From assembly GCA_964469525.1 (NCBI GenBank), contig CAYXYU010000001.1:68508-132507 (forward strand): 64,000 bases of DNA, written 5' to 3'. Below are positions 1 through 64,000 of this stretch, in pieces. Below the pieces are notes generated by a model. That model did no database searches, was not told the origin of the DNA, and saw nothing but the letters and a program-made list of their open reading frames with translations. Source of the stretch: an uncultured Rickettsiales bacterium. GTDB lineage: Bacteria; Pseudomonadota; Alphaproteobacteria; Rickettsiales; SXRF01. The position numbers and the translations under genes are program-made. Numbering within the stretch: the stretch's first letter is position 1; each line of letters begins with the position of its first letter.

Positions 1-234
1 GACCCCGGCGTGCTGGTGCTGTCGCAGTTCGCAGGCGCGGCGGAGGAATGCAGGGAGGCGCTGCTGGTCAATCCGTACGATATCCATGAAATCGCTGATG
101 CGGTCGATCGGGCGCTCGACATGCCGCTGAAGGAGCGACAGGAGCGCTGGCACGCCATGTACGATACGATCTCGAACCAGACGCTCGACAAATGGTGCCG
201 CGACTATCTGGGTGCGCTGACGGGAACCGATTAG
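1..234 (+). CDS. otsA: trehalose-6-phosphate synthase (GT20, OtsA-like), C-terminal fragment; 5' end outside window
   Basis: Frame 1 is open from base 1 to the stop at 232-234. VLSQFAGAAEE...LLVNPYDIHEIADAVDRALDMPLKERQERW matches the conserved C-terminal block of OtsA-type enzymes. Confidence 0.7.
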   Translation, partial: DPGVLVLSQFAGAAEECREALLVNPYDIHEIADAVDRALDMPLKERQERWHAMYDTISNQTLDKWCRDYLGALTGTD

Positions 235-241
235 AAAAGGA

Positions 242-1198
242 TTACAACTGTCTGAGCGATCCGTCCGGCAGCAGGGCGAACGCCTCGATGTCGGGAAGAG
301 TTTGCAGCAATCGAGACGTTTGTGCTTCAGGCAGGACAAACAGCCCCGTCGATAGCGCATCGGCAACCATGGCCCGGCCGGAGAGAACGGACAGGCTGGC
401 ATAGTGATTCGCGCTGGCGCCGGTCTTCGGATCGAACAGGTGATGCATTACCGGGCTGAAGCGCATGCCATAGCCGCCGGAGGTGGCAAGCGCCCGGTCG
501 GCCAGCGGCAGCGTTGCAATAATTCCGGCAGGGTCATGCGGATTTCTCAGGCCGATGCGCCATGGCCTGCCGTCAGGATGACGGCCCAGCGCGCGCATCT
601 CGCCCATTTCGACCAGCGTGTGCGCGATGCCTTCCGCTTTCAGCAGGGCGGTCGCCCGGTCGGTGATGTATCCCTGGGCGATGCCGTTCAGCGTTATCTG
701 CATGCCCGGAAGGTCGAATGCGATACGCTCCGGTGTAACACTGATCTTTCGGTAATCCACCAGCCGGAGCGTTTCCCTGACGGCTTCGGGCGAGGGGGCT
801 GCATGAGAATAGAGCTTCCACAAGGGCTGTACCGTGACATCGAAAGCGCCTTGGGTAAGGTCAGAGTAGCGGCGCGATTCGTTCAGCAGCTCTACCAGTT
901 CCGCAGGCGGGGCATCGAGGTACCCCTGCCGGTTGAGCATGGACAGGGCGGACTGGGGATCATGCAGGCTGAAAATCCGTTCCAGCCGCCGGATCTCCGC
1001 CAGCATGCGCTGCACCAGTGCCGCCGCCTTTCCCGGTTCCGGCAGGTACATCTGCAGGCTGGCCTCGGCGCCCAGCAGGATGCCGCGCCAGCGGTAGATG
1101 CTATCTCTTTCCATCGCCGGCAGGGGGAAGGGCAGGGCGGCGGCGATGCCGGCGGCAGCAGTAATTTTAAGGAAGCGGCGGCGTGTCAGCGGTTGCAT
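242..1198 (-). CDS. apbE: FAD:protein FMN transferase (ApbE family), Tat-exported
   Basis: 318 aa. Twin-arginine signal MQPLTRRRFLKITAAAG. ApbE-like blocks LNGIAQGYITD and ALATSGGYG. Last gene of a four-gene minus-strand cluster. Confidence 0.85.
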   Translation of the reverse strand: MQPLTRRRFLKITAAAGIAAALPFPLPAMERDSIYRWRGILLGAEASLQMYLPEPGKAAALVQRMLAEIRRLERIFSLHDPQSALSMLNRQGYLDAPPAELVELLNESRRYSDLTQGAFDVTVQPLWKLYSHAAPSPEAVRETLRLVDYRKISVTPERIAFDLPGMQITLNGIAQGYITDRATALLKAEGIAHTLVEMGEMRALGRHPDGRPWRIGLRNPHDPAGIIATLPLADRALATSGGYGMRFSPVMHHLFDPKTGASANHYASLSVLSGRAMVADALSTGLFVLPEAQTSRLLQTLPDIEAFALLPDGSLRQL

Positions 1199-1201
1199 CG
1201 C

Positions 1202-1585
1202 CTACCATTTCCCAATGCGTTTGAGCCAGTTGTAGCCTCCCGATACGGCGAGCAGCAGCAGCAGAATCGCCGCCAGGTCCATCACATACGGCCCCAGATG
1301 GCCGAAGAAGCGTCCGGTATGCAGATCGAGCAGCAGGCGGTCCCAGGTGACGACTTCCTGCACGCCTTCGGTGGCCGGCGGCAGCCCGTACCATTCGCGC
1401 AGTGCCGGGCTGTCGATGGTGGCCTTGTGCAGTTTCAGGCCGGCATTGTGGTTGAGTAGGATGCCGGTGATAGCCAGCAGCGCCACCAGCGGAATGGCAA
1501 TGAGGCCCAGCCGGTAATGCCAGCGGAAGAACAGCCGCCGCATGCTCATACGCAATTTTTTGCGCTTATGGGTGTGCTTCTGCAT
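1202..1585 (-). CDS. PepSY-associated TM-helix protein (small membrane protein)
   Basis: 127-aa ORF with two hydrophobic helices (LGLIAIPLVALLAITGILL, MDLAAILLLLLAVSGG) and the pattern RWHYRLG...LHTGRFFG typical of PepSY_TM proteins. Internal ATGs at 1549 or 1543 would remove the 20-nt overlap with the upstream gene. Confidence 0.6.
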   Translation of the reverse strand: MQKHTHKRKKLRMSMRRLFFRWHYRLGLIAIPLVALLAITGILLNHNAGLKLHKATIDSPALREWYGLPPATEGVQEVVTWDRLLLDLHTGRFFGHLGPYVMDLAAILLLLLAVSGGYNWLKRIGKW

Positions 1586-2084
1586 GCCGGCTCAAATATA
1601 AGGCGAGTTTTCCCAGGTTGCGCAGCGCATCGACCGACATGGTGGCGCCGGAGATGTTGTCGACAGGCTGCGAAAGCTCCCGCTCACCCGTCAGGCGCGC
1701 GCCCTTGAACTGGTCGGTAAAATAATCGTGCTTCACCTGCCAGCCGTGGCTTTCGCGGTAGACCAGCACTTTTACCTGCTCGATCTTTGCCGCATCGACG
1801 ATGATGCCCACCGTGATCGGCTTGTATTTGCCGATCTCCTCCAGGATCCACGCGCTCCTCTGGCCGCGCGCCCAGTACTTCGTGCGCAGGACAGGGTAGG
1901 GGTGCTCCATGATCGCATCCACCGCCGGACGCATTTCTTTGCTGATCCAAAGCGTTTGCGGCTCGGGCGGTCTCTGCTGAAACGCCTCCCGCACGAACGC
2001 TTCCGGCGGCTGGTAGACGTCGTCGGCCGCCAGCGCCGGCAGGCAGAGAAAAATCAGCAACAGGGCAGACAGGTAGCGCATCAT
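1566..2084 (-). CDS. secreted FMN-binding domain protein (NqrC/RnfG-type FMN_bind) with flavinylation motif
   Basis: 172 aa. Signal peptide MMRYLSALLLIFLCLPALA. C-terminal DNISGATMS fits the D-x-x-(S/T)-G-A-(T/S) covalent-FMN motif (codons about 1641-1655). Confidence 0.7.
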   Translation of the reverse strand: MMRYLSALLLIFLCLPALAADDVYQPPEAFVREAFQQRPPEPQTLWISKEMRPAVDAIMEHPYPVLRTKYWARGQRSAWILEEIGKYKPITVGIIVDAAKIEQVKVLVYRESHGWQVKHDYFTDQFKGARLTGERELSQPVDNISGATMSVDALRNLGKLALYLSRHAEAHP

Positions 2085-2145
2085 GGCCCTAATGTAATAG
2101 AACGCCCTGCCGTTAAGGCAAGGCGTTCCATGCGAAAGCGGTTCC

Positions 2146-3411
2146 CTAGAACTGGAACCCGACGCCGAGGTTGAAGATTTCGTCGTCGCCGGTGGCGCTG
2201 CTCGCCGGGTAGTCGATGAGGGCGACGTCGCCTTTCAGTACCACCTGCGGATGTGGCCAGTAATTGAGGCCGACGTCATACTGGCGCGTATCGCCCATGT
2301 TGCTCAGGCCTGCCTCGTTGTTCCACTGGTTATAGCGTCCGAAGAAGCCGAGCTCGCCGATGCGGGTGGCGAAGCGGTAGGAGGGCTCGACATACCAGCC
2401 GTGCTGGAGATCGCGGCCGACCGCTTCGGCGGCGCTCGCATCGACATCCCAGCGGGCGTAGAGGGCGCGCAGGCCCCACGGGCCGCGGCGTATGTCGGCA
2501 TGCGCTTCCACCAGGGTCGCCGGCACACCTTCGCTGAAATCCTTCTGGGCGAAGTCCTGCTGATACTGGGCAGATGCGCCGAGCTCGACGCCGGGGATTC
2601 CGGTCCATTTCAGGCGGCCGGTAACGGCGCCGCTGTCGGCCTCGGCGTTGGCGACCTTCTGGCGGCCGTTCCTGATCTTAAATGCATTAGCCCCCGTGGT
2701 CGGCGTCGCCAGGCCGGAATGCACGGCGAGGTCGTAGCCGAATTCCTGCGCCAGCGAACCGGAGACCGCGACGCCGCCTTCCCACCAGGTGCTGGGGATG
2801 ATGTTGGTCTCGATCGGGTTGCGCTCGACGCCGAAGAAGGTCGGCGGCTCATGCGTTTCGTTCAGTATGCCGACGGGAATCAGGAACAGACCGGCCTTGC
2901 CGCGGTGGTTCTCGGTGAAATCCATCTCGACATAGGCCTGCTCCAGCTCGACCTCGCCGGGCTTGCCTTCGCCGCTTAAGGAATGTTCGAGCTCCAGTTC
3001 GGAGAACATGCGGATGTCCTCATTGAACTCATGGCCAAAGAACAGCACGAAGCGGTGGAAATCGATCTGGTCATCACCGTCCTTGGCGCCGTTATAATGC
3101 ATCTCGCCATAGCCGCCGACCGAGGTGCGCTGCCACCAGCCGGGCGCACCCGCCCCGCCGCCGCTCGCCGCCACCTGCTCGACCTGGGCGCTGGTCGCCT
3201 CGACCTTCTTCTCTGCCTGCACCGCCTTCTGCTCCGCCTTGGCTGCCTGCTGATTGGTTTTGTTCAGCTGCGCTTTCAGGGCGGCGATTTCCTTCTGCTG
3301 CTCCTGCAGCATGCGCCACATTTCTTCCTGTGACGGCATGGCGTGCGCAGTGCTGATGCTGGTGGAGCAGAGGAGGGCGCTCACTAGGAGGCCTAGCTTT
3401 CTTGCAGACAT
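2146..3411 (-). CDS. outer-membrane porin with N-terminal coiled coil
   Basis: 421 aa. Signal peptide ending AHA. Q/K/A-rich coiled coil, then alternating beta-strand pattern ending in aromatic GVGFQF. First gene of the cluster, directly downstream of Fur-box-like sites. Confidence 0.7.
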   Translation of the reverse strand: MSARKLGLLVSALLCSTSISTAHAMPSQEEMWRMLQEQQKEIAALKAQLNKTNQQAAKAEQKAVQAEKKVEATSAQVEQVAASGGGAGAPGWWQRTSVGGYGEMHYNGAKDGDDQIDFHRFVLFFGHEFNEDIRMFSELELEHSLSGEGKPGEVELEQAYVEMDFTENHRGKAGLFLIPVGILNETHEPPTFFGVERNPIETNIIPSTWWEGGVAVSGSLAQEFGYDLAVHSGLATPTTGANAFKIRNGRQKVANAEADSGAVTGRLKWTGIPGVELGASAQYQQDFAQKDFSEGVPATLVEAHADIRRGPWGLRALYARWDVDASAAEAVGRDLQHGWYVEPSYRFATRIGELGFFGRYNQWNNEAGLSNMGDTRQYDVGLNYWPHPQVVLKGDVALIDYPASSATGDDEIFNLGVGFQF

Positions 3412-3439
3412 GACAGGATTCCTTTTCTTGAAATATTAG

Positions 3440-3460
3440 TTGAGAGTGATTCTCATTTGA
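3440..3460. promoter_or_regulatory. Fur-box-like palindrome 1 (ttgagagtgattctcatttga)
   Basis: TGAGA-N5-TCTCA inverted repeat in the divergent intergenic region between the porin operon and 3588..3968. Confidence 0.5.
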
Positions 3461-3507
3461 ATCAGACTTCCCATTACAAGAGTCCCGGTATACCCGTCAA
3501 GATTAAA

Positions 3508-3529
3508 TTGATAATGATTCTCAATTTCA
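3508..3529. promoter_or_regulatory. Fur-box-like palindrome 2 (attgataatgattctcaatttc)
   Basis: gataatgattctcaatttc matches the classical 19-bp Fur consensus GATAATGATAATCATTATC at about 14 of 19 positions by eye. About 60 bp upstream of the ATG at 3588. Confidence 0.55.
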
Positions 3530-3587
3530 TTGACAGGCTGTGTCTTCGCGGCTACAAGCACGCAAATAACCTTTGAGGAGATCCCCC

Positions 3588-3968
3588 ATGCCGTTTGCCT
3601 ATATCATGGCGTTCGCCCTGGCAGTCAGCCCGGCCGCGTATGCTGAGGAGCGGGTAGAGCATTACGCTGCCGTGAAGCCGATGAATGTTCAGGAAGCACT
3701 AACGCTGCTTGCCGAGCGTACCGCCCTTGCCGAACAGGCGTTGAATAAGAAGGACCTCGAGGGTGTCCACGAGCAGAGCTATACGCTTGAGGCGGCGGGA
3801 GACCTGCTGCAGGTGCAGGCGGAAAAGCAGCAGAAAGCGCTTGATACGCTCAATGAAGCGATTCAGGAAATCCATGCCCTTTCCGAGAAGGGGGATGCCC
3901 CCGGCGTACGCAAGGCCCTCCCTCGCCTGAAAAAGGCGACGCAGGAGCTGAAAGCGCTGATGCGGTGA
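3588..3968 (+). CDS. small secreted helical protein, unknown function (probably iron-regulated)
   Basis: ATG at 3588 preceded by GAGGAG (3575-3580); the tracked TTG at 3573 is less likely. Signal peptide MPFAYIMAFALAVSPAAYA. Rest is helical or coiled-coil. Confidence 0.5.
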   Translation: MPFAYIMAFALAVSPAAYAEERVEHYAAVKPMNVQEALTLLAERTALAEQALNKKDLEGVHEQSYTLEAAGDLLQVQAEKQQKALDTLNEAIQEIHALSEKGDAPGVRKALPRLKKATQELKALMR

Positions 3969-4119
3969 TTCGCGGACGGTGAAGAGATTAAGGGGGCCGC
4001 CTGTAGTCAGGGGATTTGCAGGGGGATGCTAGTCTAAAACTCCCCTAAGGGAAGATGGAAGGTTATGGCTAGACCGATAAAGGGGTTTTTTCGCTATCAT
4101 TCTTCGACGCCGAAATCCG

Positions 4120-4140
4120 TTGAGAATGCCTCTCATTTTA
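4120..4140. repeat. third copy of the TGAGA-N5-TCTCA palindrome (ttgagaatgcctctcatttta)
   Basis: About 17 of 21 positions identical to the 3440-3460 site. Lies between two convergent genes, 3 nt from the stop of 4143..4853. Confidence 0.35.
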
Positions 4141-4142
4141 AG

Positions 4143-4853
4143 TTATTTGAATAATGGCTGCAGATTCTTAATCTCATCACGGATGATAATGGGAATGAGC
4201 GACGAGAATGTGTTGAGAATGACGATCGCACTGACCGTGCCGTCGCCACTCCATTTGACAGCGTTGCGCAGACGGGTGGCCATGGCCTCGTTAAGCGACC
4301 GCATGGTATTATAGAGCCGCTCGATTTCCTGAAGATCAATGGATAGCTCCTTCTTGTCGATGTTGGCAGTCAGCTGACGCATTAGGTAAGTAGAGGTAAT
4401 GCGACAGATCGTTTCTTCGAGCGAAGAGAACGGCAGGTGGTAACGCGCCATATATTTGAACGGCTGCATCAAAGGGCAACCGCTGGTAGCCATAACCAAC
4501 CCGATCAGACTACGCAGTGAATCCTGGAGATCGCCTTTCTTAATATAATTGCGTTCTGGCGTAGTAACGGTGGTCATAGCCTGTGCTTGTGAGATCAGCC
4601 CATCGAAACGGCGCAGCGGTTCGGCCAATCGCAACGCGATGGGGCAGTATTCGCTGTTCTCCAGCGGGCAGTTTGTGCACTTGCCATTCTCCAGTCTTGC
4701 CCATTCGGGCGGTACGTCATCGGTCATGACATTGGAAATCATCGTCTCCTTATGGATATCGATGGCATAGGAAGTGACGGTGCCGTCGTCGAACTGCATC
4801 CGGTATTCAACCGTGTAATACGGCTCTTCTTCTCTGACCGGTTCGCTGTTCAT
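4143..4853 (-). CDS. hypothetical Cys-containing protein, translationally coupled to the HD-GYP gene
   Basis: 236 aa. Start ATG overlaps the upstream stop (ATGA, 4850-4853). Motifs GKCTNCPLENSEYCP and ATSGCPL. No family recognised by eye. Confidence 0.6.
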   Translation of the reverse strand: MNSEPVREEEPYYTVEYRMQFDDGTVTSYAIDIHKETMISNVMTDDVPPEWARLENGKCTNCPLENSEYCPIALRLAEPLRRFDGLISQAQAMTTVTTPERNYIKKGDLQDSLRSLIGLVMATSGCPLMQPFKYMARYHLPFSSLEETICRITSTYLMRQLTANIDKKELSIDLQEIERLYNTMRSLNEAMATRLRNAVKWSGDGTVSAIVILNTFSSLIPIIIRDEIKNLQPLFK

Positions 4854-6508
4854 GCCATTGGCAGCGGTTTAATGGCAAGCAAGGCAGCTTCGTCTACGTT
4901 GTCGATCAGCTCAGGCTGCATGTATTTCTCTGCGTAAATCAGGTACGTTTTCGAGGTGATGAAGAAATCGACGATGTCGGGATCCAGGTGGTTGTGTTTC
5001 TTCATCTGACCGATGATGTGCATACATTCTGACAGCTTCTTGGGTGCCTTGTAGGGGCGGTCGACGGCGGTCAGTGCCTCGAACACGTCGGCCACCGCCA
5101 TCATGCGCGCCGGGATCGACATGGTACCGGCCATAATACCCTTGGGATAGCCTTTACCGTCCATGCGCTCGTGATGTCCGCCGGCATATTCCGGCACACG
5201 CCTGAGATGTTTCGGAAATGGCAGCGCTTCGAGCATGGCGCAGGTATGGACCATGTGATCATTCATGATCATGCGCTCTTCGTTGGTTAGCGTCCCCCGG
5301 CGGATGCTTAGGTTGTAGATCTCGTTATCGGTCAGCACCTTTCTTTCTTCTTTGCCATCGTGCCAACGGTAGGCCTCCGCAATCTGCTGGAGCCGGGCAA
5401 TATGCTCATCGGACATGAACTCGCCGCCGATATTGGCTTGGGCAATAAATGTGAAGTCGGCGTCGATCTGACGAATGCGCGAGGCCAGTGTCTCTTCCAG
5501 TACCTGACGGTTGGCGCCGGGCTTTCCCGCCTGCTCGAGCATGGCAATTTTCAGGTCGCGCTTAATCGCTTCAAATCGCGTACGGATCAGCTCAATGCGG
5601 TCGAAGATGGTCTCGAGCTTGGTCGACTTGTCCATCACATGCACGGGGGTGGTGATCTTGCCGCAATCGTGCATCCAGCCGGCGATATGCAGCTCATATT
5701 TTTCTTCCTGAGTAAGCTGGAAATCCTTGAACGGACCCTCTCTGGCATCGATCGCTGCCTGGGCCAGCATGTTGGTCAGGAGCGGCACGCGCTCGCAATG
5801 CGCCCCGGTATAGGGCGACTTGGCATCGATGGCCTTGGCGATTAGCTTAATGAAGGATTCAAGCAGTTCCTTCTGTGCTAGGATCAGCTGCCGGTTGTCG
5901 AGCATGATAGCCGCCTGCGAGGCCAGGGAATGCACCAGATTCTGCGTTTCGGCGGAAAACGGTATAACCGTGCCGGTGACGGGGTCACGGGCGTTAATCA
6001 GCTGCAGACAGCCGATCGTTTCGCGCGTGTGACTGACCATCGGGATCGTCAGCACCGAGCGGGTGCGGTAATTGTATTTTGCATCAAAGGCTTTTGTTCC
6101 TTTGAAATCGAAGCCATCGGCATCGTAGACGTCTTCAATGTTGATTGGTTTCTGCTTGAGCACGGCAAACACGGACTGCGTGGCGTAATTGGGCTCTCTG
6201 GTGACCGGGTCATAGAGATGAATGGGTAGCATCGGTGCTTTGACACCGGTGCTACCGCCGAAAGCAATATTCAGAGGATCATTGTGGACGATGGCAAATT
6301 CGAGACGGTCGTCTTCAGTACGAAAGTACAGTGTGCCGCCCTCAGCATTAGTAATCTCCTTAGCCTCGGTGAGGATAATCTCGAGCAAGCGGTCGAGATT
6401 GTTTTCCGTCGACAATGCCATGCCGATCGCCACCAGGCGCTTGACTAGGGAAATCACATCATGATGCGTATGAGCGGCCGGGACCGCTAATGTCGGTTTT
6501 ACGGACAC
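4850..6508 (-). CDS. GAF domain / HD-GYP domain phosphodiesterase
   Basis: 552 aa. N-terminal GAF-like region (LDRLLEIILTEAKEITNAEGGTLYF...IGCLQLINA). HD motif HIAGWMHDCGKITTP. HHERMDGKGYPKG is the HD-GYP signature. Confidence 0.85.
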   Translation of the reverse strand: MSVKPTLAVPAAHTHHDVISLVKRLVAIGMALSTENNLDRLLEIILTEAKEITNAEGGTLYFRTEDDRLEFAIVHNDPLNIAFGGSTGVKAPMLPIHLYDPVTREPNYATQSVFAVLKQKPINIEDVYDADGFDFKGTKAFDAKYNYRTRSVLTIPMVSHTRETIGCLQLINARDPVTGTVIPFSAETQNLVHSLASQAAIMLDNRQLILAQKELLESFIKLIAKAIDAKSPYTGAHCERVPLLTNMLAQAAIDAREGPFKDFQLTQEEKYELHIAGWMHDCGKITTPVHVMDKSTKLETIFDRIELIRTRFEAIKRDLKIAMLEQAGKPGANRQVLEETLASRIRQIDADFTFIAQANIGGEFMSDEHIARLQQIAEAYRWHDGKEERKVLTDNEIYNLSIRRGTLTNEERMIMNDHMVHTCAMLEALPFPKHLRRVPEYAGGHHERMDGKGYPKGIMAGTMSIPARMMAVADVFEALTAVDRPYKAPKKLSECMHIIGQMKKHNHLDPDIVDFFITSKTYLIYAEKYMQPELIDNVDEAALLAIKPLPMA

Positions 6509-6556
6509 GTTATCTCCTTAACCTTCTAATATTTATTCTTTTATACATAGTATGCG

Positions 6557-7399
6557 TTAACTTTCGATTAAGCCAATTTTCAACCCTTCTTTTGCGATAA
6601 TCGAGCCGAATCGCAGAGTTTCCAGCTGCGCCGCCCGTTTGTCGAGTACGGAGTCGGTGGCATCGGGGTCGTGATGGAAAACCACGAGTTTCTTTACACC
6701 CGCCGCATCAGCAAGCCGTACACCCTGTTGCCAGGTCGAATGCCCCCATCCACGATAGCGTTCGAATTCCTCGTCGGCATAGGTCGAATCATAGATTAGC
6801 AGGTCGGCCCCTTGGACGAACTGCGTCAATGCCTTGTCAGGAGTGGACGATACATGTTCATAATCCGTGATATAACAGACCGATTTGTCCTGACAGGCGA
6901 GACGGTAGCCGGTGGCGCGATCCGGATGCGCAAGCGGCAGGGTCGTGATGCGGATGCCGTCTTTCTGCCAGTCATCCGCCAGCTCTTCGCCTGCGGCAAA
7001 ATCGTGGTATTCCACCTCGGCCCTGAAACTCTTGGTCGTCAGTGGAAATACGGGTGGCTGCATGATCATGCCGATTACACCGGCTAAATCATAATCGGGC
7101 TTGAGATGGCCTGCCCACAGCCGTATCCGGCGCGACGCATCTGCGCACGGCGCAAAGAAGGGAATGCCAAGAATATGATCGATATGTGTGTGGCTGAGCA
7201 GGATATCGATCTGCTTGTCTTTTAACATATCACCTAGGGGCTTAAGGCCGGTTCCACCATCAAACACAAAGCATCGGCCGGCACAATGGACTTCGACACA
7301 GGAGGTATGGCCGCCATATCGTGCCACAGAAGCGCCTGAAACCGGGAAGGAGCCGCGCACTCCCCAGAAACGTAACCAGAAATCATTATTGCCCGTCAT
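6557..7399 (-). CDS. MBL-fold metallo-hydrolase
   Basis: 280 aa. FWGVRGSFP...GGHTSC N-terminus and HxHxDH motif (LLSHTHIDHILG). Start is 1 nt from the stop of the upstream OMP gene. Confidence 0.8.
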   Translation of the reverse strand: MTGNNDFWLRFWGVRGSFPVSGASVARYGGHTSCVEVHCAGRCFVFDGGTGLKPLGDMLKDKQIDILLSHTHIDHILGIPFFAPCADASRRIRLWAGHLKPDYDLAGVIGMIMQPPVFPLTTKSFRAEVEYHDFAAGEELADDWQKDGIRITTLPLAHPDRATGYRLACQDKSVCYITDYEHVSSTPDKALTQFVQGADLLIYDSTYADEEFERYRGWGHSTWQQGVRLADAAGVKKLVVFHHDPDATDSVLDKRAAQLETLRFGSIIAKEGLKIGLIES

Positions 7400-7400
7400 C

Positions 7401-8768
7401 CTAGAAGTTCCTGGTGATTGTCAGCGTGTAACGATGGTTACTGTACTGGTAGTTCTCGATGTTGGAGAGCACATTGGTGTAAGCGTAGGCCGCGCTGAGC
7501 ACCAGATTGTACGGCAGCTTGCGGCCCAGCATCGCCTGGAGGCTGCGCTCCCTGTCATTGCGGGTTTTAACGCTGACGAGCGAATCTGGCGCATCGTAGC
7601 GCGACTGCTTATAGCCGGCGCGCAGCGTGGTGAAGAAATCAGCCAGCCAGCCTTGAGCCAGCTCGGGCGAAAAAGCATAAGTGTGGTTGAGGGCGATTCC
7701 CATCTGCTCGTTGGCATAATAATTCTGTTTGGCTCTTTCGTTGCGCAGCGTAACGATCGCCTCCCATAACTGGGTCTCCGAATACGGATAACGCAGGCTG
7801 AACTGTGTCTGCCACGCCTGGCCGGCGCGATCGGTATAGGTGCTCACCGTCTGGGAATTTATGAATTCCCGGTATTCCCACAGGGAAGAGAATACCCCGC
7901 GCAGATTCCGGTACAGCGGGAAATCGGCCAGGAATTCGATGTTTGGATCGCGCAGGTAGCTTTGCTTGTCGAGAAGCAGATAATTATAGCCACCGGTCAA
8001 GGCGAAGCGGGTCTCCCACGGTTCGTACAGGAACTCGGGGCCGCTGCGGATGCCATAGAGCTGGAGATTGAGTTCGGAAAGCGCATGCTGGCGTGTAAAA
8101 TAGGTGATGGCGTTGCTCTGCCAGCGCAGGGTGGTGCGGTCGGCGATGCGGCCGATATAATAGGTATGGCTTGCCGTGACAGCGCCGAATTCCTGAAGGT
8201 CACTGCGCGGCTGTGTGCCGTGCTCCAACGGCACGATGGTGTCGAGCACCAGGATATTGCCCGAGCCCGGCGCAGCGTTGGCATTACTGTCGGAGCCGAT
8301 GCCTGCCATCAGCGAGGCGGCTAGGTGATGGCGGCGCTCGGCCTCGTCGATCTTGGCAAGAACGGCGCGGATGTTCTCTTGCACTGCCTCAGGCGGATCT
8401 TTGGCCAATACCGTGTCCAGAAGCTCGCGGGCGTCCTTGTAGCGGCCTAGCGAGACGTAAATGAGGCTGAGGTCCAGCCGGATGCGATCGAGGTTGGGAT
8501 CGATCTGGAGAAGCTGGTCATAAGCCCATGCCGCTTCTTCGAGCTTGCCGAACAGGACGGCCATCTGCGCGTAAGCGTAATAATTGTTCTTGTTCTCGGG
8601 GTCAGCCTGGATCTGCTGCTTCAAGTCCGGAAGCGCCGACTCGCGCGGCAGATAGGCGTCGAGATCGTATTCGCTGGTGATGGCCCTTCCGTCCGGCGCA
8701 CTGGACAATACCAGCAAAACAACCATTCCAGTAACGCGAAGAATGTGCATTGACCGACCAGCTTTCAT
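7401..8768 (-). CDS. TPR + C-terminal beta-barrel outer-membrane protein, Slam/DUF560-like
   Basis: 455 aa. Signal-like N-terminus. TPR repeats (YAYAQMAVLFGKLEEAAWAYDQLLQIDPN, LSLIYVSLGRYKDARELLDTVLAKDP). Then GIGSDSNANAAP and amphipathic strands ending in YTLTITRNF. Alternative start at 8750. Confidence 0.6.
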   Translation of the reverse strand: MKAGRSMHILRVTGMVVLLVLSSAPDGRAITSEYDLDAYLPRESALPDLKQQIQADPENKNNYYAYAQMAVLFGKLEEAAWAYDQLLQIDPNLDRIRLDLSLIYVSLGRYKDARELLDTVLAKDPPEAVQENIRAVLAKIDEAERRHHLAASLMAGIGSDSNANAAPGSGNILVLDTIVPLEHGTQPRSDLQEFGAVTASHTYYIGRIADRTTLRWQSNAITYFTRQHALSELNLQLYGIRSGPEFLYEPWETRFALTGGYNYLLLDKQSYLRDPNIEFLADFPLYRNLRGVFSSLWEYREFINSQTVSTYTDRAGQAWQTQFSLRYPYSETQLWEAIVTLRNERAKQNYYANEQMGIALNHTYAFSPELAQGWLADFFTTLRAGYKQSRYDAPDSLVSVKTRNDRERSLQAMLGRKLPYNLVLSAAYAYTNVLSNIENYQYSNHRYTLTITRNF

Positions 8769-8796
8769 AACGTGCTTAATTTATAGTAAGAACGTT
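8769..8796. promoter_or_regulatory. inverted repeat AACGTGCTTA-N8-TAAGAACGTT in the divergent promoter region
   Basis: 10-bp arms with one mismatch, abutting the ATG of 7401..8768 and about 80 bp upstream of the cyclase ATG. Confidence 0.35.
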
Positions 8797-8875
8797 AAGA
8801 AAAAATGTGCTTGCTATTTGTCAACAAAGCCGTTTTCGTAGAAGCAATTTAAATTTAGGCGCTACAAAGGCTTGT

Positions 8876-11056
8876 ATGAAGTTTCGGCGGCTTTCGCTCG
8901 CGGGTTCCGGCTTGCTCATCGCCGCGGCGGTGACCTTGAAGCTGCTGGCACCGGCGGCCATTACCGACCTTCAGAACCGCAGTTTTGATCTCTACCAGCA
9001 GTTGAAGCCACGTCTTTACGAGTCGGCGCCGGTACGCATTGTCGATATCGATGATGCCACCCTGGAGCGCGCCGGGCAGTGGCCGTGGCCGCGCACCCAG
9101 CTTGCCGCGCTGGTGGAGAAGCTGCAGCGGGCAGGCGCATCGGTAATTGCCTTCGATGCCGTCTTCGCCGAACCGGACCGCACGTCGCCCCAACAGATTG
9201 TTCCCTTGTGGGGTAGGCAGCCTGCATTGCGCGATGTCTTGTCGAAACTTCCCGATCATGATGCACTGTTCGCCGAAGCCATCGCCTCGGCACCGGTGGT
9301 GACGGGATTCGTGTTGACCCATGGCGGTGGCGCCGCTCCGGCACTCAAGGCTGGATGGGCCGTCGTCGGAAATGACCCATCAGCCTTCGTACCGTCATTC
9401 TCCGGCAGCGTTACTACCCTGCCGCAACTGGAAGCGGTAGCCAGAGGGAACGGTGCGCTTAACAGCACTCCGGATGGGGATGGTATCCTGCGCCATCTGC
9501 CGTTGGTGATGCGTCTAAACGGCCAACTCTATCCGTCACTGGCCGTTGAAGCATTGCGCGTCGCCCAGGGTGCGGACAGCTATGTCATCAAGTCTGTCGG
9601 TGCCAGTGGCGAAGAAGGGAGCACTAGCGGGATAGTTGCCCTCAAGATTGCTGATATCGTCATTCCTACGGACCAAAACGGCAGCCAGTGGCTTTATTAT
9701 TCTGCGTCTGTCGAAGAACGCTCTGTTCCCGCATGGCAGGTCCTCGACGGGACGGCCGATCCCAGTCGTCTTGCCGGGCACATTATTCTTGTCGGCACCA
9801 GCGCGGCTGGGCTAAAAGATATCCGCGCCACGCCGCTGAATCCGGCGGCGCCCGGTGTCGAAGTGTTCGCACAGGCGCTGGAGCAAGCCATCCTCGGCAT
9901 CACGCTTTCACGCCCCGATTGGATGGCCGGTGCTGAAATCCTTCTCATGGTGGCGGCCAGCCTGCTGCTGCTTGGCGTCAATGCCTTGCTGACGCCGCTG
10001 GCGGGTATCGTGTTCATGGCGGTGACATTGGGGGGCATCCTCACGCTTTCCTGGCACGCCTTTGCCTCGCATCGGCTGCTGGTCGAACCGGTGATGCCGG
10101 CGCTTACCATCGTTGTGGTTTATATCCTGGACGTAGTGGTGCGCTATATCCACACCGAGCGCGAACGCACCCACATTCGCACCGCCTTCTCCCAATACAT
10201 GTCCCCCGCCTTGGTCAGGGAACTGGCCAATCATCCCGAGCGGCTGACGCTGGGAGGGGAAAACCGGCCGCTCAGCGTGATGTTCTGCGATATGCGTGGT
10301 TTTACGTCGGTCTCCGAACGCCTACCGCCCCAGGAGCTGACGCGCCTGCTCAGCCGGTTCCTGACACCTATTACCCAGATCATCCTCGATCGTCAGGGCA
10401 CCATCGACAAATACATCGGGGATTGCGTCATGGCTTTCTGGAATGCTCCGCTCGACGATGGGGCGCATGCACGGCACGCAGTGCTCGCGGCACTGGGGAT
10501 ACAGGAAGCGCTGAATCGCCTCAATGCGGAGCGCGAGGCCGCACCGCTGCAGGCGAGCATCGGCATTAACACCGACCTCTGCTGCGTCGGGAATATGGGG
10601 ACTGATCAGCGTTTTAATTACTCAGCGCTGGGTGACGGCGTGAATCTCGCCTCCCGCCTCCAGGCGCAGTGCAGGCATTATGGGGTCGATATTATCCTCG
10701 GCGAGAATACCGAAAAAGAAATCCGTGGCATGGCATGTCTGGAGTTGGATTTGATCCGGGTGCAGGGCAGAGAGGCACTGGCGCGCACCTATACCTTGGT
10801 GGGGGATGAAAGAATGGCGGAGAGCGCAGCTTTTTCGGCACTTGCCGAGCGGCATCGCCTTCTGACGGATGCCTATCGCGGCGGCCAGTGGGATCAGGCG
10901 GAGCGGGTGAGGAAGGATTGCGTCAGCGCTGCGGAATCTTTGCCATCGCTGCGCAAGAGCGGCTTGTACACGCGCTTTGCCAGGCGCATTGCCCTGCTGC
11001 GCAACAGTATGCCCGACGGTTGCTGGGATGGTGTCTACGATGCGAGGGAGAAATAA
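8876..11056 (+). CDS. CHASE2 sensor domain / class III adenylate-guanylate cyclase
   Basis: ATG at 8876 after AAAGG gives a signal-anchor MKFRRLSLAGSGLLIAAAV. CHASE2 block RIVDIDDATLERAGQWPWPRTQLAALV...AFDAVFAEPD. Three or four TM helices. Cyclase core VMFCDMRGFTS...DKYIGDCVMAFWN...GDGVNLASRLQ. Confidence 0.85.
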   Translation: MKFRRLSLAGSGLLIAAAVTLKLLAPAAITDLQNRSFDLYQQLKPRLYESAPVRIVDIDDATLERAGQWPWPRTQLAALVEKLQRAGASVIAFDAVFAEPDRTSPQQIVPLWGRQPALRDVLSKLPDHDALFAEAIASAPVVTGFVLTHGGGAAPALKAGWAVVGNDPSAFVPSFSGSVTTLPQLEAVARGNGALNSTPDGDGILRHLPLVMRLNGQLYPSLAVEALRVAQGADSYVIKSVGASGEEGSTSGIVALKIADIVIPTDQNGSQWLYYSASVEERSVPAWQVLDGTADPSRLAGHIILVGTSAAGLKDIRATPLNPAAPGVEVFAQALEQAILGITLSRPDWMAGAEILLMVAASLLLLGVNALLTPLAGIVFMAVTLGGILTLSWHAFASHRLLVEPVMPALTIVVVYILDVVVRYIHTERERTHIRTAFSQYMSPALVRELANHPERLTLGGENRPLSVMFCDMRGFTSVSERLPPQELTRLLSRFLTPITQIILDRQGTIDKYIGDCVMAFWNAPLDDGAHARHAVLAALGIQEALNRLNAEREAAPLQASIGINTDLCCVGNMGTDQRFNYSALGDGVNLASRLQAQCRHYGVDIILGENTEKEIRGMACLELDLIRVQGREALARTYTLVGDERMAESAAFSALAERHRLLTDAYRGGQWDQAERVRKDCVSAAESLPSLRKSGLYTRFARRIALLRNSMPDGCWDGVYDAREK

Positions 11057-11059
11057 AGA

Positions 11060-12508
11060 TTACGGCGCTTTTCCGCCGGTGAAAACGCCGTCGGCCTCTA
11101 CCGTGGTGTCCGTACTGATGACATTGAATTTGCCGGACAGGAGATCGGCATTGATTCCATACAGTGCGGCATTAGCGGCACCGCTCACGGGCACCGCGTT
11201 GGCCGTTCCCGTCAGGTTAATAATGCCGAGGTTGGTAGGAGTGCCACTGTTATTGATGACGAACTGACCGAGGTTAATGGTCAATGCGTCGAGCTTCCGG
11301 GTATTAAAATCGATGGCTGCATTGAATACGCCATGCTCATGCTGATTAAGAGCGCCTATTCTGGTCTGGCCGACCACTACACCCTGATAATTCACCGTTC
11401 CGAAACTAGTGTAGGTAGGCGCCAAAGCAATCAGGTTTTGCGGAAGCAAAGGTAAGCCGGTCACGGATGCAGTCGTTTCCTCCAGATTGGGCAAGGGATC
11501 TTGTGTCTGGATGAAGAAGATATCATGTGCCCAGGGACCCCACCGGCCAGGATCGTTCGGATTGCCTATCCTGCTGGTACTGGTGTTGATTACCGTATTG
11601 CTTCCTGTGCCGGCACCCGCGCTGGTCCTGGTATTCAATAAGCCGTTATCGGGGTTTAAAAAACCCGGATCTCGGGGCGGCAGGAGGGTGCTCTTTTCGC
11701 CGGAAGGCGGAGGTGGCAGTCGCGTGCTGTCCCCGGAAGGAGAGGTTGAATCCCCATCCTTCGTGCCGCCATGCGGAAAAGGCTGATCCGGGTTCGGGTC
11801 ATGGGGACGGTTCGGCTGATCTTGCCGTGTCGGCTGTCCATCAGAATTTTCTTTGGGCTGGGCGGCCTTGTTGAAGGTCTGCATGCTGGCCTTGACCTGC
11901 TCAGGCCCCATCGGTTCAGCCGCGCCGTTATGATGCATGACCATGCCGTGGCCGAATTCAGTGACCGATTGGATGTTTCCGGCAGCGTTTGCCACCATCA
12001 TGTCGCGGCCATAGAAAAAGATCGCTTCGGCCTTGCTGCCGTCGCCAGCGATGCTGACCTGCATGATCCCGCCGCGAATGCCGACGGTCGATACGGGTGT
12101 CTTGATCGTCACATAATCCTGCTTGGTGAGCGCACCGCCGATAAAACGAAGCGTGCCTCTGGCGCCTTGCAGCGTCATGGCGCCCTTGGTGCGTTCAGGA
12201 TCATAGATAAACGTGTCGATGGTTACGCGGGTATTGGGCACGATCGTTAGCGCGGAACGGTCAAGAAACATCAACTGTGCTTTGGCGTCCTCGCCTGTCT
12301 GCAGCGTTTGGTTGACATAGATCGGGTCGCCGGCCTTGAGTATGACCGTGTTTTTGTCCGGTAGGGTGCCGATTACCGTGCCCTGAACATTGCCGACCAC
12401 GCCGGCTTTCTGAAGTTCTGCCGCCCAGGCCTGGCCACACGGCAGCAGGGCCAACAAAAAGATCAGCGCACACAGATGAGGCAGTACTGCGATTCTACTA
12501 CATACCAT
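11060..12508 (-). CDS. secreted FecR-domain protein with Pro/Asp-rich linker and TbpB/fHbp-like C-terminal barrel signature
   Basis: Start taken at ATG 12508 (MVCSRIAVLPHLCALIFLLALLPCGQAWA-AE signal), not the tracked 12646. FecR pattern LKAGDPIYVNQTLQTGEDAKAQLMFLDRSALTIVPNTRVTI...VSTVGIRGG. C-terminus ...AALYGINADLLSGKFNV...ADGVFTGGKAP. Confidence 0.7.
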   Translation of the reverse strand: MVCSRIAVLPHLCALIFLLALLPCGQAWAAELQKAGVVGNVQGTVIGTLPDKNTVILKAGDPIYVNQTLQTGEDAKAQLMFLDRSALTIVPNTRVTIDTFIYDPERTKGAMTLQGARGTLRFIGGALTKQDYVTIKTPVSTVGIRGGIMQVSIAGDGSKAEAIFFYGRDMMVANAAGNIQSVTEFGHGMVMHHNGAAEPMGPEQVKASMQTFNKAAQPKENSDGQPTRQDQPNRPHDPNPDQPFPHGGTKDGDSTSPSGDSTRLPPPPSGEKSTLLPPRDPGFLNPDNGLLNTRTSAGAGTGSNTVINTSTSRIGNPNDPGRWGPWAHDIFFIQTQDPLPNLEETTASVTGLPLLPQNLIALAPTYTSFGTVNYQGVVVGQTRIGALNQHEHGVFNAAIDFNTRKLDALTINLGQFVINNSGTPTNLGIINLTGTANAVPVSGAANAALYGINADLLSGKFNVISTDTTVEADGVFTGGKAP

Positions 12509-12878
12509 GCAGATAACCCTCCGCCTCCTGAACCACGGCCGTAGGTGCTCCGGGGGTTGATCTGGCTTCGAGGAAATACTCCTTGGCGATCGTCTTCGAA
12601 CCCAGGAGATGGTAGAGAATGCCGATCTGCAGACGGATCTTCGCATTATCCGGTTCGTTCATCAGAATCCGTTCCAGCGGAGGAATGGCCGACTCATAGT
12701 CCTTCATCTGCATGGCGAGCGCCGCATAGTCCAGATTGAGCTGACGATCCGTCGGATTTTTGAGCAGACGTGCATAGGATGCTTCAAGCGATCCTTCTGC
12801 CGCCGCCGCAACGGTGAAGCACAAGGATAAGCCTACCAACATCAGAACTCGTGATGCCCTGTATACAAAAGAACTCAT
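12498..12878 (-). CDS. small secreted TPR protein
   Basis: Signal peptide MSSFVYRASRVLMLVGLSLCFTVAAAA from ATG 12878 (alternative 12908). TPR-like LNLDYAALAMQMKDYESAIPPLERILMNEPDN. 3' end overlaps the FecR gene start by 11 nt. Confidence 0.6.
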   Translation of the reverse strand: MSSFVYRASRVLMLVGLSLCFTVAAAAEGSLEASYARLLKNPTDRQLNLDYAALAMQMKDYESAIPPLERILMNEPDNAKIRLQIGILYHLLGSKTIAKEYFLEARSTPGAPTAVVQEAEGYLHGM

Positions 12879-12974
12879 ACAGTCACCCGTTGATGGGGAA
12901 AGATCCATCAGTGTAACTGAACTTACCTAACCAAAGATTAAAGAAAGGTAGTAATTAAGATAAATTGATCCAAC

Positions 12975-13499
12975 TCACGACTGATGCCTACCATGATAGG
13001 TAACTTTAAAGCGGGCTTCACGTCCGCTGAGCATGATGTCGGGAATCTCGAGCGGGAAACTATCCGGCACGTTTCTTTTGCCTTCTCTTACATCAGCTAA
13101 GAGCTTCGCAAGCTTGTGGCGGGCGAAGTTCAAAGGTACGCCTTGCCGTTCATAATGCATCATCCAAAGGGCGAACCATTGGCGGTAAGGGTCAACTGTA
13201 GTCGCGGCCTTCCCCAATGCTTCTGCTTGCTGAGACTTAAGCTCGAAATCGTAGGAGAGGGACAGCACGCCAACTGACTCGCAGAACTCTCCCCAGCGTT
13301 CAACAAACTCAGGCGAGCTTTCTTGGTAGCGAATGTGATTTTCAATCTGGGGGATGCCCGCCTTGCAGGCTATGATGAAAGCAGCGAAGTCCTTTTGGTT
13401 GATTTCAACCTGACGGCAATACTTCTCCAGTTCCCGCTTCTTGTCGAAGGTGAATATCTTGAGGAAGTTCTCAAGTCCTACTGGATCAGGCTCAAACAT
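12975..13499 (-). CDS. hypothetical protein (orphan, visibly lower GC)
   Basis: 174-aa ORF with no recognisable motifs. Sits between the TPR/FecR operon and tRNA-Met. Confidence 0.45.
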   Translation of the reverse strand: MFEPDPVGLENFLKIFTFDKKRELEKYCRQVEINQKDFAAFIIACKAGIPQIENHIRYQESSPEFVERWGEFCESVGVLSLSYDFELKSQQAEALGKAATTVDPYRQWFALWMMHYERQGVPLNFARHKLAKLLADVREGKRNVPDSFPLEIPDIMLSGREARFKVTYHGRHQS

Positions 13500-13762
13500 G
13501 AAAAACCTTACCTTCTAAAACCCGCGCTCCGCGCCGCTCTCCGGGCGAAGCTGCAACCCCCGCCGCGTTCACGGTCCAAAAGACCCCTAAAATATACCCG
13601 TGAACGCCGCTGGGCTGCAACCCTGGGAGCCAAATGCGGGCAGGGCGCTGCGCGTCACTGCACGAGAGAACAAATTCTGAAGGTGGCTCTGGCCCGCGTT
13701 CTCCGGGCGTTCTGCGCGCTCTAATGTGTCGCGCCGTGCGCTGCCGGAGGAGGGATGAATAA

Positions 13763-13837
13763 TGGTGGCTCGGGAGGGATTTGAACCCCCGACCAAGGGA
13801 TTATGATTCCCCTGCTCTACCGCTGAGCTACCGAGCC
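13763..13837 (-). tRNA. tRNA-Met (anticodon CAT), elongator-type (Ile2-lysidine not excluded)
   Basis: Reverse complement folds as GGCTCGG-TA-GCTC..GAGC-A-GGGGA-ATCATAA-TCCCT-TGGTC-GGGGG-TTCAAAT-CCCTC-CCGAGCC-ACCA. 75 nt, with a paired 1:72 position. Confidence 0.85.
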
Positions 13838-14045
13838 AAAAATTCTACTATCCTGGCTAACCTGCCTGGGTTTTCTCAAAGCCGCTGCTCACGTACCAGA
13901 TGTACGTTCCGCTGCGTTTTTCAAAAACCCTGCGCGTGTAGCGCAAGCTAGCGAATTTTGCCAGCTTCAGGCGAAAGCCGAGCCATAGGGATTAGGGATT
14001 ATGGCTGAAATTGCAAGTAAAAACTGCCGTGAGGGAGGGCGGGCA

Positions 14046-14082
14046 TAAAAAAACGCGCCGGCTGAGGAGCCGGCGCGTTTTC
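14046..14082 (-). terminator. rho-independent terminator (usable in both directions)
   Basis: acgcgccggc-tgagga-gccggcgcgt hairpin flanked by an A7 run (T7 on the minus strand) and TTTT on the plus strand. Just downstream of 14098..14292. Confidence 0.7.
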
Positions 14083-14097
14083 TGAAAGGAAAGAAGA

Positions 14098-14292
14098 TTA
14101 CTTCTTTTCTTCGGTGGCTTCGGTGCCTTCCTTCTTCACGGTCTTCTCACCGGCCTTTTCATCTTGCTTCGCACCAGCAGCCGGGGAGGCTTCGGTCGGA
14201 GCGGCAGTTTCGGTGGTGGCAGCCGGTTCAGCGGCCAGAACGGGGGTGGCAACCAAGCCAAGAGCGGCGATCAGAGCAAGAGTCTTGTTCAT
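14098..14292 (-). CDS. small secreted low-complexity (A/E/T/K-rich) protein
   Basis: ATG at 14292 preceded by AAGGA. MNKTLALIAALGLVATPVLA signal. 64 aa. Followed by a terminator. Confidence 0.45.
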   Translation of the reverse strand: MNKTLALIAALGLVATPVLAAEPAATTETAAPTEASPAAGAKQDEKAGEKTVKKEGTEATEEKK

Positions 14293-14420
14293 GACGTTTA
14301 TCCTTATAAGGTTTTTGAACATTCCACCATATGCGGTGTGGGGTGATATAAGCACCCACCACATGAAAGCACCATGTAAAAAACATTACATTTTTGTAAT
14401 GTTGCTGGAGCACGTATATT

Positions 14421-14837
14421 TTAGCTGCCCTGTCTACGGCCGAAAGCAAACGCTTTAAGCCTCTCGACCATTGCCGCCAGCTCTTGTTCCGCATAGGGTT
14501 CCGCCGCGCTTCCCCAGACCGGATTCGGCCAGCCAATATCGCGCGGGAAACGGGCGATGATATGAATGTGCAACTGCGGTACCGCATTGCCAAGCGCCGC
14601 CACGTTCATCTTGTATGCCTGCGTGAGCACGGCGAGCAACTCGCTCGTTGTACGCACTTCCTCCATGACCGCCCGGTAATCATCTGGCTGTAGATCGAAC
14701 AGCTCGCGCAGGCCATCGCGCATCGGCACCAGCACCAGCCAGGGGAAGTGCCGGTTGTTCATCAGCAGCACGCGGCAGATACTGAGATCTTCGACGGGAA
14801 CGGTATCTTTCACCAGTTGCGGATGGAGGGTGAACAT
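14421..14837 (-). CDS. HIT family hydrolase
   Basis: 138 aa. Histidine-triad motif VPQLHIHIIARF. Start overlaps the purB stop (TAATG). Confidence 0.8.
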   Translation of the reverse strand: MFTLHPQLVKDTVPVEDLSICRVLLMNNRHFPWLVLVPMRDGLRELFDLQPDDYRAVMEEVRTTSELLAVLTQAYKMNVAALGNAVPQLHIHIIARFPRDIGWPNPVWGSAAEPYAEQELAAMVERLKAFAFGRRQGS

Positions 14838-16129
14838 TACCCGAACACGCGCTTGAACACGGTGTTCACATGCTTCGTGTGGTATTTAAGATCGAACAGT
14901 GCGCGCAGTTCGGCCGGTTTCAGGCGCTGCGTTATTTCCTCGTCGGCAATCAGCTCGGCGAGAAAATCCTTGTCCTTCTCCCAGACTTTCATGGCGTGCT
15001 TTTGCACCAGCTTATAAGCGTTCTCGCGCGACAGGCCTTTCTGCGTCAGCGCCAGCAGCACGCGCTGTGAGAATACCAGCCCGCTGAGGCGGTCGAGGTT
15101 TTTCCGCATGCGCTCAGGGTACACCACCAGCTTCTCAACGATGCCGGTCAGGCGGTGCAGCGCGAAATCGAGCGTTACGGTGGCATCGGGGGCGATCATG
15201 CGCTCGACCGAGGAGTGGGAAATATCGCGCTCGTGCCACAGCGCCACGTTCTCGAGCGCCGGCGTCACGTAGCTGCGCACCATGCGGGCGAGGCCGGTGA
15301 CATTCTCCGACAGCACCGGGTTGCGCTTGTGCGGCATGGCGGAACTGCCTTTCTGGCCGGGAGAGAAATACTCCTCCGCCTCGAGTACTTCGGTACGTTG
15401 TAAATGGCGGATCTCGACGGCGAGGCGTTCCATTGAGCTGGCGATGACCCCGAGCGTGGCGAAGAACATGGCATGGCGGTCGCGCGGGATGATCTGGGTG
15501 GAGACAGGCTCTGGAGTCAGCCCCATTTTCTTAGCGACATATGCCTCAACCGACGGGTCGATATTGGCGAAGGTTCCGACAGCGCCCGAGATGGCACAAG
15601 TGGCGATTTCCTTTCGGGCGGCGACCAGACGGTCGCGGCAGCGGCTGAACTCGGCGTAATAGCCGGCCAGCTTGAGTCCGAACGTCATCGGCTCGGCATG
15701 GATGCCGTGGCTGCGGCCGATAGTGGGAGTGTTTTTATGCTCCATTGCCCGTTTTTTCAGCGCGGCGAGCAGGGCGTCCATATCGTCCAGCAGGATATCG
15801 CTGGCGCGGGCAAGCTGCACAGAGAGGCAGGTGTCGAGCACGTCGGAGCTGGTCATGCCCTGATGCAGGAAACGCGCTTCCGGCCCCACATGCTCGGCGA
15901 CATTGGTCAGGAAAGCAATGACGTCATGGCGCGTCGTGTGCTCGATCTCCTCGATGCGCGACACATCGAATTTACCCTTTTTCCAGATGGCTTTGGCGGC
16001 CTCCTGAGGAATCACTTTAGCTTTGGCAAGGGCGTCGCAGGCATGCGCTTCGATCTCGAACCAGATCCGGTACCGGGTTTCATCGGACCAGAGGGAAGCC
16101 ATTTCAGGGCGGGAATAGCGCGGTATCAT
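14837..16129 (-). CDS. purB: adenylosuccinate lyase
   Basis: 430 aa. [20 protein letters not shown]...[11 protein letters not shown] signature of fumarate-lyase-family PurB. Confidence 0.95.
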
Positions 16130-16178
16130 GCAAGGATATATACAAGCCGGTGCTTAACTTGCAACTGAAACCAAGCGG

Positions 16179-16850
16179 TTAGAAATAGACACGCCCGCCG
16201 ATCTCGAAGTTGTGCGAATCATTGGGGAAATAGAACTTGTCCTCCGGTAATATCTTGGAGTGTACCCTGGTGTCCTGGCCGGTGAAATAACGGTAGCCGA
16301 AATACAGTTCCTTGCGCGACCTGCCGGGATCCAGCGTATAGGTGAGGCCCGCCATCCCCTGATAGGCCAGGGTCCATTCTTCTAACGGAACATGTTCTAT
16401 GGGGTTGGACATGCCGTCATATAAAACATAATAGCGGGGGTTATTGACGCGCGCCGCCCCAATACCGGCACCGATATAGGGCGTAAACCGGCTGCTGTTC
16501 CGGAAATCGAAGTACAGATTGCTCATGATGGCAACGGAGGTGTGCGGGGCAGAAGTCGCATCGGACGTAACATTCAGGTCGTCATCGATGTCATTGGTGC
16601 GGTAGGCGACTTCCAGCTCGGTACGAAAATTATTGGATAAACGGTAACCGAAGGCGGCTGAAACACCGATGCCCGGATGCATGGTAAGGGTATCGGCGCC
16701 CAGGCCGGCGGTGTTATCGATATCAACATTCTGCAGCATCACCAGCGAGGTGCTGAGGCCGATATACCAGCGGGGGACGTTTGGATTGTCGGCGAGTGCA
16801 GGCGTGGCCAGCAGGGCGGGGAGAAGAAACGGCAGAACGGACAGGCGCAT
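16179..16850 (-). CDS. outer-membrane beta-barrel protein (small OMP), paralog 1
   Basis: 223 aa. Signal peptide ending ALA. Ends NDSHNFEIGGRVYF. Clearly paralogous to 17071..17745. Confidence 0.7.
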   Translation of the reverse strand: MRLSVLPFLLPALLATPALADNPNVPRWYIGLSTSLVMLQNVDIDNTAGLGADTLTMHPGIGVSAAFGYRLSNNFRTELEVAYRTNDIDDDLNVTSDATSAPHTSVAIMSNLYFDFRNSSRFTPYIGAGIGAARVNNPRYYVLYDGMSNPIEHVPLEEWTLAYQGMAGLTYTLDPGRSRKELYFGYRYFTGQDTRVHSKILPEDKFYFPNDSHNFEIGGRVYF

Positions 16851-16962
16851 GCAAACTCCGGCAATTTTCTGCTTCTTCTATAGCGCCTATGAATTAATTT
16901 ACGGTTAACTAATGGCTTATGCCATTAGAGCCTTTTCATTATTGACCCATCGACATTTGGGC

Positions 16963-17053
16963 GCGAAGCGCCTCACCCTACCTCTCTCCCGCAAGCGGGA
17001 GAGGGAAGCTGCCGCTTCGCGTCAGCGAAGAGGCGGCGGGTGAGGGCATGAGG
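16963..17053. repeat. nested-palindrome repeat (ccctcaccc / ctctcccgc family), compact copy
   Basis: cgcctcaccc...ctctctcccgc-aag-cgggagaggg, then gccgcttcgc-gtca-gcgaagaggcggc, then gggtgagggc. Outer arms are mutually complementary. Confidence 0.7.
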
Positions 17054-17070
17054 TAAATAATGAAAATGCT

Positions 17071-17745
17071 CTAGAAATACATCCGCCCGCCAAGTTCGAA
17101 ATTATGCGAGTCGTTGGAGGTTTTGAATCCGGCGGCAATGGTATCGGCCTCGGCTTCGGGCTCCTGACTGCCGACGTAGCGGTAACCGAAGCTGAAGACG
17201 ATGGGCGTCCTGCCGGCATCAAGAGCGTAACTGATGCCGAGCATGCCTTGGTAGCCCAGCGTCCATTCCTTCAGCGACAGGGTTTCCGAAGGCGGACCGG
17301 GGATGGTGTAATAGACCGGACTCTTCACATGTATAGCTCCAATGCCGGCACCGATGTAGGGGGTGAAAGGCGTGTCATTGATTAGGTCGATATATACATT
17401 TCCCATAATGGTGACGGAATCCTGCAGGTGGCGAAATCCTGCGGGAGGATCAATGTTATCCAGTTCATTGCGGCGATAGGCCACTTCCAGCTCGGTGCGC
17501 ACGCCAGCGAGCAGCTTATAGCCTATGGCGCCGGCAACGCCGAAGCCGGGCTCGAAGCTGAGCTTCGTAGGAACCAGGGGGCCGGTGGTTTCAATATCGG
17601 CCGGCCGCAGCAGCACCAGCGAAGTGCTCAAGCCCGCATACCAGCGCGGGTTGTCGCCTTCGTGGCAGCAGGCCCGCTCCAGCGCATGCGCGGCAGAGGG
17701 GAGAGCCAGCGAGGCGATAATAATATAAGATAGTACGCTACGCAT
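17071..17745 (-). CDS. outer-membrane beta-barrel protein (small OMP), paralog 2
   Basis: 224 aa. Signal peptide ending AHA. Ends NDSHNFELGGRMYF. Shares PRWY.GLSTSLV and FTPYIGAGIGA blocks with paralog 1. Confidence 0.7.
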   Translation of the reverse strand: MRSVLSYIIIASLALPSAAHALERACCHEGDNPRWYAGLSTSLVLLRPADIETTGPLVPTKLSFEPGFGVAGAIGYKLLAGVRTELEVAYRRNELDNIDPPAGFRHLQDSVTIMGNVYIDLINDTPFTPYIGAGIGAIHVKSPVYYTIPGPPSETLSLKEWTLGYQGMLGISYALDAGRTPIVFSFGYRYVGSQEPEAEADTIAAGFKTSNDSHNFELGGRMYF

Positions 17746-17792
17746 ATCCTGTCAGATATAGCCCAGAGGGTTTAACATATAGTTAAACCACC

Positions 17793-18413
17793 CTAATATG
17801 CCACCGGCAGGGGGTCGAGCACGCGCCACATGTACCAGGTGCCCATGGAACGATAGGGACGCCAGCGCTCCCCCACCTGCTTGACCTTGTCCAGTGGCAT
17901 TTTCTCGCTCCTGTTGTAATGACGGTAGATGCCCTTGAGCAGGCCGAGATCATCGACGGGAAAAATATCCGGGCGGCCCAGGCCGAAGATCAGGAACATC
18001 TCCGCCGTCCAGCGGCCGATGCCCTTGATGCTGACGAGATCGGCGATGACCTCGTCGTCGGTCATATCCGGCAGTTGCTTCATCAGGTTTTTATTTTCAA
18101 GGAAGTGATTGGCCAACGCGTGCATATAAATGACCTTGCTGCCCGACAGGCCACAGGAGCGCAGCAGCTCTGCCGGCGCATTGCCGATGGTTTGCGGGGT
18201 GATCCTGCCGACGCCCGCCTGTAATTTATTCCAGACACTGTCGGCGGCCTTGACGGAAATCTGCTGGCCGGTGATCGAGCGGGCGAGGGTAAAAAACGGA
18301 TCGCCGCGCAGCCGCATCGACTCGCCGTGATAGGAGTCAATGATGGCTTTCAGCACCTTATCCTTCTTGCGCAGATAGGCCTTGGCTTCGGGCCAGTAGG
18401 CGGGTGTAGTCAT
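17793..18413 (-). CDS. DNA-3-methyladenine glycosylase II family (HhH-GPD)
   Basis: 206 aa. HhH-GPD pattern LVSIKGIGRWTAEMFLIF.LGRPDIFPVDDLGL. 4-nt overlap with the pheT stop. Confidence 0.8.
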   Translation of the reverse strand: MTTPAYWPEAKAYLRKKDKVLKAIIDSYHGESMRLRGDPFFTLARSITGQQISVKAADSVWNKLQAGVGRITPQTIGNAPAELLRSCGLSGSKVIYMHALANHFLENKNLMKQLPDMTDDEVIADLVSIKGIGRWTAEMFLIFGLGRPDIFPVDDLGLLKGIYRHYNRSEKMPLDKVKQVGERWRPYRSMGTWYMWRVLDPLPVAY

Positions 18414-20791
18414 TGCCTCAACTGTCCGCCGAAGCCCTTGGCGGCGGCGGCGACGATGGCCTGCGAGACGGCGGTAATGTCCTGTTCGGACAGGGTGCGG
18501 TCGTGCGCCTGCAGCGTCACCTTCACCGCGACGGATTTCCTGCCCGTATCCACGCCCTTGCCGGTATAGACGTCGAAGATTTCCACGCCGGTGACTAGCT
18601 GCTTGTCGGCGGCATTGATGGTCTTGACGATATCGGCGGCGGTAATTTCTTTGTCCACCGTAAAGGCGAAGTCGCGCTCGACTGCCTGGAAGTCAGACGG
18701 TTTGAAAGCGACCTTGGCCTTGCCTTTGGTGCGCGGCACGGGGATGGCGTCTAGATAGATTTCAAACGCGGCGACAGGGTCTTCTATATCGAATGTTTTG
18801 AGAATGCCGGGATGGATCTCGCCAAAATAACCGAGGATGATCTTGCCGCCGAGCGTCAGCGCGCCGGAGCGTCCGGGATGATAATAAGAAGGGACGTTCG
18901 TCGTGATGTCGGATTTGCCGAGGCCAAGCGTTTGCAGAACGGCCAGCGCGTCGGACTTGGCATCGAAAGCGTCCATCCCGCGGTCTTTGTGCGTGAACAG
19001 GTTATCCTTATAGGATTGTTCCACTGCATTGTCGCTGCGGATGCCGGCGGCGACCATGCGCTGGCCGTCGGGCGTGACATCGTGGAACTGCAAGCCGACT
19101 TCGCACAGGCTTATGTCCTTAAAGCCGCGGAAGGCATTCTTCTTCGCCGCTTCGAGCAGGTTTGGCAGCAGGGAAGGGCGCATCGTATCTAAATCGGCAG
19201 AGATGGGATTCACCAGTTTCAGTTTTGCATTGCTGCCGCCGAATAATTTGGCTTGTGCTTCCGGCAGGAAGGACCAGGTGCAGGTTTCCATGAATCCGCG
19301 CGTCGCTAAGGTACGCCTGGCCAGTTGCACCCGTTTCTGCGCCAGCGTCAGCGCTGGTTTAGGAATACCCGATAGCGGGGGCAGGGAAGTGGTGGGGATG
19401 TTGTCGTAACCGTGGATGCGCAGCACTTCCTCCACCAGGTCGGCTTCGCCTTCCACATCGGCGCGCCATGACGGCGGCGTGACCGAGCCAGTGCCGGTGA
19501 AGCCCAGCGCGGTCAGAATGCGGTTGCATTCGGTGGCAGGCACATCGACGCCGCCGAGTGTTTTCACGCGCTCGGGGTTAAAGCTGATCGAACGTTTCCA
19601 CTCCGGCGTTTTTCCGGCATTTACTATGTTACTGGTTTCACCGCCACAGAGCTGCTTAATGATATGGGTAGCAACTTTGGCGCCCTCCTCGACAAAGGCC
19701 GGATCGACGCCCCGCTCGAAGCGATAGCGCGCATCGGAATCAATCTGCAGTTCGCGTCCGGTTCGAGCAACATGCACCGGGTCGAACAGTGCGACTTCCA
19801 AAAACACGTCAGTAGTTTCTTCCGTGCAGCCGGTCGGCTCGCCGCCAATGACGCCGCCGAGCGCGACGGGGCCGAAATCGTCGGCGATGACACACATGCC
19901 TGCCTGCAGCTGATATTCCTTGCCATTGAGGGCTTTGAGTCTTTCGCCTGCCTTCGCATCACGCACGGTGATGTTGCCTTTGAGCCTCTTCGCGTCATAG
20001 ACATGCAGCGGGCGGCCGAGATCAATCGTGAGGTAGTTGGTGATATCGACGAGTGTAGAAATCGGCTTCTGGCCGATCGCTTCCAGCTTGCGGCGCGCAC
20101 ATTCGCCGCTGACAGCATTCTTGACGTTTTTGATGTACACGCCAATGAACTGGTAGCAGTTCGATGTGGTGATGTTTACCGATATGGGCGAAGCGAAACT
20201 ACCTTTGATGTCGGAAATGTGCTCCAGCGGTTTTAATTTTCCAAGTCCGGCGGCGGCGAGGTCGCGCGCGATGCCGCGTACGCCGAGACAATCCGCGCGG
20301 TTGGGGGTGATGGCGATTTCAATAACGGGATCATCGAGTCCCAGCACTTTTACGATGGATTCGCCGATATTCGCTTCGGGCAGTTCGATAATACCTTCCG
20401 AATCGCCGCCGATGCCCAGTTCCTCGGCGGAGCAGAGCATGCCGTTGGACTCGACGCCGCGTATCCTGGTTTTTTTGATGACCATACCATTGGCGGGAAT
20501 CAGCGCGCCTTCCTTGGCGAGGGCCACGTAAATCCCAGCGCGGGCGTTGGCGGCGCCGCAGACAATCTGCAACTCGCCGACATCGGCCTGCACACGACAG
20601 ACGCGCAGCTTGTCGGCCTGCGGGTGCTGCTCGGCATGCAGGATTTTCGCCACCGTGAACGGTTTCAGCGCTTCCGACCGGTCAATGACCTGCTCGACCT
20701 CGAGCCCGATCATGATTAGCGTTTTGCTGATCTCATCCAGCGAGGCATTGGTATCGAGATGATCTTTCAGCCAGGAGAGGGTGAATTTCAT
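18410..20791 (-). CDS. pheT: phenylalanine--tRNA ligase beta subunit
   Basis: 793 aa. MKFTLSWLKDHLDT N-terminus, tRNA-binding, B3/4, B5 and C-terminal FDX-ACB-like regions. Confidence 0.95.
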   Translation of the reverse strand: MKFTLSWLKDHLDTNASLDEISKTLIMIGLEVEQVIDRSEALKPFTVAKILHAEQHPQADKLRVCRVQADVGELQIVCGAANARAGIYVALAKEGALIPANGMVIKKTRIRGVESNGMLCSAEELGIGGDSEGIIELPEANIGESIVKVLGLDDPVIEIAITPNRADCLGVRGIARDLAAAGLGKLKPLEHISDIKGSFASPISVNITTSNCYQFIGVYIKNVKNAVSGECARRKLEAIGQKPISTLVDITNYLTIDLGRPLHVYDAKRLKGNITVRDAKAGERLKALNGKEYQLQAGMCVIADDFGPVALGGVIGGEPTGCTEETTDVFLEVALFDPVHVARTGRELQIDSDARYRFERGVDPAFVEEGAKVATHIIKQLCGGETSNIVNAGKTPEWKRSISFNPERVKTLGGVDVPATECNRILTALGFTGTGSVTPPSWRADVEGEADLVEEVLRIHGYDNIPTTSLPPLSGIPKPALTLAQKRVQLARRTLATRGFMETCTWSFLPEAQAKLFGGSNAKLKLVNPISADLDTMRPSLLPNLLEAAKKNAFRGFKDISLCEVGLQFHDVTPDGQRMVAAGIRSDNAVEQSYKDNLFTHKDRGMDAFDAKSDALAVLQTLGLGKSDITTNVPSYYHPGRSGALTLGGKIILGYFGEIHPGILKTFDIEDPVAAFEIYLDAIPVPRTKGKAKVAFKPSDFQAVERDFAFTVDKEITAADIVKTINAADKQLVTGVEIFDVYTGKGVDTGRKSVAVKVTLQAHDRTLSEQDITAVSQAIVAAAAKGFGGQLRQ

Positions 20792-20812
20792 GATTCCTCC
20801 TCTCTTTTAACC

Positions 20813-20927
20813 GTCATTCCCGCGCAGGCGGGAATCCATATTCCAGAGTCGGAAATAAGTACGGGGAAAAGCTCATACAGAGCATTTCCTTTAGTGGTTA
20901 TGGATGCCCGTCTGCGCGGGCATGACG
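20813..20927. repeat. MITE-like pair of inverted GTCATTCCCGC..GCGGGAATCC hairpins
   Basis: gtcattcccgcgcaggcgggaatcc (20813-20837) and ggatgcccgtctgcgcgggcatgacg (20902-20927) are in inverted orientation about 64 bp apart, in the pheT-pheS gap. Confidence 0.6.
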
Positions 20928-20939
20928 TAAATAAATAAT

Positions 20940-22007
20940 TCATAATCCCCCCGCCAGCGATGGGATATGGAGCGGGTCAAAGCCGTAATGTTTCAGCCAG
21001 CGTACGTCGGAGTCGAAGAAGGTGCGCAGATCGGGGATGCCGTATTTCAGCATGGCCATGCGCTCGACGCCAAGGCCGAAGGCGAAGCCCTGCCATTCGT
21101 TCGGGTCGAGGTTACAGTTCCTGAGCACATTGGGGTGCACCATGCCGCAGCCCATGATTTCGAGCCAATCGGCGCCGGCGCCGATTCTGATTTCATCCTT
21201 ATTGCGCGCGCAGCCGATATCGACTTCCGCCGAGGGTTCCGTGAAGGGGAAGAAGCTGGGGCGGAAGCGCACCGGCACGTCGTCGAGTTCAAAAAATGCT
21301 TTGAGAAATTCGATGATGCAGCCTTTGAGATGGCCCATGTGGATGCTCTTATCGATGACGAAGCCTTCGACCTGATGGAACATTGGCGTGTGGGTGAGAT
21401 CGGAGTCGCAGCGATAGGTCGAGCCCGGCGCAATGATGCGGAAGGGCGGCCTGCTGCCGCTCATGACGCGGATCTGCACGGGCGAAGTATGCGTGCGCAA
21501 CAAGGTTTTGCCATCGCCATTGCCCTGCAGGTAGAACGTGTCATGCATCTGCCGCGCGGGATGCGATTCGGGAATGTTGAGTTTGTCGAAATTATATTCG
21601 TCGGTCTCGATGTCCGGTCCTTCGGCGACGCTGAAGCCCATGGCGGCGAAGATGGTGGTGATTTCCTCGATCACCTGCGTGACGGGGTGGATTTTACCCT
21701 GCGGCTCCGGACGGGCGGGCAGGGTGACGTCGATTTTTTCGGATGCCAGCCGCTGGTTCAGCTCGGCCATGGCGAGATCGCGCTTACGCGCCTCGATGGC
21801 TTCCGTCACTTCATTCTTGATCTGGTTGAGCGCCGCGCCCAGCGTCTTGCGTTCCTCAGGATTGGCTTGCCCCAGCGTCTTCAGCGCTTCGGTGATGATG
21901 CCTTTCTTGCCGAGCAGGGCGACGCGCTGTTCCTCCAGTGCGATTGAAGACCGCGCGGCTGATACAGCAGCAAGAGCTTGGGAGCGAATAGTATTAGGGT
22001 CAGTCAT
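20940..22007 (-). CDS. pheS: phenylalanine--tRNA ligase alpha subunit
   Basis: 355 aa. Class II motifs ([38 protein letters not shown]). Confidence 0.95.
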
Positions 22008-22062
22008 AGGGTTACGAATATGTCACTGCAGTTGCAGTGAAGCAATCCGGTTTTTTTGAAGA

Positions 22063-22470
22063 TTAGCGTTGCCGCTTGGTCTGTTTGCCGCTGACCGGCT
22101 GGCTCTTTTCGATAAGGCGACCCTGTTCCTTGAGCTTTTTTGCTATGTAGTCCACGAATTCCGGGATGGTGGCTTCCATTGGTGATAGCAGATCAGAAGG
22201 ATCATCATAATTTAACTTGATGCCGAATTCTGTTGCACAATGTTGTGTTACATCTTCGATTGCCATGCTGTCCAACGCCAATCTCGATAAAGTAACTCCT
22301 GTTTCCCGGAATTCTTGCAAGTGAGGACGGAGTTCGGTGCGGAGTTTGGGCTCAGCGTATAAATCTGCAACACTATAAGCAGGCGTAAATTGATTGGCAA
22401 ATGCAGCCTGCACGATAGCGTGCAATCTATCCTCAATGCCTTCGCGGGTATAGGATTTTCCTGAGTTCAT
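22063..22470 (-). CDS. hypothetical protein with carrier-protein-like (phosphopantetheine-site-like) segment
   Basis: 135 aa, lower GC. LALDSMAIEDVTQHCATEFGIKLNYDD resembles the ACP/PCP LDS(L/M)...eFgi motif. Inserted between rplT and pheS. Confidence 0.4.
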   Translation of the reverse strand: MNSGKSYTREGIEDRLHAIVQAAFANQFTPAYSVADLYAEPKLRTELRPHLQEFRETGVTLSRLALDSMAIEDVTQHCATEFGIKLNYDDPSDLLSPMEATIPEFVDYIAKKLKEQGRLIEKSQPVSGKQTKRQR

Positions 22471-22476
22471 ACTTGA

Positions 22477-22839
22477 CTACGCCACCTTTTTGGCAAGCGC
22501 GGCCTTGCTCTGCTCGACGAGGGACTTGAAGGCTTCCGGTTCGCGGGTGGCGAGATCGGAGAGGACCTTGCGGTCGATCTCGATGCCGGCCTTGAGCAGG
22601 CCGTTCATGAACTGGGAATAGACCATGCCGTGCTCGCGGACGCCGGCGTTGATGCGCTGGATCCACAGGGAGCGGAAAGTGCGCTTCTTGCGGCGGCGGT
22701 CGCGGTAGGCGTAGCGGCGGCCTTTTTCGACCTTTTCAATGGCGACGCGGATGCAGTTTTTGGCGCGGCCGCGATAGCCCTTGGCGGCTTTCAGCAGCTT
22801 CTTGCGCCGGGGGCGGTTGGCATTCTGTGCGCGGGACAT
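22477..22839 (-). CDS. rplT: 50S ribosomal protein L20
   Basis: 120 aa. [14 protein letters not shown]...[17 protein letters not shown] is the canonical L20 sequence. Confidence 0.95.
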
Positions 22840-22841
22840 AG

Positions 22842-23045
22842 CTATTTACCCCCGTACGGCATGTACTGCACGATACGGTGCGTATCGGACTCGTCCATGA
22901 TGGTGGTGCCGCGCGCGTTGCGGATGAAGCGGTTGGTGCGCTTGCGCATGTTGTGGCGCTTGCCGGCCTGCGGGGCGATGACTTTGCCGGAAGCGGTGAA
23001 ACGGAAGCGTTTCTTGCAGCCGGACTTGGTTTTCAGCTTGGGCAT
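22842..23045 (-). CDS. rpmI: 50S ribosomal protein L35
   Basis: ATG at 23045 after [31 protein letters not shown] is the canonical L35 N-terminus. The longer tracked ORF (to 23153) is an artefactual extension. Confidence 0.9.
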
Positions 23046-23065
23046 TTTGTTCTCCTTAAATAAAT

Positions 23066-23090
23066 GGATTCCCGCCTCGCGGGAATGACA
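23066..23090. repeat. single hairpin of the GGATTCCCGC..GCGGGAATGAC family
   Basis: ggattcccgcctcgcgggaatgaca, immediately upstream of rpmI. Confidence 0.6.
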
Positions 23091-23206
23091 ATGAACCTGA
23101 CCGTACAAGGCAATGCCTCGCCCGACGATGAGGGAGAGCCTTCTTAACCGCAATCGGGCGCGATTTCAAGTGAAAAACCGCAGGTTGCACCGGATGCCGT
23201 TTAGGC

Positions 23207-23236
23207 TTGAAAAGCAAGGGCAAAGCACCATATAAT
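23207..23236 (+). promoter_or_regulatory. candidate sigma70-type promoter for the BI-1 family gene
   Basis: TTGAAA (23207-23212), 18-nt spacer, TATAAT (23231-23236), about 55 nt upstream of the ATG at 23293. Confidence 0.4.
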
Positions 23237-23292
23237 ACCCTCAGAGAGCCGGGGGAATGATCCCCTGGCAGGAGAAATACTGGAGGTTTACC

Positions 23293-24042
23293 ATGGCATT
23301 ACGCGATCCGTTCGCCCGCGTGTCCACCGCAACCCAGAGCCGGGCCACTACTTACGACGCCGGGCTGCGCAGCTATATGCTGCGCATTTACAACTACATG
23401 GCCAGCGCCCTGGCGCTGACCGGCATCACGGCGCTCTTCACCGCCAACTCGCCGGCCATGCTGCAGGCGCTGTTTACCGTCAACGCGGCGGGGCAGGCCG
23501 GCCCGAGCGGGCTCGGCTATCTTGTCATGTTCGCGCCTCTGGGGCTGGTGCTGTGGATGAGCTTCGGCGTGCACCGCATGAGCGCCGCCATGGCGCAGGG
23601 CGTGTTCTGGGCGTTCGCGGTCATCATGGGCCTGTCCATGAGTTCGATCTTTCTCGCCTTCACCGGCGAGAGTATCGCCCGTGCCTTCTTCGTCACCGCC
23701 GGCACGTTCGGCGCCATGAGCCTCTACGGCTATACAACGAAGCGCGACCTGTCGGGCATGGGCTCCTTCCTGATGATGGGGCTGTTCGGCCTGATCATCG
23801 CTTCGGTGGTGAATATGTTCATGCAAAGCTCGGGGCTGAATTTCGCCCTGTCGGTGATCGGCGTGCTGATCTTCGTCGGCCTGACTGCCTGGGATACGCA
23901 ACGGCTGAAGCAGATGTATTACCAGCTAGCCGGCGGCGGCGAGATGATTGCCAAGGCTTCCATCATGGGCGCGCTCAGCTTGTACCTGGACTTCATCAAC
24001 ATGTTCATGTACATCCTGCGCTTCATGGGCGAGAGAAGGTAA
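23293..24042 (+). CDS. Bax inhibitor-1/YccA family membrane protein
   Basis: ATG at 23293 after GGAGG. Seven hydrophobic helices. Conserved YMLRIYNYM and LYLDFINMFMYILRF ends. Confidence 0.85.
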   Translation: MALRDPFARVSTATQSRATTYDAGLRSYMLRIYNYMASALALTGITALFTANSPAMLQALFTVNAAGQAGPSGLGYLVMFAPLGLVLWMSFGVHRMSAAMAQGVFWAFAVIMGLSMSSIFLAFTGESIARAFFVTAGTFGAMSLYGYTTKRDLSGMGSFLMMGLFGLIIASVVNMFMQSSGLNFALSVIGVLIFVGLTAWDTQRLKQMYYQLAGGGEMIAKASIMGALSLYLDFINMFMYILRFMGERR

Positions 24043-24057
24043 CTCGTACCACTTCTG

Positions 24058-24088
24058 AAAACCCGGCCTTAGGGCCGGGTTTTTTTTT
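24058..24088 (+). terminator. rho-independent terminator
   Basis: acccggcc-ttag-ggccgggt hairpin followed by T8. Confidence 0.8.
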
Positions 24089-24127
24089 GCCATTGACCCG
24101 TGCCGGTTTTCCTCCTACATCGGTTGC

Positions 24128-24385
24128 ATGGGCGAGGTGATCAATAATACCGAGAAGCATCGCTACGAGCTGCATATCGACGGGCAGGTTGCCGTCGCCG
24201 ACTATAAGCTGCTGAACGACCGTTTAAGCATCACCCACGTGGGAACACCAGAGAATTTGCGCGGGCAGGGCATCGCCGCGCGTGTCATGGACGGTGTGGT
24301 GGCCGATGCAGAGGCGAAGGGACTTACTATTATCCCCATTTGCCCCTATGCTGCATCCTATCTAAAACGAAAGAAAAAATCATAG
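24128..24385 (+). CDS. small GNAT-like acetyltransferase (YjdJ type)
   Basis: 85 aa. HRYELHIDGQVAVADY...ITHVGTPENLRGQGIAARV...ICPY pattern of the single-domain GNAT_2-like family. Confidence 0.7.
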   Translation: MGEVINNTEKHRYELHIDGQVAVADYKLLNDRLSITHVGTPENLRGQGIAARVMDGVVADAEAKGLTIIPICPYAASYLKRKKKS

Positions 24386-24486
24386 GTAAAATAATACCTT
24401 ACCTAAATCCGCGTCGTCATCAAAGTGTCATTTGATCACAAGCCACTGAAAATCTATACTCAATCCATAAATATTGGGGATTTCCT

Positions 24487-25212
24487 ATGGCGAATATGGA
24501 AGACGACGATAAGGAAAAAGGCGGCATCGGCATCGTACCGGCAGTGACGGGTACGGCCGCCGGTGCTGCTTTAGGTTTGGGCGCTACCAAATTAAGCGTC
24601 GACCGCAATATCAAAACAAATTTGGTGGATACGTATCTCACTGAAACCAAAATGCAGGCAGACCCTATTAATGCGGCCGAGTATTTTCCTCAAGGTGCCA
24701 GCGCTGAAGAAATCAGCCGCACGGCGCAAGATTTATCCAATGAAATACGTCATAATGCCCATCACACTGTTATGCATTCGGACAATCCTATGCATGTAGA
24801 TCTGCGGACTCCCGGTACGGTGTTAGGCGACGCAAGGGAAGCATCAAGAGCAGCGACCGAGGCAGCAATGGCAGCGCAAGCGAGGCCGAAATTTCAGGAA
24901 TTAAGTAGAAAAGTAGCAGCGGTTGCATCGGCGACCAGTGTAGCACATGAAACCGCGGCCAAAGACCTCTTAAAAACCATCGTAGACCAGGCGGAAAAAA
25001 CGGATCGTGCCAATGTGGCGTTAAAGGTAAGGGAAATTTCCTGGCTCAGGCGCATCAATCCCTTTGCCGAAGGACTGCACCTGACCGGCGCACAAAAAGG
25101 CTGGGCGATTGCAGCCGGTACGACAACGCTTATTGTCGGCGGGATTATTACTGGCAAAGCGTTCCAGTGGATGTTCTCCGGCAAGGATCAGGATTCCACT
25201 CCTAATCGCTAA
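24487..25212 (+). CDS. hypothetical protein, helical, C-terminal TM segment (orphan, lower GC)
   Basis: 241-aa ORF. Gly/Ala-rich hydrophobic stretches near both ends (IVPAVTGTAAGAALGLGA, WAIAAGTTTLIVGGIITG). No recognisable family. Confidence 0.45.
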   Translation: MANMEDDDKEKGGIGIVPAVTGTAAGAALGLGATKLSVDRNIKTNLVDTYLTETKMQADPINAAEYFPQGASAEEISRTAQDLSNEIRHNAHHTVMHSDNPMHVDLRTPGTVLGDAREASRAATEAAMAAQARPKFQELSRKVAAVASATSVAHETAAKDLLKTIVDQAEKTDRANVALKVREISWLRRINPFAEGLHLTGAQKGWAIAAGTTTLIVGGIITGKAFQWMFSGKDQDSTPNR

Positions 25213-25257
25213 TCCCAAATATTACTGGCATAACGCGCCGTTTACTTTTACTTTCCT

Positions 25258-26031
25258 GTGATGCAATCCATCAATAGCATCGGCGTCTATACGCTCTGCA
25301 AGCGCGAGATATGGCGCTTTATGAAGGTATGGGGGCAAACCATTGTCGCCCCCGTGATTACGACGCTGCTGTTCCTTGCCATCATGACGCTGGCGCTTGG
25401 CGGTGATGAGCGCCTCATCGACGGCGTCCCATTTAACCAGTTCATCGCGCCTGGTCTGATCATGATGGCGGTGGTGCAGAATGCCTTCGCTAACGCGTCC
25501 TCGTCGCTGATCCTGGGCAAGATCCAGGGCGTCATCATCGACATACTGATGCCGCCGCTAACCGGGGCTGAGGTGGTATTCTGCCTGGTGATGGGCGGGT
25601 TGGTGCGCGGGGTGATGGTCGGGGTGGTAGTGATGAGCGCGGTCTATATTTTCGTTCCGCTTAGCGTTGAGCATTTCTGGATTGGGGTGTTTTACCTATT
25701 GTCCGCATCGGTCATGCTGGCGCTGCTCGGCGTGCTGGCCGGCATCTGGGCGCAGGGCTTCGATCAGTTGGCGGCACTGACTAATTATATCGTGACGCCG
25801 CTGGCCTTTTTGTCGGGCACGTTCTATTCCATCAGGCAGCTGCCTGACTTTTTCTATAACCTCTGCCATTTCAATCCGTTTTTTTATATGATTGACGGAT
25901 TCCGCTACGCCATGACCGGCTATACGGACGGCTCCATCGGGCTCGGCATGATCGTGCTGACGGCGGTCAATATCGCGCTGTGGGGGGTGACGGCCCAGAT
26001 GTTCAAGCGGGGTTACCGCTTAAAAACCTGA
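25258..26031 (+). CDS. ABC-2 type transporter permease
   Basis: 257 aa. Six TM helices. KREIWRFMKVWGQTIVAPV N-terminus typical of ABC-2/NodJ-like permeases. No adjacent ATPase gene. Confidence 0.75.
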   Translation: MMQSINSIGVYTLCKREIWRFMKVWGQTIVAPVITTLLFLAIMTLALGGDERLIDGVPFNQFIAPGLIMMAVVQNAFANASSSLILGKIQGVIIDILMPPLTGAEVVFCLVMGGLVRGVMVGVVVMSAVYIFVPLSVEHFWIGVFYLLSASVMLALLGVLAGIWAQGFDQLAALTNYIVTPLAFLSGTFYSIRQLPDFFYNLCHFNPFFYMIDGFRYAMTGYTDGSIGLGMIVLTAVNIALWGVTAQMFKRGYRLKT

Positions 26032-26086
26032 GACTTGACAAGCCAGCGCCGCAGGCAGATAATCACGGTTTTTCTATTGTTTAATT

Positions 26087-26193
26087 CCCTCTCCCACAAA
26101 GTGGGAGAGGGTTAGGGTGAGGGCACTTTGTTCCTTTTAAGGAAGCGTCGCCCTCACCCCAGCCCTCTCCCGCATGCGGGAGAGGGGGGAAGT
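26087..26193. repeat. nested-palindrome repeat, empty two-arm copy abutting the argD RBS
   Basis: ccctctcccac-aaa-gtgggagaggg tta gggtgagggcac, then a 23-bp spacer, then gccctcacccc ag ccctctcccgc-atg-cgggagagggg. AGGAG at 26194-26198 and the argD ATG at 26202. Confidence 0.75.
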
Positions 26194-26201
26194 AGGAGCC
26201 G

Positions 26202-27488
26202 ATGTCTGCGGTATTGCCGGTCTACCGGCGTTCCAACATCACCATCACCCGGGGCGAGGGAATGTATCTCATCGCCGCCGACGGCAGGCGCTATCTCGAT
26301 TTTGCCTCCGGCATCGCCGTCAATGCGCTCGGGCATTGCCATCCGCACGTTGTGGCAGCGCTTAAGGAACAGGCCGATACGCTGTGGCACTGTTCCAATT
26401 TGTACCGCATACCGGGACTAGAGCGGCTGGCCGAGCGTCTCGTCGCGGCGAGTTTTGCCGACAAGGTGTTCTTCTGCAATTCCGGCACCGAGGCGGTGGA
26501 GTGCGGGCTGAAGATGGTGAGGAAATACTTTTCTTCTTCTCCTTCCCCACTTGTGGGGGAAGGTGGGATGGGGGGGAACTCTCCACATGCTCAGGCATCG
26601 CGTCCGACGCGCCACCCCTCCCACCTTAATCCTCCCCCACGAGGGGGGAGGAAATATAGAATCATCACCATGGAGGGCGGTTTTCACGGGCGCACGCTGG
26701 CCTGCATCTCCGCCGGCGGCAACGAGGTGGCGCGCAAGGGTTACGAGCCGTTGCTGGACGGTTTCGACCGGGGGGAATTCAATAACCTGAAAGCGGTGGA
26801 AAAAGCGATCACGCCCGAAACCGCCGCCATTCTCGTTGAGCCGATCCAGGGCGAGGGCGGGGTGCGCGTGGCGACGAAGGAATTCCTGCAGGGGCTACGC
26901 CGCCTGTGCGATCAGCATGGTTTATTGCTGTTCCTTGATGAAGTGCAGTGCGGCATGGGCCGCACCGGCGCCCTGTTCGCGCATCAGCAGATGGGTATCG
27001 TGCCCGATATCGTGACGGCGGCCAAAGGCATCGGCAACGGCTTCCCACTGGCGGCATGCCTGACCACCGACAAGGTCGCCGCCGCCATGACGCCCGGCTC
27101 GCACGGCTCGACCTACGGTTCCAACCCGCTGGCGATGGCGGTCGGCAATGCCGTGCTCGACGTCATGCTGACACCGGGCTTTTTCGAGCAGGTTGCCATG
27201 ACGGGTGCACTGCTGGAAAACGGCCTGCAGGGGCTGGCGAAGGATTATCCCCACCTGATTGCCGATGTGCGCGGGGCGGGGCTGATGCTCGGCATCCAGA
27301 TGCGCATCGATCACCGGGATTTCACCGAGCAGCTGCGCGGCGCCGGGCTGTTGACCGCCCCTACCGCGGAAGGCGGCGTCATCCGCATCATTCCGCCGCT
27401 GATCGTCCAGCGGGAACATATCGAAGAGGCGTTGCGCATCCTGCGCGGCGTATGCGAGGCCTATGGCAGGGAGCGTTATGCAAGCTGA
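26202..27488 (+). CDS. argD: acetylornithine aminotransferase carrying a 40-codon repeat-derived in-frame insertion
   Basis: 428 aa. Class III aminotransferase blocks (FCNSGTEAVE, GGFHGRT, LLFLDEVQCGMGRTG, TAAKGIGNGFP). Residues about 111-150 (SSSPSPLVGEGGMGGNSPHAQASRPTRHPSHLNPPPRGGR) are encoded by a palindromic element. Confidence 0.9.
   Translation: MSAVLPVYRRSNITITRGEGMYLIAADGRRYLDFASGIAVNALGHCHPHVVAALKEQADTLWHCSNLYRIPGLERLAERLVAASFADKVFFCNSGTEAVECGLKMVRKYFSSSPSPLVGEGGMGGNSPHAQASRPTRHPSHLNPPPRGGRKYRIITMEGGFHGRTLACISAGGNEVARKGYEPLLDGFDRGEFNNLKAVEKAITPETAAILVEPIQGEGGVRVATKEFLQGLRRLCDQHGLLLFLDEVQCGMGRTGALFAHQQMGIVPDIVTAAKGIGNGFPLAACLTTDKVAAAMTPGSHGSTYGSNPLAMAVGNAVLDVMLTPGFFEQVAMTGALLENGLQGLAKDYPHLIADVRGAGLMLGIQMRIDHRDFTEQLRGAGLLTAPTAEGGVIRIIPPLIVQREHIEEALRILRGVCEAYGRERYAS
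26535..26651. repeat. nested-palindrome element inside the argD reading frame (diverged family member)
   Basis: ccttcccc-acttgtg-ggggaagg, ggtgggatgggggg, spacer, ccacccctcccacc, cctccccc-acga-gggggagg. Same hairpin-arm-spacer-arm-hairpin architecture as 26087-26193. Confidence 0.65.
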
Positions 27489-28422
27489 GCAGGTAAAGGT
27501 GGATTCCTCCGCACCCAACCATTTTCTCGATCTTGCCGCCATCGACGGGGATACGCTGCGCCACATCCTGACCGAGGCGGCGCATCTCAAGGCGGAGCGG
27601 CGGGTCGGGCGGATGCCGCCGCTGCTGGCGGGAAAAAAGCTTGCCATGATCTTCGAGAAGAACTCGACGCGCACCCGCGTGTCGTTCGAGGTGGCGATGA
27701 TGGAACTGGGCGGGCATGCGCTGTGCTTCAACGGTAACGACCTGCAACTGGGCCGCGGCGAAACCGTGGCCGATACGGCGCGGGTGCTGTCGCGCTACGT
27801 CGATGCCATCATGCTGCGTTGCCACAGCCACGACAAGCTTCTCGAACTGGCGGAAAATGCTGATGTGTCGGTCATCAACGGCCTGACCGAATTTAGTCAC
27901 CCCTGCCAGATCATGGCCGATATCCTGACGTTCGAGGAACATCGCGGCTCCATCAGAGGTAAAACCATTGCCTGGATAGGGGACGGCAATAACGTGGCGC
28001 AGAGCTGGATCCAGGCGAGCGCGCTGTTCGGCTGCACGCTCCGGCTGGCCTGCCCGCCGTCACTGAAGCCATTGCCCGAGGTGGTGCAGTGGGCAAAAAA
28101 GCATGGCGGCCATGTGGAAATCATGGAGTCCCCGCAGGAGGCCGTTTCAGGGGTAGACTGCGTTATCACCGACACCTGGGTGTCGATGGGTGACGACCAT
28201 GCGGAGAAGCAGATGAAGCTGCTGGCTCCCTACCAGGTCAACGAGGCGCTGATGGCACACGCGGCTCCAGATGCGCTTTTTCTGCATTGCCTGCCTGCCC
28301 ATCGCGGCCAGGAGGTGACGGAAGGGGTAATCGACGGGCCGCAGTCGGTGGTGTTCGATGAGGCGGAGAACCGCCTGCATGCCCAGAAAGCCATTGTTTT
28401 ATGGTGTCTGGGAGTCATTTAG
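27478..28422 (+). CDS. argF: ornithine carbamoyltransferase
   Basis: ATG at 27478 after AGGGAG (alternative 27463). STRTRVSFE, HPCQ and HCLPAHRGQEV signatures. Overlaps the argD 3' end. Confidence 0.9.
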   Translation: MQAEQVKVDSSAPNHFLDLAAIDGDTLRHILTEAAHLKAERRVGRMPPLLAGKKLAMIFEKNSTRTRVSFEVAMMELGGHALCFNGNDLQLGRGETVADTARVLSRYVDAIMLRCHSHDKLLELAENADVSVINGLTEFSHPCQIMADILTFEEHRGSIRGKTIAWIGDGNNVAQSWIQASALFGCTLRLACPPSLKPLPEVVQWAKKHGGHVEIMESPQEAVSGVDCVITDTWVSMGDDHAEKQMKLLAPYQVNEALMAHAAPDALFLHCLPAHRGQEVTEGVIDGPQSVVFDEAENRLHAQKAIVLWCLGVI

Positions 28423-28488
28423 GCAAGGTTTTAGCCTAGAATCCCCATTCTGAATGTATTATAATGGCTCATAAAAAGAGGCATTACC

Positions 28489-29136
28489 ATGAATCCTATT
28501 GTTGTTATCATAGCGGTTCTTTTTTGCATCCTGATGGTGGCCTTTGGCAATAATCCCATCGAGGAGGCCAAGGAGGAGTATGCCAAGAAAATGGAGGGCA
28601 AGGACCCGCTTATCCACGCCATCGAGGAGCATAACAAGGCGACGCAGTTCCAAGATTTCGGCGTAGGAGATGCACTCAACACGGTGCCTGGCAGCCAGCG
28701 TACATATACCTACTCGCCTAATAATACAGGCTATCAGGATCCTACCGGCGCTCCACCCAACTATCCCGGCTATATGATGCGTGACGGCCAGCCGCAGAAT
28801 TACCAGCAGCCGCAGCTGGTGCCCTCACAGCCGGCACAGCAGCCCCAGAACAACTATTATCCGCCGCCCCCGACTTCTGGTCCGGCTTCGCCGCTGCAGC
28901 CGCAGCAGCAACCGCGCTCGCAGTTCAAAACCCCGGATATCTGGTTACCCACCTTTTCATCCATGCGGGAACTGCCTGTCCTGAGCACTGGCCAGCGCCT
29001 TCACTTCGTCGGCATGAATGTTTACACGTTTGACCGTAATGGTATTCCCATGGTCATGCCGAATGGCAGGTATGCAATGTACAATGGCGCTGTAACGCTG
29101 ATCGTCAAAGATGGAAAAAAAATTATCATAGACTGA
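28489..29136 (+). CDS. hypothetical membrane-anchored protein with P/Q/Y-rich linker
   Basis: 215 aa. N-terminal TM MNPIVVIIAVLFCILMVAF. Low-complexity QPQ/PPP region. Small C-terminal domain. Confidence 0.5.
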   Translation: MNPIVVIIAVLFCILMVAFGNNPIEEAKEEYAKKMEGKDPLIHAIEEHNKATQFQDFGVGDALNTVPGSQRTYTYSPNNTGYQDPTGAPPNYPGYMMRDGQPQNYQQPQLVPSQPAQQPQNNYYPPPPTSGPASPLQPQQQPRSQFKTPDIWLPTFSSMRELPVLSTGQRLHFVGMNVYTFDRNGIPMVMPNGRYAMYNGAVTLIVKDGKKIIID

Positions 29137-29172
29137 TTGCGTCCTGCGGCAGTCTGTAGTAACCCTCTCTTC

Positions 29173-29808
29173 ATGTCCCGCAAGCATATCAAAGAGACCC
29201 GCCGCATTCAGCTGATTGCTGCCAACATGGCCTGTATCGCCCGCTACGGACTGACTGATACCACCATTTCACATGTCTCGAAGGAAGCGGAGATGTCACG
29301 CGGCATCGTCAATTTCTATTTCGAGTCCAAGGAAAAGATGATGCAGGAGACTCTGCGTTTCCTGAACGAGGAATATGGGCAAACCCTGGCGCAATCGGGC
29401 AATACGCCAGAGGCGCTGGTGCGTGGGCATTTTTCCCCGAAGCTGTGCAATGCCCGTCGCCTGGGCGTCTGGGCTGCGTTCGTCGCGCATGCAGCGACTC
29501 ATGCGCCGTACCGCAAACTGTTGGCCACGGCGCGGCAACAGATGCTGGAAGCTTTTGCCAAAGCCGGACGGACGGAGCAGGCGGCCGATATCGCGGCCCT
29601 GATCGAGGGGCTGTGGCTGGAGTTCCTGCTGGCGCCGGAAGGGCAGAAGCGGGAGGCGTTGGTCGAGCGCTGTCTGGCGTTCCTGGAACTAAAACCAACC
29701 TTGAAGCTGGCCGCGCAGACGGTAAAACCGGTCAAATCGGGTAAAAAAACGGCAGATGAGCAGCCTTCGCTGCTGGATTTCGGCGATCTATTCGCAAAAA
29801 AGGCCTGA
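29173..29808 (+). CDS. TetR family transcriptional regulator
   Basis: ATG at 29173 (the tracked TTG at 29137 is less likely). HTH block IAANMACIARYGLTDTTISHVSKEAEMSRGIVNFYFESKE. Confidence 0.75.
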   Translation: MSRKHIKETRRIQLIAANMACIARYGLTDTTISHVSKEAEMSRGIVNFYFESKEKMMQETLRFLNEEYGQTLAQSGNTPEALVRGHFSPKLCNARRLGVWAAFVAHAATHAPYRKLLATARQQMLEAFAKAGRTEQAADIAALIEGLWLEFLLAPEGQKREALVERCLAFLELKPTLKLAAQTVKPVKSGKKTADEQPSLLDFGDLFAKKA

Positions 29809-29862
29809 CATTCAGCCTTAAAGCCTGTTAAACTCCGGATTTCTGAATCTTCTGACTACAGC

Positions 29863-31767
29863 GTGGCGCGCGTGATCGACACCCCCTTACTTGACAACGT
29901 TCAGGAACCCAAGGACCTGCACGAGATGAGCCTCGAGCAGCTTGAGCAGCTCGCCGTCGAGCTGCGTGCCGAAACGATCGATGCCGTGTCGGAGACCGGG
30001 GGGCATCTTGGTGCGGGGCTCGGCGTGGTCGAACTCACCGTGGCGCTGCATCACGTATTCGATACGCCAAGGGATATCCTGATCTGGGACGTCGGCCATC
30101 AGTCCTACCCGCATAAAATTCTCACCGGTCGGCGCGAGCGCATCCGCACCCTGCGCAAGCCAAGCGGGCTGTCCGGTTTCTGCAAGCGCAGCGAAAGCCC
30201 GTATGACGTGTTCGGCGCCGGGCACAGCTCGACCTCGATTTCTGCTGCGCTCGGCATGGCGGTGGCGCGCGACCTCTCTGGCGGCGATAACGAAGTGGTG
30301 GCCGTCATCGGCGACGGGGCGATGAGCGCCGGTATGGCGTTCGAGGCTCTTAACAATGCTGGCAGCCTGGGCTCACGGCTGATTGTGGTGCTTAACGACA
30401 ACGACATGTCGATCGCGCCGCCGACCGGCGCCATGAGCGCTTACCTGGCGCGGCTGATTTCCTCGCGCCCTTATCACAAGCTGCGCGACATCGGCAAGAT
30501 GGTCGCCGAGAAATTCCCCGAGCCTTTGGCACGCCTGATGCGCAAGGCGGAGCATTTCGCGCGCGATTTCGCGGTAGGCGGCACGCTGTTCGAGCAAATG
30601 GGGTTTTATTATGTCGGCCCGGTGGACGGGCATAACCTGGCGCACCTGCTGCCCGTGCTGAAAAATATCAAGAACGAAAAGGATTCCGGCCCTATCCTGC
30701 TGCATGTCGTAACCCGCAAAGGCCATGGTTATGCGCCCGCCGAAGCCTCACCGGATAAGTTCCATGGCGTCAGCAGGTTCGATGTCGAGACTGGCACGCA
30801 GAAGAAATCGGCCGCGAGGGCGCCGAGTTATACCAAGGTATTTGCGCAGAGCCTGATCAAAGAGGCGCAGAAGGATAGCAAGGTTGTTGCCATCACCGCT
30901 GCCATGCCATCGGGCACCGGTTTGGATCTGTTCGAGAAGGAATTTCCCGACCGCTGCTTCGATGTCGGCATTGCCGAGCAACATGCGGTGACGTTTGCTG
31001 CCGGGCTGGCGACGCAAGGTTATAAGCCGTTCTGCGCGATTTACTCGACCTTCCTGCAGCGTGCTTACGATCAGGTGGTGCATGATGTTGCCATTCAGAA
31101 CCTGCCGGTGCGCTTCGCCATCGATCGCGCCGGGCTGGTCGGCGCCGACGGGCCTACGCACGCCGGATCGTTCGACGTCACCTACCTGGCGACGTTGCCG
31201 AATGTCGTCGTCATGGCTGCCGCGGATGAGGCAGAGCTGGTGCATATGGTCGCCACCGCTGCCGCTTACGATAAAGGACCTATCGCCTTCCGTTATCCGC
31301 GCGGAGAAGGGGTTGGTGTGGCGCTACCGGAGCAGGGTGTTCCACTGGAAGTAGGAAAAGGTCGTATTATGCGCGAAGGCAGCCGCGTGGCGCTGCTGTC
31401 GCTGGGCACACGGCTGGCAGAATGCATGAAAGCGGCTGGAGAGCTGGGCGCGACAGTGGCCGATGCCCGCTTCGCCAAGCCGCTCGACGAGGCGCTGATC
31501 CGCCAGCTGCTGAAAGATCATGAGCTGGTGGTGACGGTGGAGGAAGGTTCCGCCGGCGGCTTCGGGGCGCATGTTCTGAGCTTTGCCGCGCAGGCCGGGC
31601 TGCTGGAAAAAGGCAAGATGTTGCCTTTGTTCCTGCCCGACCGCTTCATTGAGCATAACACGCCAGAAGCGCAATATGACGAGGCGGGTCTCAATGCTGC
31701 GCAGATCATACGCGCCGTCAACGAGCGGCTGGGCAACAAGCCCGTGCTGGTGAAGCGCCGTGGCTAA
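29863..31767 (+). CDS. dxs: 1-deoxy-D-xylulose-5-phosphate synthase
   Basis: 634 aa, GTG start. [28 protein letters not shown] and transketolase-like C-terminal domains. Confidence 0.95.
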
Positions 31768-32263
31768 GACCGTCACGGTCATCGGGAATCAGTTATCCTT
31801 TGGAGGAAAAACCTATCGCTGCGCCATCGGTAAGGCCGGGTTTTCTGCTTCCAAGAAGGAGGGCGACCATTGCACGCCGCTGGGAACCTTTCCCTTAAGG
31901 GAATGCTGGTATCGCCCTGACCGGCTGGATGCGCCCAAGACCGGTCTGCCGCTGAAAATCATTCATGAGGATGACGGCTGGTGTGACGATCCGAAGCACC
32001 CCGAGTATAATAGGCAGGTGAAACTGCCGCAGGCATTTTCGCATGAGCGACTGTGGCGTGATGACCGCCGCTACGATCTCATCGTGCCGTTAGGGTATAA
32101 TGACGATCCGGCAGTGCCCGGGAAGGGCAGCGCCATTTTCCTACATGTGGCGGCGCCGGGTTACAGCGGCACGGAAGGTTGTGTGGCACTGAAGCGCGAG
32201 GATTTGCTGGAAGTGCTGGCACTCTGCGATACGGGAACAGTGATGACTATACAGAGTAAGTAA
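31760..32263 (+). CDS. L,D-transpeptidase family (YkuD-like) protein
   Basis: 167 aa. GSAIFLHVA...GTEGCVAL contains the His...Gly-Cys catalytic pattern. Overlaps the dxs 3' end by 8 nt. Confidence 0.7.
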
Positions 32264-32428
32264 TGGTCATGGCGTGGATTCTGTAGGAATCCTAAGGCCC
32301 TCCAGTATATTAATAAAACTGGATCCCCCTGGAATTGCTTCGCGATTTGGGGAATGACGGGGATTTTTCCTTGCAGTCAGGCCCTGACATCGCTAGTTTC
32401 CGGCCTGATCAACCGGAAAGGAAACCCC

Positions 32429-33745
32429 ATGGGAACGCAGGTAAAAACCGTTATGACCGCACAGGATTACAAAGTCGCCGATATCAAGCTCGCCGAATGG
32501 GGCCGCAACGAGATTTCGCTTGCCGAGACCGAGATGCCCGGCCTGATGGCGCTGCGCGAGGAGTTCGACAAGTCGCAGCCGCTCAAAGGCGCGCGCATCG
32601 CCGGTTGCCTGCATATGACCGTGCAGACGGCGGTGCTGATCGAGACGCTGACGGCGCTCGGCGCGGAAGTGCGCTGGTCGAGCTGCAATATCTTCTCGAC
32701 GCAGGACCAGGCGGCGGCAGCCATCGCCGCTACCGGCGTGCCAGTCTTCGCCTGGAAGGGTGAGACAGATGAGGAATATGACTGGTGCATCGAGCAGACC
32801 ATTAAAGGCCCCAACGGCTGGACGCCCAACATGATTCTCGATGACGGCGGGGATCTCACCAAGATCATGCATGAGAAATACCCGGAAGTGATGAAGAATG
32901 TGAAAGGCATCTCCGAAGAGACGACCACCGGCGTGCATCGTCTGCATGACATGGCGAAGGCCGGAACGCTCAAAGTGCCAGCCATCGACGTCAATAACTC
33001 GGTCACCAAATCGAAGTTCGACAATCTTTACGGCTGCCGCGAATCGCTGCCCGACGGCCTGAAACGCGCCACTGACATTATGCTGGCGGGTAAGATTGCC
33101 GTGGTGAATGGTTTCGGCGATGTCGGCAAGGGCTGCGCGGCGAGTCTGAAAGGACAGGGCGCGCGCGTCGTCGTCACTGAGATCGACCCGATCTGTGCGC
33201 TGCAGGCGGCGATGGAAGGTTACGAGGTGACGACGATGGACGACGTGGCTGACAAAGGTGACATCTTCGTCACCGCCACCGGCAACATTGACGTCATCAC
33301 GCTCGAGCATATGCGGAAAATGAAAGACCGCGCCATCGTCTGCAATATCGGGCATTTCGACAGCGAGATCCAGGTGGCGGCGCTGCGCAACATGACATGG
33401 AAGGAAATCAAGCCCCAGGTCGACGAAATCACCTTTCCCGATGGTAAGCGCATCATTCTGCTGGCCAAGGGCAGGCTGGTCAATCTTGGCTGCGCCACCG
33501 GACATCCCAGTTTCGTGATGAGCACCAGTTTCTCCAACCAGGTGCTGGCGCAGATCGAGCTGTGGAAGAATCATGCGAAATACGGGAACAAAGTCTATGT
33601 ACTGCCCAAGCATCTCGACGAGAAAGTGGCGGCTTTGCATCTGTCAAAGCTTGGCGTCAAGCTCACGCATCTTACGAAGGAGCAGGCAAAGTATATCGGC
33701 ACCGATGTCAATGGACCCTTTAAGCCGGACGCATACCGGTATTAG
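32429..33745 (+). CDS. ahcY: adenosylhomocysteinase
   Basis: ATG at 32429 after [42 protein letters not shown]...[10 protein letters not shown]...HFDSEI...HPSFVMS. Tracked start 32354 is probably too early. Confidence 0.95.
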
Positions 33746-33750
33746 TTTCT

Positions 33751-33878
33751 GTCATCCTGAGTCCCCGCCTGCGTGGGGATAAACTCCGCGAAGCGGAGTC
33801 AAAGGATATTTTCTGCTTGCTCGGAGAACAGATCCTTCGACTCCGTTCGGACTGCGTCCTCACTTTGCTCAGGATGAC
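33751..33878. repeat. 128-bp MITE-like element with 11-bp perfect terminal inverted repeats
   Basis: gtcatcctgag (33751-33761) and ctcaggatgac (33868-33878). Internal hairpins tccccgcctgcgtgggga and actccgcgaagcggagt. Starts 6 nt after the ahcY stop. Confidence 0.6.
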
Positions 33879-33945
33879 AATAAACCTCATGACAGCATCT
33901 CGCATTTGGATTATGACCAATGCAGGAGGTGGTTGACCGGGCGTT

Positions 33946-35961
33946 ATGGACGTTACATCCCTGCTTTTCCTGTTGCTGGCCGTGCTGATGGGAGCGCTGT
34001 GGTGGCGTGAACGGTCGAAGCGCCTTGCCACCGCGGCAATGCAGCCTCATACCCATAGTATCGAGAAGCTCAAGAATGAGCTGAAAAACGTCTCCACTAT
34101 CATCAATATGGCGCCTTTCCCGGTCTGGCAGCGCGACGGAAACCTGAGCATCCGCTTCTACAATCTGTCCTACGGTGAAGCGGTAGAAGAGGTGGCGGAT
34201 CGGGCCGAGGGAGCGGAGGTTCCCGAGATGGACAAGAAGGTCCGGGGACTGGCGAAACAGGCATTGGAAACGGGGAAACCAATGAGCGAGCGCCAGCACA
34301 TCGTGGTCGGCGGCGGTGCGCGCAAGCTCTACCAGATCACCGAACTGCCGATTCCAGAAGAAAAAATTACGGTGGGCTTTGCCATCGACATTTCGGAGAT
34401 CGAGGCGCTGAAGGAGGAGCTGGCGCGGCATGTCTCGGCGCAGGACGACCTGCTGGAAAGTTCAGCGTCGGCGATGGCCATCTATGGCGCCGACATGCGG
34501 CTCAAGTTTTTCAACAACGCCTTCGTTGCGCTGTGGAAGCTCGATGAGCTATGGCTTGATACGCAGCCGACCTATGGGGAAATCCTCGAGCAGCTGCGCG
34601 AGAAGCGCAAGCTGCCGGAGCAGGCCAATTTCCAGATGTTCAAGCAGCAGCAGATCAAGTTGTTTACCGACCTGATTGAGCCGCGCGAGGAATTCTTCTA
34701 CCTGCCTGACGGACGCTCTTTACGCGTCATCGCCATTCCGCATGCGCTTGGCGGTATATTGTTTGCCTATGAAGACGTCACTGATCGACTGGCGCTCGAG
34801 CGTTCCTACAACACGCTGATCGCCGTGCAGCGCGAGACGCTCGATAACCTGCATGAGGGGGTGGCGGTGTTCGGCGAGGACGGGCGCCTGAAACTTTCCA
34901 ACCCTGGCTATCTCAGCTTGTGGCACATCGATGAGGAAACGGCGCGCGCCGAGCCGCATGTCGGGGAACTCGTAGAAAAATGCAAGCCGCTATACCTTTA
35001 TGAGAACTGGGAGAACTTCAAGCAGCAGCACGTTCGCGCTATGCAGACGCGGAGCTTTATGTCGGAGCAGATGGAACGCAGCGACGGCAAGGTGATCGAC
35101 TGGCGCAAGATCCCGCTGCCGGACGGCGCAACGCTGATGACGTATCTCGATATTACCGACTCGACGCTGGTCGAACGCTCACTGCGTGAGCGCAATGAGG
35201 CGCTGCAGGAAGCCGACCGGCTCAAGAGTGAGTTCCTGGCCAACGTGTCATACGAGCTGCGCTCGCCCCTCACTTCGATTTCGGGTTTCTCGGAGATGCT
35301 GAAGCAGGAATATTTCGGGAGTCTCAGCGATAAGCAGAAGGAATATGTCGACGGCATCCACCAGTCTTCGCAGCGACTGATGCAGCTGATCAACGATATT
35401 CTCGACCTGGCGAGCATCGAAGCGGGCTACATGCGCCTGGAAGTCAGCAAGTTCGATATACACGCGATGATGAAATCAGTGCTGTCGCTGATCCAGGAGC
35501 GCGCCAGGGAATACAATCTCAAGGTAGAGTTCGAATGTCCGGCAAAAATCGGCAAGATGACCGCCGACGAGACCCGCATCAAGCAGATACTCTTCAACCT
35601 GCTCTCCAATGCCATCAAATATTCCGATGCCGGCGCTACCGTCACGCTGGGTGCCAGGGAGGCTGAGAGGGATCAGATCGTGTTATGGGTGGAAGACCAG
35701 GGGAAGGGTATTCTGCCCGAAGAGCAGGAAGCCGTTTTCGACAAGTTCTATAAGGGCCGCAACCAGGAGGCTACGCGTGGCAAAGGCGGGCAGCGCTCAG
35801 GCACTGGCCTCGGTCTTTCCATCGTTAAAAGCTTCATCGAACTGCACGGTGGTCATGTCGAGTTGCATTCTGAGCCGGGCAAAGGCTCGCGCTTCGAGTG
35901 CCGATTGCAAAGGCATAACCCGGAGATGCAGCAGTATCTTAAACCGAAGAAAGCGGCGTGA
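33946..35961 (+). CDS. divL: DivL-like PAS sensor kinase with Tyr replacing the phospho-accepting His
   Basis: 671 aa. N-terminal TM, PAS-like repeats. DHp box FLANVSYELRSPLTSISGFSEML (TAC at 35251-35253). Complete HATPase_c region (NLLSNAIKYS...DQGKGI...GTGLGLSIV). Confidence 0.7.
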   Translation: MDVTSLLFLLLAVLMGALWWRERSKRLATAAMQPHTHSIEKLKNELKNVSTIINMAPFPVWQRDGNLSIRFYNLSYGEAVEEVADRAEGAEVPEMDKKVRGLAKQALETGKPMSERQHIVVGGGARKLYQITELPIPEEKITVGFAIDISEIEALKEELARHVSAQDDLLESSASAMAIYGADMRLKFFNNAFVALWKLDELWLDTQPTYGEILEQLREKRKLPEQANFQMFKQQQIKLFTDLIEPREEFFYLPDGRSLRVIAIPHALGGILFAYEDVTDRLALERSYNTLIAVQRETLDNLHEGVAVFGEDGRLKLSNPGYLSLWHIDEETARAEPHVGELVEKCKPLYLYENWENFKQQHVRAMQTRSFMSEQMERSDGKVIDWRKIPLPDGATLMTYLDITDSTLVERSLRERNEALQEADRLKSEFLANVSYELRSPLTSISGFSEMLKQEYFGSLSDKQKEYVDGIHQSSQRLMQLINDILDLASIEAGYMRLEVSKFDIHAMMKSVLSLIQERAREYNLKVEFECPAKIGKMTADETRIKQILFNLLSNAIKYSDAGATVTLGAREAERDQIVLWVEDQGKGILPEEQEAVFDKFYKGRNQEATRGKGGQRSGTGLGLSIVKSFIELHGGHVELHSEPGKGSRFECRLQRHNPEMQQYLKPKKAA

Positions 35962-36818
35962 GCGATATTCACTATATCCTCACTCTCTCCTGCAGGGATA
36001 CCCGCGGCATCGTGGCGACGGTAACAGGGTTTCTGGCCGAGCATTACGGGTTTATCATCGAATCGGCCCAGTTTGGCGATGCCTCGACCGGCATGTTCTT
36101 CCTGCGCATTGAATTCACTGTCGAGAAAGGTGGACCGGGCGACGATGTGCTGAAGCAGCGCTTTCAGGAGCAGGTCGCCAAAGCATTCGGCATGCAGTGG
36201 CAACTCATCGACAAGCAGAGGAAAAGCCGCGTACTTATCATGGTTTCGAAGGAGGGGCACTGCCTCAACGACCTGCTCTATCGCTACAAGACCGGCCAGC
36301 TGCCGATCGAGGTGCCAGCCATCGTTTCTAACCACAAAGACTGGGAGGGAGTGGCGAAGTGGCACGGTATCCCGTTCCATCACCTGCCGGTTGCCAGCGG
36401 CAAGCAGGCGAAGCAGGAGGAGCAAGTGTGGGAAATTGTTGTGCGTCACAAAATCGATGTGGTGGTGCTGGCGCGTTATATGCAGATACTTTCAGGGGAT
36501 TTGTGCGCCCGGCTGGAAGGCCGGGCGATCAATATCCATCATTCCTTCCTGCCCAGCTTCAAGGGCGCCAAACCCTACCGGCAGGCCTTCGACCGGGGGG
36601 TAAAGCTCATCGGCGCGACGGCCCATTACGTAACGACGGACCTGGACGAAGGCCCGATCATCGAGCAGGAAGTGGCGCGCGTCGACCATACGCATTCACC
36701 CGATGACCTGACTGCCATCGGGCGCGACATCGAATGCCTGGTGCTGGCCCGCGCAGTGAAATACCATGCCGAACACCGCGTGCTGCTCAACGGGGCGAAG
36801 ACCGTGGTGTTTAGGTAG
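35958..36818 (+). CDS. purU: formyltetrahydrofolate deformylase
   Basis: 286 aa, GTG start overlapping the upstream stop. ACT domain then formyltransferase core (INIHHSFLPSF.GAKPY.QA, HYVT.DLDEGPII.Q). Confidence 0.9.
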   Translation: MSDIHYILTLSCRDTRGIVATVTGFLAEHYGFIIESAQFGDASTGMFFLRIEFTVEKGGPGDDVLKQRFQEQVAKAFGMQWQLIDKQRKSRVLIMVSKEGHCLNDLLYRYKTGQLPIEVPAIVSNHKDWEGVAKWHGIPFHHLPVASGKQAKQEEQVWEIVVRHKIDVVVLARYMQILSGDLCARLEGRAINIHHSFLPSFKGAKPYRQAFDRGVKLIGATAHYVTTDLDEGPIIEQEVARVDHTHSPDDLTAIGRDIECLVLARAVKYHAEHRVLLNGAKTVVFR

Positions 36819-37562
36819 TTACATGGAGCGGAAGATATTATAAAAGCCGGCGACCGTGCCAGCCAACCCCGCTACCAAAGCTCCGCCACCGATTACACCT
36901 TTGATTACGCGCTCGGTAGTAGGGATAGGCTCGAAGGCAAAGGTAACGGACTTATTCCCATCTTTATTACTATCCGTTTCAACCTGTCGTTCTTTAAGGC
37001 CGGTCATCGACACCGACAACATCTTCCCCCCCATGTCTATCAGCGCGCCGCCGACTACCATTTCCGCTACCGCAATACCGAATCCGGCGCCGGGATGTTT
37101 CTGGTCAACGGAGTGCAGCGTGTTCTGATGCCATTCAACCCCTTTGCCTATGGTGCGGGTGATGAGTCCTGCCTCCTTCTCGGCGGCTTCTACTATGTTG
37201 GTGTGACCTTGAGGCAATATTCTGGAAGCTCTGGCACCGTTGCGAATCGTATTAAGATGCTCAGTGGCTTTTATCACTTCCTGAGTTAGCAGATTCTGTG
37301 CGGTATCTATTCCTTCGGACCCAAATCCAATTTTTTGTAGCTGCTCGAAATAAGCCTGAGCTTTCCTATAAGCTTCTCGTTGTTTTTCGCCGCTTTCATT
37401 ATGGAGATCATATAATACATCCAACCAGGATTTTTGAGCATGGGCTGCTTCCCGCAATGCTTTATTATTCTCGGTGTCAGCCACCTTTATCATCTTCCGA
37501 AAGACGCTTCTTCCGGTTTTCAAGAGAGTATTAATATTTTCTTGAATGGGTTCTGAACGCAT
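36819..37562 (-). CDS. hypothetical protein with Gly-rich hydrophobic segments (orphan, lower GC)
   Basis: 247-aa ORF. Its stop directly abuts the convergent purU stop. No recognisable family. Confidence 0.45.
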   Translation of the reverse strand: MRSEPIQENINTLLKTGRSVFRKMIKVADTENNKALREAAHAQKSWLDVLYDLHNESGEKQREAYRKAQAYFEQLQKIGFGSEGIDTAQNLLTQEVIKATEHLNTIRNGARASRILPQGHTNIVEAAEKEAGLITRTIGKGVEWHQNTLHSVDQKHPGAGFGIAVAEMVVGGALIDMGGKMLSVSMTGLKERQVETDSNKDGNKSVTFAFEPIPTTERVIKGVIGGGALVAGLAGTVAGFYNIFRSM

Positions 37563-37672
37563 GGATTTCTACTCAGTATTGTCGATTTTCCAGCTTACCA
37601 CGATGGTAATAGTGATGGTGTTACAAAATGATGACATTTCTCCCGCTCGGGAGATTTATATAACTATATAAA

Positions 37673-38316
37673 TTATATGGATATTCTTAGTTTCCCAATC
37701 TCGTGGCGGGGTGTTTCGACCCATCCGCCGGGGCGGGCTGGGATGATGGTTTCGGTCTGGATCTGTTCCTGGTAAAAGGCACGGATGTCCTTCATGTCCG
37801 TGTCATCGAGAAGGATCCAGGCATTGCGCAGGGCCAGCTTTCTGGCATTGCCGGTATCGGTGCGGCAGGTGTCCGTACGGTGGTCGCCATCGATATGAAA
37901 CAGGCCAAAACGCACATTCTGCTCCCTCAGCTGCGGCAGGACCAGCCGGGAATCGCCTTCGTAGAAATAAAAACGGTCTTTAAATGCATGCTGAAGGTAA
38001 TTCGCCACCGGGCGCGTATAGGAATGCATGCAGATATCGACACTATGCAGCTCGACGCCGTGCGCCAGCGCCAGCAGCGCCGAGTGTCCGCCATTCAGCC
38101 CGATTTCCAGCATCCGGTGACTGACACGGCAGGCGGCGGCCAGGTTGCCGCGTTTGGGTGAATTAGTGAGATTTTCCGCGACGGAACCGGTTCATGATGG
38201 TGGTAAAAAATATTGCCTTCCAGCGCATGGCCGGAATTTATGACGATGCGGTTGAGTTCATCCAGGTGCGGCAGGTAAGCTCGGGCAAATGACTGTGCGG
38301 AATCTGCACGTGGCGC
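37673..38316 (-). pseudogene. class I SAM-dependent methyltransferase remnant (5'-truncated and frameshifted; 37673..38113 remains an intact ORF)
   Basis: ORF 37673..38113 begins right at motif I (MLEIGLNGGHS). Upstream, a different frame reads ...FARAYLPHLDELNRIVINSGHALEGNIFYHHHEPVPS with no start codon, running from the lon stop. Confidence 0.5.
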
Positions 38317-40722
<2,406 letters not shown>

Positions 40723-40934
40723 GGCAATCGCTTTTTCTTTCGGTTAAAATGTGTCTGGGCTTACCAGCAGGATACCGTCTAATATAGGGGAAGTATTTCC
40801 CCATTACCAGTGACAAGTGGCTGCAGATTTATAAGCGATTGATATTGGAAATAATAAAAAACGTATAAATGCTTTAGCGGATTTCGCTGCACTGGATGAT
40901 ATCCGGGCAACTCGGCAAGCCGTAGCTTTCGAGC

Positions 40935-40993
40935 TGGTGCGGATGGAGGGACTTGAACCCCCACGCCTTGCGGCGCCAGGACCTAAACTGGCA
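40935..40993 (-). pseudogene. 3' remnant of a tRNA-Leu gene (anticodon arm to CCA)
   Basis: Reverse complement is TGCCAGTTTAGGTCCTGGCGCCGCAAGGCGTGGGGGTTCAAGTCCCTCCATCCGCACCA. T-arm, variable arm and acceptor 3' strand are intact. The anticodon arm lacks 1 nt, and no D-arm or 5' acceptor strand is adjacent. Confidence 0.6.
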
Positions 40994-41026
40994 GATTTCG
41001 TTGGCGAGGTACGAGCTTAAGAAATC
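40994..41026. repeat. hairpin terminus L of the tRNA-Leu cassette
   Basis: gatttc-gttggcgaggtacgagcttaa-gaaatc. About 75% identical by eye to the reverse complement of 41183-41218. Confidence 0.5.
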
Positions 41027-41061
41027 GCCACCCCGGCGCAGGCCGGGGCCCATGTTTTTTA

Positions 41062-41146
41062 TGGTGCGGTCGAGAGGACTTGAACCTCCACGGGTTACCC
41101 CGCCAGAACCTAAATCTGGTGCGTCTGCCAATTCCGCCACGACCGC
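41062..41146 (-). tRNA. tRNA-Leu (anticodon TAG), intact
   Basis: GCGGTCG-TG-GCGGAATTGGCAGACGC-A-CCAGA-TTTAGGT-TCTGG-CGGGGTAACCCGT-GGAGG-TTCAAGT-CCTCT-CGACCGC-ACCA. 85 nt, long variable arm. Confidence 0.9.
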
Positions 41147-41156
41147 AAGAAGAAGT

Positions 41157-41182
41157 GGATCCCCGCCTTCGCGGGGACGACA
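41157..41182. repeat. hairpin of the GGATCCCCGC..GCGGGGACGAC family
   Basis: ggatccccgccttcgcggggacgaca, inside the cassette upstream of tRNA-Leu(TAG). Confidence 0.55.
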
Positions 41183-41218
41183 GCTTTCCTAAGCTCGCAT
41201 ACGCTCACTAATGAAAGC
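41183..41218. repeat. hairpin terminus R of the tRNA-Leu cassette
   Basis: gctttc-ctaagctcgcatacgctcactaat-gaaagc. Inverted relative to 40994-41026. Confidence 0.5.
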
Positions 41219-41220
41219 TA

Positions 41221-41240
41221 GTCGATTCCGCCACATCCGC
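41221..41240 (-). pseudogene. 5' remnant of a tRNA-Leu gene (acceptor 5' strand + start of D-arm)
   Basis: Reverse complement is GCGGATGTGGCGGAATCGAC. GCGGATG is the exact complement of the CATCCGC acceptor 3' strand in the remnant at 40935-40993. Confidence 0.55.
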
Positions 41241-41250
41241 GCACCCACGT

Positions 41251-41279
41251 GTCATACCCGGGCCTGGCCCGAGTATCCA
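41251..41279. repeat. variant hairpin of the GTCAT..ATCCA family
   Basis: gtcatacccgggcctggcccgagtatcca. Confidence 0.45.
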
Positions 41280-41298
41280 TTGAAAAAATAGCGCTGGG

Positions 41299-41472
41299 CT
41301 AGAGGTGGTTCTGCGCCGTCTGCTGGAAGCTGGCCTCGCAGCCGGGGTATTTATGGCCGTCCGGGCAGGCGGTGTACTGGTAATAGAAGCTGTCCCAGCC
41401 CGTCGTTTCAGGCACCAGCCCGCAGCCGGAGAGGGGAAGCATCAGTAACAGAATGAAAGACAGCTGTCGCAT
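41299..41472 (-). CDS. small putative lipoprotein (57 aa; below the ORF-track cutoff)
   Basis: My translation is MRQLSFILLLMLPLSGCGLVPETTGWDSFYYQYTACPDGHKYPGCEASFQQTAQNHL. It has a lipobox LSGC after a hydrophobic core and four Cys. Confidence 0.4.
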   Translation of the reverse strand: MRQLSFILLLMLPLSGCGLVPETTGWDSFYYQYTACPDGHKYPGCEASFQQTAQNHL

Positions 41473-41708
41473 AGGCGGCTATTATATTCATTCCTATGAA
41501 TCCGTATGTTACAGTTTTGTGAAATTTGCATAAGCAAGTGATAAAATTAGTTCCGTATTTTAATACAGAGAGTTGCGTTCATACGGTAAAAGTTATCATA
41601 CTGTAACAAAACCTTTGGCATCTAAGCCGTTGTCATGAAATTTTAACACACCGATGACAGGCACCGTGTTAGAGTGTAAGAGTAAAAAACCAATTTTTGC
41701 GGAAGGTT

Positions 41709-42434
41709 ATGACGCCTCTTGAACAACGCATAAATTCCAATATCGACCGACTGATGGAGGAAGCCAAAAGCGGCGAAGGTACGCTTGGACATCTATTGAC
41801 CAACAGCTACGATAAAGTTGCTAATGGCGTTGTTGATAAACATAAACTAGCCCAAAGCCGCGATTCTACGTTACCGAACCTTACTCAAGAAGAATTACGC
41901 CAGAAAATCAATGATGGGATGGATGCGGAAGCAGATAGGCTTAAGAATGGCTTGAAGCAAGCTGCCCAAGGTGAATCCACCCAGAATATGGATTTCAGCC
42001 AGTTTACCGGCATTGCCCAGGCGGGGAGCGCGGTGCTGGGAGGGGGATTCCTTGAAAAAATAGCCGGACTATTCAGCCTGTCGAATTTCGGCATTATCCA
42101 AGATCTTTTTTCCGGCTTCATGGCCATGCTCTCAGGCAGGAGTTTTCAGGAGGGAATGCAGGAATCCAAGCTCAACCGTAATATATCCAAATTGGCAGAA
42201 GGCCTGAATGTGGATTCTGCAACGCTCAAAAATGAATTATTGAAAGAGCCCGAGACAGCTGCCGCACCCCCTGCGGGAAATGTCGCCGCGGCCCAGCAGC
42301 AGGCAACAGGGGTTGCACTGGCGGGCACTACGTTGGATCAGGACTACAGCGCATCCAATGGAACTGGAACAGGGGCTGCACCACGTACACCCGCTCCTCC
42401 TCCGCCAGCTGCCGGACTGGTTCCCACTCCCTGA
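41709..42434 (+). CDS. hypothetical protein, helical with Pro/Ala-rich C-terminus (orphan, lower GC)
   Basis: ATG at 41709 after GGAAGG (tracked TTG at 41697). No signal peptide or recognisable family. AT-rich upstream region. Confidence 0.45.
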   Translation: MTPLEQRINSNIDRLMEEAKSGEGTLGHLLTNSYDKVANGVVDKHKLAQSRDSTLPNLTQEELRQKINDGMDAEADRLKNGLKQAAQGESTQNMDFSQFTGIAQAGSAVLGGGFLEKIAGLFSLSNFGIIQDLFSGFMAMLSGRSFQEGMQESKLNRNISKLAEGLNVDSATLKNELLKEPETAAAPPAGNVAAAQQQATGVALAGTTLDQDYSASNGTGTGAAPRTPAPPPPAAGLVPTP

Positions 42435-42520
42435 TTTCCCCAGAAAACCATTTGCCTTTTGGGTTGCCGGATAGTAATCCCTATGGCTCTCTCAATATAT
42501 ATCGCAAGGGTTTGGCACGC

Positions 42521-43912
42521 ATGAAGGTTACCGAGCTGAAATCACAGGGCCTGAAAAAGGAATTCCGCATCGTTGTCGGCGCGGAGCAGATCAACTCGGA
42601 AATGGAGCAGGCGCTGCGCCGCGCCGGCGAGCGCGTCAAGATTCCCGGCTTTCGCCCCGGCTATATCCCGCTGAAAATCCTCAAGCAGCGCTACGGCAAG
42701 AACGTGCAGGGCGACGTGCTGAAGACGGTTATCAACCGTGCCACCACCGAGGCCGTCAACGCACAGAAGCTGCGTCCGGCCCTGACGCCGCAGATCAACA
42801 TCGAGGATTACAAGGACGAGGGCGAACTGACTTTCACCATGGCGGTGGAGACGTTCCCGGACGTGCCTGAAATCGGCTTTGATAAGATCACGCTTGACCG
42901 CAAGACCTTCGAGATCGCCGAATCCGATATCGACGAAGCAGCGCGGCGCATCGCCGAGCGCAGCCCGAAGCTGAACCGCCTGCCGGAAGGCACCGCGGCG
43001 AAGGAAGGCAATGTGCTAACCATCGACTTCAAAGGCACGATTGACGGCGTCGCATTCGAGGGCGGCACGGCCAGCGATTTTAATCTGGAGCTGGGCAGCG
43101 GCCAGTTCATCGCCGGTTTCGAGGACCAGCTGATCGGGGCGAAGGAAGGGGATGAACGAACTGTGAAGGTTACGTTCCCGAAGGATTACCCGAGCAAGAA
43201 TCTGGCCGGTAAAGATGCCGCCTTCGCGGTTGCCGTGAAGGCCGTGCTGGAGAAGGACACGCCGGCGATCGACGACGCCTTCGCCAAAGCACGCGGTTTC
43301 GCCGACCAGCGCGCGTTCCGCGAGGCGGTACGCAACCAGCTGGTGAAGGAGTACGACCAGCTGGTGCGCAATCAACTCAAGAAGCAGCTCTTCGACCTGC
43401 TGGAAGAGAAATATGATTTCGAGCTGCCGTCCGGCATGGTCGAGATGGAGTTCAAGTCGATCTGGGACCGTATGCAGCAGGCCAAGGCCCGCGGCGAGGA
43501 TGTCGGCGAGGATAAGAGCGAGCAGGAGCTGAAAGAGGAATACCGGCAGATCGCCCGCCGCCGCGTCAAGCTGGGGCTGCTGCTGGCCGAGATCGGCAAC
43601 CGCAACAAGATCCAGATCTCGCGCGACGAGCTGTCGCGCGCCATGGTGCAGCAGGCGAGCATGTTCCCCGGGCAGGAAAAGAAGGTGATGGATTTCTACC
43701 GCGACAACCCGGACCGGCTGGAGGACCTGCGCGGCCCGATCCTTGAGGAAAAGGCAGTCGATTTCATCCTCGCCAAGGTCAAGTTCAACGACCGCAAGGT
43801 GACGGTGGAGGATCTGGCCGAGGAAGAAGACGCCGACACGTCGGAGAAGAAAAAGAAGAAGGCCGGCAAATCCGAGGAAGCGCCGAAGAAGAAGGCCGGC
43901 GGGAAGAAGTAG
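42521..43912 (+). CDS. tig: trigger factor
   Basis: ATG at 42521 (MKVTELKSQGLKKEFRIVV). GFRPGYIPLKIL ribosome-binding signature, FKBP-type middle domain, Lys-rich tail. Confidence 0.9.
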   Translation: MKVTELKSQGLKKEFRIVVGAEQINSEMEQALRRAGERVKIPGFRPGYIPLKILKQRYGKNVQGDVLKTVINRATTEAVNAQKLRPALTPQINIEDYKDEGELTFTMAVETFPDVPEIGFDKITLDRKTFEIAESDIDEAARRIAERSPKLNRLPEGTAAKEGNVLTIDFKGTIDGVAFEGGTASDFNLELGSGQFIAGFEDQLIGAKEGDERTVKVTFPKDYPSKNLAGKDAAFAVAVKAVLEKDTPAIDDAFAKARGFADQRAFREAVRNQLVKEYDQLVRNQLKKQLFDLLEEKYDFELPSGMVEMEFKSIWDRMQQAKARGEDVGEDKSEQELKEEYRQIARRRVKLGLLLAEIGNRNKIQISRDELSRAMVQQASMFPGQEKKVMDFYRDNPDRLEDLRGPILEEKAVDFILAKVKFNDRKVTVEDLAEEEDADTSEKKKKKAGKSEEAPKKKAGGKK

Positions 43913-44174
43913 TCCCTGTCGTCCTTCCCCCCCAATTCGCGTTGCGAATTCTAGGGGAATCCATCTACCAGTGCATAAATAGATAACTGATTGCCATAGA
44001 GTTGCCTTGCAACTCGGGCGATGACGGAAGGCATGGATTCCGTCGGAGTTATCCGCGAAGGCGGGAAAGGGAATGACAATAACGATAACAAATAATTAAC
44101 CTTTCGCCGCTACACAGAATCGAGTACGGTTCCTATATCTTCTTTATATCTTATTTATTAGTGCAGGATGGGTT

Positions 44175-44819
44175 ATGACCAAAGATGCGTTGGAAGTGTA
44201 TAATAACATGCTGGTGCCGATCGTCGTCGAGCAGACGAGCCGCGGCGAGCGCAGCTACGACATCTATTCGCGCCTCCTCAAGGAGCGCATCATCTTCCTG
44301 GTTGGCCCGGTCGAGGACCATATGGCCTCGCTGGTCTGCGCGCAGTTGCTCTTCCTGGAATCGGAGAATCCCGATAAGGATATCTTCATGTACATCAACT
44401 CCCCGGGCGGCATCGTGACTTCGGGTCTCTCCATCTATGACACCATGCAATATATCCGCCCCAAAGTATCCACTCTCTGTTTCGGTCAGGCGGCGTCGAT
44501 GGGTTCGCTGCTGCTGGCGGCGGGTGAGCCGGGCATGCGCTACGCGCTGCCCAACGCCCGTATCATGATCCATCAGCCGTCTGGTGGTTTCCAGGGGCAG
44601 GCGACCGATATCGAGATCCATGCTAAGGAGATACTCAGCCTGAAGGCACGCCTGAATCAGATCTATGTCAAACATACCGGCCAGAAGCTGGCGGTGATCG
44701 AAAAGAACATGGAACGCGACAACTTTATGAATTCCGAGGGAGCTAAGGAATTCGGCCTGGTTGACCAGATCGTTGAAAAACGGTCGGCGGAAGACTTGCT
44801 GGATAAGAAGCCGAAATAA
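44175..44819 (+). CDS. clpP: ATP-dependent Clp protease proteolytic subunit
   Basis: 214 aa. [17 protein letters not shown] (Ser) and RIMIHQP (His) catalytic blocks. Confidence 0.95.
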
Positions 44820-44892
44820 GGACTTAGCCTCTGGTAATTGTGCATTAACTACCTACATAGTATAATAGATAGTAACTAAAGGGCCTGAAAAC

Positions 44893-46158
44893 GTGACCAA
44901 ATCCGGCAGCCGAGAATCCAAGAACACCCGCTACTGCTCCTTCTGCGGCAAGAGCGAGCACGAGGTCAGGAAACTGATCGCCGGCCCGACGGTGTTCATC
45001 TGCGACGAATGCGTCGTGTTGTGCATGGATATCATTCGTGCCGCCGACAAGGGGGTGCTGGCAAAGGAAGGCGATGACATCGCCAAGCCACAGGACATCC
45101 GCAAGGTGCTCGACGATTACGTGATCGGCCAGGATCAGGCGAAAAAGATTCTCTCGGTCGCTGTGCACAACCACTATAAGCGCATTTCGCTGCTGGAGAA
45201 GAATTCCGACGTTGAGCTGGCCAAGTCGAACATCTTACTGATCGGGCCCACCGGTTCGGGCAAGACGCTGCTGGCGCAGACGCTGGCACGGATTCTCGAC
45301 GTGCCGTTCACCATGGCTGACGCGACGACGCTGACCGAAGCGGGTTATGTCGGCGAGGATGTGGAAAACATTATCCTGCGACTGCTGCAAGCCGCGGATT
45401 ATAATGTCGAGCGGGCGCAGCGCGGCATTGTCTATATTGACGAGGTGGACAAGATTTCGCGTAAATCCGACAACCCTTCCATCACCCGCGACGTATCGGG
45501 CGAGGGCGTGCAGCAAGCACTCCTCAAGATCATGGAAGGCACCGTTGCCTCCGTGCCGCCGCAGGGCGGACGCAAGCATCCGCAGCAGGAATTCCTGCAG
45601 GTTGATACGGCGAACATATTATTCATCGTCGGCGGCGCCTTCTCAGGTCTTGAAAAAATCATCGCGGCGCGCGGGCGGGGCACGGCCATCGGCTTCGGCG
45701 CCGATGTGCGCAGCGCGGAAAACCAGCGCGTCGGCGAGCTGTTCTCGAAAGTGGAGCCGGAAGATTTGCTCAAGTTCGGGCTGATTCCTGAATTCGTCGG
45801 TCGTCTACCCATTATTGCCACGCTGACCGATCTCGATGAGGCGGCGCTGATTTCGATTCTCACTGAGCCGAAGAATGCATTGATCAAGCAGTACAGCAAG
45901 CTGTTCGAGATGGAAGGCGTGCGCCTGCGCTTCTCCGATGATGCGCTGAAAGCCGTGGCGCTGAAGGCCATCAAGCGCAAGACCGGCGCGCGCGGTCTGC
46001 GCGCCATACTGGAAGGTATCCTGCTCGACTTGATGTATGAGTTGCCGAGCATGCCGAATGTCGAAGAGGTTGTCATCAATGCCGACGTGGTCGACAATAA
46101 TGCGCCGCCGGTAATCGTGCATTCGGAACAGAAGCGCGAATCCAAAAAACCCCACTGA
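44893..46158 (+). CDS. clpX: ATP-dependent Clp protease ATP-binding subunit ClpX
   Basis: 421 aa, GTG start. Zinc-binding [24 protein letters not shown] and Walker A GPTGSGKT. Confidence 0.95.
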
Positions 46159-46452
46159 TAGTTATAGATCAGAGAAGATAAGTGTGTGTGCTGAGGAAAA
46201 GTACGCGCGCTTAAGCTGATTTTCCGCACCTCTCCGCTTGGAGAGCTATTGCATTTAACCAATCGCTTCGTCTCAAACGGTAGATTTACTGCGAGCTTCC
46301 AAGAATTTTTTTTGAAAAAACCGCACGAATTGCTGTTTACATTTACTTTTTTCCATGCTTACGTCCGAACCGTAGCTTATGGCTGACGCTGTAGCTTAGA
46401 GTTTCAGCCCACTTCTACGCATCTTATAACAAGCAACTAGGGAGTTAGAACA

Positions 46453-46749
46453 ATGAACAAGAATGAACTGATTGCGGAAGTAGCAGACCAGACCGAAATC
46501 ACCAAGGCGAAGGCTGCGGAAGTGATCGATACCTTCATCTCCGTCATCTCGAAGTCGCTGTCGAAGGGCGAGGAAATCCGCCTGGTCGGCTTTGGCACCT
46601 TCACGGTCGTGCATCGCCGCGCCACCGAGGGCCGCAATCCCCGCACCGGCGCCGTCATCAAAATCGCCGCGAGCAACAAGCCGAAATTCAAGCCCGGCAA
46701 GGCGCTCACCGAAGTGGTCAACAAGGCCGCCAAGCGCAAAGCCGCCTAA
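46453..46749 (+). CDS. hupB: DNA-binding protein HU
   Basis: 98 aa. MNKNELIAEVA...GFGTF.V..R.A.EGRNPRTG canonical HU, with a short Lys/Ala tail. Confidence 0.9.
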   Translation: MNKNELIAEVADQTEITKAKAAEVIDTFISVISKSLSKGEEIRLVGFGTFTVVHRRATEGRNPRTGAVIKIAASNKPKFKPGKALTEVVNKAAKRKAA

Positions 46750-46774
46750 TTCAGGCAATTTCCTAAGGAAAATG

Positions 46775-46808
46775 AAACGCCCGGGAATGATTTTCCCGGG
46801 CGTTTTTT
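46775..46808 (+). terminator. rho-independent terminator
   Basis: aacgcccgggaa-tgat-tttcccgggcgt hairpin followed by T6. Confidence 0.8.
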
Positions 46809-46872
46809 ATGAAAGAGGCTGTTGCATTGCGCCCGGAAACAGGGTAAAACGCCTGCTCCGCTAAAGAAAGCG

Positions 46873-46948
46873 GGGCGATTAGCTCAGTTGGTAGAGCATC
46901 TCGTTTACACCGAGAGGGTCGGCAGTTCGAGCCTGTCATCGCCCACCA
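46873..46948 (+). tRNA. tRNA-Val (anticodon TAC)
   Basis: GGGCGAT-TA-GCTC-AGTTGGTA-GAGC-A-TCTCG-TTTACAC-CGAGA-GGGTC-GGCAG-TTCGAGC-CTGTC-ATCGCCC-ACCA. 76 nt. Confidence 0.9.
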
Positions 46949-47017
46949 CCCTACGCCTTCGGCTTCGGGTGGCTGACGCCGGTTCGCCCTGTTTTAAGCG
47001 GATATTACACTCCATGC

Positions 47018-47094
47018 GGGGGTGTAGCTCAGTTGGTTAGAGCGTCGCCCTGTCACGGCGAAGGCCGCGGGTTCGAGTCCCGTCACTCCCGCCA
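47018..47094 (+). tRNA. tRNA-Asp (anticodon GTC)
   Basis: GGGGGTG-TA-GCTC-AGTTGGTTA-GAGC-G-TCGCC-CTGTCAC-GGCGA-AGGCC-GCGGG-TTCGAGT-CCCGT-CACTCCC-G-CCA. 77 nt. Confidence 0.9.
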
Positions 47095-47284
47095 TTTCCT
47101 ACCCCAACCCGTTTTCAATCTGTTCTGGCTATCCACCCGGATTAGCGTTACTTATTTAATTATTACAATATCATGGCGATTGCCGATAAGGGTCGGAAGT
47201 GTCATAAAAGCTTCATACTTTCTATAATCTTAGGATGGTATAGTATAGAATGTATAACCATACCAACGGCTAAGGACTGCTGCC

Positions 47285-49309
47285 ATGGCGTATAAATCAG
47301 ACCTTGATCCCAGTCAGAAACAAGCGCTTCACGCTGCATTAGATCAGCAGGAAGAGGCGGCACGGAACGCTAGGCAGACCGGCGAATACCTTAAATTCGC
47401 CATGATCGGCCAGGAAGAGTTAGTGGAACAGCGGGGTGAGGATGGAACCCTGCAGAAATCCATCGCTGATTTTGATCGGGATGGTGCAGAACGGGCAAAA
47501 GACCTCGCTGTTATGGAGGTGGCGCAGCTGCAGGAGCGGATAGGCGATAAAGAAAACGGTTGGCTGGATAAAGAGCAGGCGCTTGCCGAAGCCCTGCTGA
47601 AACGGGTTCGGGATGCACAAGGCAGTGCGGCAGATAGCCTGGGTGGTGGTGAGGCGGGTTACGCCGAAGCGGTTCAGAGCGCAGAACAGGCGGTCGAGAA
47701 CATCACGGTTGCCAAGACAGCTTTCGAGGCAGCCCGCGCAGAACATGAGGCGCAGGTAACACAGGCTCTGGAAGCATTTAAGCAGCAGGAAGATGCTGCC
47801 AAAGTTACCGGTCTGACGGGCGATGAGCTTGCAAAATTCCTAGAGTCGGCGACGCAAGCCCGCGATGCGGCAATGAACAGCAGTCATCAGGTGTATCGCG
47901 ATACCCTTGCCGGAACGGTTGGCAGCCTGCTGGAGACGGCGGAGACGCGTCACCTGGCGTTGGCGCAGTTCGAACTTGCCGAGGCTGAACGCAATCCCGA
48001 TAGTAAGGCCTCTGACATTGATCATGCGCGGGTCAGGGTTGCCATGCACCAGCGGCTGGCCAATACGGAAGAGTCCGTCACGGAACAGTTACAGGCTGCC
48101 GGCGGCTATCTGGAAGAAGTAGAAAAAGGCAAACAAGCCCGCCTGATGCAGCGGACCGATGATCTTGCACTCTTTGTCGATCATCTGAAGATTTCCGTCA
48201 TTGACGAGCACTATGACACTAAAATCAGGGATGCTGAATCCAGGTTCGCCGACGAGGAAGTAACAAACCTGAAACTGGAACAGGAAAAGCTCGGCGACAA
48301 GCTGGGAAAAATCGGTGAAAGACTGGGCGATCAGCTCCGGGAAACCCTTGCCCAGGTTGAGAAGGACGATTCCCGTACGGAAGCTGAAAAACAGGAAATC
48401 CGGATAGCCGCCCTGCGGGATGCCACCAGCTACGAAGGCAGATCCCCCGATCGTTTCATGAGCGATTTCCTGGCAAGCCATGCGCCAGAGATGGCCCCGG
48501 TTAGTATCAAAGAGCGCGCGCAGGCTGCGGGCATCAATGCACGGGACATTGCCACGCTGAAATTGACTGAGGAGGGATTGATCGCGCAGCTCAAAGGCGA
48601 TGGCGCCCGGGAAGTGCATCTGGCCAGTAACGAGGAAGCGCTGGATAAGGGGATCGACGTCGAAGGCATGGGCAAAAACGTTCGTATCCTGGTTGACAAG
48701 CATGCTGGCGTGGACGCAGAAACACAGCTAGTCGTACACAATACCGAAAAGCATAATATGTATGTTGGCGGAACAAATGGAGGTAAATCACCTTCCGCCC
48801 GCGATATGGTGGAGATTGCGCAGGCCGTAGGCAATGTGCGCTCCGCCGCAGGCGGGGATCTCAATCTTGATGATCAGGCGCAGATGACGGCCATGCAGCT
48901 GGATAAGAGTGCGCTGATGAAAGAGCATTGGAATAATTTATCTTCCAAGCAGAGGATGGAAATTTTGCAGAAAACTAGGGGCGGCAAGGGGAATTATTAT
49001 GCCCAGATGGATGTCACTCAACTGGCGCAGGAAGTCCGCATGATGCGTGCCCTGGAGACCAACGAGACTATTGAGCGGGAAGCGGGCATCGCTGCTGCGG
49101 AGCAAGCTGGGAAGGATAGGCTGGCCCAACTTTATCCGGGTAAGTCGGAAAAAGACATTGCCGATATTTATGCCCAGCTGCAGGGCATCAATAGCGGCCA
49201 GGTCTATGGCGGTATGGATCCCAACGAGGTGCTGGTGCGTAACCTCGGGGGGCCCAAGCAGGTGGGGGGTGCCTCTCCCGAACAAGCCGGGCGGGGCCGG
49301 ACAAGCTAG
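47285..49309 (+). CDS. large hypothetical protein, E/A/Q-rich helical or coiled-coil (orphan)
   Basis: 674-aa uninterrupted ORF with no signal peptide, TM segment or recognisable domain. Lies between tRNA-Asp and nuoA. Confidence 0.5.
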   Translation: MAYKSDLDPSQKQALHAALDQQEEAARNARQTGEYLKFAMIGQEELVEQRGEDGTLQKSIADFDRDGAERAKDLAVMEVAQLQERIGDKENGWLDKEQALAEALLKRVRDAQGSAADSLGGGEAGYAEAVQSAEQAVENITVAKTAFEAARAEHEAQVTQALEAFKQQEDAAKVTGLTGDELAKFLESATQARDAAMNSSHQVYRDTLAGTVGSLLETAETRHLALAQFELAEAERNPDSKASDIDHARVRVAMHQRLANTEESVTEQLQAAGGYLEEVEKGKQARLMQRTDDLALFVDHLKISVIDEHYDTKIRDAESRFADEEVTNLKLEQEKLGDKLGKIGERLGDQLRETLAQVEKDDSRTEAEKQEIRIAALRDATSYEGRSPDRFMSDFLASHAPEMAPVSIKERAQAAGINARDIATLKLTEEGLIAQLKGDGAREVHLASNEEALDKGIDVEGMGKNVRILVDKHAGVDAETQLVVHNTEKHNMYVGGTNGGKSPSARDMVEIAQAVGNVRSAAGGDLNLDDQAQMTAMQLDKSALMKEHWNNLSSKQRMEILQKTRGGKGNYYAQMDVTQLAQEVRMMRALETNETIEREAGIAAAEQAGKDRLAQLYPGKSEKDIADIYAQLQGINSGQVYGGMDPNEVLVRNLGGPKQVGGASPEQAGRGRTS

Positions 49310-49430
49310 TAATCCTAAATCCACCTTAACTTTTGGTGTGCTGCGATGCATGTGGCTACACGTTTTTTCTTTGTATTGCGGTCAAAAAACGTTATAACTT
49401 AAGGCCGTATATTCCTACGGTTTTTAGTTC

Positions 49431-49796
49431 ATGGATTCCATTCTTTCGCAGTATTTCCCCATCCTCGTGTTTTTCGGTATCGCCTCGGTTCTGGCGGCGA
49501 TTATGGTGTTTTTGCCGCTATTTATCGCCCGCCAGCGGCCCGACCGTGAGAAAAACTCGGCCTATGAATGCGGTTTCGAGGCGTTCGGCGACGCGCGTGG
49601 CACGTTCGACGTACGGTTTTACCTGGTGGCCATCCTGTTCATCATTTTCGACCTCGAAGTGGCGTTCCTGTTCCCCTGGGCGGTGTCGCTCGGCGTGATC
49701 GGCCCGGCCGGCTTCTGGTCGATGATGGCGTTCCTGTTCGTCCTCACGGTGGGCTTCATCTACGAATGGAAGAAAGGTGCGCTGGAATGGGAGTGA
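49431..49796 (+). CDS. nuoA: NADH-quinone oxidoreductase subunit A
   Basis: 121 aa, three TM helices. [12 protein letters not shown]...[12 protein letters not shown]. Confidence 0.9.
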
Positions 49797-50326
49797 ATCA
49801 GGTTTCCGATATCAGAGCGCGCATCACCGACCAGGATGCGCTGTTGAACCAGGCCTTCAACGAGCTGGACAATAAGGGCTTCGTCGTGGCGAAGCTCGAC
49901 GCGCTGGTCAACTGGGCGCGTTCAGGCAGCCTGTGGCCGATGACCTTCGGCCTGGCCTGCTGCGCCGTGGAAATGATGCAGGCGGCCGCCTCGCGCTACG
50001 ACATGGATCGCTTCGGCGTCATGTTCCGCCCGAGCCCGCGCCAGTCGGACGTGATGATCGTCGCCGGGACGCTGTGCAACAAGATGGCGCCCGCCCTGCG
50101 CAAGGTCTATGACCAGATGGCCGAGCCGCGTTACGTCATCTCGATGGGCAGCTGTGCCAACGGCGGCGGCTATTACCATTATTCCTACTCGGTGGTGCGC
50201 GGCTGCGACCGCATCGTGCCGGTCGATGTCTATGTGCCTGGCTGCCCGCCGACGGCCGAGGCGCTGATGTACGGCATCCTGCAGCTGCAGAAAAAAATCC
50301 GCAGAACCGGGACGATAATTAGATAA
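49787..50326 (+). CDS. nuoB: NADH-quinone oxidoreductase subunit B
   Basis: ATG at 49787 (MGVNQV...), overlapping the nuoA end. [17 protein letters not shown]...[10 protein letters not shown]...VPGCPPT cluster N2 ligands. Confidence 0.9.
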
Positions 50327-50328
50327 CC

Positions 50329-50940
50329 ATGGATATTGCCTTCACTAACCTCACTGGAACGATTGAGCGGCAGATGCCGGGGGCGCTGCGCGGCTCGGAG
50401 ATCATCCATGGCGAGTGGACGCTGACGGCCAACCTGTTCCAGATCATCCCGCTGATGACTTTTCTGCGCGACGATTCGAACTGCCTGTTCACGCAGCTGA
50501 CCGATATTGCCGGCGTCGATTTCCCCGAGCGCGAGCAGCGCTTCGATGTGGTGTATCACCTGCTCAGCATGCAGCATAACCGGCGTGTGCGCGTGAAGCT
50601 GGCGGTCGATGACAAAACGCCGGTGCCGTCGCTGACTGGCTTATATCCCAATGCCGGGTGGTACGAGCGCGAGGTGTGGGATATGTACGGTGTGCTATTC
50701 TCCGGCCATCCCGATTTGCGCCGCATCCTGACCGATTACGGCTTCGACGGTCATCCCCAGCGCCGCGATTTCCCGCTGACCGGCTATGTCGAGATGCGTT
50801 ATGACGAGGAGCAGAAGCGCGTGGTGTATGAGCCGGTGAAGCTCAACCAGGCCTACCGGAGCTTCGATTTCCTGAGCCCGTGGGAAGGCGCGCCGGATTA
50901 TGTGCTGCCGGGGGATGAGAAGGCGACTAGCAATGGTTAG
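50329..50940 (+). CDS. nuoC: NADH-quinone oxidoreductase subunit C
   Basis: 203 aa. [24 protein letters not shown] 30-kDa subunit signature. Confidence 0.9.
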
Positions 50941-50965
50941 CGAGCATGGCGAGCTTAGCATTGCT

Positions 50966-51029
50966 GTCGTCCCCGCGCAGGCGGGGACCTTGTGCCACAA
51001 GCTGGATTCCCGCTTTCGCGGGAATGACA
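50966..51029. repeat. inverted pair of GTCGTCCCCGC../..GCGGGAATGAC hairpins
   Basis: gtcgtccccgcgcaggcggggacc (50966-50989) and ggattcccgctttcgcgggaatgaca (51004-51029), between nuoC and the GNAT gene. Confidence 0.6.
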
Positions 51030-51041
51030 AGGATGGGCGTA

Positions 51042-51551
51042 ATGGCTAGGAAAAAAATTGATTTTACGATCCGTGATGCGCATCTGGAGGATTTTGAGGA
51101 AATCTACGACATCTTCCGCCATGTACTGGAAGAGGGAAAAACCTATTCCTACACGCTCGAGGAGATGACGCCGGAGCGCTCGCTGGCCTACTGGATGAGT
51201 GCGCCGGGTACGCATTGCTTCGTCGCCGACGTCAAGGGCAAGGTGGCGGGGGTCGGCACCGTGCGTCCCAACCGCACCGGCCGGGCGGGACATGTCGCCA
51301 ACGCCTCGTTCATGGTGCATCCGCACTTTCGCCGCATGGGCATCGCCAAGGCGCTGGGCAAGAAGGCGCTCGCCCACGCCAAAAAGGAAGGCTACAAGGC
51401 GATGCAGTTCAATTTCGTGGTGAGCGCCAACCAGACGGCGGTGGAATTATGGATGGATCTCGGCTTCAAGGTGGTGGGCACGCTGCCCAAAGGCTTCAAG
51501 CACGCCAGCAAGGGCAAGGTGGATGTGTATATCATGCATAGGTTTTTATGA
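51042..51551 (+). CDS. GNAT family N-acetyltransferase embedded in the nuo operon
   Basis: ATG at 51042 ([20 protein letters not shown]...). Motif [19 protein letters not shown]. Stop overlaps the nuoD start (ATGA at 51548). The tracked start 50946 runs through the hairpin repeats. Confidence 0.75.
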
Positions 51552-52729
51552 GCCAACCGGTTGAAGTAAAGAACCTCACCCTCAATTTCGGCCCGCAGCA
51601 TCCGGCGGCGCACGGGGTGTTGCGGCTGGTGCTGGAGATGGATGGCGAGGTGGTCGAGCGCGCCGATCCGCATATCGGCCTGCTGCACCGTGGCACGGAG
51701 AAGCTGATCGAGCACAAGACCTACCTGCAGGCGGTGCCGTATTTTGACCGGCTGGACTATGTCTCGCCGATGAACCAGGAGCATGCTTTCGCGCTGGCGG
51801 TGGAAAAGCTGCTGGGCTGCGAGGTGCCGCTCAGGGCGCAATATATCCGCGTGCTGTTCTCCGAGCTGACGCGCATCTTAAACCATATTCTTAACGTTAC
51901 GACGCAAGCGCTTGATGTCGGGGCGATGACCCCGCTGTTGTGGATGTTCGAGGAACGCGAAAAAATCCTCGAATTCTATGAGCGCGCATCAGGAGCGCGC
52001 TTCCATTCGGCCTATTTCCGGCCGGGTGGCGTGCACCAGGACATTCCGGCCGGGATGGAGGAGGATATACGCCGCTTCGCCATCGGCTATAAGAAAATCC
52101 TTGATGATGTTGATAATCTGCTCACTGAGAACCGCATCTTCAAGCAGCGGCTGGTCGATATCGGCACGGTCAGCGCCAAAGACGCCATCGACTGGGGTTT
52201 CACCGGCCCGATGCTTCGCGGTTCCGGCGTGGCATGGGACCTGCGTAAAAGCCAACCCTACGAGGTGTATGATAAGCTCGATTTCGATATCCCGATCGGT
52301 AAGAACGGCGATTCGTGGGACCGCTATCTGGTTCGCATGGAAGAGATGCGCCAATCGCTCAAAATCATCCACCAGTGCCTCGACCAGATGCAGGCTGGGC
52401 CGGTGGTTACCGACGATCCGAAGATCGCGCCGCCGAAACGCGCGCTGATGAAGCAGTCGATGGAGGCGCTGATTAACCACTTCAAGCTCTACACTGAGGG
52501 CTACCATGTCCCGGCGGGCGAAACCTATACTGCCGTAGAAGCCCCCAAGGGAGAATTTGGTGTCTATCTCATCGCCGACGGCACCAACCGGCCCTACCGC
52601 TGCAAGATCCGTGCACCGGGATTCGCGCACCTGCAGGCGCTGGAGTTCATGACCAGGGGGCACATGCTGGCCGATGTGGTCACCGTCATCAGCACGATGG
52701 ATATTGTATTTGGAGAGATCGACCGATGA
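51548..52729 (+). CDS. nuoD: NADH-quinone oxidoreductase subunit D
   Basis: 393 aa. [16 protein letters not shown]...HRGTEKL...DIVFGEIDR 49-kDa subunit. Confidence 0.95.
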
Positions 52730-53136
52730 GAAGGTTCCTGTTCTTCTGCGGAGTAATGGCGTTTGTAGGCATGGCTGAAGCCGCCAATGTACAATTAAGA
52801 GCGTTTGAAATTGCATCTCCTGAGGGGCAATCAATCATAGCATCATCCTCAGTTCGGTGTGTGCACCCCTTCTTAACGGAACAAGGAAAGCGGGCCTTTA
52901 ATATTTTTTTTGATGAAGTTGGTAAGGCCCATTTTGCAGCATATACTGCACAGAATTTGGATAAGAAAATCCATGTTCTGGTGAATGGAGAAATAGTTCT
53001 TAAACCTGTCGTTCGCAGTGCTATTACACGTGGGGAAATAATATTGACGGCTGAAACATTAGAACAAGGTTTGGAATTTAATAAAGCATTTGCGGCGTTT
53101 CCAAAGTGTAAAGCAAATGGGGAAAACGATCAATGA
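52726..53136 (+). CDS. secreted hypothetical protein (URF between nuoD and nuoE), SecD-P1-head-like pattern
   Basis: 136 aa. ATGA overlap with nuoD. Signal peptide [19 protein letters not shown]. ...[59 protein letters not shown] resembles the SecD head-domain motif by eye only. Confidence 0.5.
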
Positions 53137-53735
53137 TGCGGTTTGCGCTGTTTTTTCTTTTACTGTCCTGCCCGGTGACGGCGCATGCAATTTCCCCGGC
53201 AATCCCCGACGCATCGTCGGAGTTGCCCCCCATGCCCTCCATGACGCCGCCCTCGATGTTTCCCGCTCTGCCACCGTCGCGTGCCTGTGTGCGCAAGGAT
53301 TTACAGGGTACCTGGAAACTGCAGAACGTCTATGAAGAACAGGTTGGCACGGAAACCGCTGATTTCCAAAATAACCCGGTGCAGTATCTCTCCTTCGAGA
53401 ACGATAATATCTATGCCCAGATCAGGGCTGGCCGGTCGGATCTCTCCACCACTGCCATTCAGGACGCGGTGAAGAGTGCACGCGGCAAGGATTTGAGCCA
53501 GTATCTGATGCATGAATCCGGCATGCTGTATTTTTATAAAAACGGCGTTGCCGCCGAAACGCGGGCATGCTTTATCGTGGCCAGCGATGCGGGGAATTTC
53601 CGTGCCGGACAGTTGCTCCTGATGCCGCCGCAGGGACAGCATCCGGGGCGAATGGTCAAGGTGTATGCGAAGATCTGGGAGCCGGCGGAAAAGCCGGAAA
53701 AGGAAAAGAAGAAACGGCGGAAGCGGAGAAGGTAG
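53133..53735 (+). CDS. secreted hypothetical protein (second URF between nuoD and nuoE) with poly-basic tail
   Basis: 200 aa. ATGA overlap with the previous ORF. Signal peptide [19 protein letters not shown]. Ends [15 protein letters not shown], 2 nt before the nuoE ATG. Confidence 0.5.
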
Positions 53736-53737
53736 GA

Positions 53738-54340
53738 ATGACAGGTAAACTGCATCAGCACCGGGAACAGGGCCCTGATCGCTTCGTGTTCACCACCGAC
53801 AATCTTAAGCAGGCGGAAGCGATCATCGCGCGCTACCCGGCGGGATTTCAGCAGAGCGCTGTCATGCCGCTGCTGGCGTTGGCGCAGCACCAGAACGACG
53901 GCTGGCTGCCCAAGAGCGCCATGGATTATGTAGCGCAGCTGCTTGCCATGCCGCCGGTGCGCGTTTACGAGGTGGCCACTTTCTACACCATGTATAACCT
54001 CGAGCCGGTCGGAAAACACGTGATCAATGTCTGCACCACTACGCCGTGCTGGCTCAAAGGTTCCGATGCCATCGTCAAGGCCTGCGAGGAGCGGCTGGGT
54101 ATCAAATGCGGCGAGACGACGGAAGACGGGCAGTTCACGTTGCGTGAGGTGGAGTGCCTCGGCGCCTGCGTCAACGCGCCAATGTGTCAGGTGATCAACC
54201 GCGAGGGCGAATATTATTACGAGGACCTGACGCCCGACCACGCGCGGCGCATCCTCGACCTGCTGGCGCATGGCGGCAAGCTGAAGCCCGGCCCGCAGAC
54301 CGGGCGGCACTCCAGCGAGCCGGCGAAGGAGAAAGCGTGA
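53738..54340 (+). CDS. nuoE: NADH-quinone oxidoreductase subunit E
   Basis: ATG at 53738. 2Fe-2S ligands in [10 protein letters not shown]...[11 protein letters not shown]. Confidence 0.9.
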
Positions 54341-55617
54341 TGCTCACCGATAAAGACCGCATCTTCACCAATCTCTACGGCTTCGAGGACTGGGCCTTGA
54401 AGAGCGCGCGCATGCGGGGCGACTGGGATAATACCAAGGCGCTGCTGTCCAGAGGGCCGGAGGCGATCATCGAAGAAGTGAAAGCCTCGGGTTTGCGCGG
54501 GCGGGGCGGGGCGGGGTTCCCGACCGGCACCAAATGGTCGTTCATGCCCAAGAAATCGGACGGGCGGCCGAGCTATCTTGTCGTCAATGCCGACGAGGGT
54601 GAGCCGGGCACCTGCAAGGACCGCGACATGATGCGCCACGACCCGCACAAGTTGATCGAGGGGTGTCTCATCGCCTGCTTCGCCATGCGCGCCGTGGCGG
54701 CCTACATCTATATCCGCGGCGAATTCTGGGAGGAGGCCAACCGGCTGGAATACGCCATCAACGAAGCATATGAAGCCGGACTGATTGGCAAGAACGCCTG
54801 CGGCAGCGGCTATGACTGCGATATTTTCGTGCATCGCGGCGCCGGTGCCTATATCTGCGGCGAGGAAACGGCCCTGATCGAATCGCTCGAGGGCCGCAAG
54901 GGGCAGCCGCGCCTGAAGCCGCCCTTCCCGGCGGCGGTTGGGGTGTGGGGCTGCCCGACTACCGTTAACAATGTGGAAAGCATTGCCGTGGTACCTACCA
55001 TCCTGCGGCGCGGCGCGGCATGGTTCGCCAGCATCGGTCGTCCCAACAACACGGGCACGAAAGTCTATTGCATTTCGGGCCATGTGAACGCGCCGTGCAA
55101 TGTCGAGGAGGCAATGAGCATTCCGCTGAAGGAACTGATCGAGAAACATGCGGGCGGCGTGCGCGGCGGCTGGGATAATCTGCTGGCGGTGATTCCGGGC
55201 GGTTCGTCGGTGCCGCTGATTCCCAAATCGATCTGCGACACGGTGCTGATGGATTTCGACGCGCTGAAGGAAGTCAAGTCCGGGCTCGGCACGGCGGCAG
55301 TGATCGTCATGGACAAATCGACCGACATCGTGAAGGCTATCGCCCGGCTGTCGAAATTCTACATGCATGAATCCTGCGGCCAGTGCACGCCATGCCGCGA
55401 GGGCACCGGCTGGCTGTGGCGCATGATGGAGCGCATGGTGCAGGGAAGGGCAATGCGCGAGGAGATCGATCAGATGCTGGACGTGGCATCGCGCATCGAA
55501 GGCCATACCATCTGCGCGCTTGGCGATGCGGCAGCCTGGCCGGTGCAGGGGCTGGTGCGGCATTTCCGCGGCGAGATCGAGCGCCGCATAGACGAATTTT
55601 CCCGGAAGGCAGCGTAA
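54340..55617 (+). CDS. nuoF: NADH-quinone oxidoreductase subunit F
   Basis: ATG at 54340, overlapping the nuoE stop by 1 nt. [21 protein letters not shown] and [12 protein letters not shown]. Confidence 0.95.
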
Positions 55618-55636
55618 TTCGATATGGAGAAACAAC

Positions 55637-55981
55637 ATGGCTAAACTGATCATGAGGGTTGAGGGCATGGATGGGCAGATCGAGCTGTTGCCCGACCGCG
55701 TCATCATTCGCCGTGATGGGATATTGAATGCCTTCAAATACGGCATGCACGCCAAACGCGAAATCCCGCTGGGCGCCATCTCGGAAGTTGGCTTCAAGGA
55801 CGCGGGCATGATGACCATGGGCGAGATCGATTTCGTGCGCTCGGGCCGCAGCATGGAGGAAAAGACCAAACGCGCCAGCAGCGCCGTCCGCTTCCCCCGG
55901 AAAAAACAGGCCGAGTTCGAGGCCTTGAAGGAAAAAGTTTTTGAACTGTTGGAAAAAGTCGCCAATAAGCATCATCCATAA
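55637..55981 (+). CDS. hypothetical small protein (URF between nuoF and nuoG)
   Basis: 114 aa. Beta-rich N-terminal half then a helical tail. Possibly a bacterial PH-like fold, which is only a guess. Confidence 0.45.
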   Translation: MAKLIMRVEGMDGQIELLPDRVIIRRDGILNAFKYGMHAKREIPLGAISEVGFKDAGMMTMGEIDFVRSGRSMEEKTKRASSAVRFPRKKQAEFEALKEKVFELLEKVANKHHP

Positions 55982-56017
55982 GGTCCCAATGCCGAAACTA
56001 TTTATTGATAAAGTGTC

Positions 56018-58084
56018 ATGCTGAAACTAACCATTGACGGAAAGGAAATCGAGGTCGAGGCGGGCACGGTCCTCATCCAGGCCTGCGAGCGACTCGGCAT
56101 CGAGATCCCGCGCTTCTGCTACCATGAGCGCCTCGCCATCGCCGGCAACTGCCGCATGTGCCTGGTCGAAGTGTCGCCAGGGCCGCCCAAGCCGCAGGCT
56201 TCCTGTGCGCTGCCCTGCGCCGACGGCATGGTGGTCAAAACCAACTCGCCGATGGTGAAGAAGGCGCGCGAGGGCGTGATGGAATTCCTGCTGATCAACC
56301 ACCCGCTCGACTGCCCGATCTGTGACCAGGGAGGCGAATGCGACCTGCAGGACCAGGCGCTGCTCTATGGGCAGGGGGTCAGCCGCTACCGCGAGGTGAA
56401 GCGCTCGGTCGAGGACAAATACATGGGCCCGCTGATCAAGACGCAGATGACGCGCTGCATCCACTGCACGCGCTGCATCCGCTTTGCCTCGGAAATCGCC
56501 GGCGTGCCGGAGCTCGGCGGGTTCGGGCGCGGCGAGCATATGGAAGTCGGCACCTATGTCGAGCAGGCAATCACATCGGAATTGTCGGGTAACATGATCG
56601 ATCTTTGTCCGGTCGGGGCGCTGACCAGCAAGCCGTATGCCTTCGTGGCGCGGCCATGGGAGCTGAAGAAAACCGAGTCGATCGACGTGATGGATGCGGT
56701 GGGGTCCAATATCCGCATTGACTCGCGGGGGGAAGCCGTGCTGCGGGTGCTTCCGCGCATCAATGAGGACATCAACGAGGAATGGATCTCGGATAAGACG
56801 CGTTTCGCCTGCGATGGGTTACGTGTGCAGCGGTTGGACCGCCCTTACATTCGCAACAGCGAAGGCAGGCTGGTGGAAGCCACATGGGCGGAAGCACTTC
56901 AGGTGGTGGCCGACTGCTTCCGCAACGTGCAGCCGCAGGAAACCGCGGTGCTGACCGGCAACCTGGCCTGTGCTGAGAGCGTCATGGCGTTGAAGGATCT
57001 GACTGACAATCTTGGCATCACTAACCGCGACTGCCGCCAGGAAGGCACGCTGTTCGAATCCAAGGACCGCGCCGATTACCTGTTCAACACCACCATCGCC
57101 GGGATCGAAGAGGCCGATGTCTGCCTGCTGGTCGGTACGAATCCGCGGTACGAAGCGGCGCTGGTCAATGCGCGCCTCCGCAAAGCATGGCTGGGTGGGA
57201 AACTCAAAATCTTTAATATCGGCCAGGCGACTGACCTGACGTACGCCTATGAGCATCTGGGCGACGATCCGCGCCTCCTGTCCGACATTATCGCCGGGCA
57301 GCACGCGCTGGCGGAGGTGTTGTCCTCCGCGGAGCGTCCGATGATGGTGCTCGGCACGGCGGCGCTGGCGCGGCCGGACGGGGAGGAGATTTTCGCCGCC
57401 GCCCGGCAACTGGCCCATCGGTACGGGCTGGTGAAGCCCGGCTGGAACGGCTTCAACGTGCTGCAGCATGCGGCGGGCCGGGTGGGGGCGCTCGATCTCG
57501 GTTTCCTGCCGGGCGAGGGCGGAAAGGGGCTAGGCCAGATTTTCGACGGCTGCCGCCGCGAGGAGATCAAGCTGGTCTATCTGCTCGGCGTCGATGAGTT
57601 CGACATGAGCCTGCTCAGCAACAGTTTCGTTATCTATCAAGGGCATCACGGGGACGATGCGGCGCACCGCGCCGATGTCATCCTCCCCGGCGCTGCCTAT
57701 ACGGAAAAGGACGCTACCTATGTCAATCTGGAAGGCCGCGTGCAGCAGGCGAAGCGCGCCGTGTTCCCGCCGGGACAGGCGAAGGAGGACTGGGCGATCA
57801 TCCGTGCCCTGTCGGACGTGCTGAAAAACCCGCTGCCCTATAATAATCTGGCCGGGCTGCGCGCACACATGGCGGAGGTAGCCTCCCATTTCGCGCGCAT
57901 CGGCGAGATCGTGCCGGCTCAGTGGTCGCCCCCGACGCACTCCGGCCCGTTCAAGATTAGCGATATGGCGCTGGATGAGTTCATCGCCAATTTCTACATG
58001 ACCGACCCCATCTCACGCGCCAGCAAAACCATGGCCGAATGCACGCGCGTCAACGCCAATCCCTACCTGCGGCGGGTGGCGTGA
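56018..58084 (+). CDS. nuoG: NADH-quinone oxidoreductase subunit G
   Basis: 688 aa. [46 protein letters not shown]. Confidence 0.95.
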
Positions 58085-59112
58085 TGGATTCACTCTGGCA
58101 ACTTTGGGTGGAAGTAGAGCCCCTATTTTGGCTGGTAGTAAAAATTCTTATGCTCACCATCCCGCTGCTTATCTGCGTGGCGCTGCTGACGCTGATGGAG
58201 CGCAAAGTCATCGCCGCGATGCAGCTGCGCAAGGGCCCGAATGTCATCTCGCCGTTCGGGCTGCTGCAGCCTTTCGCCGACGGGCTGAAGCTGATCCTCA
58301 AGGAAACCATCATCCCGTCACAGGCCAGCAAGCTGGTGTTCCTGCTGGCACCGATGCTGACGTTTACGCTGGCGCTGGTCGGCTGGGCGGTGATTCCCAT
58401 TTCGCCGGACTTCGTCATCGCCGATATTAATGTTGGCATTCTCTACCTGTTCGCCATCTCCTCGCTCGGCGTGTACGGCATCATCATGGCGGGCTGGGCG
58501 AGCAACTCGAAATACGCCTTCCTCGGTGCCATCCGCTCCAGTGCGCAGATGGTAAGCTATGAAGTGTCGATCGGTTTCGTCATCGTTACCGTGCTGCTGG
58601 TCGTCGGCTCGCTGAATCTCGGCGACGTGGTGCGGGCGCAGGCGGGCGGCATCACGCACTGGCATGCGGCGGGCATCCTGCTGCCGATGTTCATCCTCTT
58701 CTTCATCTCGGCGCTGGCCGAGACCAACCGCCATCCGTTCGATTTGCCGGAAGCCGAAGCCGAGTTGGTGGCGGGCTACAATGTCGAATATTCTTCAATG
58801 AGTTTCGCTCTGTTCTTCCTCGGCGAGTACGCCAACATGATCCTGATGTCGGGCATGACTACCATTCTGTTCCTCGGCGGCTGGTACCCTCCGGTCGACA
58901 TGGAGCCCTTCACCTGGCTGCCGGCGCCGTTATGGTTCCTCATTAAGGTGCTGTTCTGCCTGTTTGTGTTCATCTGGGTGCGTGCCACCGTACCGCGCTA
59001 CCGCTACGATCAGCTGATGCGGCTGGGCTGGAAAGTGTTCCTGCCGCTGTCGCTCGTCTGGGTGGTGCTGACTGCTGCCTATGTGGTGTATCTGAAACCG
59101 GGAGCGATGTAA
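58084..59112 (+). CDS. nuoH: NADH-quinone oxidoreductase subunit H
   Basis: ATG at 58084, overlapping the nuoG stop. [16 protein letters not shown]...[19 protein letters not shown]. Confidence 0.9.
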
Positions 59113-59852
59113 TGGCCAAAGAGGATGCATTCGTCACATTGGGCGATGAGCTGCTTTCCGACGAGATGGTGGGCGAGGTAGCCGGCCTGCATGAAGGCGT
59201 GGGAAGCACCCTGCAGCAGGCGGCGGAATGGCTGGTGCATTTCGTGCATATGCTGGGCTATCCCGGCATTTTTATCATGTGCTTCCTGGAAAGCACCTTC
59301 ATGCCGATTCCGAGCGAGGTGACCATGATTCCGGCGGGCTATCTGGTGCAGCAGGGCGAGATGAATCTGTTCATCGTGCTGTTCTGCAGCATCACCGGCA
59401 CCATCGGCGGCGCCGTCTTCAACTATTATATCGCGTTGCATTACGGGCGGCGTTTCCTGTATGCCTATGGCAAATATTTACTCTTCGACCACGACAAGAT
59501 GGAAAAGCTCGACCGTTTCTTTGCCAGCCACGGCGAAATCTCGACCTTTACCGGCAGGTTGATTCCCGGCCTCCGGCATTTCATTTCGTTCCCCGCCGGG
59601 CTGGCGCACATGGATTTCAAAAAATTCTGTTTCTACACCGGTGCGGGTGGGGCCATCTGGATGACGACGCTGCTAGCGGTGGGCTATTTCATCGGCGGCA
59701 ATAAGGAATTGATTCGGCAATACATGCCCTATGTGACCACGGCGGCGATCGCCTCGGTTGTGCTGATGATAGCAATCTATGTCTGGCACAAACGCCGGAA
59801 ACACAGGCTGGCCCGGCAGACGGCCAAGGAGGAATCCGATGGCGTGGCTTGA
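59112..59852 (+). CDS. DedA family membrane protein embedded between nuoH and nuoI
   Basis: 246 aa. Start overlaps the nuoH stop. [16 protein letters not shown]...[18 protein letters not shown] DedA/SNARE-associated signature. 3' end overlaps nuoI by 14 nt. Confidence 0.8.
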
Positions 59853-60327
59853 CCGGACGGCGCGTTCCTTTCTGTTGCTCGAGCTGGTGCGCGGCTTCGG
59901 CATCACGCTGAAATACATGTTCAAGCGGCCGGTGACGATTAACTATCCCTATGAAAAAGGCCCGCTCAGCCCGCGTTTTCGCGGTGAACATGCGTTGCGC
60001 CGTTATCCAAACGGTGAAGAGCGCTGCATCGCCTGCAAGCTGTGCGAGGCGATCTGCCCGGCGCAATGCATCACCATCGAATCCGAGGCCCGTGCCGACG
60101 GCAGCAGGCGCACCACGCGTTACGACATCGACATGACCAAATGCATCTATTGCGGCTTCTGCCAGGAAGCCTGCCCGGTCGACGCCATCGTCGAGGGGCC
60201 GAATTTCGAGTTCGCCACCGAAACGCGCGAGGAGCTCTTCTACAACAAGGAAAAACTGCTGGCCAACGGCGACCGCTGGGAATCCGCCATCGCCGCGAAT
60301 TTATTGGCCGATGCGGAGTATAGATGA
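59839..60327 (+). CDS. nuoI: NADH-quinone oxidoreductase subunit I
   Basis: ATG at 59839. Two 4Fe-4S motifs [12 protein letters not shown] and [12 protein letters not shown]. Ends LLADAEYR. Confidence 0.9.
60304..60327 (+). repeat. direct repeat DR1 (last 7 codons + stop of nuoI)
   Basis: ttggccgatgcggagtatagatga. Its partner at 60854-60877 is ttggccgacgcggagtacaggtaa. Confidence 0.8.
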
Positions 60328-60338
60328 TGAAAGGAAGC

Positions 60339-60446
60339 GCCCTCACCCCGGCCCTCTCCCGCTGCGCGGGAGAGGGGGAAGTGGTGGTAGCGACGATACA
60401 GACGGTCCCCTCTCCCGTTTACGGGAGAGGGTTAGGGTGAGGGCAC
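60339..60446. repeat. nested-palindrome repeats: solo B arm (60339-60382) plus A arm (60407-60446)
   Basis: gccctcaccccggccctctcccgctgcgcgggagagggggaagt ... cccctctcccgtttacgggagagggttagggtgagggcac. Confidence 0.75.
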
Positions 60447-60852
60447 TTAATGTTTTGTGAGGGCGCTTAGTTATGCGTGAAGGCCATAAGGTAGGTGGGG
60501 CAAGGCGATTACGTCGTACTCTTACCGACGCGGAAAGCACATTATGGTATTACCTGCGCGACCGGAGGCTGTTTGGCTTGAAGTTTCGCCGTCAATGTCC
60601 CGTAGGGCCGTACATCACGGATTTTGCCTGTGTGGAACATAAGATCATTATAGAATTGGATGGCGGGCAACACGCAGAACGACAGGGATATGACCAAAAT
60701 CGTGACCGCTTTTTGCAGCAACAAGGCTTTACCGTAATGCGATTTTGGAATAATGAAGCGCTGCAAAATACGGAAGCGGTATTGGAGACGATTGCGAACC
60801 ATTGCAAGTGCCCTCACCCCGGCCCTCTCCCGCAAGCGGGAGAGGGGGAAGT
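60407..60852 (+). mobile_element. candidate full-length unit of the nested-palindrome family carrying a DUF559 endonuclease gene
   Basis: The A arm (hairpin + gggtgagggc) and B arm (gccctcaccc + hairpin) bracket the DUF559 ORF here. The same arms bracket only 23 bp at 26087-26193. Confidence 0.45.
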
Positions 60853-60877
60853 TTTGGCCGACGCGGAGTACAGGTAA
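60473..60877 (+). CDS. DUF559 (Vsr/restriction-endonuclease-like) domain protein
   Basis: 134 aa. LRRTLTDAESTLWYYLR...FRRQ.PVGPYI.DF.C...K.IIELDGGQH...D..RD.FL...GF.V.RFWNNE. The C-terminus reads through the B arm (CPHPGPLPQAGEGE) and DR2 (LADAEYR). Confidence 0.8.
   Translation: MREGHKVGGARRLRRTLTDAESTLWYYLRDRRLFGLKFRRQCPVGPYITDFACVEHKIIIELDGGQHAERQGYDQNRDRFLQQQGFTVMRFWNNEALQNTEAVLETIANHCKCPHPGPLPQAGEGEVLADAEYR
60854..60877 (+). repeat. direct repeat DR2 (copy of the nuoI 3' end, in frame at the end of the DUF559 ORF)
   Basis: Differs from DR1 at 4 of 24 positions: gat/gac, tat/tac, aga/agg, tga/taa. All are synonymous or stop-to-stop. Confidence 0.8.
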
Positions 60878-60880
60878 CAT

Positions 60881-61063
60881 ATGGATACTGTTGTTATTAT
60901 ATTCATAATATTCATGGTTCTTGCGATAGGCGCTATCGGCTGGATTTTTTACCAGCAGATTTTCCAACATCCTCTTGGGCATGGTGAGGAGGTTCGCGAT
61001 ACCAGAGAACTTACACAGGGCACTAGTTTTCCGCCTGAATTTCCGCTTGGAGGAGAGGATTAA
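60881..61063 (+). CDS. small single-TM hypothetical protein
   Basis: 60 aa. MDTVVIIFIIFMVLAIGAIGWIFY TM helix. AT-rich. Ends 2 nt before the nuoJ ATG. Confidence 0.4.
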   Translation: MDTVVIIFIIFMVLAIGAIGWIFYQQIFQHPLGHGEEVRDTRELTQGTSFPPEFPLGGED

Positions 61064-61065
61064 TA

Positions 61066-61689
61066 ATGACTGAACTCCTCCCCACCTTTGTCTTCTACCT
61101 CTTCGCCTCGGTGACGGTGCTGTCGGGGCTGATGGTGATTTCGTCGAAGAATTCCGTGCATTCGGTATTTTTCCTGATCCTGGCCTTCTTCAATTCCGCC
61201 GGGCTATTCGTCATGCTGGGGGCTGAGTATATCGCGATGACGCTGGTGATCGTCTATGTCGGCGCAGTGGCAGTATTGTTCCTTTTCGTCGTCATGATGC
61301 TGAACGTCAATTTCGAGCAGCTGCGCGAGGGCTTCCTGCGCTACCTGCCGGTGGGGGCGCTGGTAGCGGCCACCCTGTTCGGTGAGATCGTGTTGGTGTT
61401 GTACCTGTCGCTCAAATTCCCCACCAAGCTGGCACCCGCCACCCAGCCGATTCCCGCCGCTACGGAGATCACCAATACCGAGGCGATCGGCAACGTGCTT
61501 TATACCTGGTATCTCTATCCCTTTCAGATGGCAGGCATTATCCTGCTGATTGCTATGATCGGTGCCATCGTGTTGACGCTGCGCCACCGTCCCGGCGTGC
61601 GGCGGCAGAAGGTTTCCCAGCAGCTGGAGCGCAAGCGCAGGGACAGCGTGACGCTGGTCAGGGTCGAAAGTGGGAAAGGGTTATCCTGA
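61066..61689 (+). CDS. nuoJ: NADH-quinone oxidoreductase subunit J
   Basis: 207 aa. Five TM helices. [18 protein letters not shown]...[15 protein letters not shown]. Confidence 0.9.
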
Positions 61690-62015
61690 TGTCCCCGTAT
61701 TTCTTCGGCCAGATCGGCATATTCCATTACCTCACCGTGTCCTGCCTGCTGTTCACCATCGGCGTCTGCGGCATTTTCCTCAACCGCAAGAACATCATCA
61801 CTATCCTGATGTCGATCGAGCTGATACTGCTCGCCGTCAACATCAACTTCGTCGCCTTTTCCGTGAAGCTGGGCGATCTGACCGGTCAGATTTTTGCGAT
61901 ATTCGTACTCACCGTCGCCGCCGCTGAAGCGGCCATCGGGCTGGCTATCCTTGTCATCTACTTCCGTAACCGCGGTTCGATCGCGGTGGAAGACGTGCAT
62001 CTGATGAAAGGGTAG
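61689..62015 (+). CDS. nuoK: NADH-quinone oxidoreductase subunit K
   Basis: 108 aa. [19 protein letters not shown]...[17 protein letters not shown]. Confidence 0.9.
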
Positions 62016-62018
62016 GGG

Positions 62019-63992
62019 ATGACGACCGGCAGCATGATCATGCTTATCGTCTTCCTGCCGTTGCTGGCAGCGCTCGTCGTCGGGCTGACCGTGCGGGTCA
62101 TCCCGCCGCGCGCGGCGCATGCCACTACCTGCGCCGCCATGGTGGTGTCGGCGATCTTCTCCGGCTTCATCTTCGCTGATTTCGTCACGTTGGCGCATAT
62201 TTATGGCGGCTGGCAGGACGCGGTTGGCCCGGGGGGGCTGGTACACAAGGTGCAGGTGGCGCCATGGATCATCTCCGGTGACTTCACCGCTGGCTGGACG
62301 CTGCGCGTCGACGCACTGACGGCAGTGATGCTGGTCGTCGTCACCTGGGTGTCGGCGGTGGTGCATCTCTATTCCGTGGGTTACATGAGCCACGACCCGC
62401 ATCAGCCGCGCTTCATGGCGTACCTGTCGCTCTTCACCTTCTTCATGCTGATGCTGGTGACATCCGACAATCTGGTGCAGCTGTTCCTCGGCTGGGAAGG
62501 GGTGGGACTATGCTCCTACCTGCTGATCGGTTTCTGGTTCAAGAAGCCGGAAGCCAATGCAGCCGCCATCAAGGCCTTCATCGTCAACCGCGTCGGCGAT
62601 TTCGGCTTCGCGCTTGGCATCTTTGCCACCTTCGCCCTGTTCGGCAGCGTGCATTTCGATGCGATTTTCGGCGCGGCGGCGGAGCGCAGCGGCGATACTA
62701 TGACTTTTCTCGGCCATGAATTCCACGCGCTGACCCTGATCTGCATCCTGCTCTTCATCGGTGCGATGGGGAAATCAGCACAACTCGGCCTGCATACCTG
62801 GCTGCCCGACGCGATGGAAGGCCCGACGCCGGTCTCGGCGCTGATCCACGCTGCCACCATGGTAACAGCCGGTGTGTTCATGGTGGCGCGCTGCTCACCG
62901 CTGTTCGAGCAGTCGGCGGTGGCGCTCGACGTGGTAACCATCATCGGGGGCCTGACCGCCTTCTTCGCTGCCACGGTCGGACTGGTGCAGAACGACATCA
63001 AGCGCGTCATCGCCTATTCGACCTGCTCGCAGCTTGGCTATATGTTCTTTGCCTGCGGCGTCGGTGCTTATTCGGCAGCAATCTTTCACCTGATGACGCA
63101 TGCCTTCTTCAAGGCGCTGCTGTTCCTTTCCGCCGGTTCGGTGATTCACGGCATGTCGGGCGAGCAGGACATGCGCCGGATGGGTGGCATCTGGAAGGAG
63201 ATGCCGGTAACCTACGCTTACATGTGGATCGGCTCGCTGGCGCTGGCCGGGGTACCGCTCTTTGCTGGCTATTATTCCAAGGATCTCATCCTCGAGGCGG
63301 CGTATGCGGGCGGCATCGGCCCGGCCCGGCTCGCCTTCTGGCTCGGCGTGATGGCGGCGTTCATGACGGCGTTCTATTCCTGGAGGCTGATCTTTCTGAC
63401 GTTCCACGGGCAGCCGCGCGCCTCAAAAGAGGTGATGAGCCATGTGCACGAATCGCCGGGCATCATGCTGAAGCCGCTGCTGCTGCTGGCGTTCGGGGCG
63501 GTCTTCTCCGGCATGCTGGGGTATCACCTGTTCGGGCTGGTGTCAGCCGATGGCGATTTCTGGCAGGCGACCATCGCCTCGCATACCATCATCGAAGAGG
63601 CGCATTACGTGCCGCACTGGGTGGCTATCCTGCCGGTGCTGCTGGCGCTGGCCGGGATCGGACTGGCCTGGCTGCTCTATATCCACCGTCCCTCGGTGCC
63701 GCACAAGCTGGCGATGCTCTTCCCTTCCATCTACCGCTTCCTGCTCAACAAGTGGTATTTCGACGAGCTGTATGACCGGCTGTTCGTGCGTCCGTCCATG
63801 CTTATCGGCAAATATCTGTGGAAGATCTGGGATGAGCGCATCATCGACGGGCTCGGGCCCAACGGGACGGCGCTGGTGACGCAGCTGCTTGCCGGCCGCG
63901 TCAGCCGCCTGCAGACCGGCTACCTGTATCATTACGCTTTCGCCATGCTGGTCGGCTTCCTGGTCATTTTCACGTGGGTGGTGTTCGGATGA
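62019..63992 (+). CDS. nuoL: NADH-quinone oxidoreductase subunit L
   Basis: 657 aa. LGWEGVGLCSYLLIGFW, KSAQLGLHTWLPDAMEGPTPVSALIHAATMVTAG. Confidence 0.95.
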   Translation: MTTGSMIMLIVFLPLLAALVVGLTVRVIPPRAAHATTCAAMVVSAIFSGFIFADFVTLAHIYGGWQDAVGPGGLVHKVQVAPWIISGDFTAGWTLRVDALTAVMLVVVTWVSAVVHLYSVGYMSHDPHQPRFMAYLSLFTFFMLMLVTSDNLVQLFLGWEGVGLCSYLLIGFWFKKPEANAAAIKAFIVNRVGDFGFALGIFATFALFGSVHFDAIFGAAAERSGDTMTFLGHEFHALTLICILLFIGAMGKSAQLGLHTWLPDAMEGPTPVSALIHAATMVTAGVFMVARCSPLFEQSAVALDVVTIIGGLTAFFAATVGLVQNDIKRVIAYSTCSQLGYMFFACGVGAYSAAIFHLMTHAFFKALLFLSAGSVIHGMSGEQDMRRMGGIWKEMPVTYAYMWIGSLALAGVPLFAGYYSKDLILEAAYAGGIGPARLAFWLGVMAAFMTAFYSWRLIFLTFHGQPRASKEVMSHVHESPGIMLKPLLLLAFGAVFSGMLGYHLFGLVSADGDFWQATIASHTIIEEAHYVPHWVAILPVLLALAGIGLAWLLYIHRPSVPHKLAMLFPSIYRFLLNKWYFDELYDRLFVRPSMLIGKYLWKIWDERIIDGLGPNGTALVTQLLAGRVSRLQTGYLYHYAFAMLVGFLVIFTWVVFG

Positions 63993-64000
63993 TCCTGACC
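63989..64000 (+). CDS. nuoM: probable start of NADH-quinone oxidoreductase subunit M (only 4 codons in window)
   Basis: ATGA overlap with the nuoL stop, plus conserved nuo gene order. The sequence itself is too short to identify. Confidence 0.3.

Follow-up and report, generated by a model that had tools for sequence, protein, structure and literature searches.

How does a palindromic DNA repeat come to lie in frame within a housekeeping gene, and what would bring such repeats to one codon position in several lineages? Both questions are raised by the argD gene in a 64-kb stretch of DNA (the window) from an uncultured alphaproteobacterium of ~57% G+C. An earlier note on this stretch had described an in-frame palindromic insert, free of stop codons, inside an otherwise intact argD, and the open reading frame and its peptide confirm it. 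In-frame selfish palindromes are textbook matter only for Rickettsia, whose palindromic elements (RPEs) were reportedly described by Ogata et al. in 2000 and 2002. The argD segment is, like an RPE, a palindromic nonautonomous repeat lying in frame in a housekeeping gene at a tolerated loop, with further copies elsewhere, intergenic ones included. Its resemblance to RPEs is one of layout; its motif is a G/C-rich triplex motif, and it is unlikely to be a member of RPE-1 to RPE-8, because its host is an uncultured alphaproteobacterium with a G+C content of ~57%. It differs from RPEs further in belonging to a set of inserts that share one codon position across several lineages, each with a nearest relative that does not have the insert in full. 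The explanation that we consider probable is that the segment is a noncoding selfish or neutral pair of repeats of the BoxC/PIT/TMECO class that landed in a coding gene, is translated, spreads laterally, and decays. The earlier note's view of a dispersed, RPE-like palindromic family in a permissive ArgD loop thereby survives in its outline; the family appears to be BoxC/PIT/TMECO and not specific to Rickettsia, and native codons were replaced, not only added to.

An in-frame insert in the helix-to-strand loop of ArgD

The gene and its insert have the following positions.

26202..27488, + strand: argD (acetylornithine aminotransferase), an open reading frame of 428 aa, intact except for the insert
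26529..26654, + strand: in-frame insert F110-K151, delimited against orthologues, made up of two triplex-motif units in inverted orientation and the spacer between them

The gene product matches Pfam PF00202 homologues with E values down to 1e-195, keeps every column that is invariant in an alignment of 21 orthologues, and aligns with PDB 2E54 in two blocks (query residues 6-111 and 148-418), the split falling at 111/148. Its AF2 model resembles acetylornithine aminotransferase structures with a target-normalised TM-score of 0.87; judged from its sequence, ArgD with the insert looks otherwise functional. The peptide across the insert reads ...GTEAVECGLKMVRKYF-SSSPSPLVGEGGMGGNSPHAQASRPTRHPSHLNPPPRGGR-KYRIITMEGGFHGRT, with the frame kept and zero stop codons. 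The segment stands in place of 8 native loop codons (HDATGNPE type) and makes a loop of 50 aa versus the native 17 aa, a net gain of 33 at the site; the whole protein exceeds the usual 388 aa by 40 aa, the remainder being +1 and +6 elsewhere in the protein. The earlier note had placed an insertion of 40 extra codons at 26532-26651; the insertion itself stands, but neither that extent nor that count does.

The insertion site is the loop between the helix starting at the GTEA motif and the first core beta-strand (YRIITM). In the AF2 model this region, supposed earlier to be a surface loop, is a low-confidence loop between helix and strand (pLDDT <50 at residues 114-149, flanked by helix 97-112 and strand 153-157), and its position on the enzyme surface would follow from the fold. 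The insert is predicted to be translated as a Gly/Pro/Ser-rich loop, probably disordered; the peptides spanning the insert junction that argD encodes include YFSSSPSPLVGEGGMGGNSPHAQASR and HPSHLNPPPR.

Could the insert be an artefact of assembly or annotation, or mark a pseudogene? The contig is MAG derived, and palindromes can assemble wrongly. An assembly artefact is nevertheless unlikely, because an independent Logan assembly (L001) carries the identical argD sequence with its insert. Analogous inserts come from eight independent assemblies of four sources, and the frame downstream of the insert is intact, as are the invariant residues; overall, we regard the chance of an artefact or pseudogene as negligible.

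Palindrome anatomy and related units in the window

BoxC/PIT/TMECO repeats were reportedly described by Bachellier et al. in the 1990s, Hoyne et al. in 2000, and Holder et al. in 2015, and we know of no function or mobility mechanism for triplex repeats in the ~30 years since they became known. They are built on a three-block intrastrand triplex motif, occur as inverted pairs of type A (TTA) and type B (CCG), and have been reported in >260 proteobacterial genomes; in Escherichia coli K-12, TMECO copies are always intergenic as reported and have no mobility gene nearby (PMC4666352). The argD insert divides as follows.

26541..26574, + strand: left triplex-motif unit, CCTTCCCCA cttgt GGGGGAAGG tg GGATGGGGG
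26576..26611, + strand: spacer of 36 nt, without homology to other lineages' spacers
26618..26652, - strand: right triplex-motif unit, type A, TCCTCCCCC ctcgt GGGGGAGGA tta AGGTGGGAG

A layout of hairpin, arm, spacer, arm, and hairpin, which the earlier note had drawn for both this insert and an intergenic repeat upstream of argD, proved real. Hairpin 1 (~26541-26563) reads CCTTCCCCAC ttg TGGGGGAAGG, and hairpin 2 (26630-26652) has a perfect 9-bp stem. The arms (26560-26575 and 26612-26627) are complementary and 36 nt apart, as had been said, although they extend over 16 nt at 88% complementarity and not 12 of 14. Dinucleotide shuffles of the 120-nt insert fold at -48.4 +/- 3.8 kcal/mol, the insert itself at -69.8 kcal/mol (z = -5.7), and 0 of 200 shuffles fold as well.

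Each unit runs from a C-rich stem through a loop to a G-rich stem and, after a short loop, to a mirror G-rich block. Both argD units obey this three-block rule, by which the C-stem is Watson-Crick paired to G-stem 1 and G-stem 2 is the mirror of G-stem 1: in the left unit, 8/9 positions are Watson-Crick and 9/9 mirrored, and in the right unit, 9/9 and 8/9. The second loop is TTA on the right and is cut down to TG on the left. The rule also holds for the inserts of lineages L003, L004, L006, L007, and L090, and the second loops are TTA and CCG in L003 and, in L007, CCG on the left with TTA, read by eye, on the right. Across related inserts, the A of G-stem 1 recurs at the mirror position of G-stem 2 (GGGGGAGGG/GGGAGGGGG, GGGGGGAGG/GGAGGGGGG, and GGGGGAAGG/GGATGGGGG). 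In the sequences compared, what has been conserved is the DNA symmetry of the three blocks and not the peptide, and the three-way covariation of blocks is comparative support for triplex (mirror) geometry as a maintained feature.

The window was searched with the TMECO pattern CCCTCNCCC N3-6 GGGNGAGGG N3 GGGNGAGGG, allowing a first loop of up to 7 nt. Exact matches number 5 units in 64 kb versus 0 expected, one of them with a 7-nt first loop. The repeats other than the argD insert are listed here.

26087..26186, no strand assigned: intergenic sibling, an inverted canonical TMECO pair, exact pattern matches
60340..60443, no strand assigned: canonical TMECO pair directly upstream of a DUF559 gene, exact pattern matches
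16971..17005, no strand assigned: degenerate solitary unit of this repeat family, intergenic

The sibling, whose 3' end adjoins the argD Shine-Dalgarno sequence, comprises units at 26087-26123 (+, TTA loop) and 26151-26186 (-, CTG loop), and, taken as 26080-26200, it folds with z = -8.4. The second pair comprises a type B unit at 60340-60376 (-) and a type A unit at 60408-60443 (+). These intergenic pairs agree with the inverted pairing of types A and B and fit the published pattern exactly. The argD insert shares their three-block architecture but departs from known BoxC/PIT/TMECO repeats in that it lies inside an open reading frame, in frame, and not between genes; its stems are variants (GGGGGAAGG/GGATGGGGG) for which triplex formation is a putative property. 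The strict published TMECO pattern matches neither argD unit, and the exact argD variant has no second copy in the 64-kb window; both points weigh against the preferred explanation. The earlier note had made much depend on another copy: within the window the exact variant is single, but the insert and the five canonical units fall in one motif class.

No target-site duplication was found at argD, in contrast to what is expected of a MITE, of which only the inverted termini are present. This absence also counts against the repeat-pair explanation, which does not account for the precise removal of the 24 native nt either. A 12-nt repeat flanking the insert was rejected as a duplication, being composed of native RKY/KYR codons and the element end. 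A terminator role was likewise rejected, there being no T-run after the hairpins on either strand.

The same loop in other ArgD proteins

The orthologue set comprised 120 sequences, with the loop parsed in 93; in 67 of these the loop has 17 aa. The same 17-aa loop is found across Alphaproteobacteria and in Nitrospirae, and native loop length varies from 12 to 21 aa. A palindrome occupies this loop in 8 orthologues (that of the window and 7 others), all from one uncultured alphaproteobacterial clade, and triplex-motif pairs occupy it in at least 5 lineages. The inserts of L002-L007 are all strong palindromes (fold z from -5 to -11.5). At the same site, L005 carries an unrelated palindrome and L002 only a degenerate one, and spacers show no homology between lineages except for L006/L090. 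The insert-bearing genes were, moreover, found by protein searches of intact frames, which biases against broken copies. All of this counts against the preferred explanation.

In no case among the eight insert bearers does the nearest sampled relative have the whole insert; six of these relatives have the native loop and two only a short remnant. A check on whether orthologues share the insert, as an ancestral loop would be shared, thus gave a clear outcome: the same site is used, but the insert is not an ancestral loop, because the inserts are patchy, diverse in sequence, and not found whole in any of the nearest sampled relatives. Such presence/absence instability between close relatives is also a trait of BoxC/PIT/TMECO repeats. 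One codon position filled in eight orthologues, with nearest sampled relatives that lack the full insert, is natural evidence of repeat movement, which shows some site preference or drive, and triplex-motif repeats apparently move into genes. A second case is an in-frame triplex-motif pair in dxs of L003, which replaces ~12 nt only, so that a constant 24-nt footprint was rejected as a general rule. Inserts of this kind inflate and distort MAG gene models and also flag permissive enzyme loops.

Is the insert instead a lineage-specific functional loop under protein-level selection, palindromic by coincidence? The frame is intact in 8/8 lineages, and the range of native loop lengths shows that length changes are tolerated. 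Against a functional loop stand the patchy distribution, peptides that are unrelated between lineages, the predicted disorder of the insert, and the conservation of DNA symmetry described above. In addition, the ten differences between the inserts of L006 and L090 comprise 7 nonsynonymous and 3 synonymous changes and therefore give no sign of protein-level constraint. Selection for such a loop seems to us very improbable.

Selection could also act on the DNA or RNA, with a cis-acting triplex or long hairpin kept for effects on transcription, mRNA stability, or replication through argD-argF. Structure-forming symmetry is indeed kept while sequence drifts, and TMECO forms a triplex in vitro (PMC4666352). 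Earlier work, however, saw no in vivo effect as a promoter or terminator or on polymerase (summarised in PMC4666352); the element is absent from most orthologues, collapsed scars are common, and Rfam at gathering thresholds returned four tRNAs only in the window, with no match at the argD insert. A cis-acting role is therefore improbable, if less so than a functional protein loop.

For the repeat pair that we prefer, landing in the helix-to-strand loop would displace the 8 native codons, and the same loop would be occupied in several lineages through lateral movement of an insert-bearing patch or of the element among relatives. The clearest case is L006, which shares 95.8% amino acid identity and 80.7% identity at four-fold sites with L088, which keeps the native loop. 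Host genes of L006 and L090 are only 56.3% identical at four-fold sites, yet their inserts are identical at 92/102 positions (90%), gapless, arguing for either lateral spread or site-specific insertion since the sister L088 is insert free. One form of spread is short-patch lateral homologous recombination, in which one ancestral allele that had gained the insert and lost the native loop was copied via the highly conserved flanks. It accounts for the replacement of the same 8 codons and the common TTY-TCN junction with which every argD insert opens, and for the orientation shared by 5 of the 6 triplex-motif-type inserts, and it is also favoured by the closeness of the L006/L090 inserts relative to the neutral sites of their genes and by the 17 nt upstream and TATAGA downstream that L006 and L090 have in common and L088 does not. 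Less easily reconciled with it are the inverted insert of L003, the different palindrome of L005, and spacers that in most lineages are unalignable; the coconversion signal amounts to ~5 sites only, and no drive is evident for the spread of a neutral insert. We see patch recombination as quite possible without calling it likely. For the deeper events, undatable from spacers, single origin and repeated insertion are inseparable because the spacers are unrelated across lineages.

Decay of the repeat pair may proceed by recombination between the two terminal hairpins, leaving short FS... scars. Of two sister lineages, L007 has the complete pair and L089 keeps just one hairpin, and collapsed scars of the insert are also present in further lineages. 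When metagenomes were scanned for the RK[YF]-F-[S] junction, only 2 matches came back, one an FSGT scar and one a normal loop, which left the sample no larger. A profile search with the eight insert segments returned short aminotransferase fragments only, the query proteins themselves remaining unmatched, and a search with only the peptide of the insert matched nothing, its own parent protein included, which makes that null outcome uninformative.

DUF559 genes beside triplex-motif units

The canonical pair at the far end of the window introduces a possible partner gene.

60473..60877, + strand: DUF559 endonuclease-like open reading frame, inserted between nuoI and nuoJ

This gene matches Pfam PF04480 (E = 8e-44) and PDB 3HRL (E = 3e-29), and its 3' end reads through a further triplex-motif unit (60811-60846, -) and a relic second copy of the end of nuoI. 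A stretch of 24 nt is duplicated around the cassette, at 60304-60327 and again at 60854-60877 (20/24 identical). L089 has a cassette of DUF559 plus triplex-motif units inserted where argD meets argF, within the beginning of argF, again with a 24-nt target duplication. Among the loci examined, units adjoin DUF559 genes in 9 of 13, at a density ~50-fold over the background of 0.025/kb, and such loci span five bacterial groups, namely, Alpha-, Beta-, and Gammaproteobacteria, Deinococcus, and Cyanobacteria. DUF559 is a candidate mobilising partner because triplex-motif units bracket its genes in these 9/13 loci; this adjoining gene sets the repeats here apart from TMECO as reported. In E. coli, the marginal counts are 3378/5426 genomes with ycjD and 3768/5426 with a near-consensus unit.

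With a frame of hairpin, G-arm, cargo, C-arm, and hairpin in common, the argD insert is probably a cargo-less relative of the DUF559 cassettes. Might DUF559 then have catalysed its insertion? De novo insertion of triplex-motif pairs, site-specific (homing-like) and repeated at the ArgD codon, would fit the nearest sampled relatives that lack the full insert, the spacers and orientations that differ by lineage, the further in-frame pair in dxs, and the cassettes of L089 and the window with their target duplications. It sits less well with the lack of a duplication at argD, with an enzyme whose activity is a candidate function only, with argD, dxs, and intergenic sites that share no recognisable target motif, and with argD inserts that resemble one another more than the repeats local to their own loci. 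Repeated insertion is thus conceivable but doubtful, and we give it less weight than patch recombination.

A broader proposal, which we offer tentatively and think rather unlikely to hold, is that triplex repeats are nonautonomous partners of DUF559 (Vsr-like PD-(D/E)XK) genes, as REPs are to RAYT. Together, DUF559 and its units would make up a mobile or homing cassette with a wide distribution, extending from E. coli as far as Deinococcus and cyanobacteria, and the cargo-less derivatives of this cassette could insert in frame at conserved coding sites, the ArgD loop among them, before crossing species. The link to DUF559 puts forward an enzyme that can be tested as the mobiliser so far missing for these repeats, and it offers a large DUF a possible function. 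The likeness to REPIN/RAYT and REPtron systems lies in the inverted doublet that makes a long hairpin, the small nuclease gene bracketed by units, and the dispersed cargo-less copies; unlike in REPIN/RAYT, the bracketed gene is DUF559 (PD-(D/E)XK, Vsr-like fold; PDB 3HRL) and not a HUH tyrosine transposase, and a motif scan in six frames found no RAYT (HUH Y1 transposase) in the window.

Beyond Rickettsia, REP-type inserts that keep the reading frame are already on record: Di Nocera et al. (2013) reported REP dimers that encode 20-30 aa and lie in frame within known genes in many species. These intragenic families bear a tag, either GTAG or CGTC, and those with GTAG are tied to RAYT transposases (PMC3733652). 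The in-frame selfish repeat is hence a known kind, represented by Rickettsia palindromic elements and intragenic REPs; what is new is the triplex-motif variant and its recurrent landing site, which extend in-frame selfish palindromes from Rickettsia to BoxC/triplex-motif repeats. The argD element differs from intragenic REP dimers by the lack of either tag, by its recurrence in eight orthologues, and by the evidence of lateral spread. Neither tag was found on the triplex-motif units of the window, one of which is followed by GTAG on the wrong side. Separately, the window holds a distinct CGTC-tagged element at 20812-20927.

A triplex-motif pair inserted in frame in argD

The class-III aminotransferase gene argD (window 26202-27488, + strand; 428 aa) is intact except that an in-frame pair of triplex-motif units occupies a variable loop. 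The insert reads FSSSPSPLVGEGGMGGNSPHAQASRPTRHPSHLNPPPRGGR, between ...KMVRKY upstream and KYRIITMEGGFHGRT downstream, and recurs unchanged in a Logan assembly made independently from the same sample. Its DNA is a nested palindrome with two hairpins (CCTTCCCCAC ttg TGGGGGAAGG and TCCTCCCCC acga GGGGGAGGA) and with G-rich and C-rich arms of 16 nt each, 88% complementary and separated by 36 nt. Its single-stranded folding energy is -69.8 kcal/mol, compared to -48.4 +/- 3.8 for shuffles (z = -5.7). This layout recurs in an intergenic element located 340 bp upstream (z = -8.4), bearing out the earlier note, which had claimed an in-frame palindromic element inside argD built like this upstream repeat. 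No second copy of the argD variant occurs within the 64-kb window.

We compared the 120 best ArgD homologues, mostly of 388 aa, 93 of which have a parseable loop between RKY and GFHGR. This loop is 17 aa long (HDATGNPERYRVITMEG type) in 67 of the 93 but 50 aa in the window ArgD, and therefore the insert replaces 8 native codons; exactly 24 nt of native sequence are lost and the net gain is 33 residues. The short loop that the earlier note described for other ArgD proteins is thus real, extending across Alphaproteobacteria and to Nitrospirae and other phyla, and residues were indeed added at the site, although not the 40 extra codons proposed.

The alignment to Thermotoga maritima acetylornithine aminotransferase (2E54) falls into two blocks with a break at query residues 111/148. 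In the AlphaFold model (pTM 0.75), the stretch linking helix 97-112 to strand 153-157 has pLDDT < 50 (residues 114-149), and the remainder superposes on acetylornithine aminotransferase structures; all columns invariant among 21 orthologues are kept. Judging from the fold, the helix starting at the phosphate-binding GTEA motif presumably carries the loop at its far end, exposed to solvent. The insert is predicted to be translated as a disordered surface loop, and the element is probably selfish or neutral.

Intergenic units of the window match the published pattern of the BoxC/PIT/TMECO intrastrand triplex motif exactly (CCCTCNCCC N3-6 GGGNGAGGG N3 GGGNGAGGG). Allowing a first loop of up to 7 nt, needed by one unit, our search found five matches (26087+, 26151-, 60340-, 60408+, and 60811-) and none in 100 shuffles. 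Type A units, with a TTA second loop, pair in inverted orientation with type B units (CCG or CTG), as type A and type B units do in Escherichia coli (PMC4666352). The two argD units are as follows.

Left unit: CCTTCCCCA / GGGGGAAGG / GGATGGGGG; Watson-Crick 8/9, mirror 9/9
Right unit, - strand: TCCTCCCCC / GGGGGAGGA / tta / AGGTGGGAG; Watson-Crick 9/9, mirror 8/9

Both fail the strict TMECO consensus but keep the defining three-block geometry, and by sequence class the argD element belongs to BoxC/PIT/TMECO. It departs from the described family in consensus and in not being intergenic, and it behaves like Rickettsia palindromic elements and intragenic REP dimers; the catalogue of such dimers by Di Nocera et al. 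(PMC3733652) also notes two recB genes that carry different REPs at nearly the same position. The proposed analogy with Rickettsia elements is upheld by the argD pair and by a second case. In the relative L003, whose MAG has an insert in argD as well, a canonical TMECO pair lies in frame in dxs (DXP synthase; 6490-6583), adding SLSLRERGGVRGFEAGQSTAKPSPNPLPKGEGF, 33 residues absent in four orthologues (net gain, 29). Landing in frame is thus not confined to argD.

Separately, a degenerate intergenic triplex-motif unit (16971-17005) is nested in a 22-nt inverted repeat, TAGAGCCTTTTCATTATTGACC / GGTAAATAATGAAAATGCTCTA (window 16926-17073).

Recurrence, inheritance and decay at the argD site

The same argD codon position is occupied in relatives: a loop of 39 to 55 aa is present there in 8 of the 120 nearest ArgD proteins, with unrelated peptides, and the synteny ABC-2 permease, argD, argF, small ORF, dxs shows that the insert-bearing genes are orthologues. 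The six inserts folded (loci L002 to L007) are strong palindromes (z = -5.0 to -11.5); a seventh, L090, outside the folded set, is 90% identical to the L006 insert. Those of L003, L004, L006, L090, and L007 are triplex-motif pairs with variant stems, in which G-stem 2 mirrors the A position of G-stem 1 (GGGGGAGGG/GGGAGGGGG, GGGGGGAGG/GGAGGGGGG or GGTGGGGGG), a three-way covariation. The L002 insert is degenerate, and L005 has a different palindrome behind the TTTTCTTC junction seen in the window. The L003 insert is oriented opposite to the others, spacers are alignable between L006 and L090 only, and the unit's CTTCC flank accounts for the F-S opening every insert. The unrelated L005 palindrome (3328-3417) consists of GTGTCGG-like repeats with 30-nt arms, 87% complementary.

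An ancestral loop shared by orthologues was the alternative raised in the earlier note. The inserts do share a site, but insert-bearing proteins are scattered in a neighbor-joining ArgD tree with the loop masked, and the nearest neighbor of each lacks a full insert and is never another insert-bearer. The native loop is present in six of the eight nearest neighbors, and a short remnant is all that remains in P0053 (closest to P0005) and P0107 (closest to P0070). The element reading thus withstands the orthologue comparison.

Three loci give the clearest case. L006 has the insert and L088 the native HYKNDSER loop, with 95.8% identity between them in protein and 80.7% at four-fold sites. For the two insert-bearers L006 and L090 these values fall to 80.9% and 56.3%, yet their inserts match ungapped at 92 of 102 positions. 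The Jukes-Cantor distance between the inserts is 0.105, compared to 0.223 between L006 and L088 and 0.66 between L006 and L090. Under neutral evolution of the insert, its last common ancestor would be younger than the split from the insert-less lineage. The ten differences comprise 7 nonsynonymous and 3 synonymous changes, so protein-level constraint is not indicated. The 17 nt upstream and TATAGA downstream, common to L006 and L090 and different in L088, are suggestive of a short converted patch, the sites being few. HYKNDSER is a clade-specific variant common to P0103, P0081, and P0096, and therefore the ancestor of that clade had the native loop. Judged from these comparisons, vertical inheritance fails in at least one case that is well resolved; either short-patch recombination or site-specific insertion may account for the spread.

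Insert copies evidently also decay to scars. L089, sister of L007, retains one hairpin (FSSPSRGEGK), the product expected if the two terminal hairpins recombined, and the short loops FSGT, FSAP(G)K, and WG[KQ]G resemble further scars.

Triplex-motif units beside DUF559 genes

The window has one endonuclease-like DUF559 gene, in a cassette framed by hairpins and arms just as the argD insert is.

60304-60877: cassette together with the imperfect 24-nt duplication of the nuoI tail that flanks it (20/24 identical)
60408-60443: hairpin and G-arm
60473-60877: DUF559 gene between nuoI and nuoJ (Pfam E = 8e-44; PDB 3HRL)
60811-60846: C-arm and hairpin

The ORF reads through the triplex-motif unit and stops at a relic nuoI stop codon (…LADAEYR*).

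In L089 (4173-4700), the argD/argF junction is interrupted 24 nt inside argF by an endonuclease-like DUF559 gene that has C-rich hairpins and G/C arms on both sides, with a perfect duplication of the argF start (24/24) and a new Shine-Dalgarno sequence supplied.

Triplex-motif units are physically associated with DUF559 genes, lying within about 200 nt in 9 of the 13 loci examined, PLSDB loci among them (the window, two in Azospirillum, Sinorhizobium, Sphingomonas, E. coli ycjD, Deinococcus, Synechocystis, and Neisseria), compared with a background density of 0.025 units per kb across 588 kb from other loci. Two of the remaining loci have other C-rich palindromes and two have none. The pairs on the two sides of the S. 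meliloti gene are inverted copies of one another. DUF559 is thereby a candidate mobilizing enzyme. Holder et al. report never having found mobility functions near TMECO sites, and their supplementary table has one TMECO adjoining ycjD (PMC4666352); our literature search found no paper connecting DUF559 with BoxC/PIT/TMECO repeats. ycjD is accessory in E. coli (3378 of 5426 complete genomes). The recurrent argD site and the DUF559 link are what merits follow-up.

Other palindromes and neighboring genes

Element 3' ends abut or supply downstream Shine-Dalgarno sequences, GGGAAGTAGGAGccgATG for argD (window 26186-26204) and GGGGGGAGCTAAGGAGacatATG for argF (L089 4663-4679), which would limit polar effects of insertion. 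A different palindromic element at window 20812-20927 has CGTC-tagged dRS3-like ends (CGTCATTCCCGCGCAGGCGGGAATCC ... CCCGTCTGCGCGGGCATGACG), 29-nt arms that are 90% complementary, and a 58-nt spacer. Between argD and argF of L006 (4255-4335) lies a CGTC-tagged nested palindrome (CGTCATTGCGAG ... CGAAGCAATCCAG/CTGGATTGCTTCG ... CTCGCAATGACG), unrelated to the L006 argD insert; its inner hairpin has a second copy 3.8 kb upstream (428-462). Downstream of argF, the window encodes a Gln/Pro-rich 215-aa ORF without a Pfam match (28489-29136), and relatives have a small unannotated ORF at the syntenic position.

Follow-up and report, generated by a model that had tools for sequence, protein, structure and literature searches.

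REP-type palindromic repeats are abundant in bacteria. In Alphaproteobacteria the predominant class is that of the CGTC REPs, palindromes with a terminal CGTC (or TGTC/CCTC) tag, a stem of 8-9 bp, a loop of 4-5 nt and a CCA-type tail, which occur as inverted doublets with spacers of 20-100 bp (PMC3733652). Intragenic copies, as well as DNA inserted between the partners of a doublet, have been described, and no transposase, including any REP-associated tyrosine transposase (RAYT), is known for the class (Di Nocera et al. 2013, PMC3733652). No enzyme that moves these repeats had been documented before, nor had any recent movement. Disruption of a tRNA gene by a mobile element, with polymorphism in the population, has been described in Caldiarchaeum subterraneum (Sugahara et al. 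2012, PMC3293823). Searches of the open-access literature turned up neither a REP doublet nor a MITE that carries a tRNA gene, nor any that is inserted in its isoacceptor gene.

Here we describe a locus of an uncultured alphaproteobacterium where a tRNA-Leu(UAG) gene has been replaced by a repeat-bounded cassette carrying another tRNA-Leu(UAG) gene. The insertion is real, recent and polymorphic. The inserted unit is a REP-type doublet that has a tRNA as its cargo and lies in an isoacceptor gene. The analysed window, that is, the whole stretch of DNA considered, is 64,000 nucleotides long, and all positions are counted from its first base. Its G+C content is approximately 57%, and the nearest genomes are metagenome-assembled genomes labelled Pseudomonadota, Rickettsiales or Alphaproteobacteria.

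Structure of the locus

The local gene order is lon (minus strand), the tRNA region (minus), an ORF encoding a 57-aa lipoprotein (minus), an ORF of 245 aa (plus), tig, clpP, clpX, tRNA-Val and tRNA-Asp. The lon gene, encoding endopeptidase La (38317-40722, minus strand; NCBIfam score 1160 bits), has a conserved promoter-like motif, CCACTTGTCACTGG...CCCCTATAT, at approximately 40781-40818, in a block that aligns with the relatives. The lipoprotein ORF (41299-41472, minus strand) contains an LSGC lipobox. The segment 41241-41298 (minus strand) is the upstream flank of the native tRNA gene and presumably contains its promoter. A scan of the minus strand for promoters produced nothing above the threshold. 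By eye, a weak -35/-10-like pair, TGGATA and TATGAC separated by 17 nt, can be seen upstream of the native tRNA; it is under the threshold of the scan.

Read along the minus strand from 41240 to 40935, the tRNA region consists of the first 16 nt of a tRNA-Leu(UAG) gene, an insert of 237 nt and the final 53 nt of the same gene. The 5' remnant, A5' (GCGGATGTGGCGGAAT, 41225-41240, minus strand), covers tRNA positions 1-16 and matches the 5' ends of tRNA-Leu genes at 15-16 of its 16 positions (15 in the related genomes L076, L079 and L082). The 3' remnant, A3' (40935-40987, minus strand, reading TTTAGGTCCTGG...CATCCGCACCA from 40987 to 40935), covers tRNA positions 32-76, from the anticodon loop and the 3' strand of its stem, through the variable and T arms, to the 3' side of the acceptor stem and CCA. 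Its identity to the 3' part of the tRNA-Leu(UAG) genes of relatives is 91-98% (96% for L082, 98% for L012). The outer acceptor strands, GCGGATG and CATCCGC, pair with each other and not with those of the inner tRNA, GCGGTCG and CGACCGC.

This agrees with an earlier note on this DNA, made from the sequence alone. All pieces described there were found at the coordinates it gave, including the pairing of the outer acceptor strands, and the predicted folds of the two flanking hairpins and the two GC hairpins match its description. One boundary has to be moved. The note took CCAG for a strand of the anticodon stem with a one-nucleotide defect, whereas these bases end the right repeat (plus-strand CTGGCAG) and belong to the insert; the retained fragment A3' begins at TTTAGG (40987).

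The native gene has lost a part of the D loop including G18/G19, the 3' strand of the D stem and the 5' strand of the anticodon stem. When A5' and A3' are joined directly, the result is not a tRNA. When the missing nucleotides are restored, the sequence adopts a canonical 85-nt tRNA-Leu(tag) fold, and this reconstruction is identical to the intact gene found afterwards in a sister strain. The native tRNA-Leu(UAG) gene is dead.

Empty and filled alleles

The exact protein sequence of the 57-aa lipoprotein ORF served as an anchor for retrieving allelic contigs and yielded five of them from public read-set assemblies (Logan). Four contigs from four different runs (L206, L207, L208 and L209) contain the filled allele and agree with the window at all of the 437-931 bases compared, the comparison being limited to the reach of each contig (L208 stops within the inner tRNA). 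The runs with the filled allele are SRR27710303, SRR27710304, SRR27710306 and SRR31189351. A query with the neighbouring 241-aa ORF returned the same four contigs.

The fifth contig, L210, comes from a sister strain, sequenced in run SRR32939172, and contains the empty allele: a single intact 85-nt tRNA-Leu(UAG) gene at the same site. Its flanks are 98.0% identical to the window upstream of the gene and 99.5% identical downstream, from the tRNA to lon. Positions 1-16 and 32-85 of the L210 tRNA coincide fully with the two fragments in the window (16/16 and 53/53, 100% identity). Where the window has 237 nt (41224-40988), L210 has the 16 nt TGGCAGACGCACCAGG, corresponding to tRNA positions 17-31. 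Comparison of the alleles thus gives a target with 16 bp lost and none duplicated, one base being ambiguous at the right junction (the F2 end, see below). The structure is the product of an insertion that hit an intact gene, with a 16-bp target deletion and without target-site duplication. As both fragments are unchanged compared with the intact gene, the event is recent. The earlier note had proposed a cassette that broke into the D region of an older tRNA-Leu(TAG) and brought a replacement tRNA-Leu(TAG), and the empty allele demonstrates exactly this; the size of the cassette, estimated there at about 225 bp, is corrected to 237 nt, and these replace 16 nt of the tRNA.

The lon-tig neighbourhood in relatives

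In distant alphaproteobacteria the order of genes is tRNA-Leu(UAG)-tig-clpP-clpX-lon. In four relatives with Lon proteins 85-90% identical to that of the window (L004, L076, L079 and L082), lon already adjoins tRNA-Leu/tig, and each of the four has one intact, outer-type tRNA-Leu(UAG) gene, which runs in the opposite direction to lon. Since a single outer-type tRNA-Leu(UAG) is what the relatives carry at this locus, the outer tRNA is the native gene, and the possibility raised earlier that relatives might reveal the outer fragments as unrelated to tRNA genes did not materialise. Further, lon stands beside an intact tRNA both in these relatives and in the empty allele, and therefore the move of lon is older than the split of the tRNA and unrelated to it.

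In the species of the window, the tRNA locus is inverted relative to the genera of these four relatives. In L080 just the 5' half of the tRNA-Leu is retained, next to an island with a relaxase and an antitoxin, and the DNA between the tRNA and tig is different in each relative. The tRNA-Leu locus is an island hotspot in the relatives.

The arms and their repeat family

The insert (40988-41224, minus strand) consists of the left arm F1, a spacer, the inner tRNA (tRNA B), another spacer and the inverted right arm F2, as delimited by the comparison of the filled and empty alleles. F1 (41156-41224, minus strand; nhmmer E-value 1.5e-20, 90.1 bits with the covariance model R1, DNA fold z-score -3.9) starts with a 47-nt hairpin, CGACTAGCTTTC...GAAAGCTGTCG (41224-41178, minus strand), and continues with a CGTC-tagged REP, CCCCGC-GAAG-GCGGGG with the tail ATCCA (41176-41161, minus strand). 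F2 is inverted relative to F1 (40988-41054, plus strand; nhmmer E-value 1.6e-15, R1 score 75 bits). It contains a large hairpin (40988-41030, plus strand) and the REP CCCCGGC-GCAG-GCCGGGG with the tail CCCAT (41031-41049, plus strand; GCCCCGGC-CTGC-GCCGGGG when read on the minus strand). F2 is followed by a run of T on the plus strand and is terminator-like in that orientation. The alignment of F1 with the reverse complement of F2, of approximately 59 columns, has a score of 33, compared with 13 +/- 2.3 for shuffled sequences (z-score approximately 8.6), whereas the score of the arms in direct orientation, 12, is at the background level. The inverted arrangement that had been suggested for the flanking hairpins thus holds.

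The earlier note also advised a search for other copies of the termini, and this search was productive. A third full member of the family, F3, is situated at the stop codon of nuoC (50924-50992, plus strand; nhmmer E-value 1.3e-18, R1 score 89.9 bits), and many partial copies were found in the window. The three full copies in 64 kb score 69, 63 and 53 bits with nhmmer and 90, 90 and 75 bits with the covariance model. The identity among the arms and F3 is in the range 64-77%, and F1 is closer to F3 (77%), which resides at another locus, than to F2 (65%). Hence the arms are members of a family and not unique termini. The arms had also been considered as unique termini of a new MITE, when a 13-nt core matched only the two arms; this was abandoned when profile and covariance searches found further copies.

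In a family member, which is approximately 70 nt long, a large hairpin precedes a GC palindrome. The loop of the large hairpin is conserved (TTAGYGAGC...GCGAGCTTAG), and its inner stem is variable but complementary; 6 of the 23 predicted base pairs are altered on both sides among F1, F2 and F3. Full relatives with two hairpins were found between clpP and clpX in L006 and L003. Copies consisting of the REP only occur both in the window, where there are at least eight matches to the REP module in 64 kb, and in relatives, with the highest density in L023 and others in L006, L003, L013 and L024.

The arms have the hallmarks of CGTC REPs: F1 reads GTCGTC-CCCGC-GAAG-GCGGGG-ATCCA, and F2, with a variant tag, CGCC-ACCCCGGC-GCAG-GCCGGGG-CCCAT. 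Like other members of this superfamily, they are dispersed in multiple copies in the same genome and in related genera. They are also arranged as a REP doublet, being inverted and paired in the RNA fold, with a spacer of 102 nt. Two further doublets with tags outward and tails inward are present in the window, one at 20811-20925 (CGTC REPs, 60-nt spacer) and the other at 50971-51030 (16-nt spacer), where an inverted CGTC REP (51004-51030) follows F3. tRNA B therefore occupies the spacer of an ordinary-looking REP doublet.

The ends of the insert (C at 41224, and 40988) coincide, apart from one base of ambiguity at the F2 end, with the first column conserved in all three family copies. This coincidence at both ends is the main reason to regard the unit as an element that moved, and not as a random fragment. 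On the other hand, the outer arm of the F3 hairpin overlaps conserved last codons of nuoC, which counts against a firm left boundary of the family. This copy hints that the variable inner stem of the large hairpin may be copied from DNA adjoining the insertion site.

Several further observations were made on the sequences around these repeats. The relative L211 is shorter by approximately 100 nt at the nuoC/F3 site, and the extra DNA is bracketed by a 9-nt repeat, AATGGYTAG. The downstream flank of the native tRNA was considered as a candidate source of the arms: F1 resembles this flank in L082 (z-score 4.7-5.5), but F2 and F3 do not, and the similarity of the DNA around A5' and A3' to that of relatives is weak (z-score up to approximately 3). 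By eye, what may be left of a fourth repeat copy was noticed in the interval from A3' to the lon promoter; it was not significant.

The inner tRNA

tRNA B (41062-41146, minus strand) is an intact 85-nt tRNA-Leu(UAG) gene by ARAGORN and by the Rfam model RF00005 (53.9 bits). ARAGORN, which the earlier note had named as a check, and Rfam call this tRNA and no other in the region, and the result is the same when introns are allowed. Recognition by bacterial LeuRS needs A73 as the discriminator, a GG in the D loop and a long variable arm, and tRNA B has all three. It is the only functional-looking Leu(UAG) gene at this locus; another may exist elsewhere in the genome. On the minus strand, it is preceded by a spacer of 9 nt and followed by an A-rich spacer of 8 nt.

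The identity of tRNA B to the native gene is 82% (manual base count), and where the two genes differ in the acceptor stem, variable arm and T stem, the changes come in compensating pairs; hence tRNA B is not a recent duplicate of the native gene. An exact 25-mer from its T arm and acceptor stem occurs in more than 120 metagenome loci, all of which are tRNA-Leu(GAG) or tRNA-Leu(CAG). None of these loci has the UAG anticodon, and none has arm-like sequence in its flanks. The anticodon and variable arms of tRNA B resemble those of tRNA-Leu(UAG) from the alphaproteobacterial metagenome-assembled genome L015. tRNA B may be either a foreign gene or a remodelled paralogue.

Possible mechanism and alternative explanations

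We consider it probable that the locus results from the recent insertion of a 237-bp non-autonomous REP-doublet unit with a tRNA cargo, which moved as an element and replaced the native gene. The unit, which entered between tRNA positions 16 and 32 and deleted 16 bp, would have moved as one piece, either by the process that mobilises REP doublets or as an excised copy captured at a break. The cargo tRNA would then be transcribed from the unchanged native promoter as a part of a chimeric precursor; in both alleles the native 5' end is preceded by the same 58 nt. RNase P and 3' processing would free the tRNA from the precursor. In the transcript, F1 and F2 may pair with each other, forming a long stalk that encloses the tRNA. 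In the predicted fold of a 326-nt RNA, F1 is paired with F2 and A5' with A3', and the inner cloverleaf is kept (-145.1 kcal/mol, z-score -4.6). Most transcripts may end at the REP that directly follows the tRNA. The insertion would be tolerated since the element supplied the same decoding function; CUA codons are present in lon, tig, clpX and nuoC, essential genes among them. With 16 bp of the target gone, excision presumably cannot restore the old gene, and the host would now depend on the cargo.

The nature of the enzyme is constrained by the junctions. A DDE-type transposase is disfavoured, since there is no target-site duplication. Both junctions fall at loops of the single-stranded tRNA gene, one in the D loop and the other at the start of the anticodon loop. 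Such positions would suit an enzyme that acts on single strands and recognises hairpins, and end joining around an excised copy would fit equally well. We know of no characterised transposase that leaves a 16-bp target deletion without duplication, and in this respect break repair fits as well as transposition.

The strongest alternative is that a double-strand break at the native gene was resected by 16 bp and end-joined around a stray fragment, foreign or the cell's own, that contained a REP-flanked tRNA-Leu(UAG). The lack of a target-site duplication, the 16-bp deletion and the microhomology of at most 1 nt at the right junction all agree with this scenario. So does the failure to find another copy of the unit in the databases searched (JGI metagenomes, viral contigs, plasmids, phages and proteins). 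Namely, the paired arm cores had no exact match in the JGI metagenomes, the arms had none in viral contigs, and searches of plasmids and phages for the unit returned matches to the tRNA only. A search of the protein database with a 59-aa ORF starting inside the element matched only spurious ORFs over ordinary tRNA-Leu genes, none of them sharing the element-encoded part. The 64-kb window likewise contains no second copy of the whole unit. However, both ends of the fragment lie at the first conserved position of the family (within one base at the F2 end), which is unlikely for a random fragment, although the same positions are still compatible with the capture of an excised element. On balance, we regard repair around a random fragment as possible but unlikely.

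The insertion of a moving unit could be given a broader reading, which we offer tentatively and consider rather doubtful. The unit may be a self-propagating element specialised in the replacement of tRNAs, whose cargo permits the irreversible destruction of a single-copy isoacceptor gene, with the target guided by tRNA loops or by homology to the cargo, and which thereby makes the host addicted to it. One insertion is known, and the survival of only those insertions that brought a working copy would give the same picture as targeting of the isoacceptor.

It is improbable that the structure formed in two steps, with an empty doublet entering one of two redundant tRNA-Leu(UAG) genes and the second tRNA later recombining into its spacer. 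DNA between the partners of a REP dimer is a known pattern (PMC3733652), and empty doublets do occur in the window. However, the intermediate, a doublet without a tRNA, is absent among the five assemblies; the arms and F3, at the identities given above, would be a poor substrate for homologous recombination; and two rare events would be required at one 85-bp gene.

Still less credible is a functional split or intron-containing tRNA, in which the whole 306 nt would be one gene whose halves are united by the arms. The minimum-energy fold does pair the arms and the outer acceptor strands. However, 16 nt of the tRNA body are missing, including G18/G19 and the 3' strand of the D stem, and the state is polymorphic with respect to an intact gene. 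No covariance model and no ARAGORN run with introns allowed folds the region as a single intron-containing tRNA, whereas such a fold was what the earlier note had named as fatal to its own interpretation, and neither a group I intron nor another Rfam family was found.

Equally hard to accept is a scar, left either by integrase-mediated integration and loss of an island at a tRNA attachment site or by the rearrangement of lon and tig, the second of which had been offered by the earlier note. The locus is a hotspot, as described above for L080 and for the variable DNA between the tRNA and tig. However, the 3' part of the tRNA is not directly repeated, the two fragments complement each other to make up one gene, no integrase is encoded in the 237 bp, and the empty allele indicates simple insertion. 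The rearrangement is contradicted by L004, L076, L079, L082 and the empty allele, all with lon beside an intact tRNA. A tandem array of three tRNA genes with two later deletions had been considered as well and was rejected on the evidence of L210; taken together, the empty and filled alleles rule out such a decayed array, both scars and an artefact. Although the window comes from a metagenome-assembled genome and three of the Logan contigs terminate within the cassette or A3', an assembly artefact is the least credible explanation of all, as the junctions are identical in four independent assemblies from different runs.

Significance

Both alleles are public, and the exact ends, the target sequence, the absence of duplication and the loss of 16 bp constrain any mechanism that may be proposed. 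The locus demonstrates that a 237-bp element without mobility genes can carry an intact tRNA gene and, in a single step, take the place of the host gene with that anticodon. By such a route, core translation genes may be replaced by horizontally acquired or paralogous ones, and a small element may turn indispensable to its host. If the tRNA-replacement reading is true, this would be the first fresh, allele-resolved transposition of CGTC-type REPs.

Comparison with known systems

The unit differs from group I introns of tRNA genes in that it has no ribozyme, is situated at the wrong position and is flanked by incomplete exons with 16 nt missing; no Rfam intron matched at E-values up to 10.

Like MITEs, it is small, does not code for a transposase and has terminal inverted repeats that can fold. 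The earlier description of it as a MITE-sized element is right as to size. However, MITEs create target-site duplications and exist in many near-identical copies, whereas the termini here belong to a family of REP type, and no duplication is seen between the filled and empty alleles. The lack of duplication is shared with derivatives of IS200/IS605, but the ends of these are alike in direct orientation, whereas the arms of the unit are alike only when inverted. To our knowledge, neither MITEs nor IS200/IS605 derivatives carry a tRNA gene.

The resemblance to phages and genomic islands that target tRNA genes is functional: the insertion is harmless since the element carries a tRNA sequence preserving the function. 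Unlike the islands, the unit has only 237 bp, with neither an integrase-type ORF nor direct repeats of the 3' segment in it or around it. Moreover, the tRNA that it carries is complete and independent, not a fragment matching the target, and its insertion is irreversible, the target bases having been deleted.

In C. subterraneum, as here, a tRNA fragment is found beside a replacement gene of the same anticodon and is linked to an inserted element (PMC3293823). The differences are that the case is archaeal, that the element is 1.8 kb long and has a recombinase gene, that introns and splicing are involved, and that only a 5' fragment remains, with no nested arrangement (PMC3293823).

The closest systems are the CGTC REP doublets and the GTAG REPINs of Pseudomonas. 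The unit shares with them the GC palindromes, the CGTC/CGCC tag, the 4-nt loop and the CCA-type tail, as well as the dispersed occurrence, the inverted doublet with a spacer, the intragenic insertion and the absence of a mobility gene of its own. It differs from them in four respects. The spacer is a complete tRNA gene, intact by sequence; a second, larger hairpin, its loop conserved and its stem variable, accompanies each REP; the unit entered a tRNA gene that shares the anticodon of the cargo and has lost 16 bp; and the insertion is fresh, with both alleles observed.

The tRNA-Leu locus and its surroundings

The intergenic DNA between the tRNA-Leu gene and lon is 99.5-100% identical in the filled-allele window and in L210, the sister-strain contig with the empty allele. 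The first 720 nt of lon (window positions 40000-40722), including a 6-nt indel, are just 93.5% identical in the same pair. Near-identical intergenic DNA beside such a gene start suggests a mosaic history of the locus, shaped by recombination. Three of the four filled-allele contigs (L207, L208 and L209) end inside the cassette or inside the 3' fragment of the native tRNA gene. Assembly graphs may branch at the cassette because the samples contain both alleles or other tRNA-Leu genes.

In both alleles of the window species, the whole tRNA-Leu locus (40935-41300) is inverted relative to the other genera of the clade (L004, L076, L078, L079, L082). The tRNA gene is on the lon strand in the former and on the tig strand in the latter, and the DNA between the tRNA gene and tig is different in each of these relatives. 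In a further relative (L080, positions 1722-1766; also L081), whose Lon is 90% identical, the 5' half of tRNA-Leu(UAG) alone, up to the anticodon stem, adjoins lon. No tRNA was called there, and the tRNA half is followed by an ORF of 348 aa and by genes for an antitoxin and a TraI-type relaxase. The same tRNA-Leu(UAG) gene looks to have been disrupted in another way in this relative, by an island-type event.

On the other side of lon, two ORFs (window positions 36819-38113) separate it from the formyltransferase gene. Most relatives lack both ORFs, and in them lon and the formyltransferase gene are direct neighbours. The 146-aa ORF carries a Methyltransf_24 domain; no family match was found for the 247-aa ORF.

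Composition of the cargo tRNA

The acceptor stem, D arm and T arm of the cargo tRNA (41062-41146) are identical to those of tRNA-Leu(GAG) and tRNA-Leu(CAG) from many metagenome bacteria (loci L083-L202). Only the anticodon arm and the variable arm are of the Leu(UAG) type. The cargo tRNA may thus be an isoacceptor that was remodelled or that arose by recombination.

Other copies of the repeat family

The third repeat copy of the window overlaps the end of nuoC (region 50924-51050). The conserved C-terminus of nuoC, ATSNG, is encoded by CGACTAGCAATG, which is the outer 5' hairpin arm of this copy; the partner arm on the 3' side is thus complementary to the coding sequence beside the insertion. 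In the relative L211 (2040-2070), nuoC and the next gene overlap (AATGGCTAA), and the region is approximately 100 nt shorter than in the window, where the extra DNA is flanked on both sides by the 9-nt repeat AATGGYTAG. The nuoC copy hints that the variable stems of the family may copy sequence adjacent to the target.

Further intergenic copies of the CGTC-type REP lie at 20811-20925, 33759-33781, 23064-23091 and 48839-48861 in the window, and include one doublet with a 60-nt spacer. The gap between clpP and clpX is only 73 nt in the window. Full-length relatives of the two-hairpin repeat are found between these genes in two other genera, at positions 2510-2579 of L003 and 12238-12370 of L006, the latter being a doublet with an inverted REP.

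Follow-up and report, generated by a model that had tools for sequence, protein, structure and literature searches.

How a nuclease gene bounded by palindromic repeats can lie inside a tightly coupled respiratory operon while the genes on both sides remain whole is the question raised by the nuoI-nuoJ junction of an uncultured Rickettsiales bacterium (SXRF01). The window, that is, the whole stretch of DNA analysed, comprises 64,000 nt of assembly GCA_964469525.1 (contig CAYXYU010000001.1, 68,508-132,507, forward strand), and the coordinates given below are window positions on the + strand. An earlier note on this DNA had described a DUF559 endonuclease unit inserted after nuoI, between two copies of the nuoI 3' end, and had likened it to tRNA-targeting islands and to homing-type elements.

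Anatomy of the nuoI junction

The nuoI gene (59839-60327) was found to be intact, encoding 162 aa with Fer4 domains, and its product was 88% identical to Reyranella NuoI. The NuoI tail was of the same type in 80 of 80 relatives, and nearly all of them showed the R-stop ending. The 3' end of nuoI, TTG GCC GAT GCG GAG TAT AGA TGA (60304-60327), encodes LADAEYR-stop in frame; the DUF559 ORF ends in TTG GCC GAC GCG GAG TAC AGG TAA (60854-60877), which is likewise read in frame as LADAEYR-stop. As the earlier note had claimed for this 24-bp duplication, the differences were all synonymous: the left copy (L1) and the right copy (L2) shared 20 of 24 positions, and the remainder were three silent third-position transitions and one stop-to-stop change (TGA vs TAA). 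The two copies lay 550 nt apart from start to start, with 526 nt between them, and a degenerate pattern covering both had only these two matches in the 64 kb window, where shuffles led us to expect 0. The TG that follows the left copy creates TGATG at 60325-60329, which equals the stop/start overlap at the empty sites of relatives, and the duplication therefore probably spanned at least 26 nt. L1 (60304-60329) consists of the last seven codons of nuoI, TGA and TG and is now the working end of nuoI. L2 (60854-60877), which we read as the original junction between nuoI and a small ORF, contributes the stop codon of the DUF559 ORF and ends 3 nt ahead of the ATG of the small ORF.

The small ORF (60881-61063) encodes 60 aa with one predicted membrane helix and the motif YQQIFxHPLGHGEE, and it had no match in Pfam and NCBIfam. 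Its GC3 of 0.38, which is unlike that of the host genes, raised the suspicion of a non-coding spacer; this was overturned by homologs in the same genomic position (P0242, E 4.7e-8, and P0244), each between nuoI and nuoJ. The small ORF is, by these homologs, a real gene that is older than the insertion. The next operon gene, nuoJ (61066-61689; PF00499), was also intact.

Between the two copies, the predicted layout of a B arm, an A arm, the DUF559 gene and a second B arm held. The first of these, B1 (60331-60382), is a solo palindromic arm of the B type whose inner side faces nuoI; it was not present in the related loci L216 and L217 and is thus probably a secondary addition. Together, B1 and A folded into a hairpin of -90 kcal/mol (z-score -7.8). 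The possibility that the 24-nt spacer separating them (60383-60406) is a third, decayed nuoI end was rejected, as local alignment gave p values of 0.4-0.8. Arm A (60407-60448), the left inverted repeat of the cassette, contains the hairpin CCCTCTCCCG-TTTA-CGGGAGAGGG followed by TTAGGGTGAGGGCACTT, and the hairpin loop was an exact match to L217 and 1 nt off L216. Arm A is in frame with the DUF559 ORF and is separated from it by a TGA at 60458-60460. Arm B2 (60806-60852), the right inverted repeat, is translated by the DUF559 ORF as (K)CPHPGPLPQAGEGE. Arms A and B2 are inverted and 88% complementary over 42 nt and constitute terminal inverted repeats, as expected of a transposon or MITE. A comparison of the arms with Rfam gave no match.

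The three B copies of the window had a common outer end, ...GGGGGAAGT, and were divergent beyond it. Elsewhere in the window we found a gene-less A-B doublet (26086-26195; A, 26086-26128; B, 26146-26195) with the inner ends facing each other; its arms were 95-100% identical to those of the nuoI cassette, and the doublet is likely a gene-less derivative of the cassette. Additionally, repeat comparison revealed a variant member of this arm family at 16960-17050, which contains a nested palindrome.

The DUF559 ORF (60473-60877) encodes a Vsr-fold PD-(D/E)XK nuclease of 134 aa with the domain at aa 10-111, and from about aa 114 onward it is a read-through of arm B2 and L2. Residues 10-111 matched positions 7-108 of the 109 in PF04480 with an E value of 8e-44 and 148.4 bits (cut-off 20.6), and the protein matched PDB entry 3HRL with an E value of 3e-29; the structure 3R3P gave no sequence match. 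The Vsr profile PF03852 was not matched at E <= 0.01, where only PF04480 and a sub-threshold PF18741 were obtained. Residues D50, E61, D63 and H67 were invariant in an alignment of 19 homologs and are, judging from the fold, putative catalytic residues. The score against the YcjD equivalog NF007294 was below its cut-off (120.1 vs 218 bits), which makes the protein a YcjD relative and not an equivalog. We found no known transposase (DDE, HUH, serine or tyrosine) between the arms, where DUF559 was the sole family-matched ORF.

The GC3 of the cassette was 0.53 vs 0.77-0.83 in the host nuo genes, and its composition thus appears foreign to the host. A scan within the cassette (60331-60852) revealed no terminator-like site, and the cassette is therefore probably transcribed as part of the nuo operon, with its ORF translated as a further coupled cistron. 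One weak terminator-like site was present downstream on the + strand, in the small ORF (60924-60938), and two weak promoter-like matches were located just beyond the right end of the cassette.

Empty and occupied junctions in relatives

The claim that the unit had inserted at the nuoI 3' junction was borne out by presence/absence polymorphism, as three relatives were empty and three others, besides the window, were occupied. In L085, nuoI runs through CGC TGATG GCT directly into nuoJ; in the P0122 contig, a gap of 2 nt follows nuoI; and in L215, nuoI runs through AGG TGATG into the small ORF, which then leads through TAATG into nuoJ. The empty junction sequence is GAYGCNGAGTAYMGNTGATG, as in L215 and L085. 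At the occupied junctions, in L216, L217 and the P0247 contig, the cassette had the same orientation as in the window, and arm A lay 7-11 nt past the nuoI stop. Among 80 more distant nuoI loci, none had a DUF559 gene at this junction.

The silent-only pattern recurred in L216, in which nuoI ends in GAT GCA GGT TAT CGG TAA and the DUF559 ORF in GAT GCG GGG TAT CGA TGA, with four differences that are all silent or stop-to-stop. For the window, the probability that all four differences would be silent in a freely drifting right copy was 0.013-0.047, so that its pattern alone is suggestive only; for the window and L216 combined, P was 0.0003-0.002. A third nuoI-end copy lies in L216 at the same site, behind a different, gene-less palindromic repeat element, and the spacer of L086 is filled by the same element type. 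The L216 copies share a lineage-specific Gly codon, and the nuoI-end copies of a given genome have lineage-specific states in common, which would be expected from gene conversion or from independent duplication. A neutral right copy should have drifted, and the silent-only pattern therefore fits a simple old target duplication poorly. These observations agree with the earlier suggestion of coding constraint or gene conversion, and the tail divergence in the two genomes may be a sign of gene conversion that is still under way or of repeated excision and re-insertion.

The window DUF559 protein was 57-59% identical to the clade formed by L216, L217 and P0247, within which identities were 73-80%, while NuoJ was 71-73% identical between the window and these lineages. 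Thus, DUF559 identity was 57-59% vs the approximately 73% expected if it had been inherited with NuoJ, a comparison that covers too few genomes for a tree. The nearest relatives of the window by NuoJ (82-83%) had empty sites. From these identities, the window cassette appears to have arrived independently of the one in the L216/L217 clade. L216 contained a second DUF559 cassette inside the nuoJ 5' end, 43-50% identical to other DUF559s, and the nuoI-nuoJ region was found to host three different DUF559 lineages, patchily distributed. The presence of related cassettes at this spot in other bacteria points to a mobile element of an uncharacterised kind. DUF559 and NuoJ had the same identity, 74%, in the comparison of L217 with the P0247 contig, which means long vertical inheritance under purifying selection; such inheritance is not typical of a purely selfish gene.

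The arm-gene-arm unit in other bacteria

DUF559 is among the commonest uncharacterised nuclease domains in bacteria, and E. coli YcjD is a member. We surveyed about 90 DUF559 loci from many phyla, E. coli ycjD included. The proposed link between DUF559 and the arms proved to be general, as arms bracket most of these loci: a hairpin was present upstream in 61 and downstream in 55 of them. DUF559 homologs carried PHPxPLPQAGEGE tails and PLSRERERARVRA heads, which are the translated arms B and A, and the ORF read through arm B at 43 of 52 loci. The A-gene-B arrangement was conserved in Alpha-, Beta- and Gammaproteobacteria and other phyla, at many unrelated sites. Neighbouring genes were mostly in the same orientation as the cassette (same vs opposite, 40 vs 11 loci upstream and 28 vs 12 downstream), and the first stop of the ORF overlapped or abutted the start of a long ORF at 24 of 78 loci vs 18 of 145 control frames. 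Close family members lay at unrelated junctions, namely fadB/thiolase, sapF/fabI, a cysS-like end (a 536-aa gene) and a radical-SAM-like start, the last two assigned by eye. In Variovorax, the cassette lies between fadB and a thiolase gene, the start of which is overlapped by the cassette stop. At the fadB side the two lineages differ: in L197 the stop of fadB and the called start of the cassette overlap, and in L205 that stop precedes the called start by 13 nt. A duplication at this Variovorax site was considered and rejected, since only CAAGGAC...CATGA was common to both sides, which is too weak.

The arms at other DUF559 loci, one of the checks that the earlier note had proposed, were the same, but the adjacent gene-end duplications of its second check were rare, a long one being found at only three of 73 loci in a protein-level test. 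Nor is the duplication tied to DUF559, since the gene-less element of L216 is also flanked by nuoI-end copies. Two more duplications were found by DNA among 74 metagenome loci. At L139, 17 of 17 nt were duplicated, the two ends reading ..WEIAR-stop and ..REIAR-stop, and the next gene overlaps by ATGA; at L121, 23 of 24 nt were duplicated, spanning the start of the downstream gene. Searches of plasmid and viral collections added few loci and no new duplications. Family-wide, we found no short target duplication beside the arms and no fixed-length duplication at every copy; beside them, conservation was limited to a T preceding the left hairpin and an A following the right hairpin.

Two candidate features of the flanks were rejected. 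A left extension past arm A that seemed conserved in L139, L121, L162 and L102 did not hold family-wide, where only the flanking T and A were conserved, and the stretches shared by these four probably reflect orthologous loci. An apparent 25-nt target duplication in L105 was really arm B with a 25-nt outer extension, repeated on both sides, and not host sequence.

The arms of the window match the repeats beside E. coli ycjD. YcjD is 57% identical to the window DUF559 protein, and its ORF also ends in a B-type arm, which is followed by an A-type arm, CCCCTCGCCCCTCTGGGGAGAGGGTTAGGGTGAGGGG, with the same consensus as in the window. In contrast to the window, ycjD lies between fabI and sapF, which is not a coupled junction, and we saw no duplication of a host gene end. 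In about 38% of E. coli genomes the match is confined to the sapF end of the query, a figure that is not evidence of a clean empty site. The K-12 record has no repeat annotated beside ycjD. The repeats in the fabI-ycjD spacer may be members of the BoxC family, which was first described near envM/fabI. BoxC repeats are not known to have been given an origin or a function since that description. BoxC is listed as an E. coli repeat family of 56 bp with about 32 copies and no known function (PMC2267715). Our literature searches found no paper linking BoxC to YcjD and no description of the arm-gene-arm unit for DUF559; in a published survey, DUF559 genes were enriched about 14-fold among inverted-repeat-bracketed genes (PMC9881135).

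Origin of the insertion and comparison with known systems

We consider it probable that the locus holds a repeat-bounded nuclease cassette that has entered tight junctions between genes and is carried within operons. Ancestrally, nuoI would have led straight into the small membrane-protein gene, itself followed by nuoJ, and the stop of nuoI would have overlapped the start codon after it. The cassette (A-DUF559-B2, plus the extra solo B1) would have landed at this junction, and at least 24-26 nt would have been duplicated during insertion, such that the left copy now completes nuoI and the right copy remains at the old junction, where it would supply the stop for a DUF559 ORF that has none of its own before arm B2. 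Duplications would be seen only at tight junctions because insertions breaking either gene would be lost. The locus would also show how a foreign gene can be harmless inside a tightly coupled operon, in that the junction is duplicated and the ORF borrows the last codons and the stop of its host. Given the gene-less element of L216, the origin of the long duplication may lie in the site, or in a general host process, and not in the cassette.

A second explanation, which we regard as unlikely, is that the cassette brought a replacement 3' end. The cassette and the last 24-26 nt of nuoI would have come together from a related lower-GC genome, with L1 as the donor and L2 as the resident copy, either through an excised circle and short homology or through one homologous and one illegitimate crossover. 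The silent-only differences, found in two genomes, would then be the divergence between two functional nuoI genes, and the flanking direct repeats would permit excision of a circle with one copy. L1 contains the only GAT and the only AGA codon of nuoI, and three of its seven codons end in A or T, like those of the cassette; all seven sense codons of L2 end in G or C, like those of the host genes. L2 (TACAGGTAACAT) with its 3' flank, at the original junction, resembles the native nuoI end of L086 (TACAGGTGACAT). However, three A/T-ending codons of seven are not unusual at a gene end (binomial P about 0.15, our own estimate), and the codons preceding L1 (AAT TTA, of which AAT is common to L086) likewise end in A or T. 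Codon bias was dropped as proof of a foreign L1, seven codons being too weak. In addition, no donor is known, the closest DUF559 homolog being 62-67% identical; the cassette has no recombinase; 24 nt with four mismatches would be a poor substrate for homologous recombination; and the copies at L139 and L121 are identical or nearly so.

It is quite unlikely that no mobility is involved, with DUF559 being a host Vsr-like repair nuclease carried by the operon, the arms ordinary REP-type palindromes, structural or regulatory, accumulating around it, and the duplications by-products of slippage or template switching at the hairpins of a palindrome-prone hot spot, unrelated to the nuclease. The vertical inheritance of the L217/P0247 clade, the nuoI-end copies around the non-DUF559 element of L216 with its counterpart in L086, the lack of target duplication at most loci, and the position of E. 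coli ycjD, always beside sapF where present while many genomes match only the sapF end, would agree with such a role. The DUF559 protein VsrA of Caulobacter behaves as a Vsr-like repair nuclease that is linked to cytosine methylation and DNA damage, with a gene unlinked to that of its methyltransferase (PMC12907096). Against this stand the A-gene-B arrangement across phyla at many unrelated sites, the patchy occupancy of one region by three DUF559 lineages, the foreign composition of the cassette, the gene-less doublets with near-identical arms, and the enrichment among inverted-repeat-bracketed genes (PMC9881135). The fold is the same as that of Vsr and VsrA, which nick T:G mismatches, and VsrA has a DUF559 domain (PMC12907096), but the window protein does not match PF03852, and conserved arms with patchy insertion are not features of repair genes.

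An assembly artefact (a mis-join at a repeat) or a chance similarity of the second copy is extremely improbable. Repeats do disturb assembly here, in that a protein identical to the window NuoJ occurs on four short-read Logan contigs, each of which is broken within arm B2, and exact-protein look-ups with the window NuoI and DUF559 found no record that would independently confirm the left junction, L1-B1. However, the B2-L2-small ORF-nuoJ junction is identical across four independent run assemblies, the expected number of chance matches is 0, and the same architecture with a duplicated NuoI tail is present in an unrelated metagenome contig (L216).

For the inserted, repeat-bounded cassette, it is possible, though doubtful, that movement of the cassette and of the gene-less doublets is driven by the DUF559 nuclease itself, through its action on the arms or the target. 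With more reserve, and judging it somewhat unlikely in its full extent, we propose that DUF559 proteins are the mobilising enzymes of a widespread palindromic repeat family, BoxC included if the ycjD arms are BoxC. This would be a new class of bacterial mobile element driven by a Vsr-fold PD-(D/E)XK nuclease in place of a transposase or integrase. It would settle at operon stop/start junctions, in some cases leaving both genes whole through duplications of 17-26 nt, and would then become a coupled cistron whose tail is kept in step with the host gene by gene conversion or by excision and re-insertion. The arm-DUF559-arm unit, found from Alphaproteobacteria to E. coli, together with the doublets in the same genomes and the apparently independent arrivals at a single junction of an essential respiratory operon, makes this a testable proposal for the puzzles of both DUF559 and BoxC, and it would provide a counterpart of the REP/RAYT system with a different enzyme class.

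The REP/RAYT system is indeed similar in several respects: its nuclease-type gene, usually present once, lies between inverted copies of a short GC-rich palindromic repeat, this repeat is scattered over the genome as singlets and inverted doublets, and inheritance has been largely vertical for long periods (PMC3116915). In contrast, RAYTs are HUH/Y1 transposases related to IS200/IS605, and we found no RAYT (Y1 HUH transposase) between the window arms, where the flanked gene is a Vsr-fold PD-(D/E)XK DUF559 of about 110 aa. The repeat sequence is also unrelated, the DUF559 ORF reads through the arms and sits inside operons, and a few DUF559 cassettes are flanked by 17-26-nt duplications of host gene ends.

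The comparison with homing elements stands in part. The Vsr-like/EDxHD homing endonucleases (I-Bth0305I, 'fractured genes') have the same fold, are selfish genes at conserved sites in essential genes, and show a patchy distribution at a given site (PMC3239194, PMC2677866), as the patchy occupancy of the nuoI junction also does. However, they occur in phage introns, inteins and split-intein loci, with extra DNA-binding domains and without palindromic arms or target duplication, whereas the window protein is a bare domain. DUF559 family members occupy many different junctions, which departs from classical single-site homing.

The island analogy applies to the outcome only. As in islands at the 3' ends of tRNA, tmRNA and protein genes, the target gene remains whole and its displaced 3' end is found beyond the insert, but such islands are kilobases long and carry tyrosine or serine integrases with defined attachment sites, whereas the insert here is 526 nt and contained no integrase. 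Attachment sites of this type share an identical core, and the longest identical run between L1 and L2 was 8 nt.

The RPE-type palindromic elements of Rickettsia insert in frame into coding genes. They resemble the present arms as short palindromic repeats that are tolerated in ORFs and translated; they differ in that they are not known to have an associated nuclease gene, while the unit described here carries one and is positioned at gene ends. In the window, the ArgD-like gene contains one palindromic repeat inside its ORF.

The nuoI cassette and its repeated junction

The nuoI gene (59839-60327) ends TTG GCC GAT GCG GAG TAT AGA TGA at 60304-60327 (left copy, L1), and the DUF559 ORF (60473-60877) ends TTG GCC GAC GCG GAG TAC AGG TAA at 60854-60877 (right copy, L2). 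The two copies were identical at 20 of 24 positions, the differences being a third-position transition in each of three codons and the stop codon itself (TGA in L1, TAA in L2), and a pattern spanning both variants matched the window only at these copies, 0 matches being expected by chance. The two-copy nuoI end around a DUF559 unit, as described in the earlier note, was thus borne out. Between the copies we found palindromic arm B1 (60331-60382), a 24-nt spacer (60383-60406), an inverted arm A (60407-60448) and, after most of the DUF559 gene, arm B2 (60806-60852). Arms A and B2 formed a 42-nt inverted repeat with 88% complementarity, and folding predictions indicated that B1 and A are able to form a strong hairpin. 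A 49-aa ORF (60311-60460) in the DUF559 frame begins within L1 and extends across B1, the spacer and arm A; only the TGA at 60458-60460 parts it from the DUF559 ORF.

The DUF559 ORF product comprised a full-length DUF559 domain (PF04480, E 8e-44) in which the conserved residues D, E, D and H were intact, and it resembled PDB 3HRL (E 3e-29). The ORF contained no stop ahead of B2, which is translated as CPHPGPLPQAGEGE and is followed by L2 in frame. The cassette is foreign to its host in composition, with a GC3 of 0.53 compared with ~0.8. No terminator-like site was present inside the cassette, and one weak site lay downstream, in the 60-aa small ORF (60881-61063) between L2 and nuoJ. The cassette would be co-transcribed with the nuo operon, and its DUF559 ORF would be translated as a coupled cistron.

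Empty and occupied junctions in relatives

The source organism is an uncultured alphaproteobacterium whose NuoI was at most 88% identical to those of Reyranella and other Rhodospirillales-like genomes. The NuoI C-terminal tail was of the same type in 80 of 80 such genomes, nearly always with an R-stop ending; their nuoI-nuoJ gap was mostly shorter than 150 nt and contained no DUF559 gene in any of the 80. Relatives were better resolved by searches with NuoJ than with NuoI. Four short-read contigs from this organism encode an identical NuoJ; each begins inside arm B2 and agrees with the window across L2, the small ORF and nuoJ.

The earlier note had read the cassette as an element inserted into the 3' end of nuoI, and relatives presented both states of the junction: three contigs (L085, P0122 and L215) were empty and three (L216, L217 and P0247) were occupied. 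At the empty site of L085 (NuoJ 82% identical), nuoI ends GAG TAT CGC TGATG GCT, its stop overlapping the nuoJ start, and in P0122 (NuoJ 83%) the gap was 2 nt. In L215, nuoI ends GAT AAG GAG TAT AGG TGATG and runs directly into the small ORF, which overlaps nuoJ via TAATG. The L215 arrangement places L2 at the original junction and makes L1, which is directly followed by TG to give TGATG, a second copy of it. The cassette was shown to be an insertion at the nuoI junction, with the junction duplicated.

Although its GC3 is low (0.38), the small ORF is a genuine gene. It had only two homologs among 1.84 billion representative proteins, on L215 (155-358) and L216 (937-1173); the three ORFs encode membrane proteins of 60-84 aa that share the motif YxQ..HPLGxGEE, and no Pfam or NCBIfam family matched. 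A few related lineages keep a gene for this small membrane protein between nuoI and nuoJ; in L215 its start codon overlaps the stop of nuoI, and in L215 and L216 its stop codon runs into the start of nuoJ. A gene for a DedA/VTT-family membrane protein (59112-59852) separates nuoH from nuoI, with overlaps on both sides, and the same order was present in L085 and in a further relative, L086.

In the occupied L216, nuoI ends GAT GCA GGT TAT CGG TAA (..QADAGYR-stop; copy c1), and 7 nt past the stop lies an A arm with a hairpin loop 1 nt different from that of the window. The DUF559 ORF crosses the B arm and ends GAT GCG GGG TAT CGA TGA (..VDAGYR-stop; c2), with four differences from c1, each silent or stop-to-stop. 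Downstream of DUF559 are a ~100-nt palindromic element from a different family and a third copy, TAT GCG CGG TAT CGC TGA (c3), immediately 5' of the small ORF ATG. This different element (L216 817-917; L086 ~2900-2995) reads CATCCC(T/G)GCGAAGGC ... GCCTTCGC(A/C)GG(A/G)ATGAC, lies in the nuoI-nuoJ region of both loci, and in L216 is flanked by two nuoI-end copies with 15 of 18 nt identical. A second DUF559 cassette (L216 1173-1617) breaks nuoJ after ~13 codons, with the contig stopping inside its B arm; the DUF559 of this cassette belongs to another lineage, only 43-50% identical to the others. In L217 and P0247, a DUF559 cassette separates nuoI from nuoJ, and the small ORF is absent. The L217 DUF559 stop overlaps the nuoJ start (T ATG GCT GA), and gene calls together with the protein tail imply the same overlap in P0247.

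DUF559 identity among the three occupied contigs was 73-80% (NuoJ being only partly available), and L217 and P0247 were 74% identical in both DUF559 and NuoJ. Since the two identities are equal in that clade, the data fit long vertical co-inheritance of the cassette under purifying selection. Between the window and this clade, identities were 57-59% for DUF559 and 71-73% for NuoJ; the nearest relatives of the window, with NuoJ at 82-83%, have empty sites and offer no DUF559 for comparison. The window DUF559 lay at least as far from the clade as from Variovorax homologs. A lineage-specific Gly codon and CGN Arg codons are common to the three nuoI-end copies of L216, as Glu and AGR are to the two copies of the window. 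For the few genomes compared, the simplest reading would be that cassettes reached the nuoI junction independently at least twice, with a third cassette in nuoJ.

Silent divergence and the extent of duplication

The exclusively synonymous divergence claimed for the window copies held, and it recurred in c1 and c2 of L216. Under a model with the left copy constrained and the right copy neutral, the probability that all differences are silent was 0.013-0.047 for the window, 0.025-0.045 for L216 and 0.0003-0.002 combined. Non-silent changes were found in copies that are not a nuclease tail (c3) or that overlap nuoJ (the remnant of the nuoI end in L217). The pattern could come from import of a copy with the cassette from a close relative, toward which the codon endings (A/T-ending codons in L1 versus exclusively G/C-ending codons in L2) lean slightly and weakly. 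Other possible sources are gene conversion from one copy to the other, repeated excision by way of the repeats with re-insertion, and selection on the nuclease tail itself.

The expectation that other DUF559 copies are also bounded by duplications of adjacent gene ends did not generalize. When flanks were compared as DNA with the arms masked, two further host-end duplications emerged among 74 metagenome loci. In L139, a 17-nt perfect repeat ends the upstream gene (..WEIAR-stop) and, as its right copy, the DUF559 ORF (..REIAR-stop), overlapping the ATG of the next gene; in L121, a 24-nt repeat with 1 mismatch covers the downstream gene's start codon together with its first codons. By end-anchored protein comparison, only the window, L216 and L139 stood out (3 of 73 loci). 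Beside the arms, no short duplication was found across the family loci, where the conserved flanks were only T (left) and A (right). Because few loci show a long duplication and none a short one by the arms, the long duplication is not a hallmark of the DUF559-arm family. Its distribution fits a survivorship filter, in which it occurs where a cassette lies in a junction needed by both neighbours.

The DUF559-arm family and its possible movement

We compared 120 protein homologs and ~90 loci from metagenomes, viral contigs, plasmid-collection records and Variovorax assemblies. The typical order was an A-type hairpin arm, the DUF559 gene and a B-type arm, in agreement with the proposal that other DUF559 genes are bounded by the same arms. 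Homolog N-termini read PLSRERERARVRA and C-termini PHPxPLPQAGEGE, and in 43 of 52 loci the ORF continued across arm B. Neighbours were mostly co-oriented with DUF559 (upstream 40 versus 11, downstream 28 versus 12), and the first stop of the ORF overlapped or abutted a long-ORF start in 24 of 78 loci, compared with 18 of 145 control frames. In a published survey, DUF559 genes were ~14-fold enriched among inverted-repeat-bracketed genes (PMC9881135).

In Variovorax-like contigs (L195-L214), a beta-oxidation operon has a fixed cassette between its fadB-like gene and its thiolase gene. The cassette ends in a stop that overlaps the start of the thiolase gene; at its other end, the called start overlaps the stop of fadB in one lineage, and in the second lineage the fadB stop is 13 nt upstream. 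The sequence around the cassette start (CAAGGACCATGA) is similar to that of the ribosome-binding site and start of the thiolase gene. As the Variovorax ORFs start upstream of arm A, the window DUF559 gene may have lost an arm-encoded N-terminal extension.

E. coli ycjD has a B-type arm at its end, followed by an A-type arm; these arms may belong to the BoxC family. BoxC is listed as a repeat family (PMC2267715). In E. coli K-12 (NC_000913 1351040-1351500, minus strand), the ycjD 3' end and B-type arm are tandemly duplicated ~100 nt downstream (ETVLENILQELNR / ETVLENIRQGLNR), ahead of the A-type arm. Among 5,426 complete genomes of E. coli, ~38% matched only the sapF end of the query, and ycjD is apparently missing or replaced in these.

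The arm-DUF559-arm unit was not described in the literature searched. Its nearest functional analogy is REP/RAYT, from which it differs in enzyme class, and in fold it comes closest to the Vsr-like homing endonucleases, which have neither arms nor target duplications. The earlier analogy with tRNA-targeting islands stood for the outcome, a replaced 3' end, and the likeness goes no further. That DUF559 moves the cassette and the gene-less doublets is a more tentative suggestion, rated below even odds, and three points speak against it: a Caulobacter DUF559 protein behaves as a repair nuclease (PMC12907096), the cassette has apparently been inherited vertically for long in the L216/L217/P0247 clade, and the palindromic element of another family at this site in L216, which carries no gene, shows the same kind of duplication.

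A gene-less A-B doublet in the window (26086-26195), with arms near-identical to those of the cassette, lies between an upstream ORF and an ArgD-like gene, and its outer end provides AGGAG ahead of the ArgD-like ATG. At 16960-17050 (~16970) lies a variant arm that contains a nested palindrome. The ArgD-like aminotransferase gene (26202-27488) itself contains an in-frame ~120-nt palindromic doublet of a second arm family at ~26529-26650, which encodes the peptide SSSPSPLVGEGGMGG...HLNPPPRGGR and has a direct repeat, (G)AGGAAATA, on both sides, read as RKY. Arms of this second family also make up the tails of other DUF559 homologs (L156, L158 and L160).
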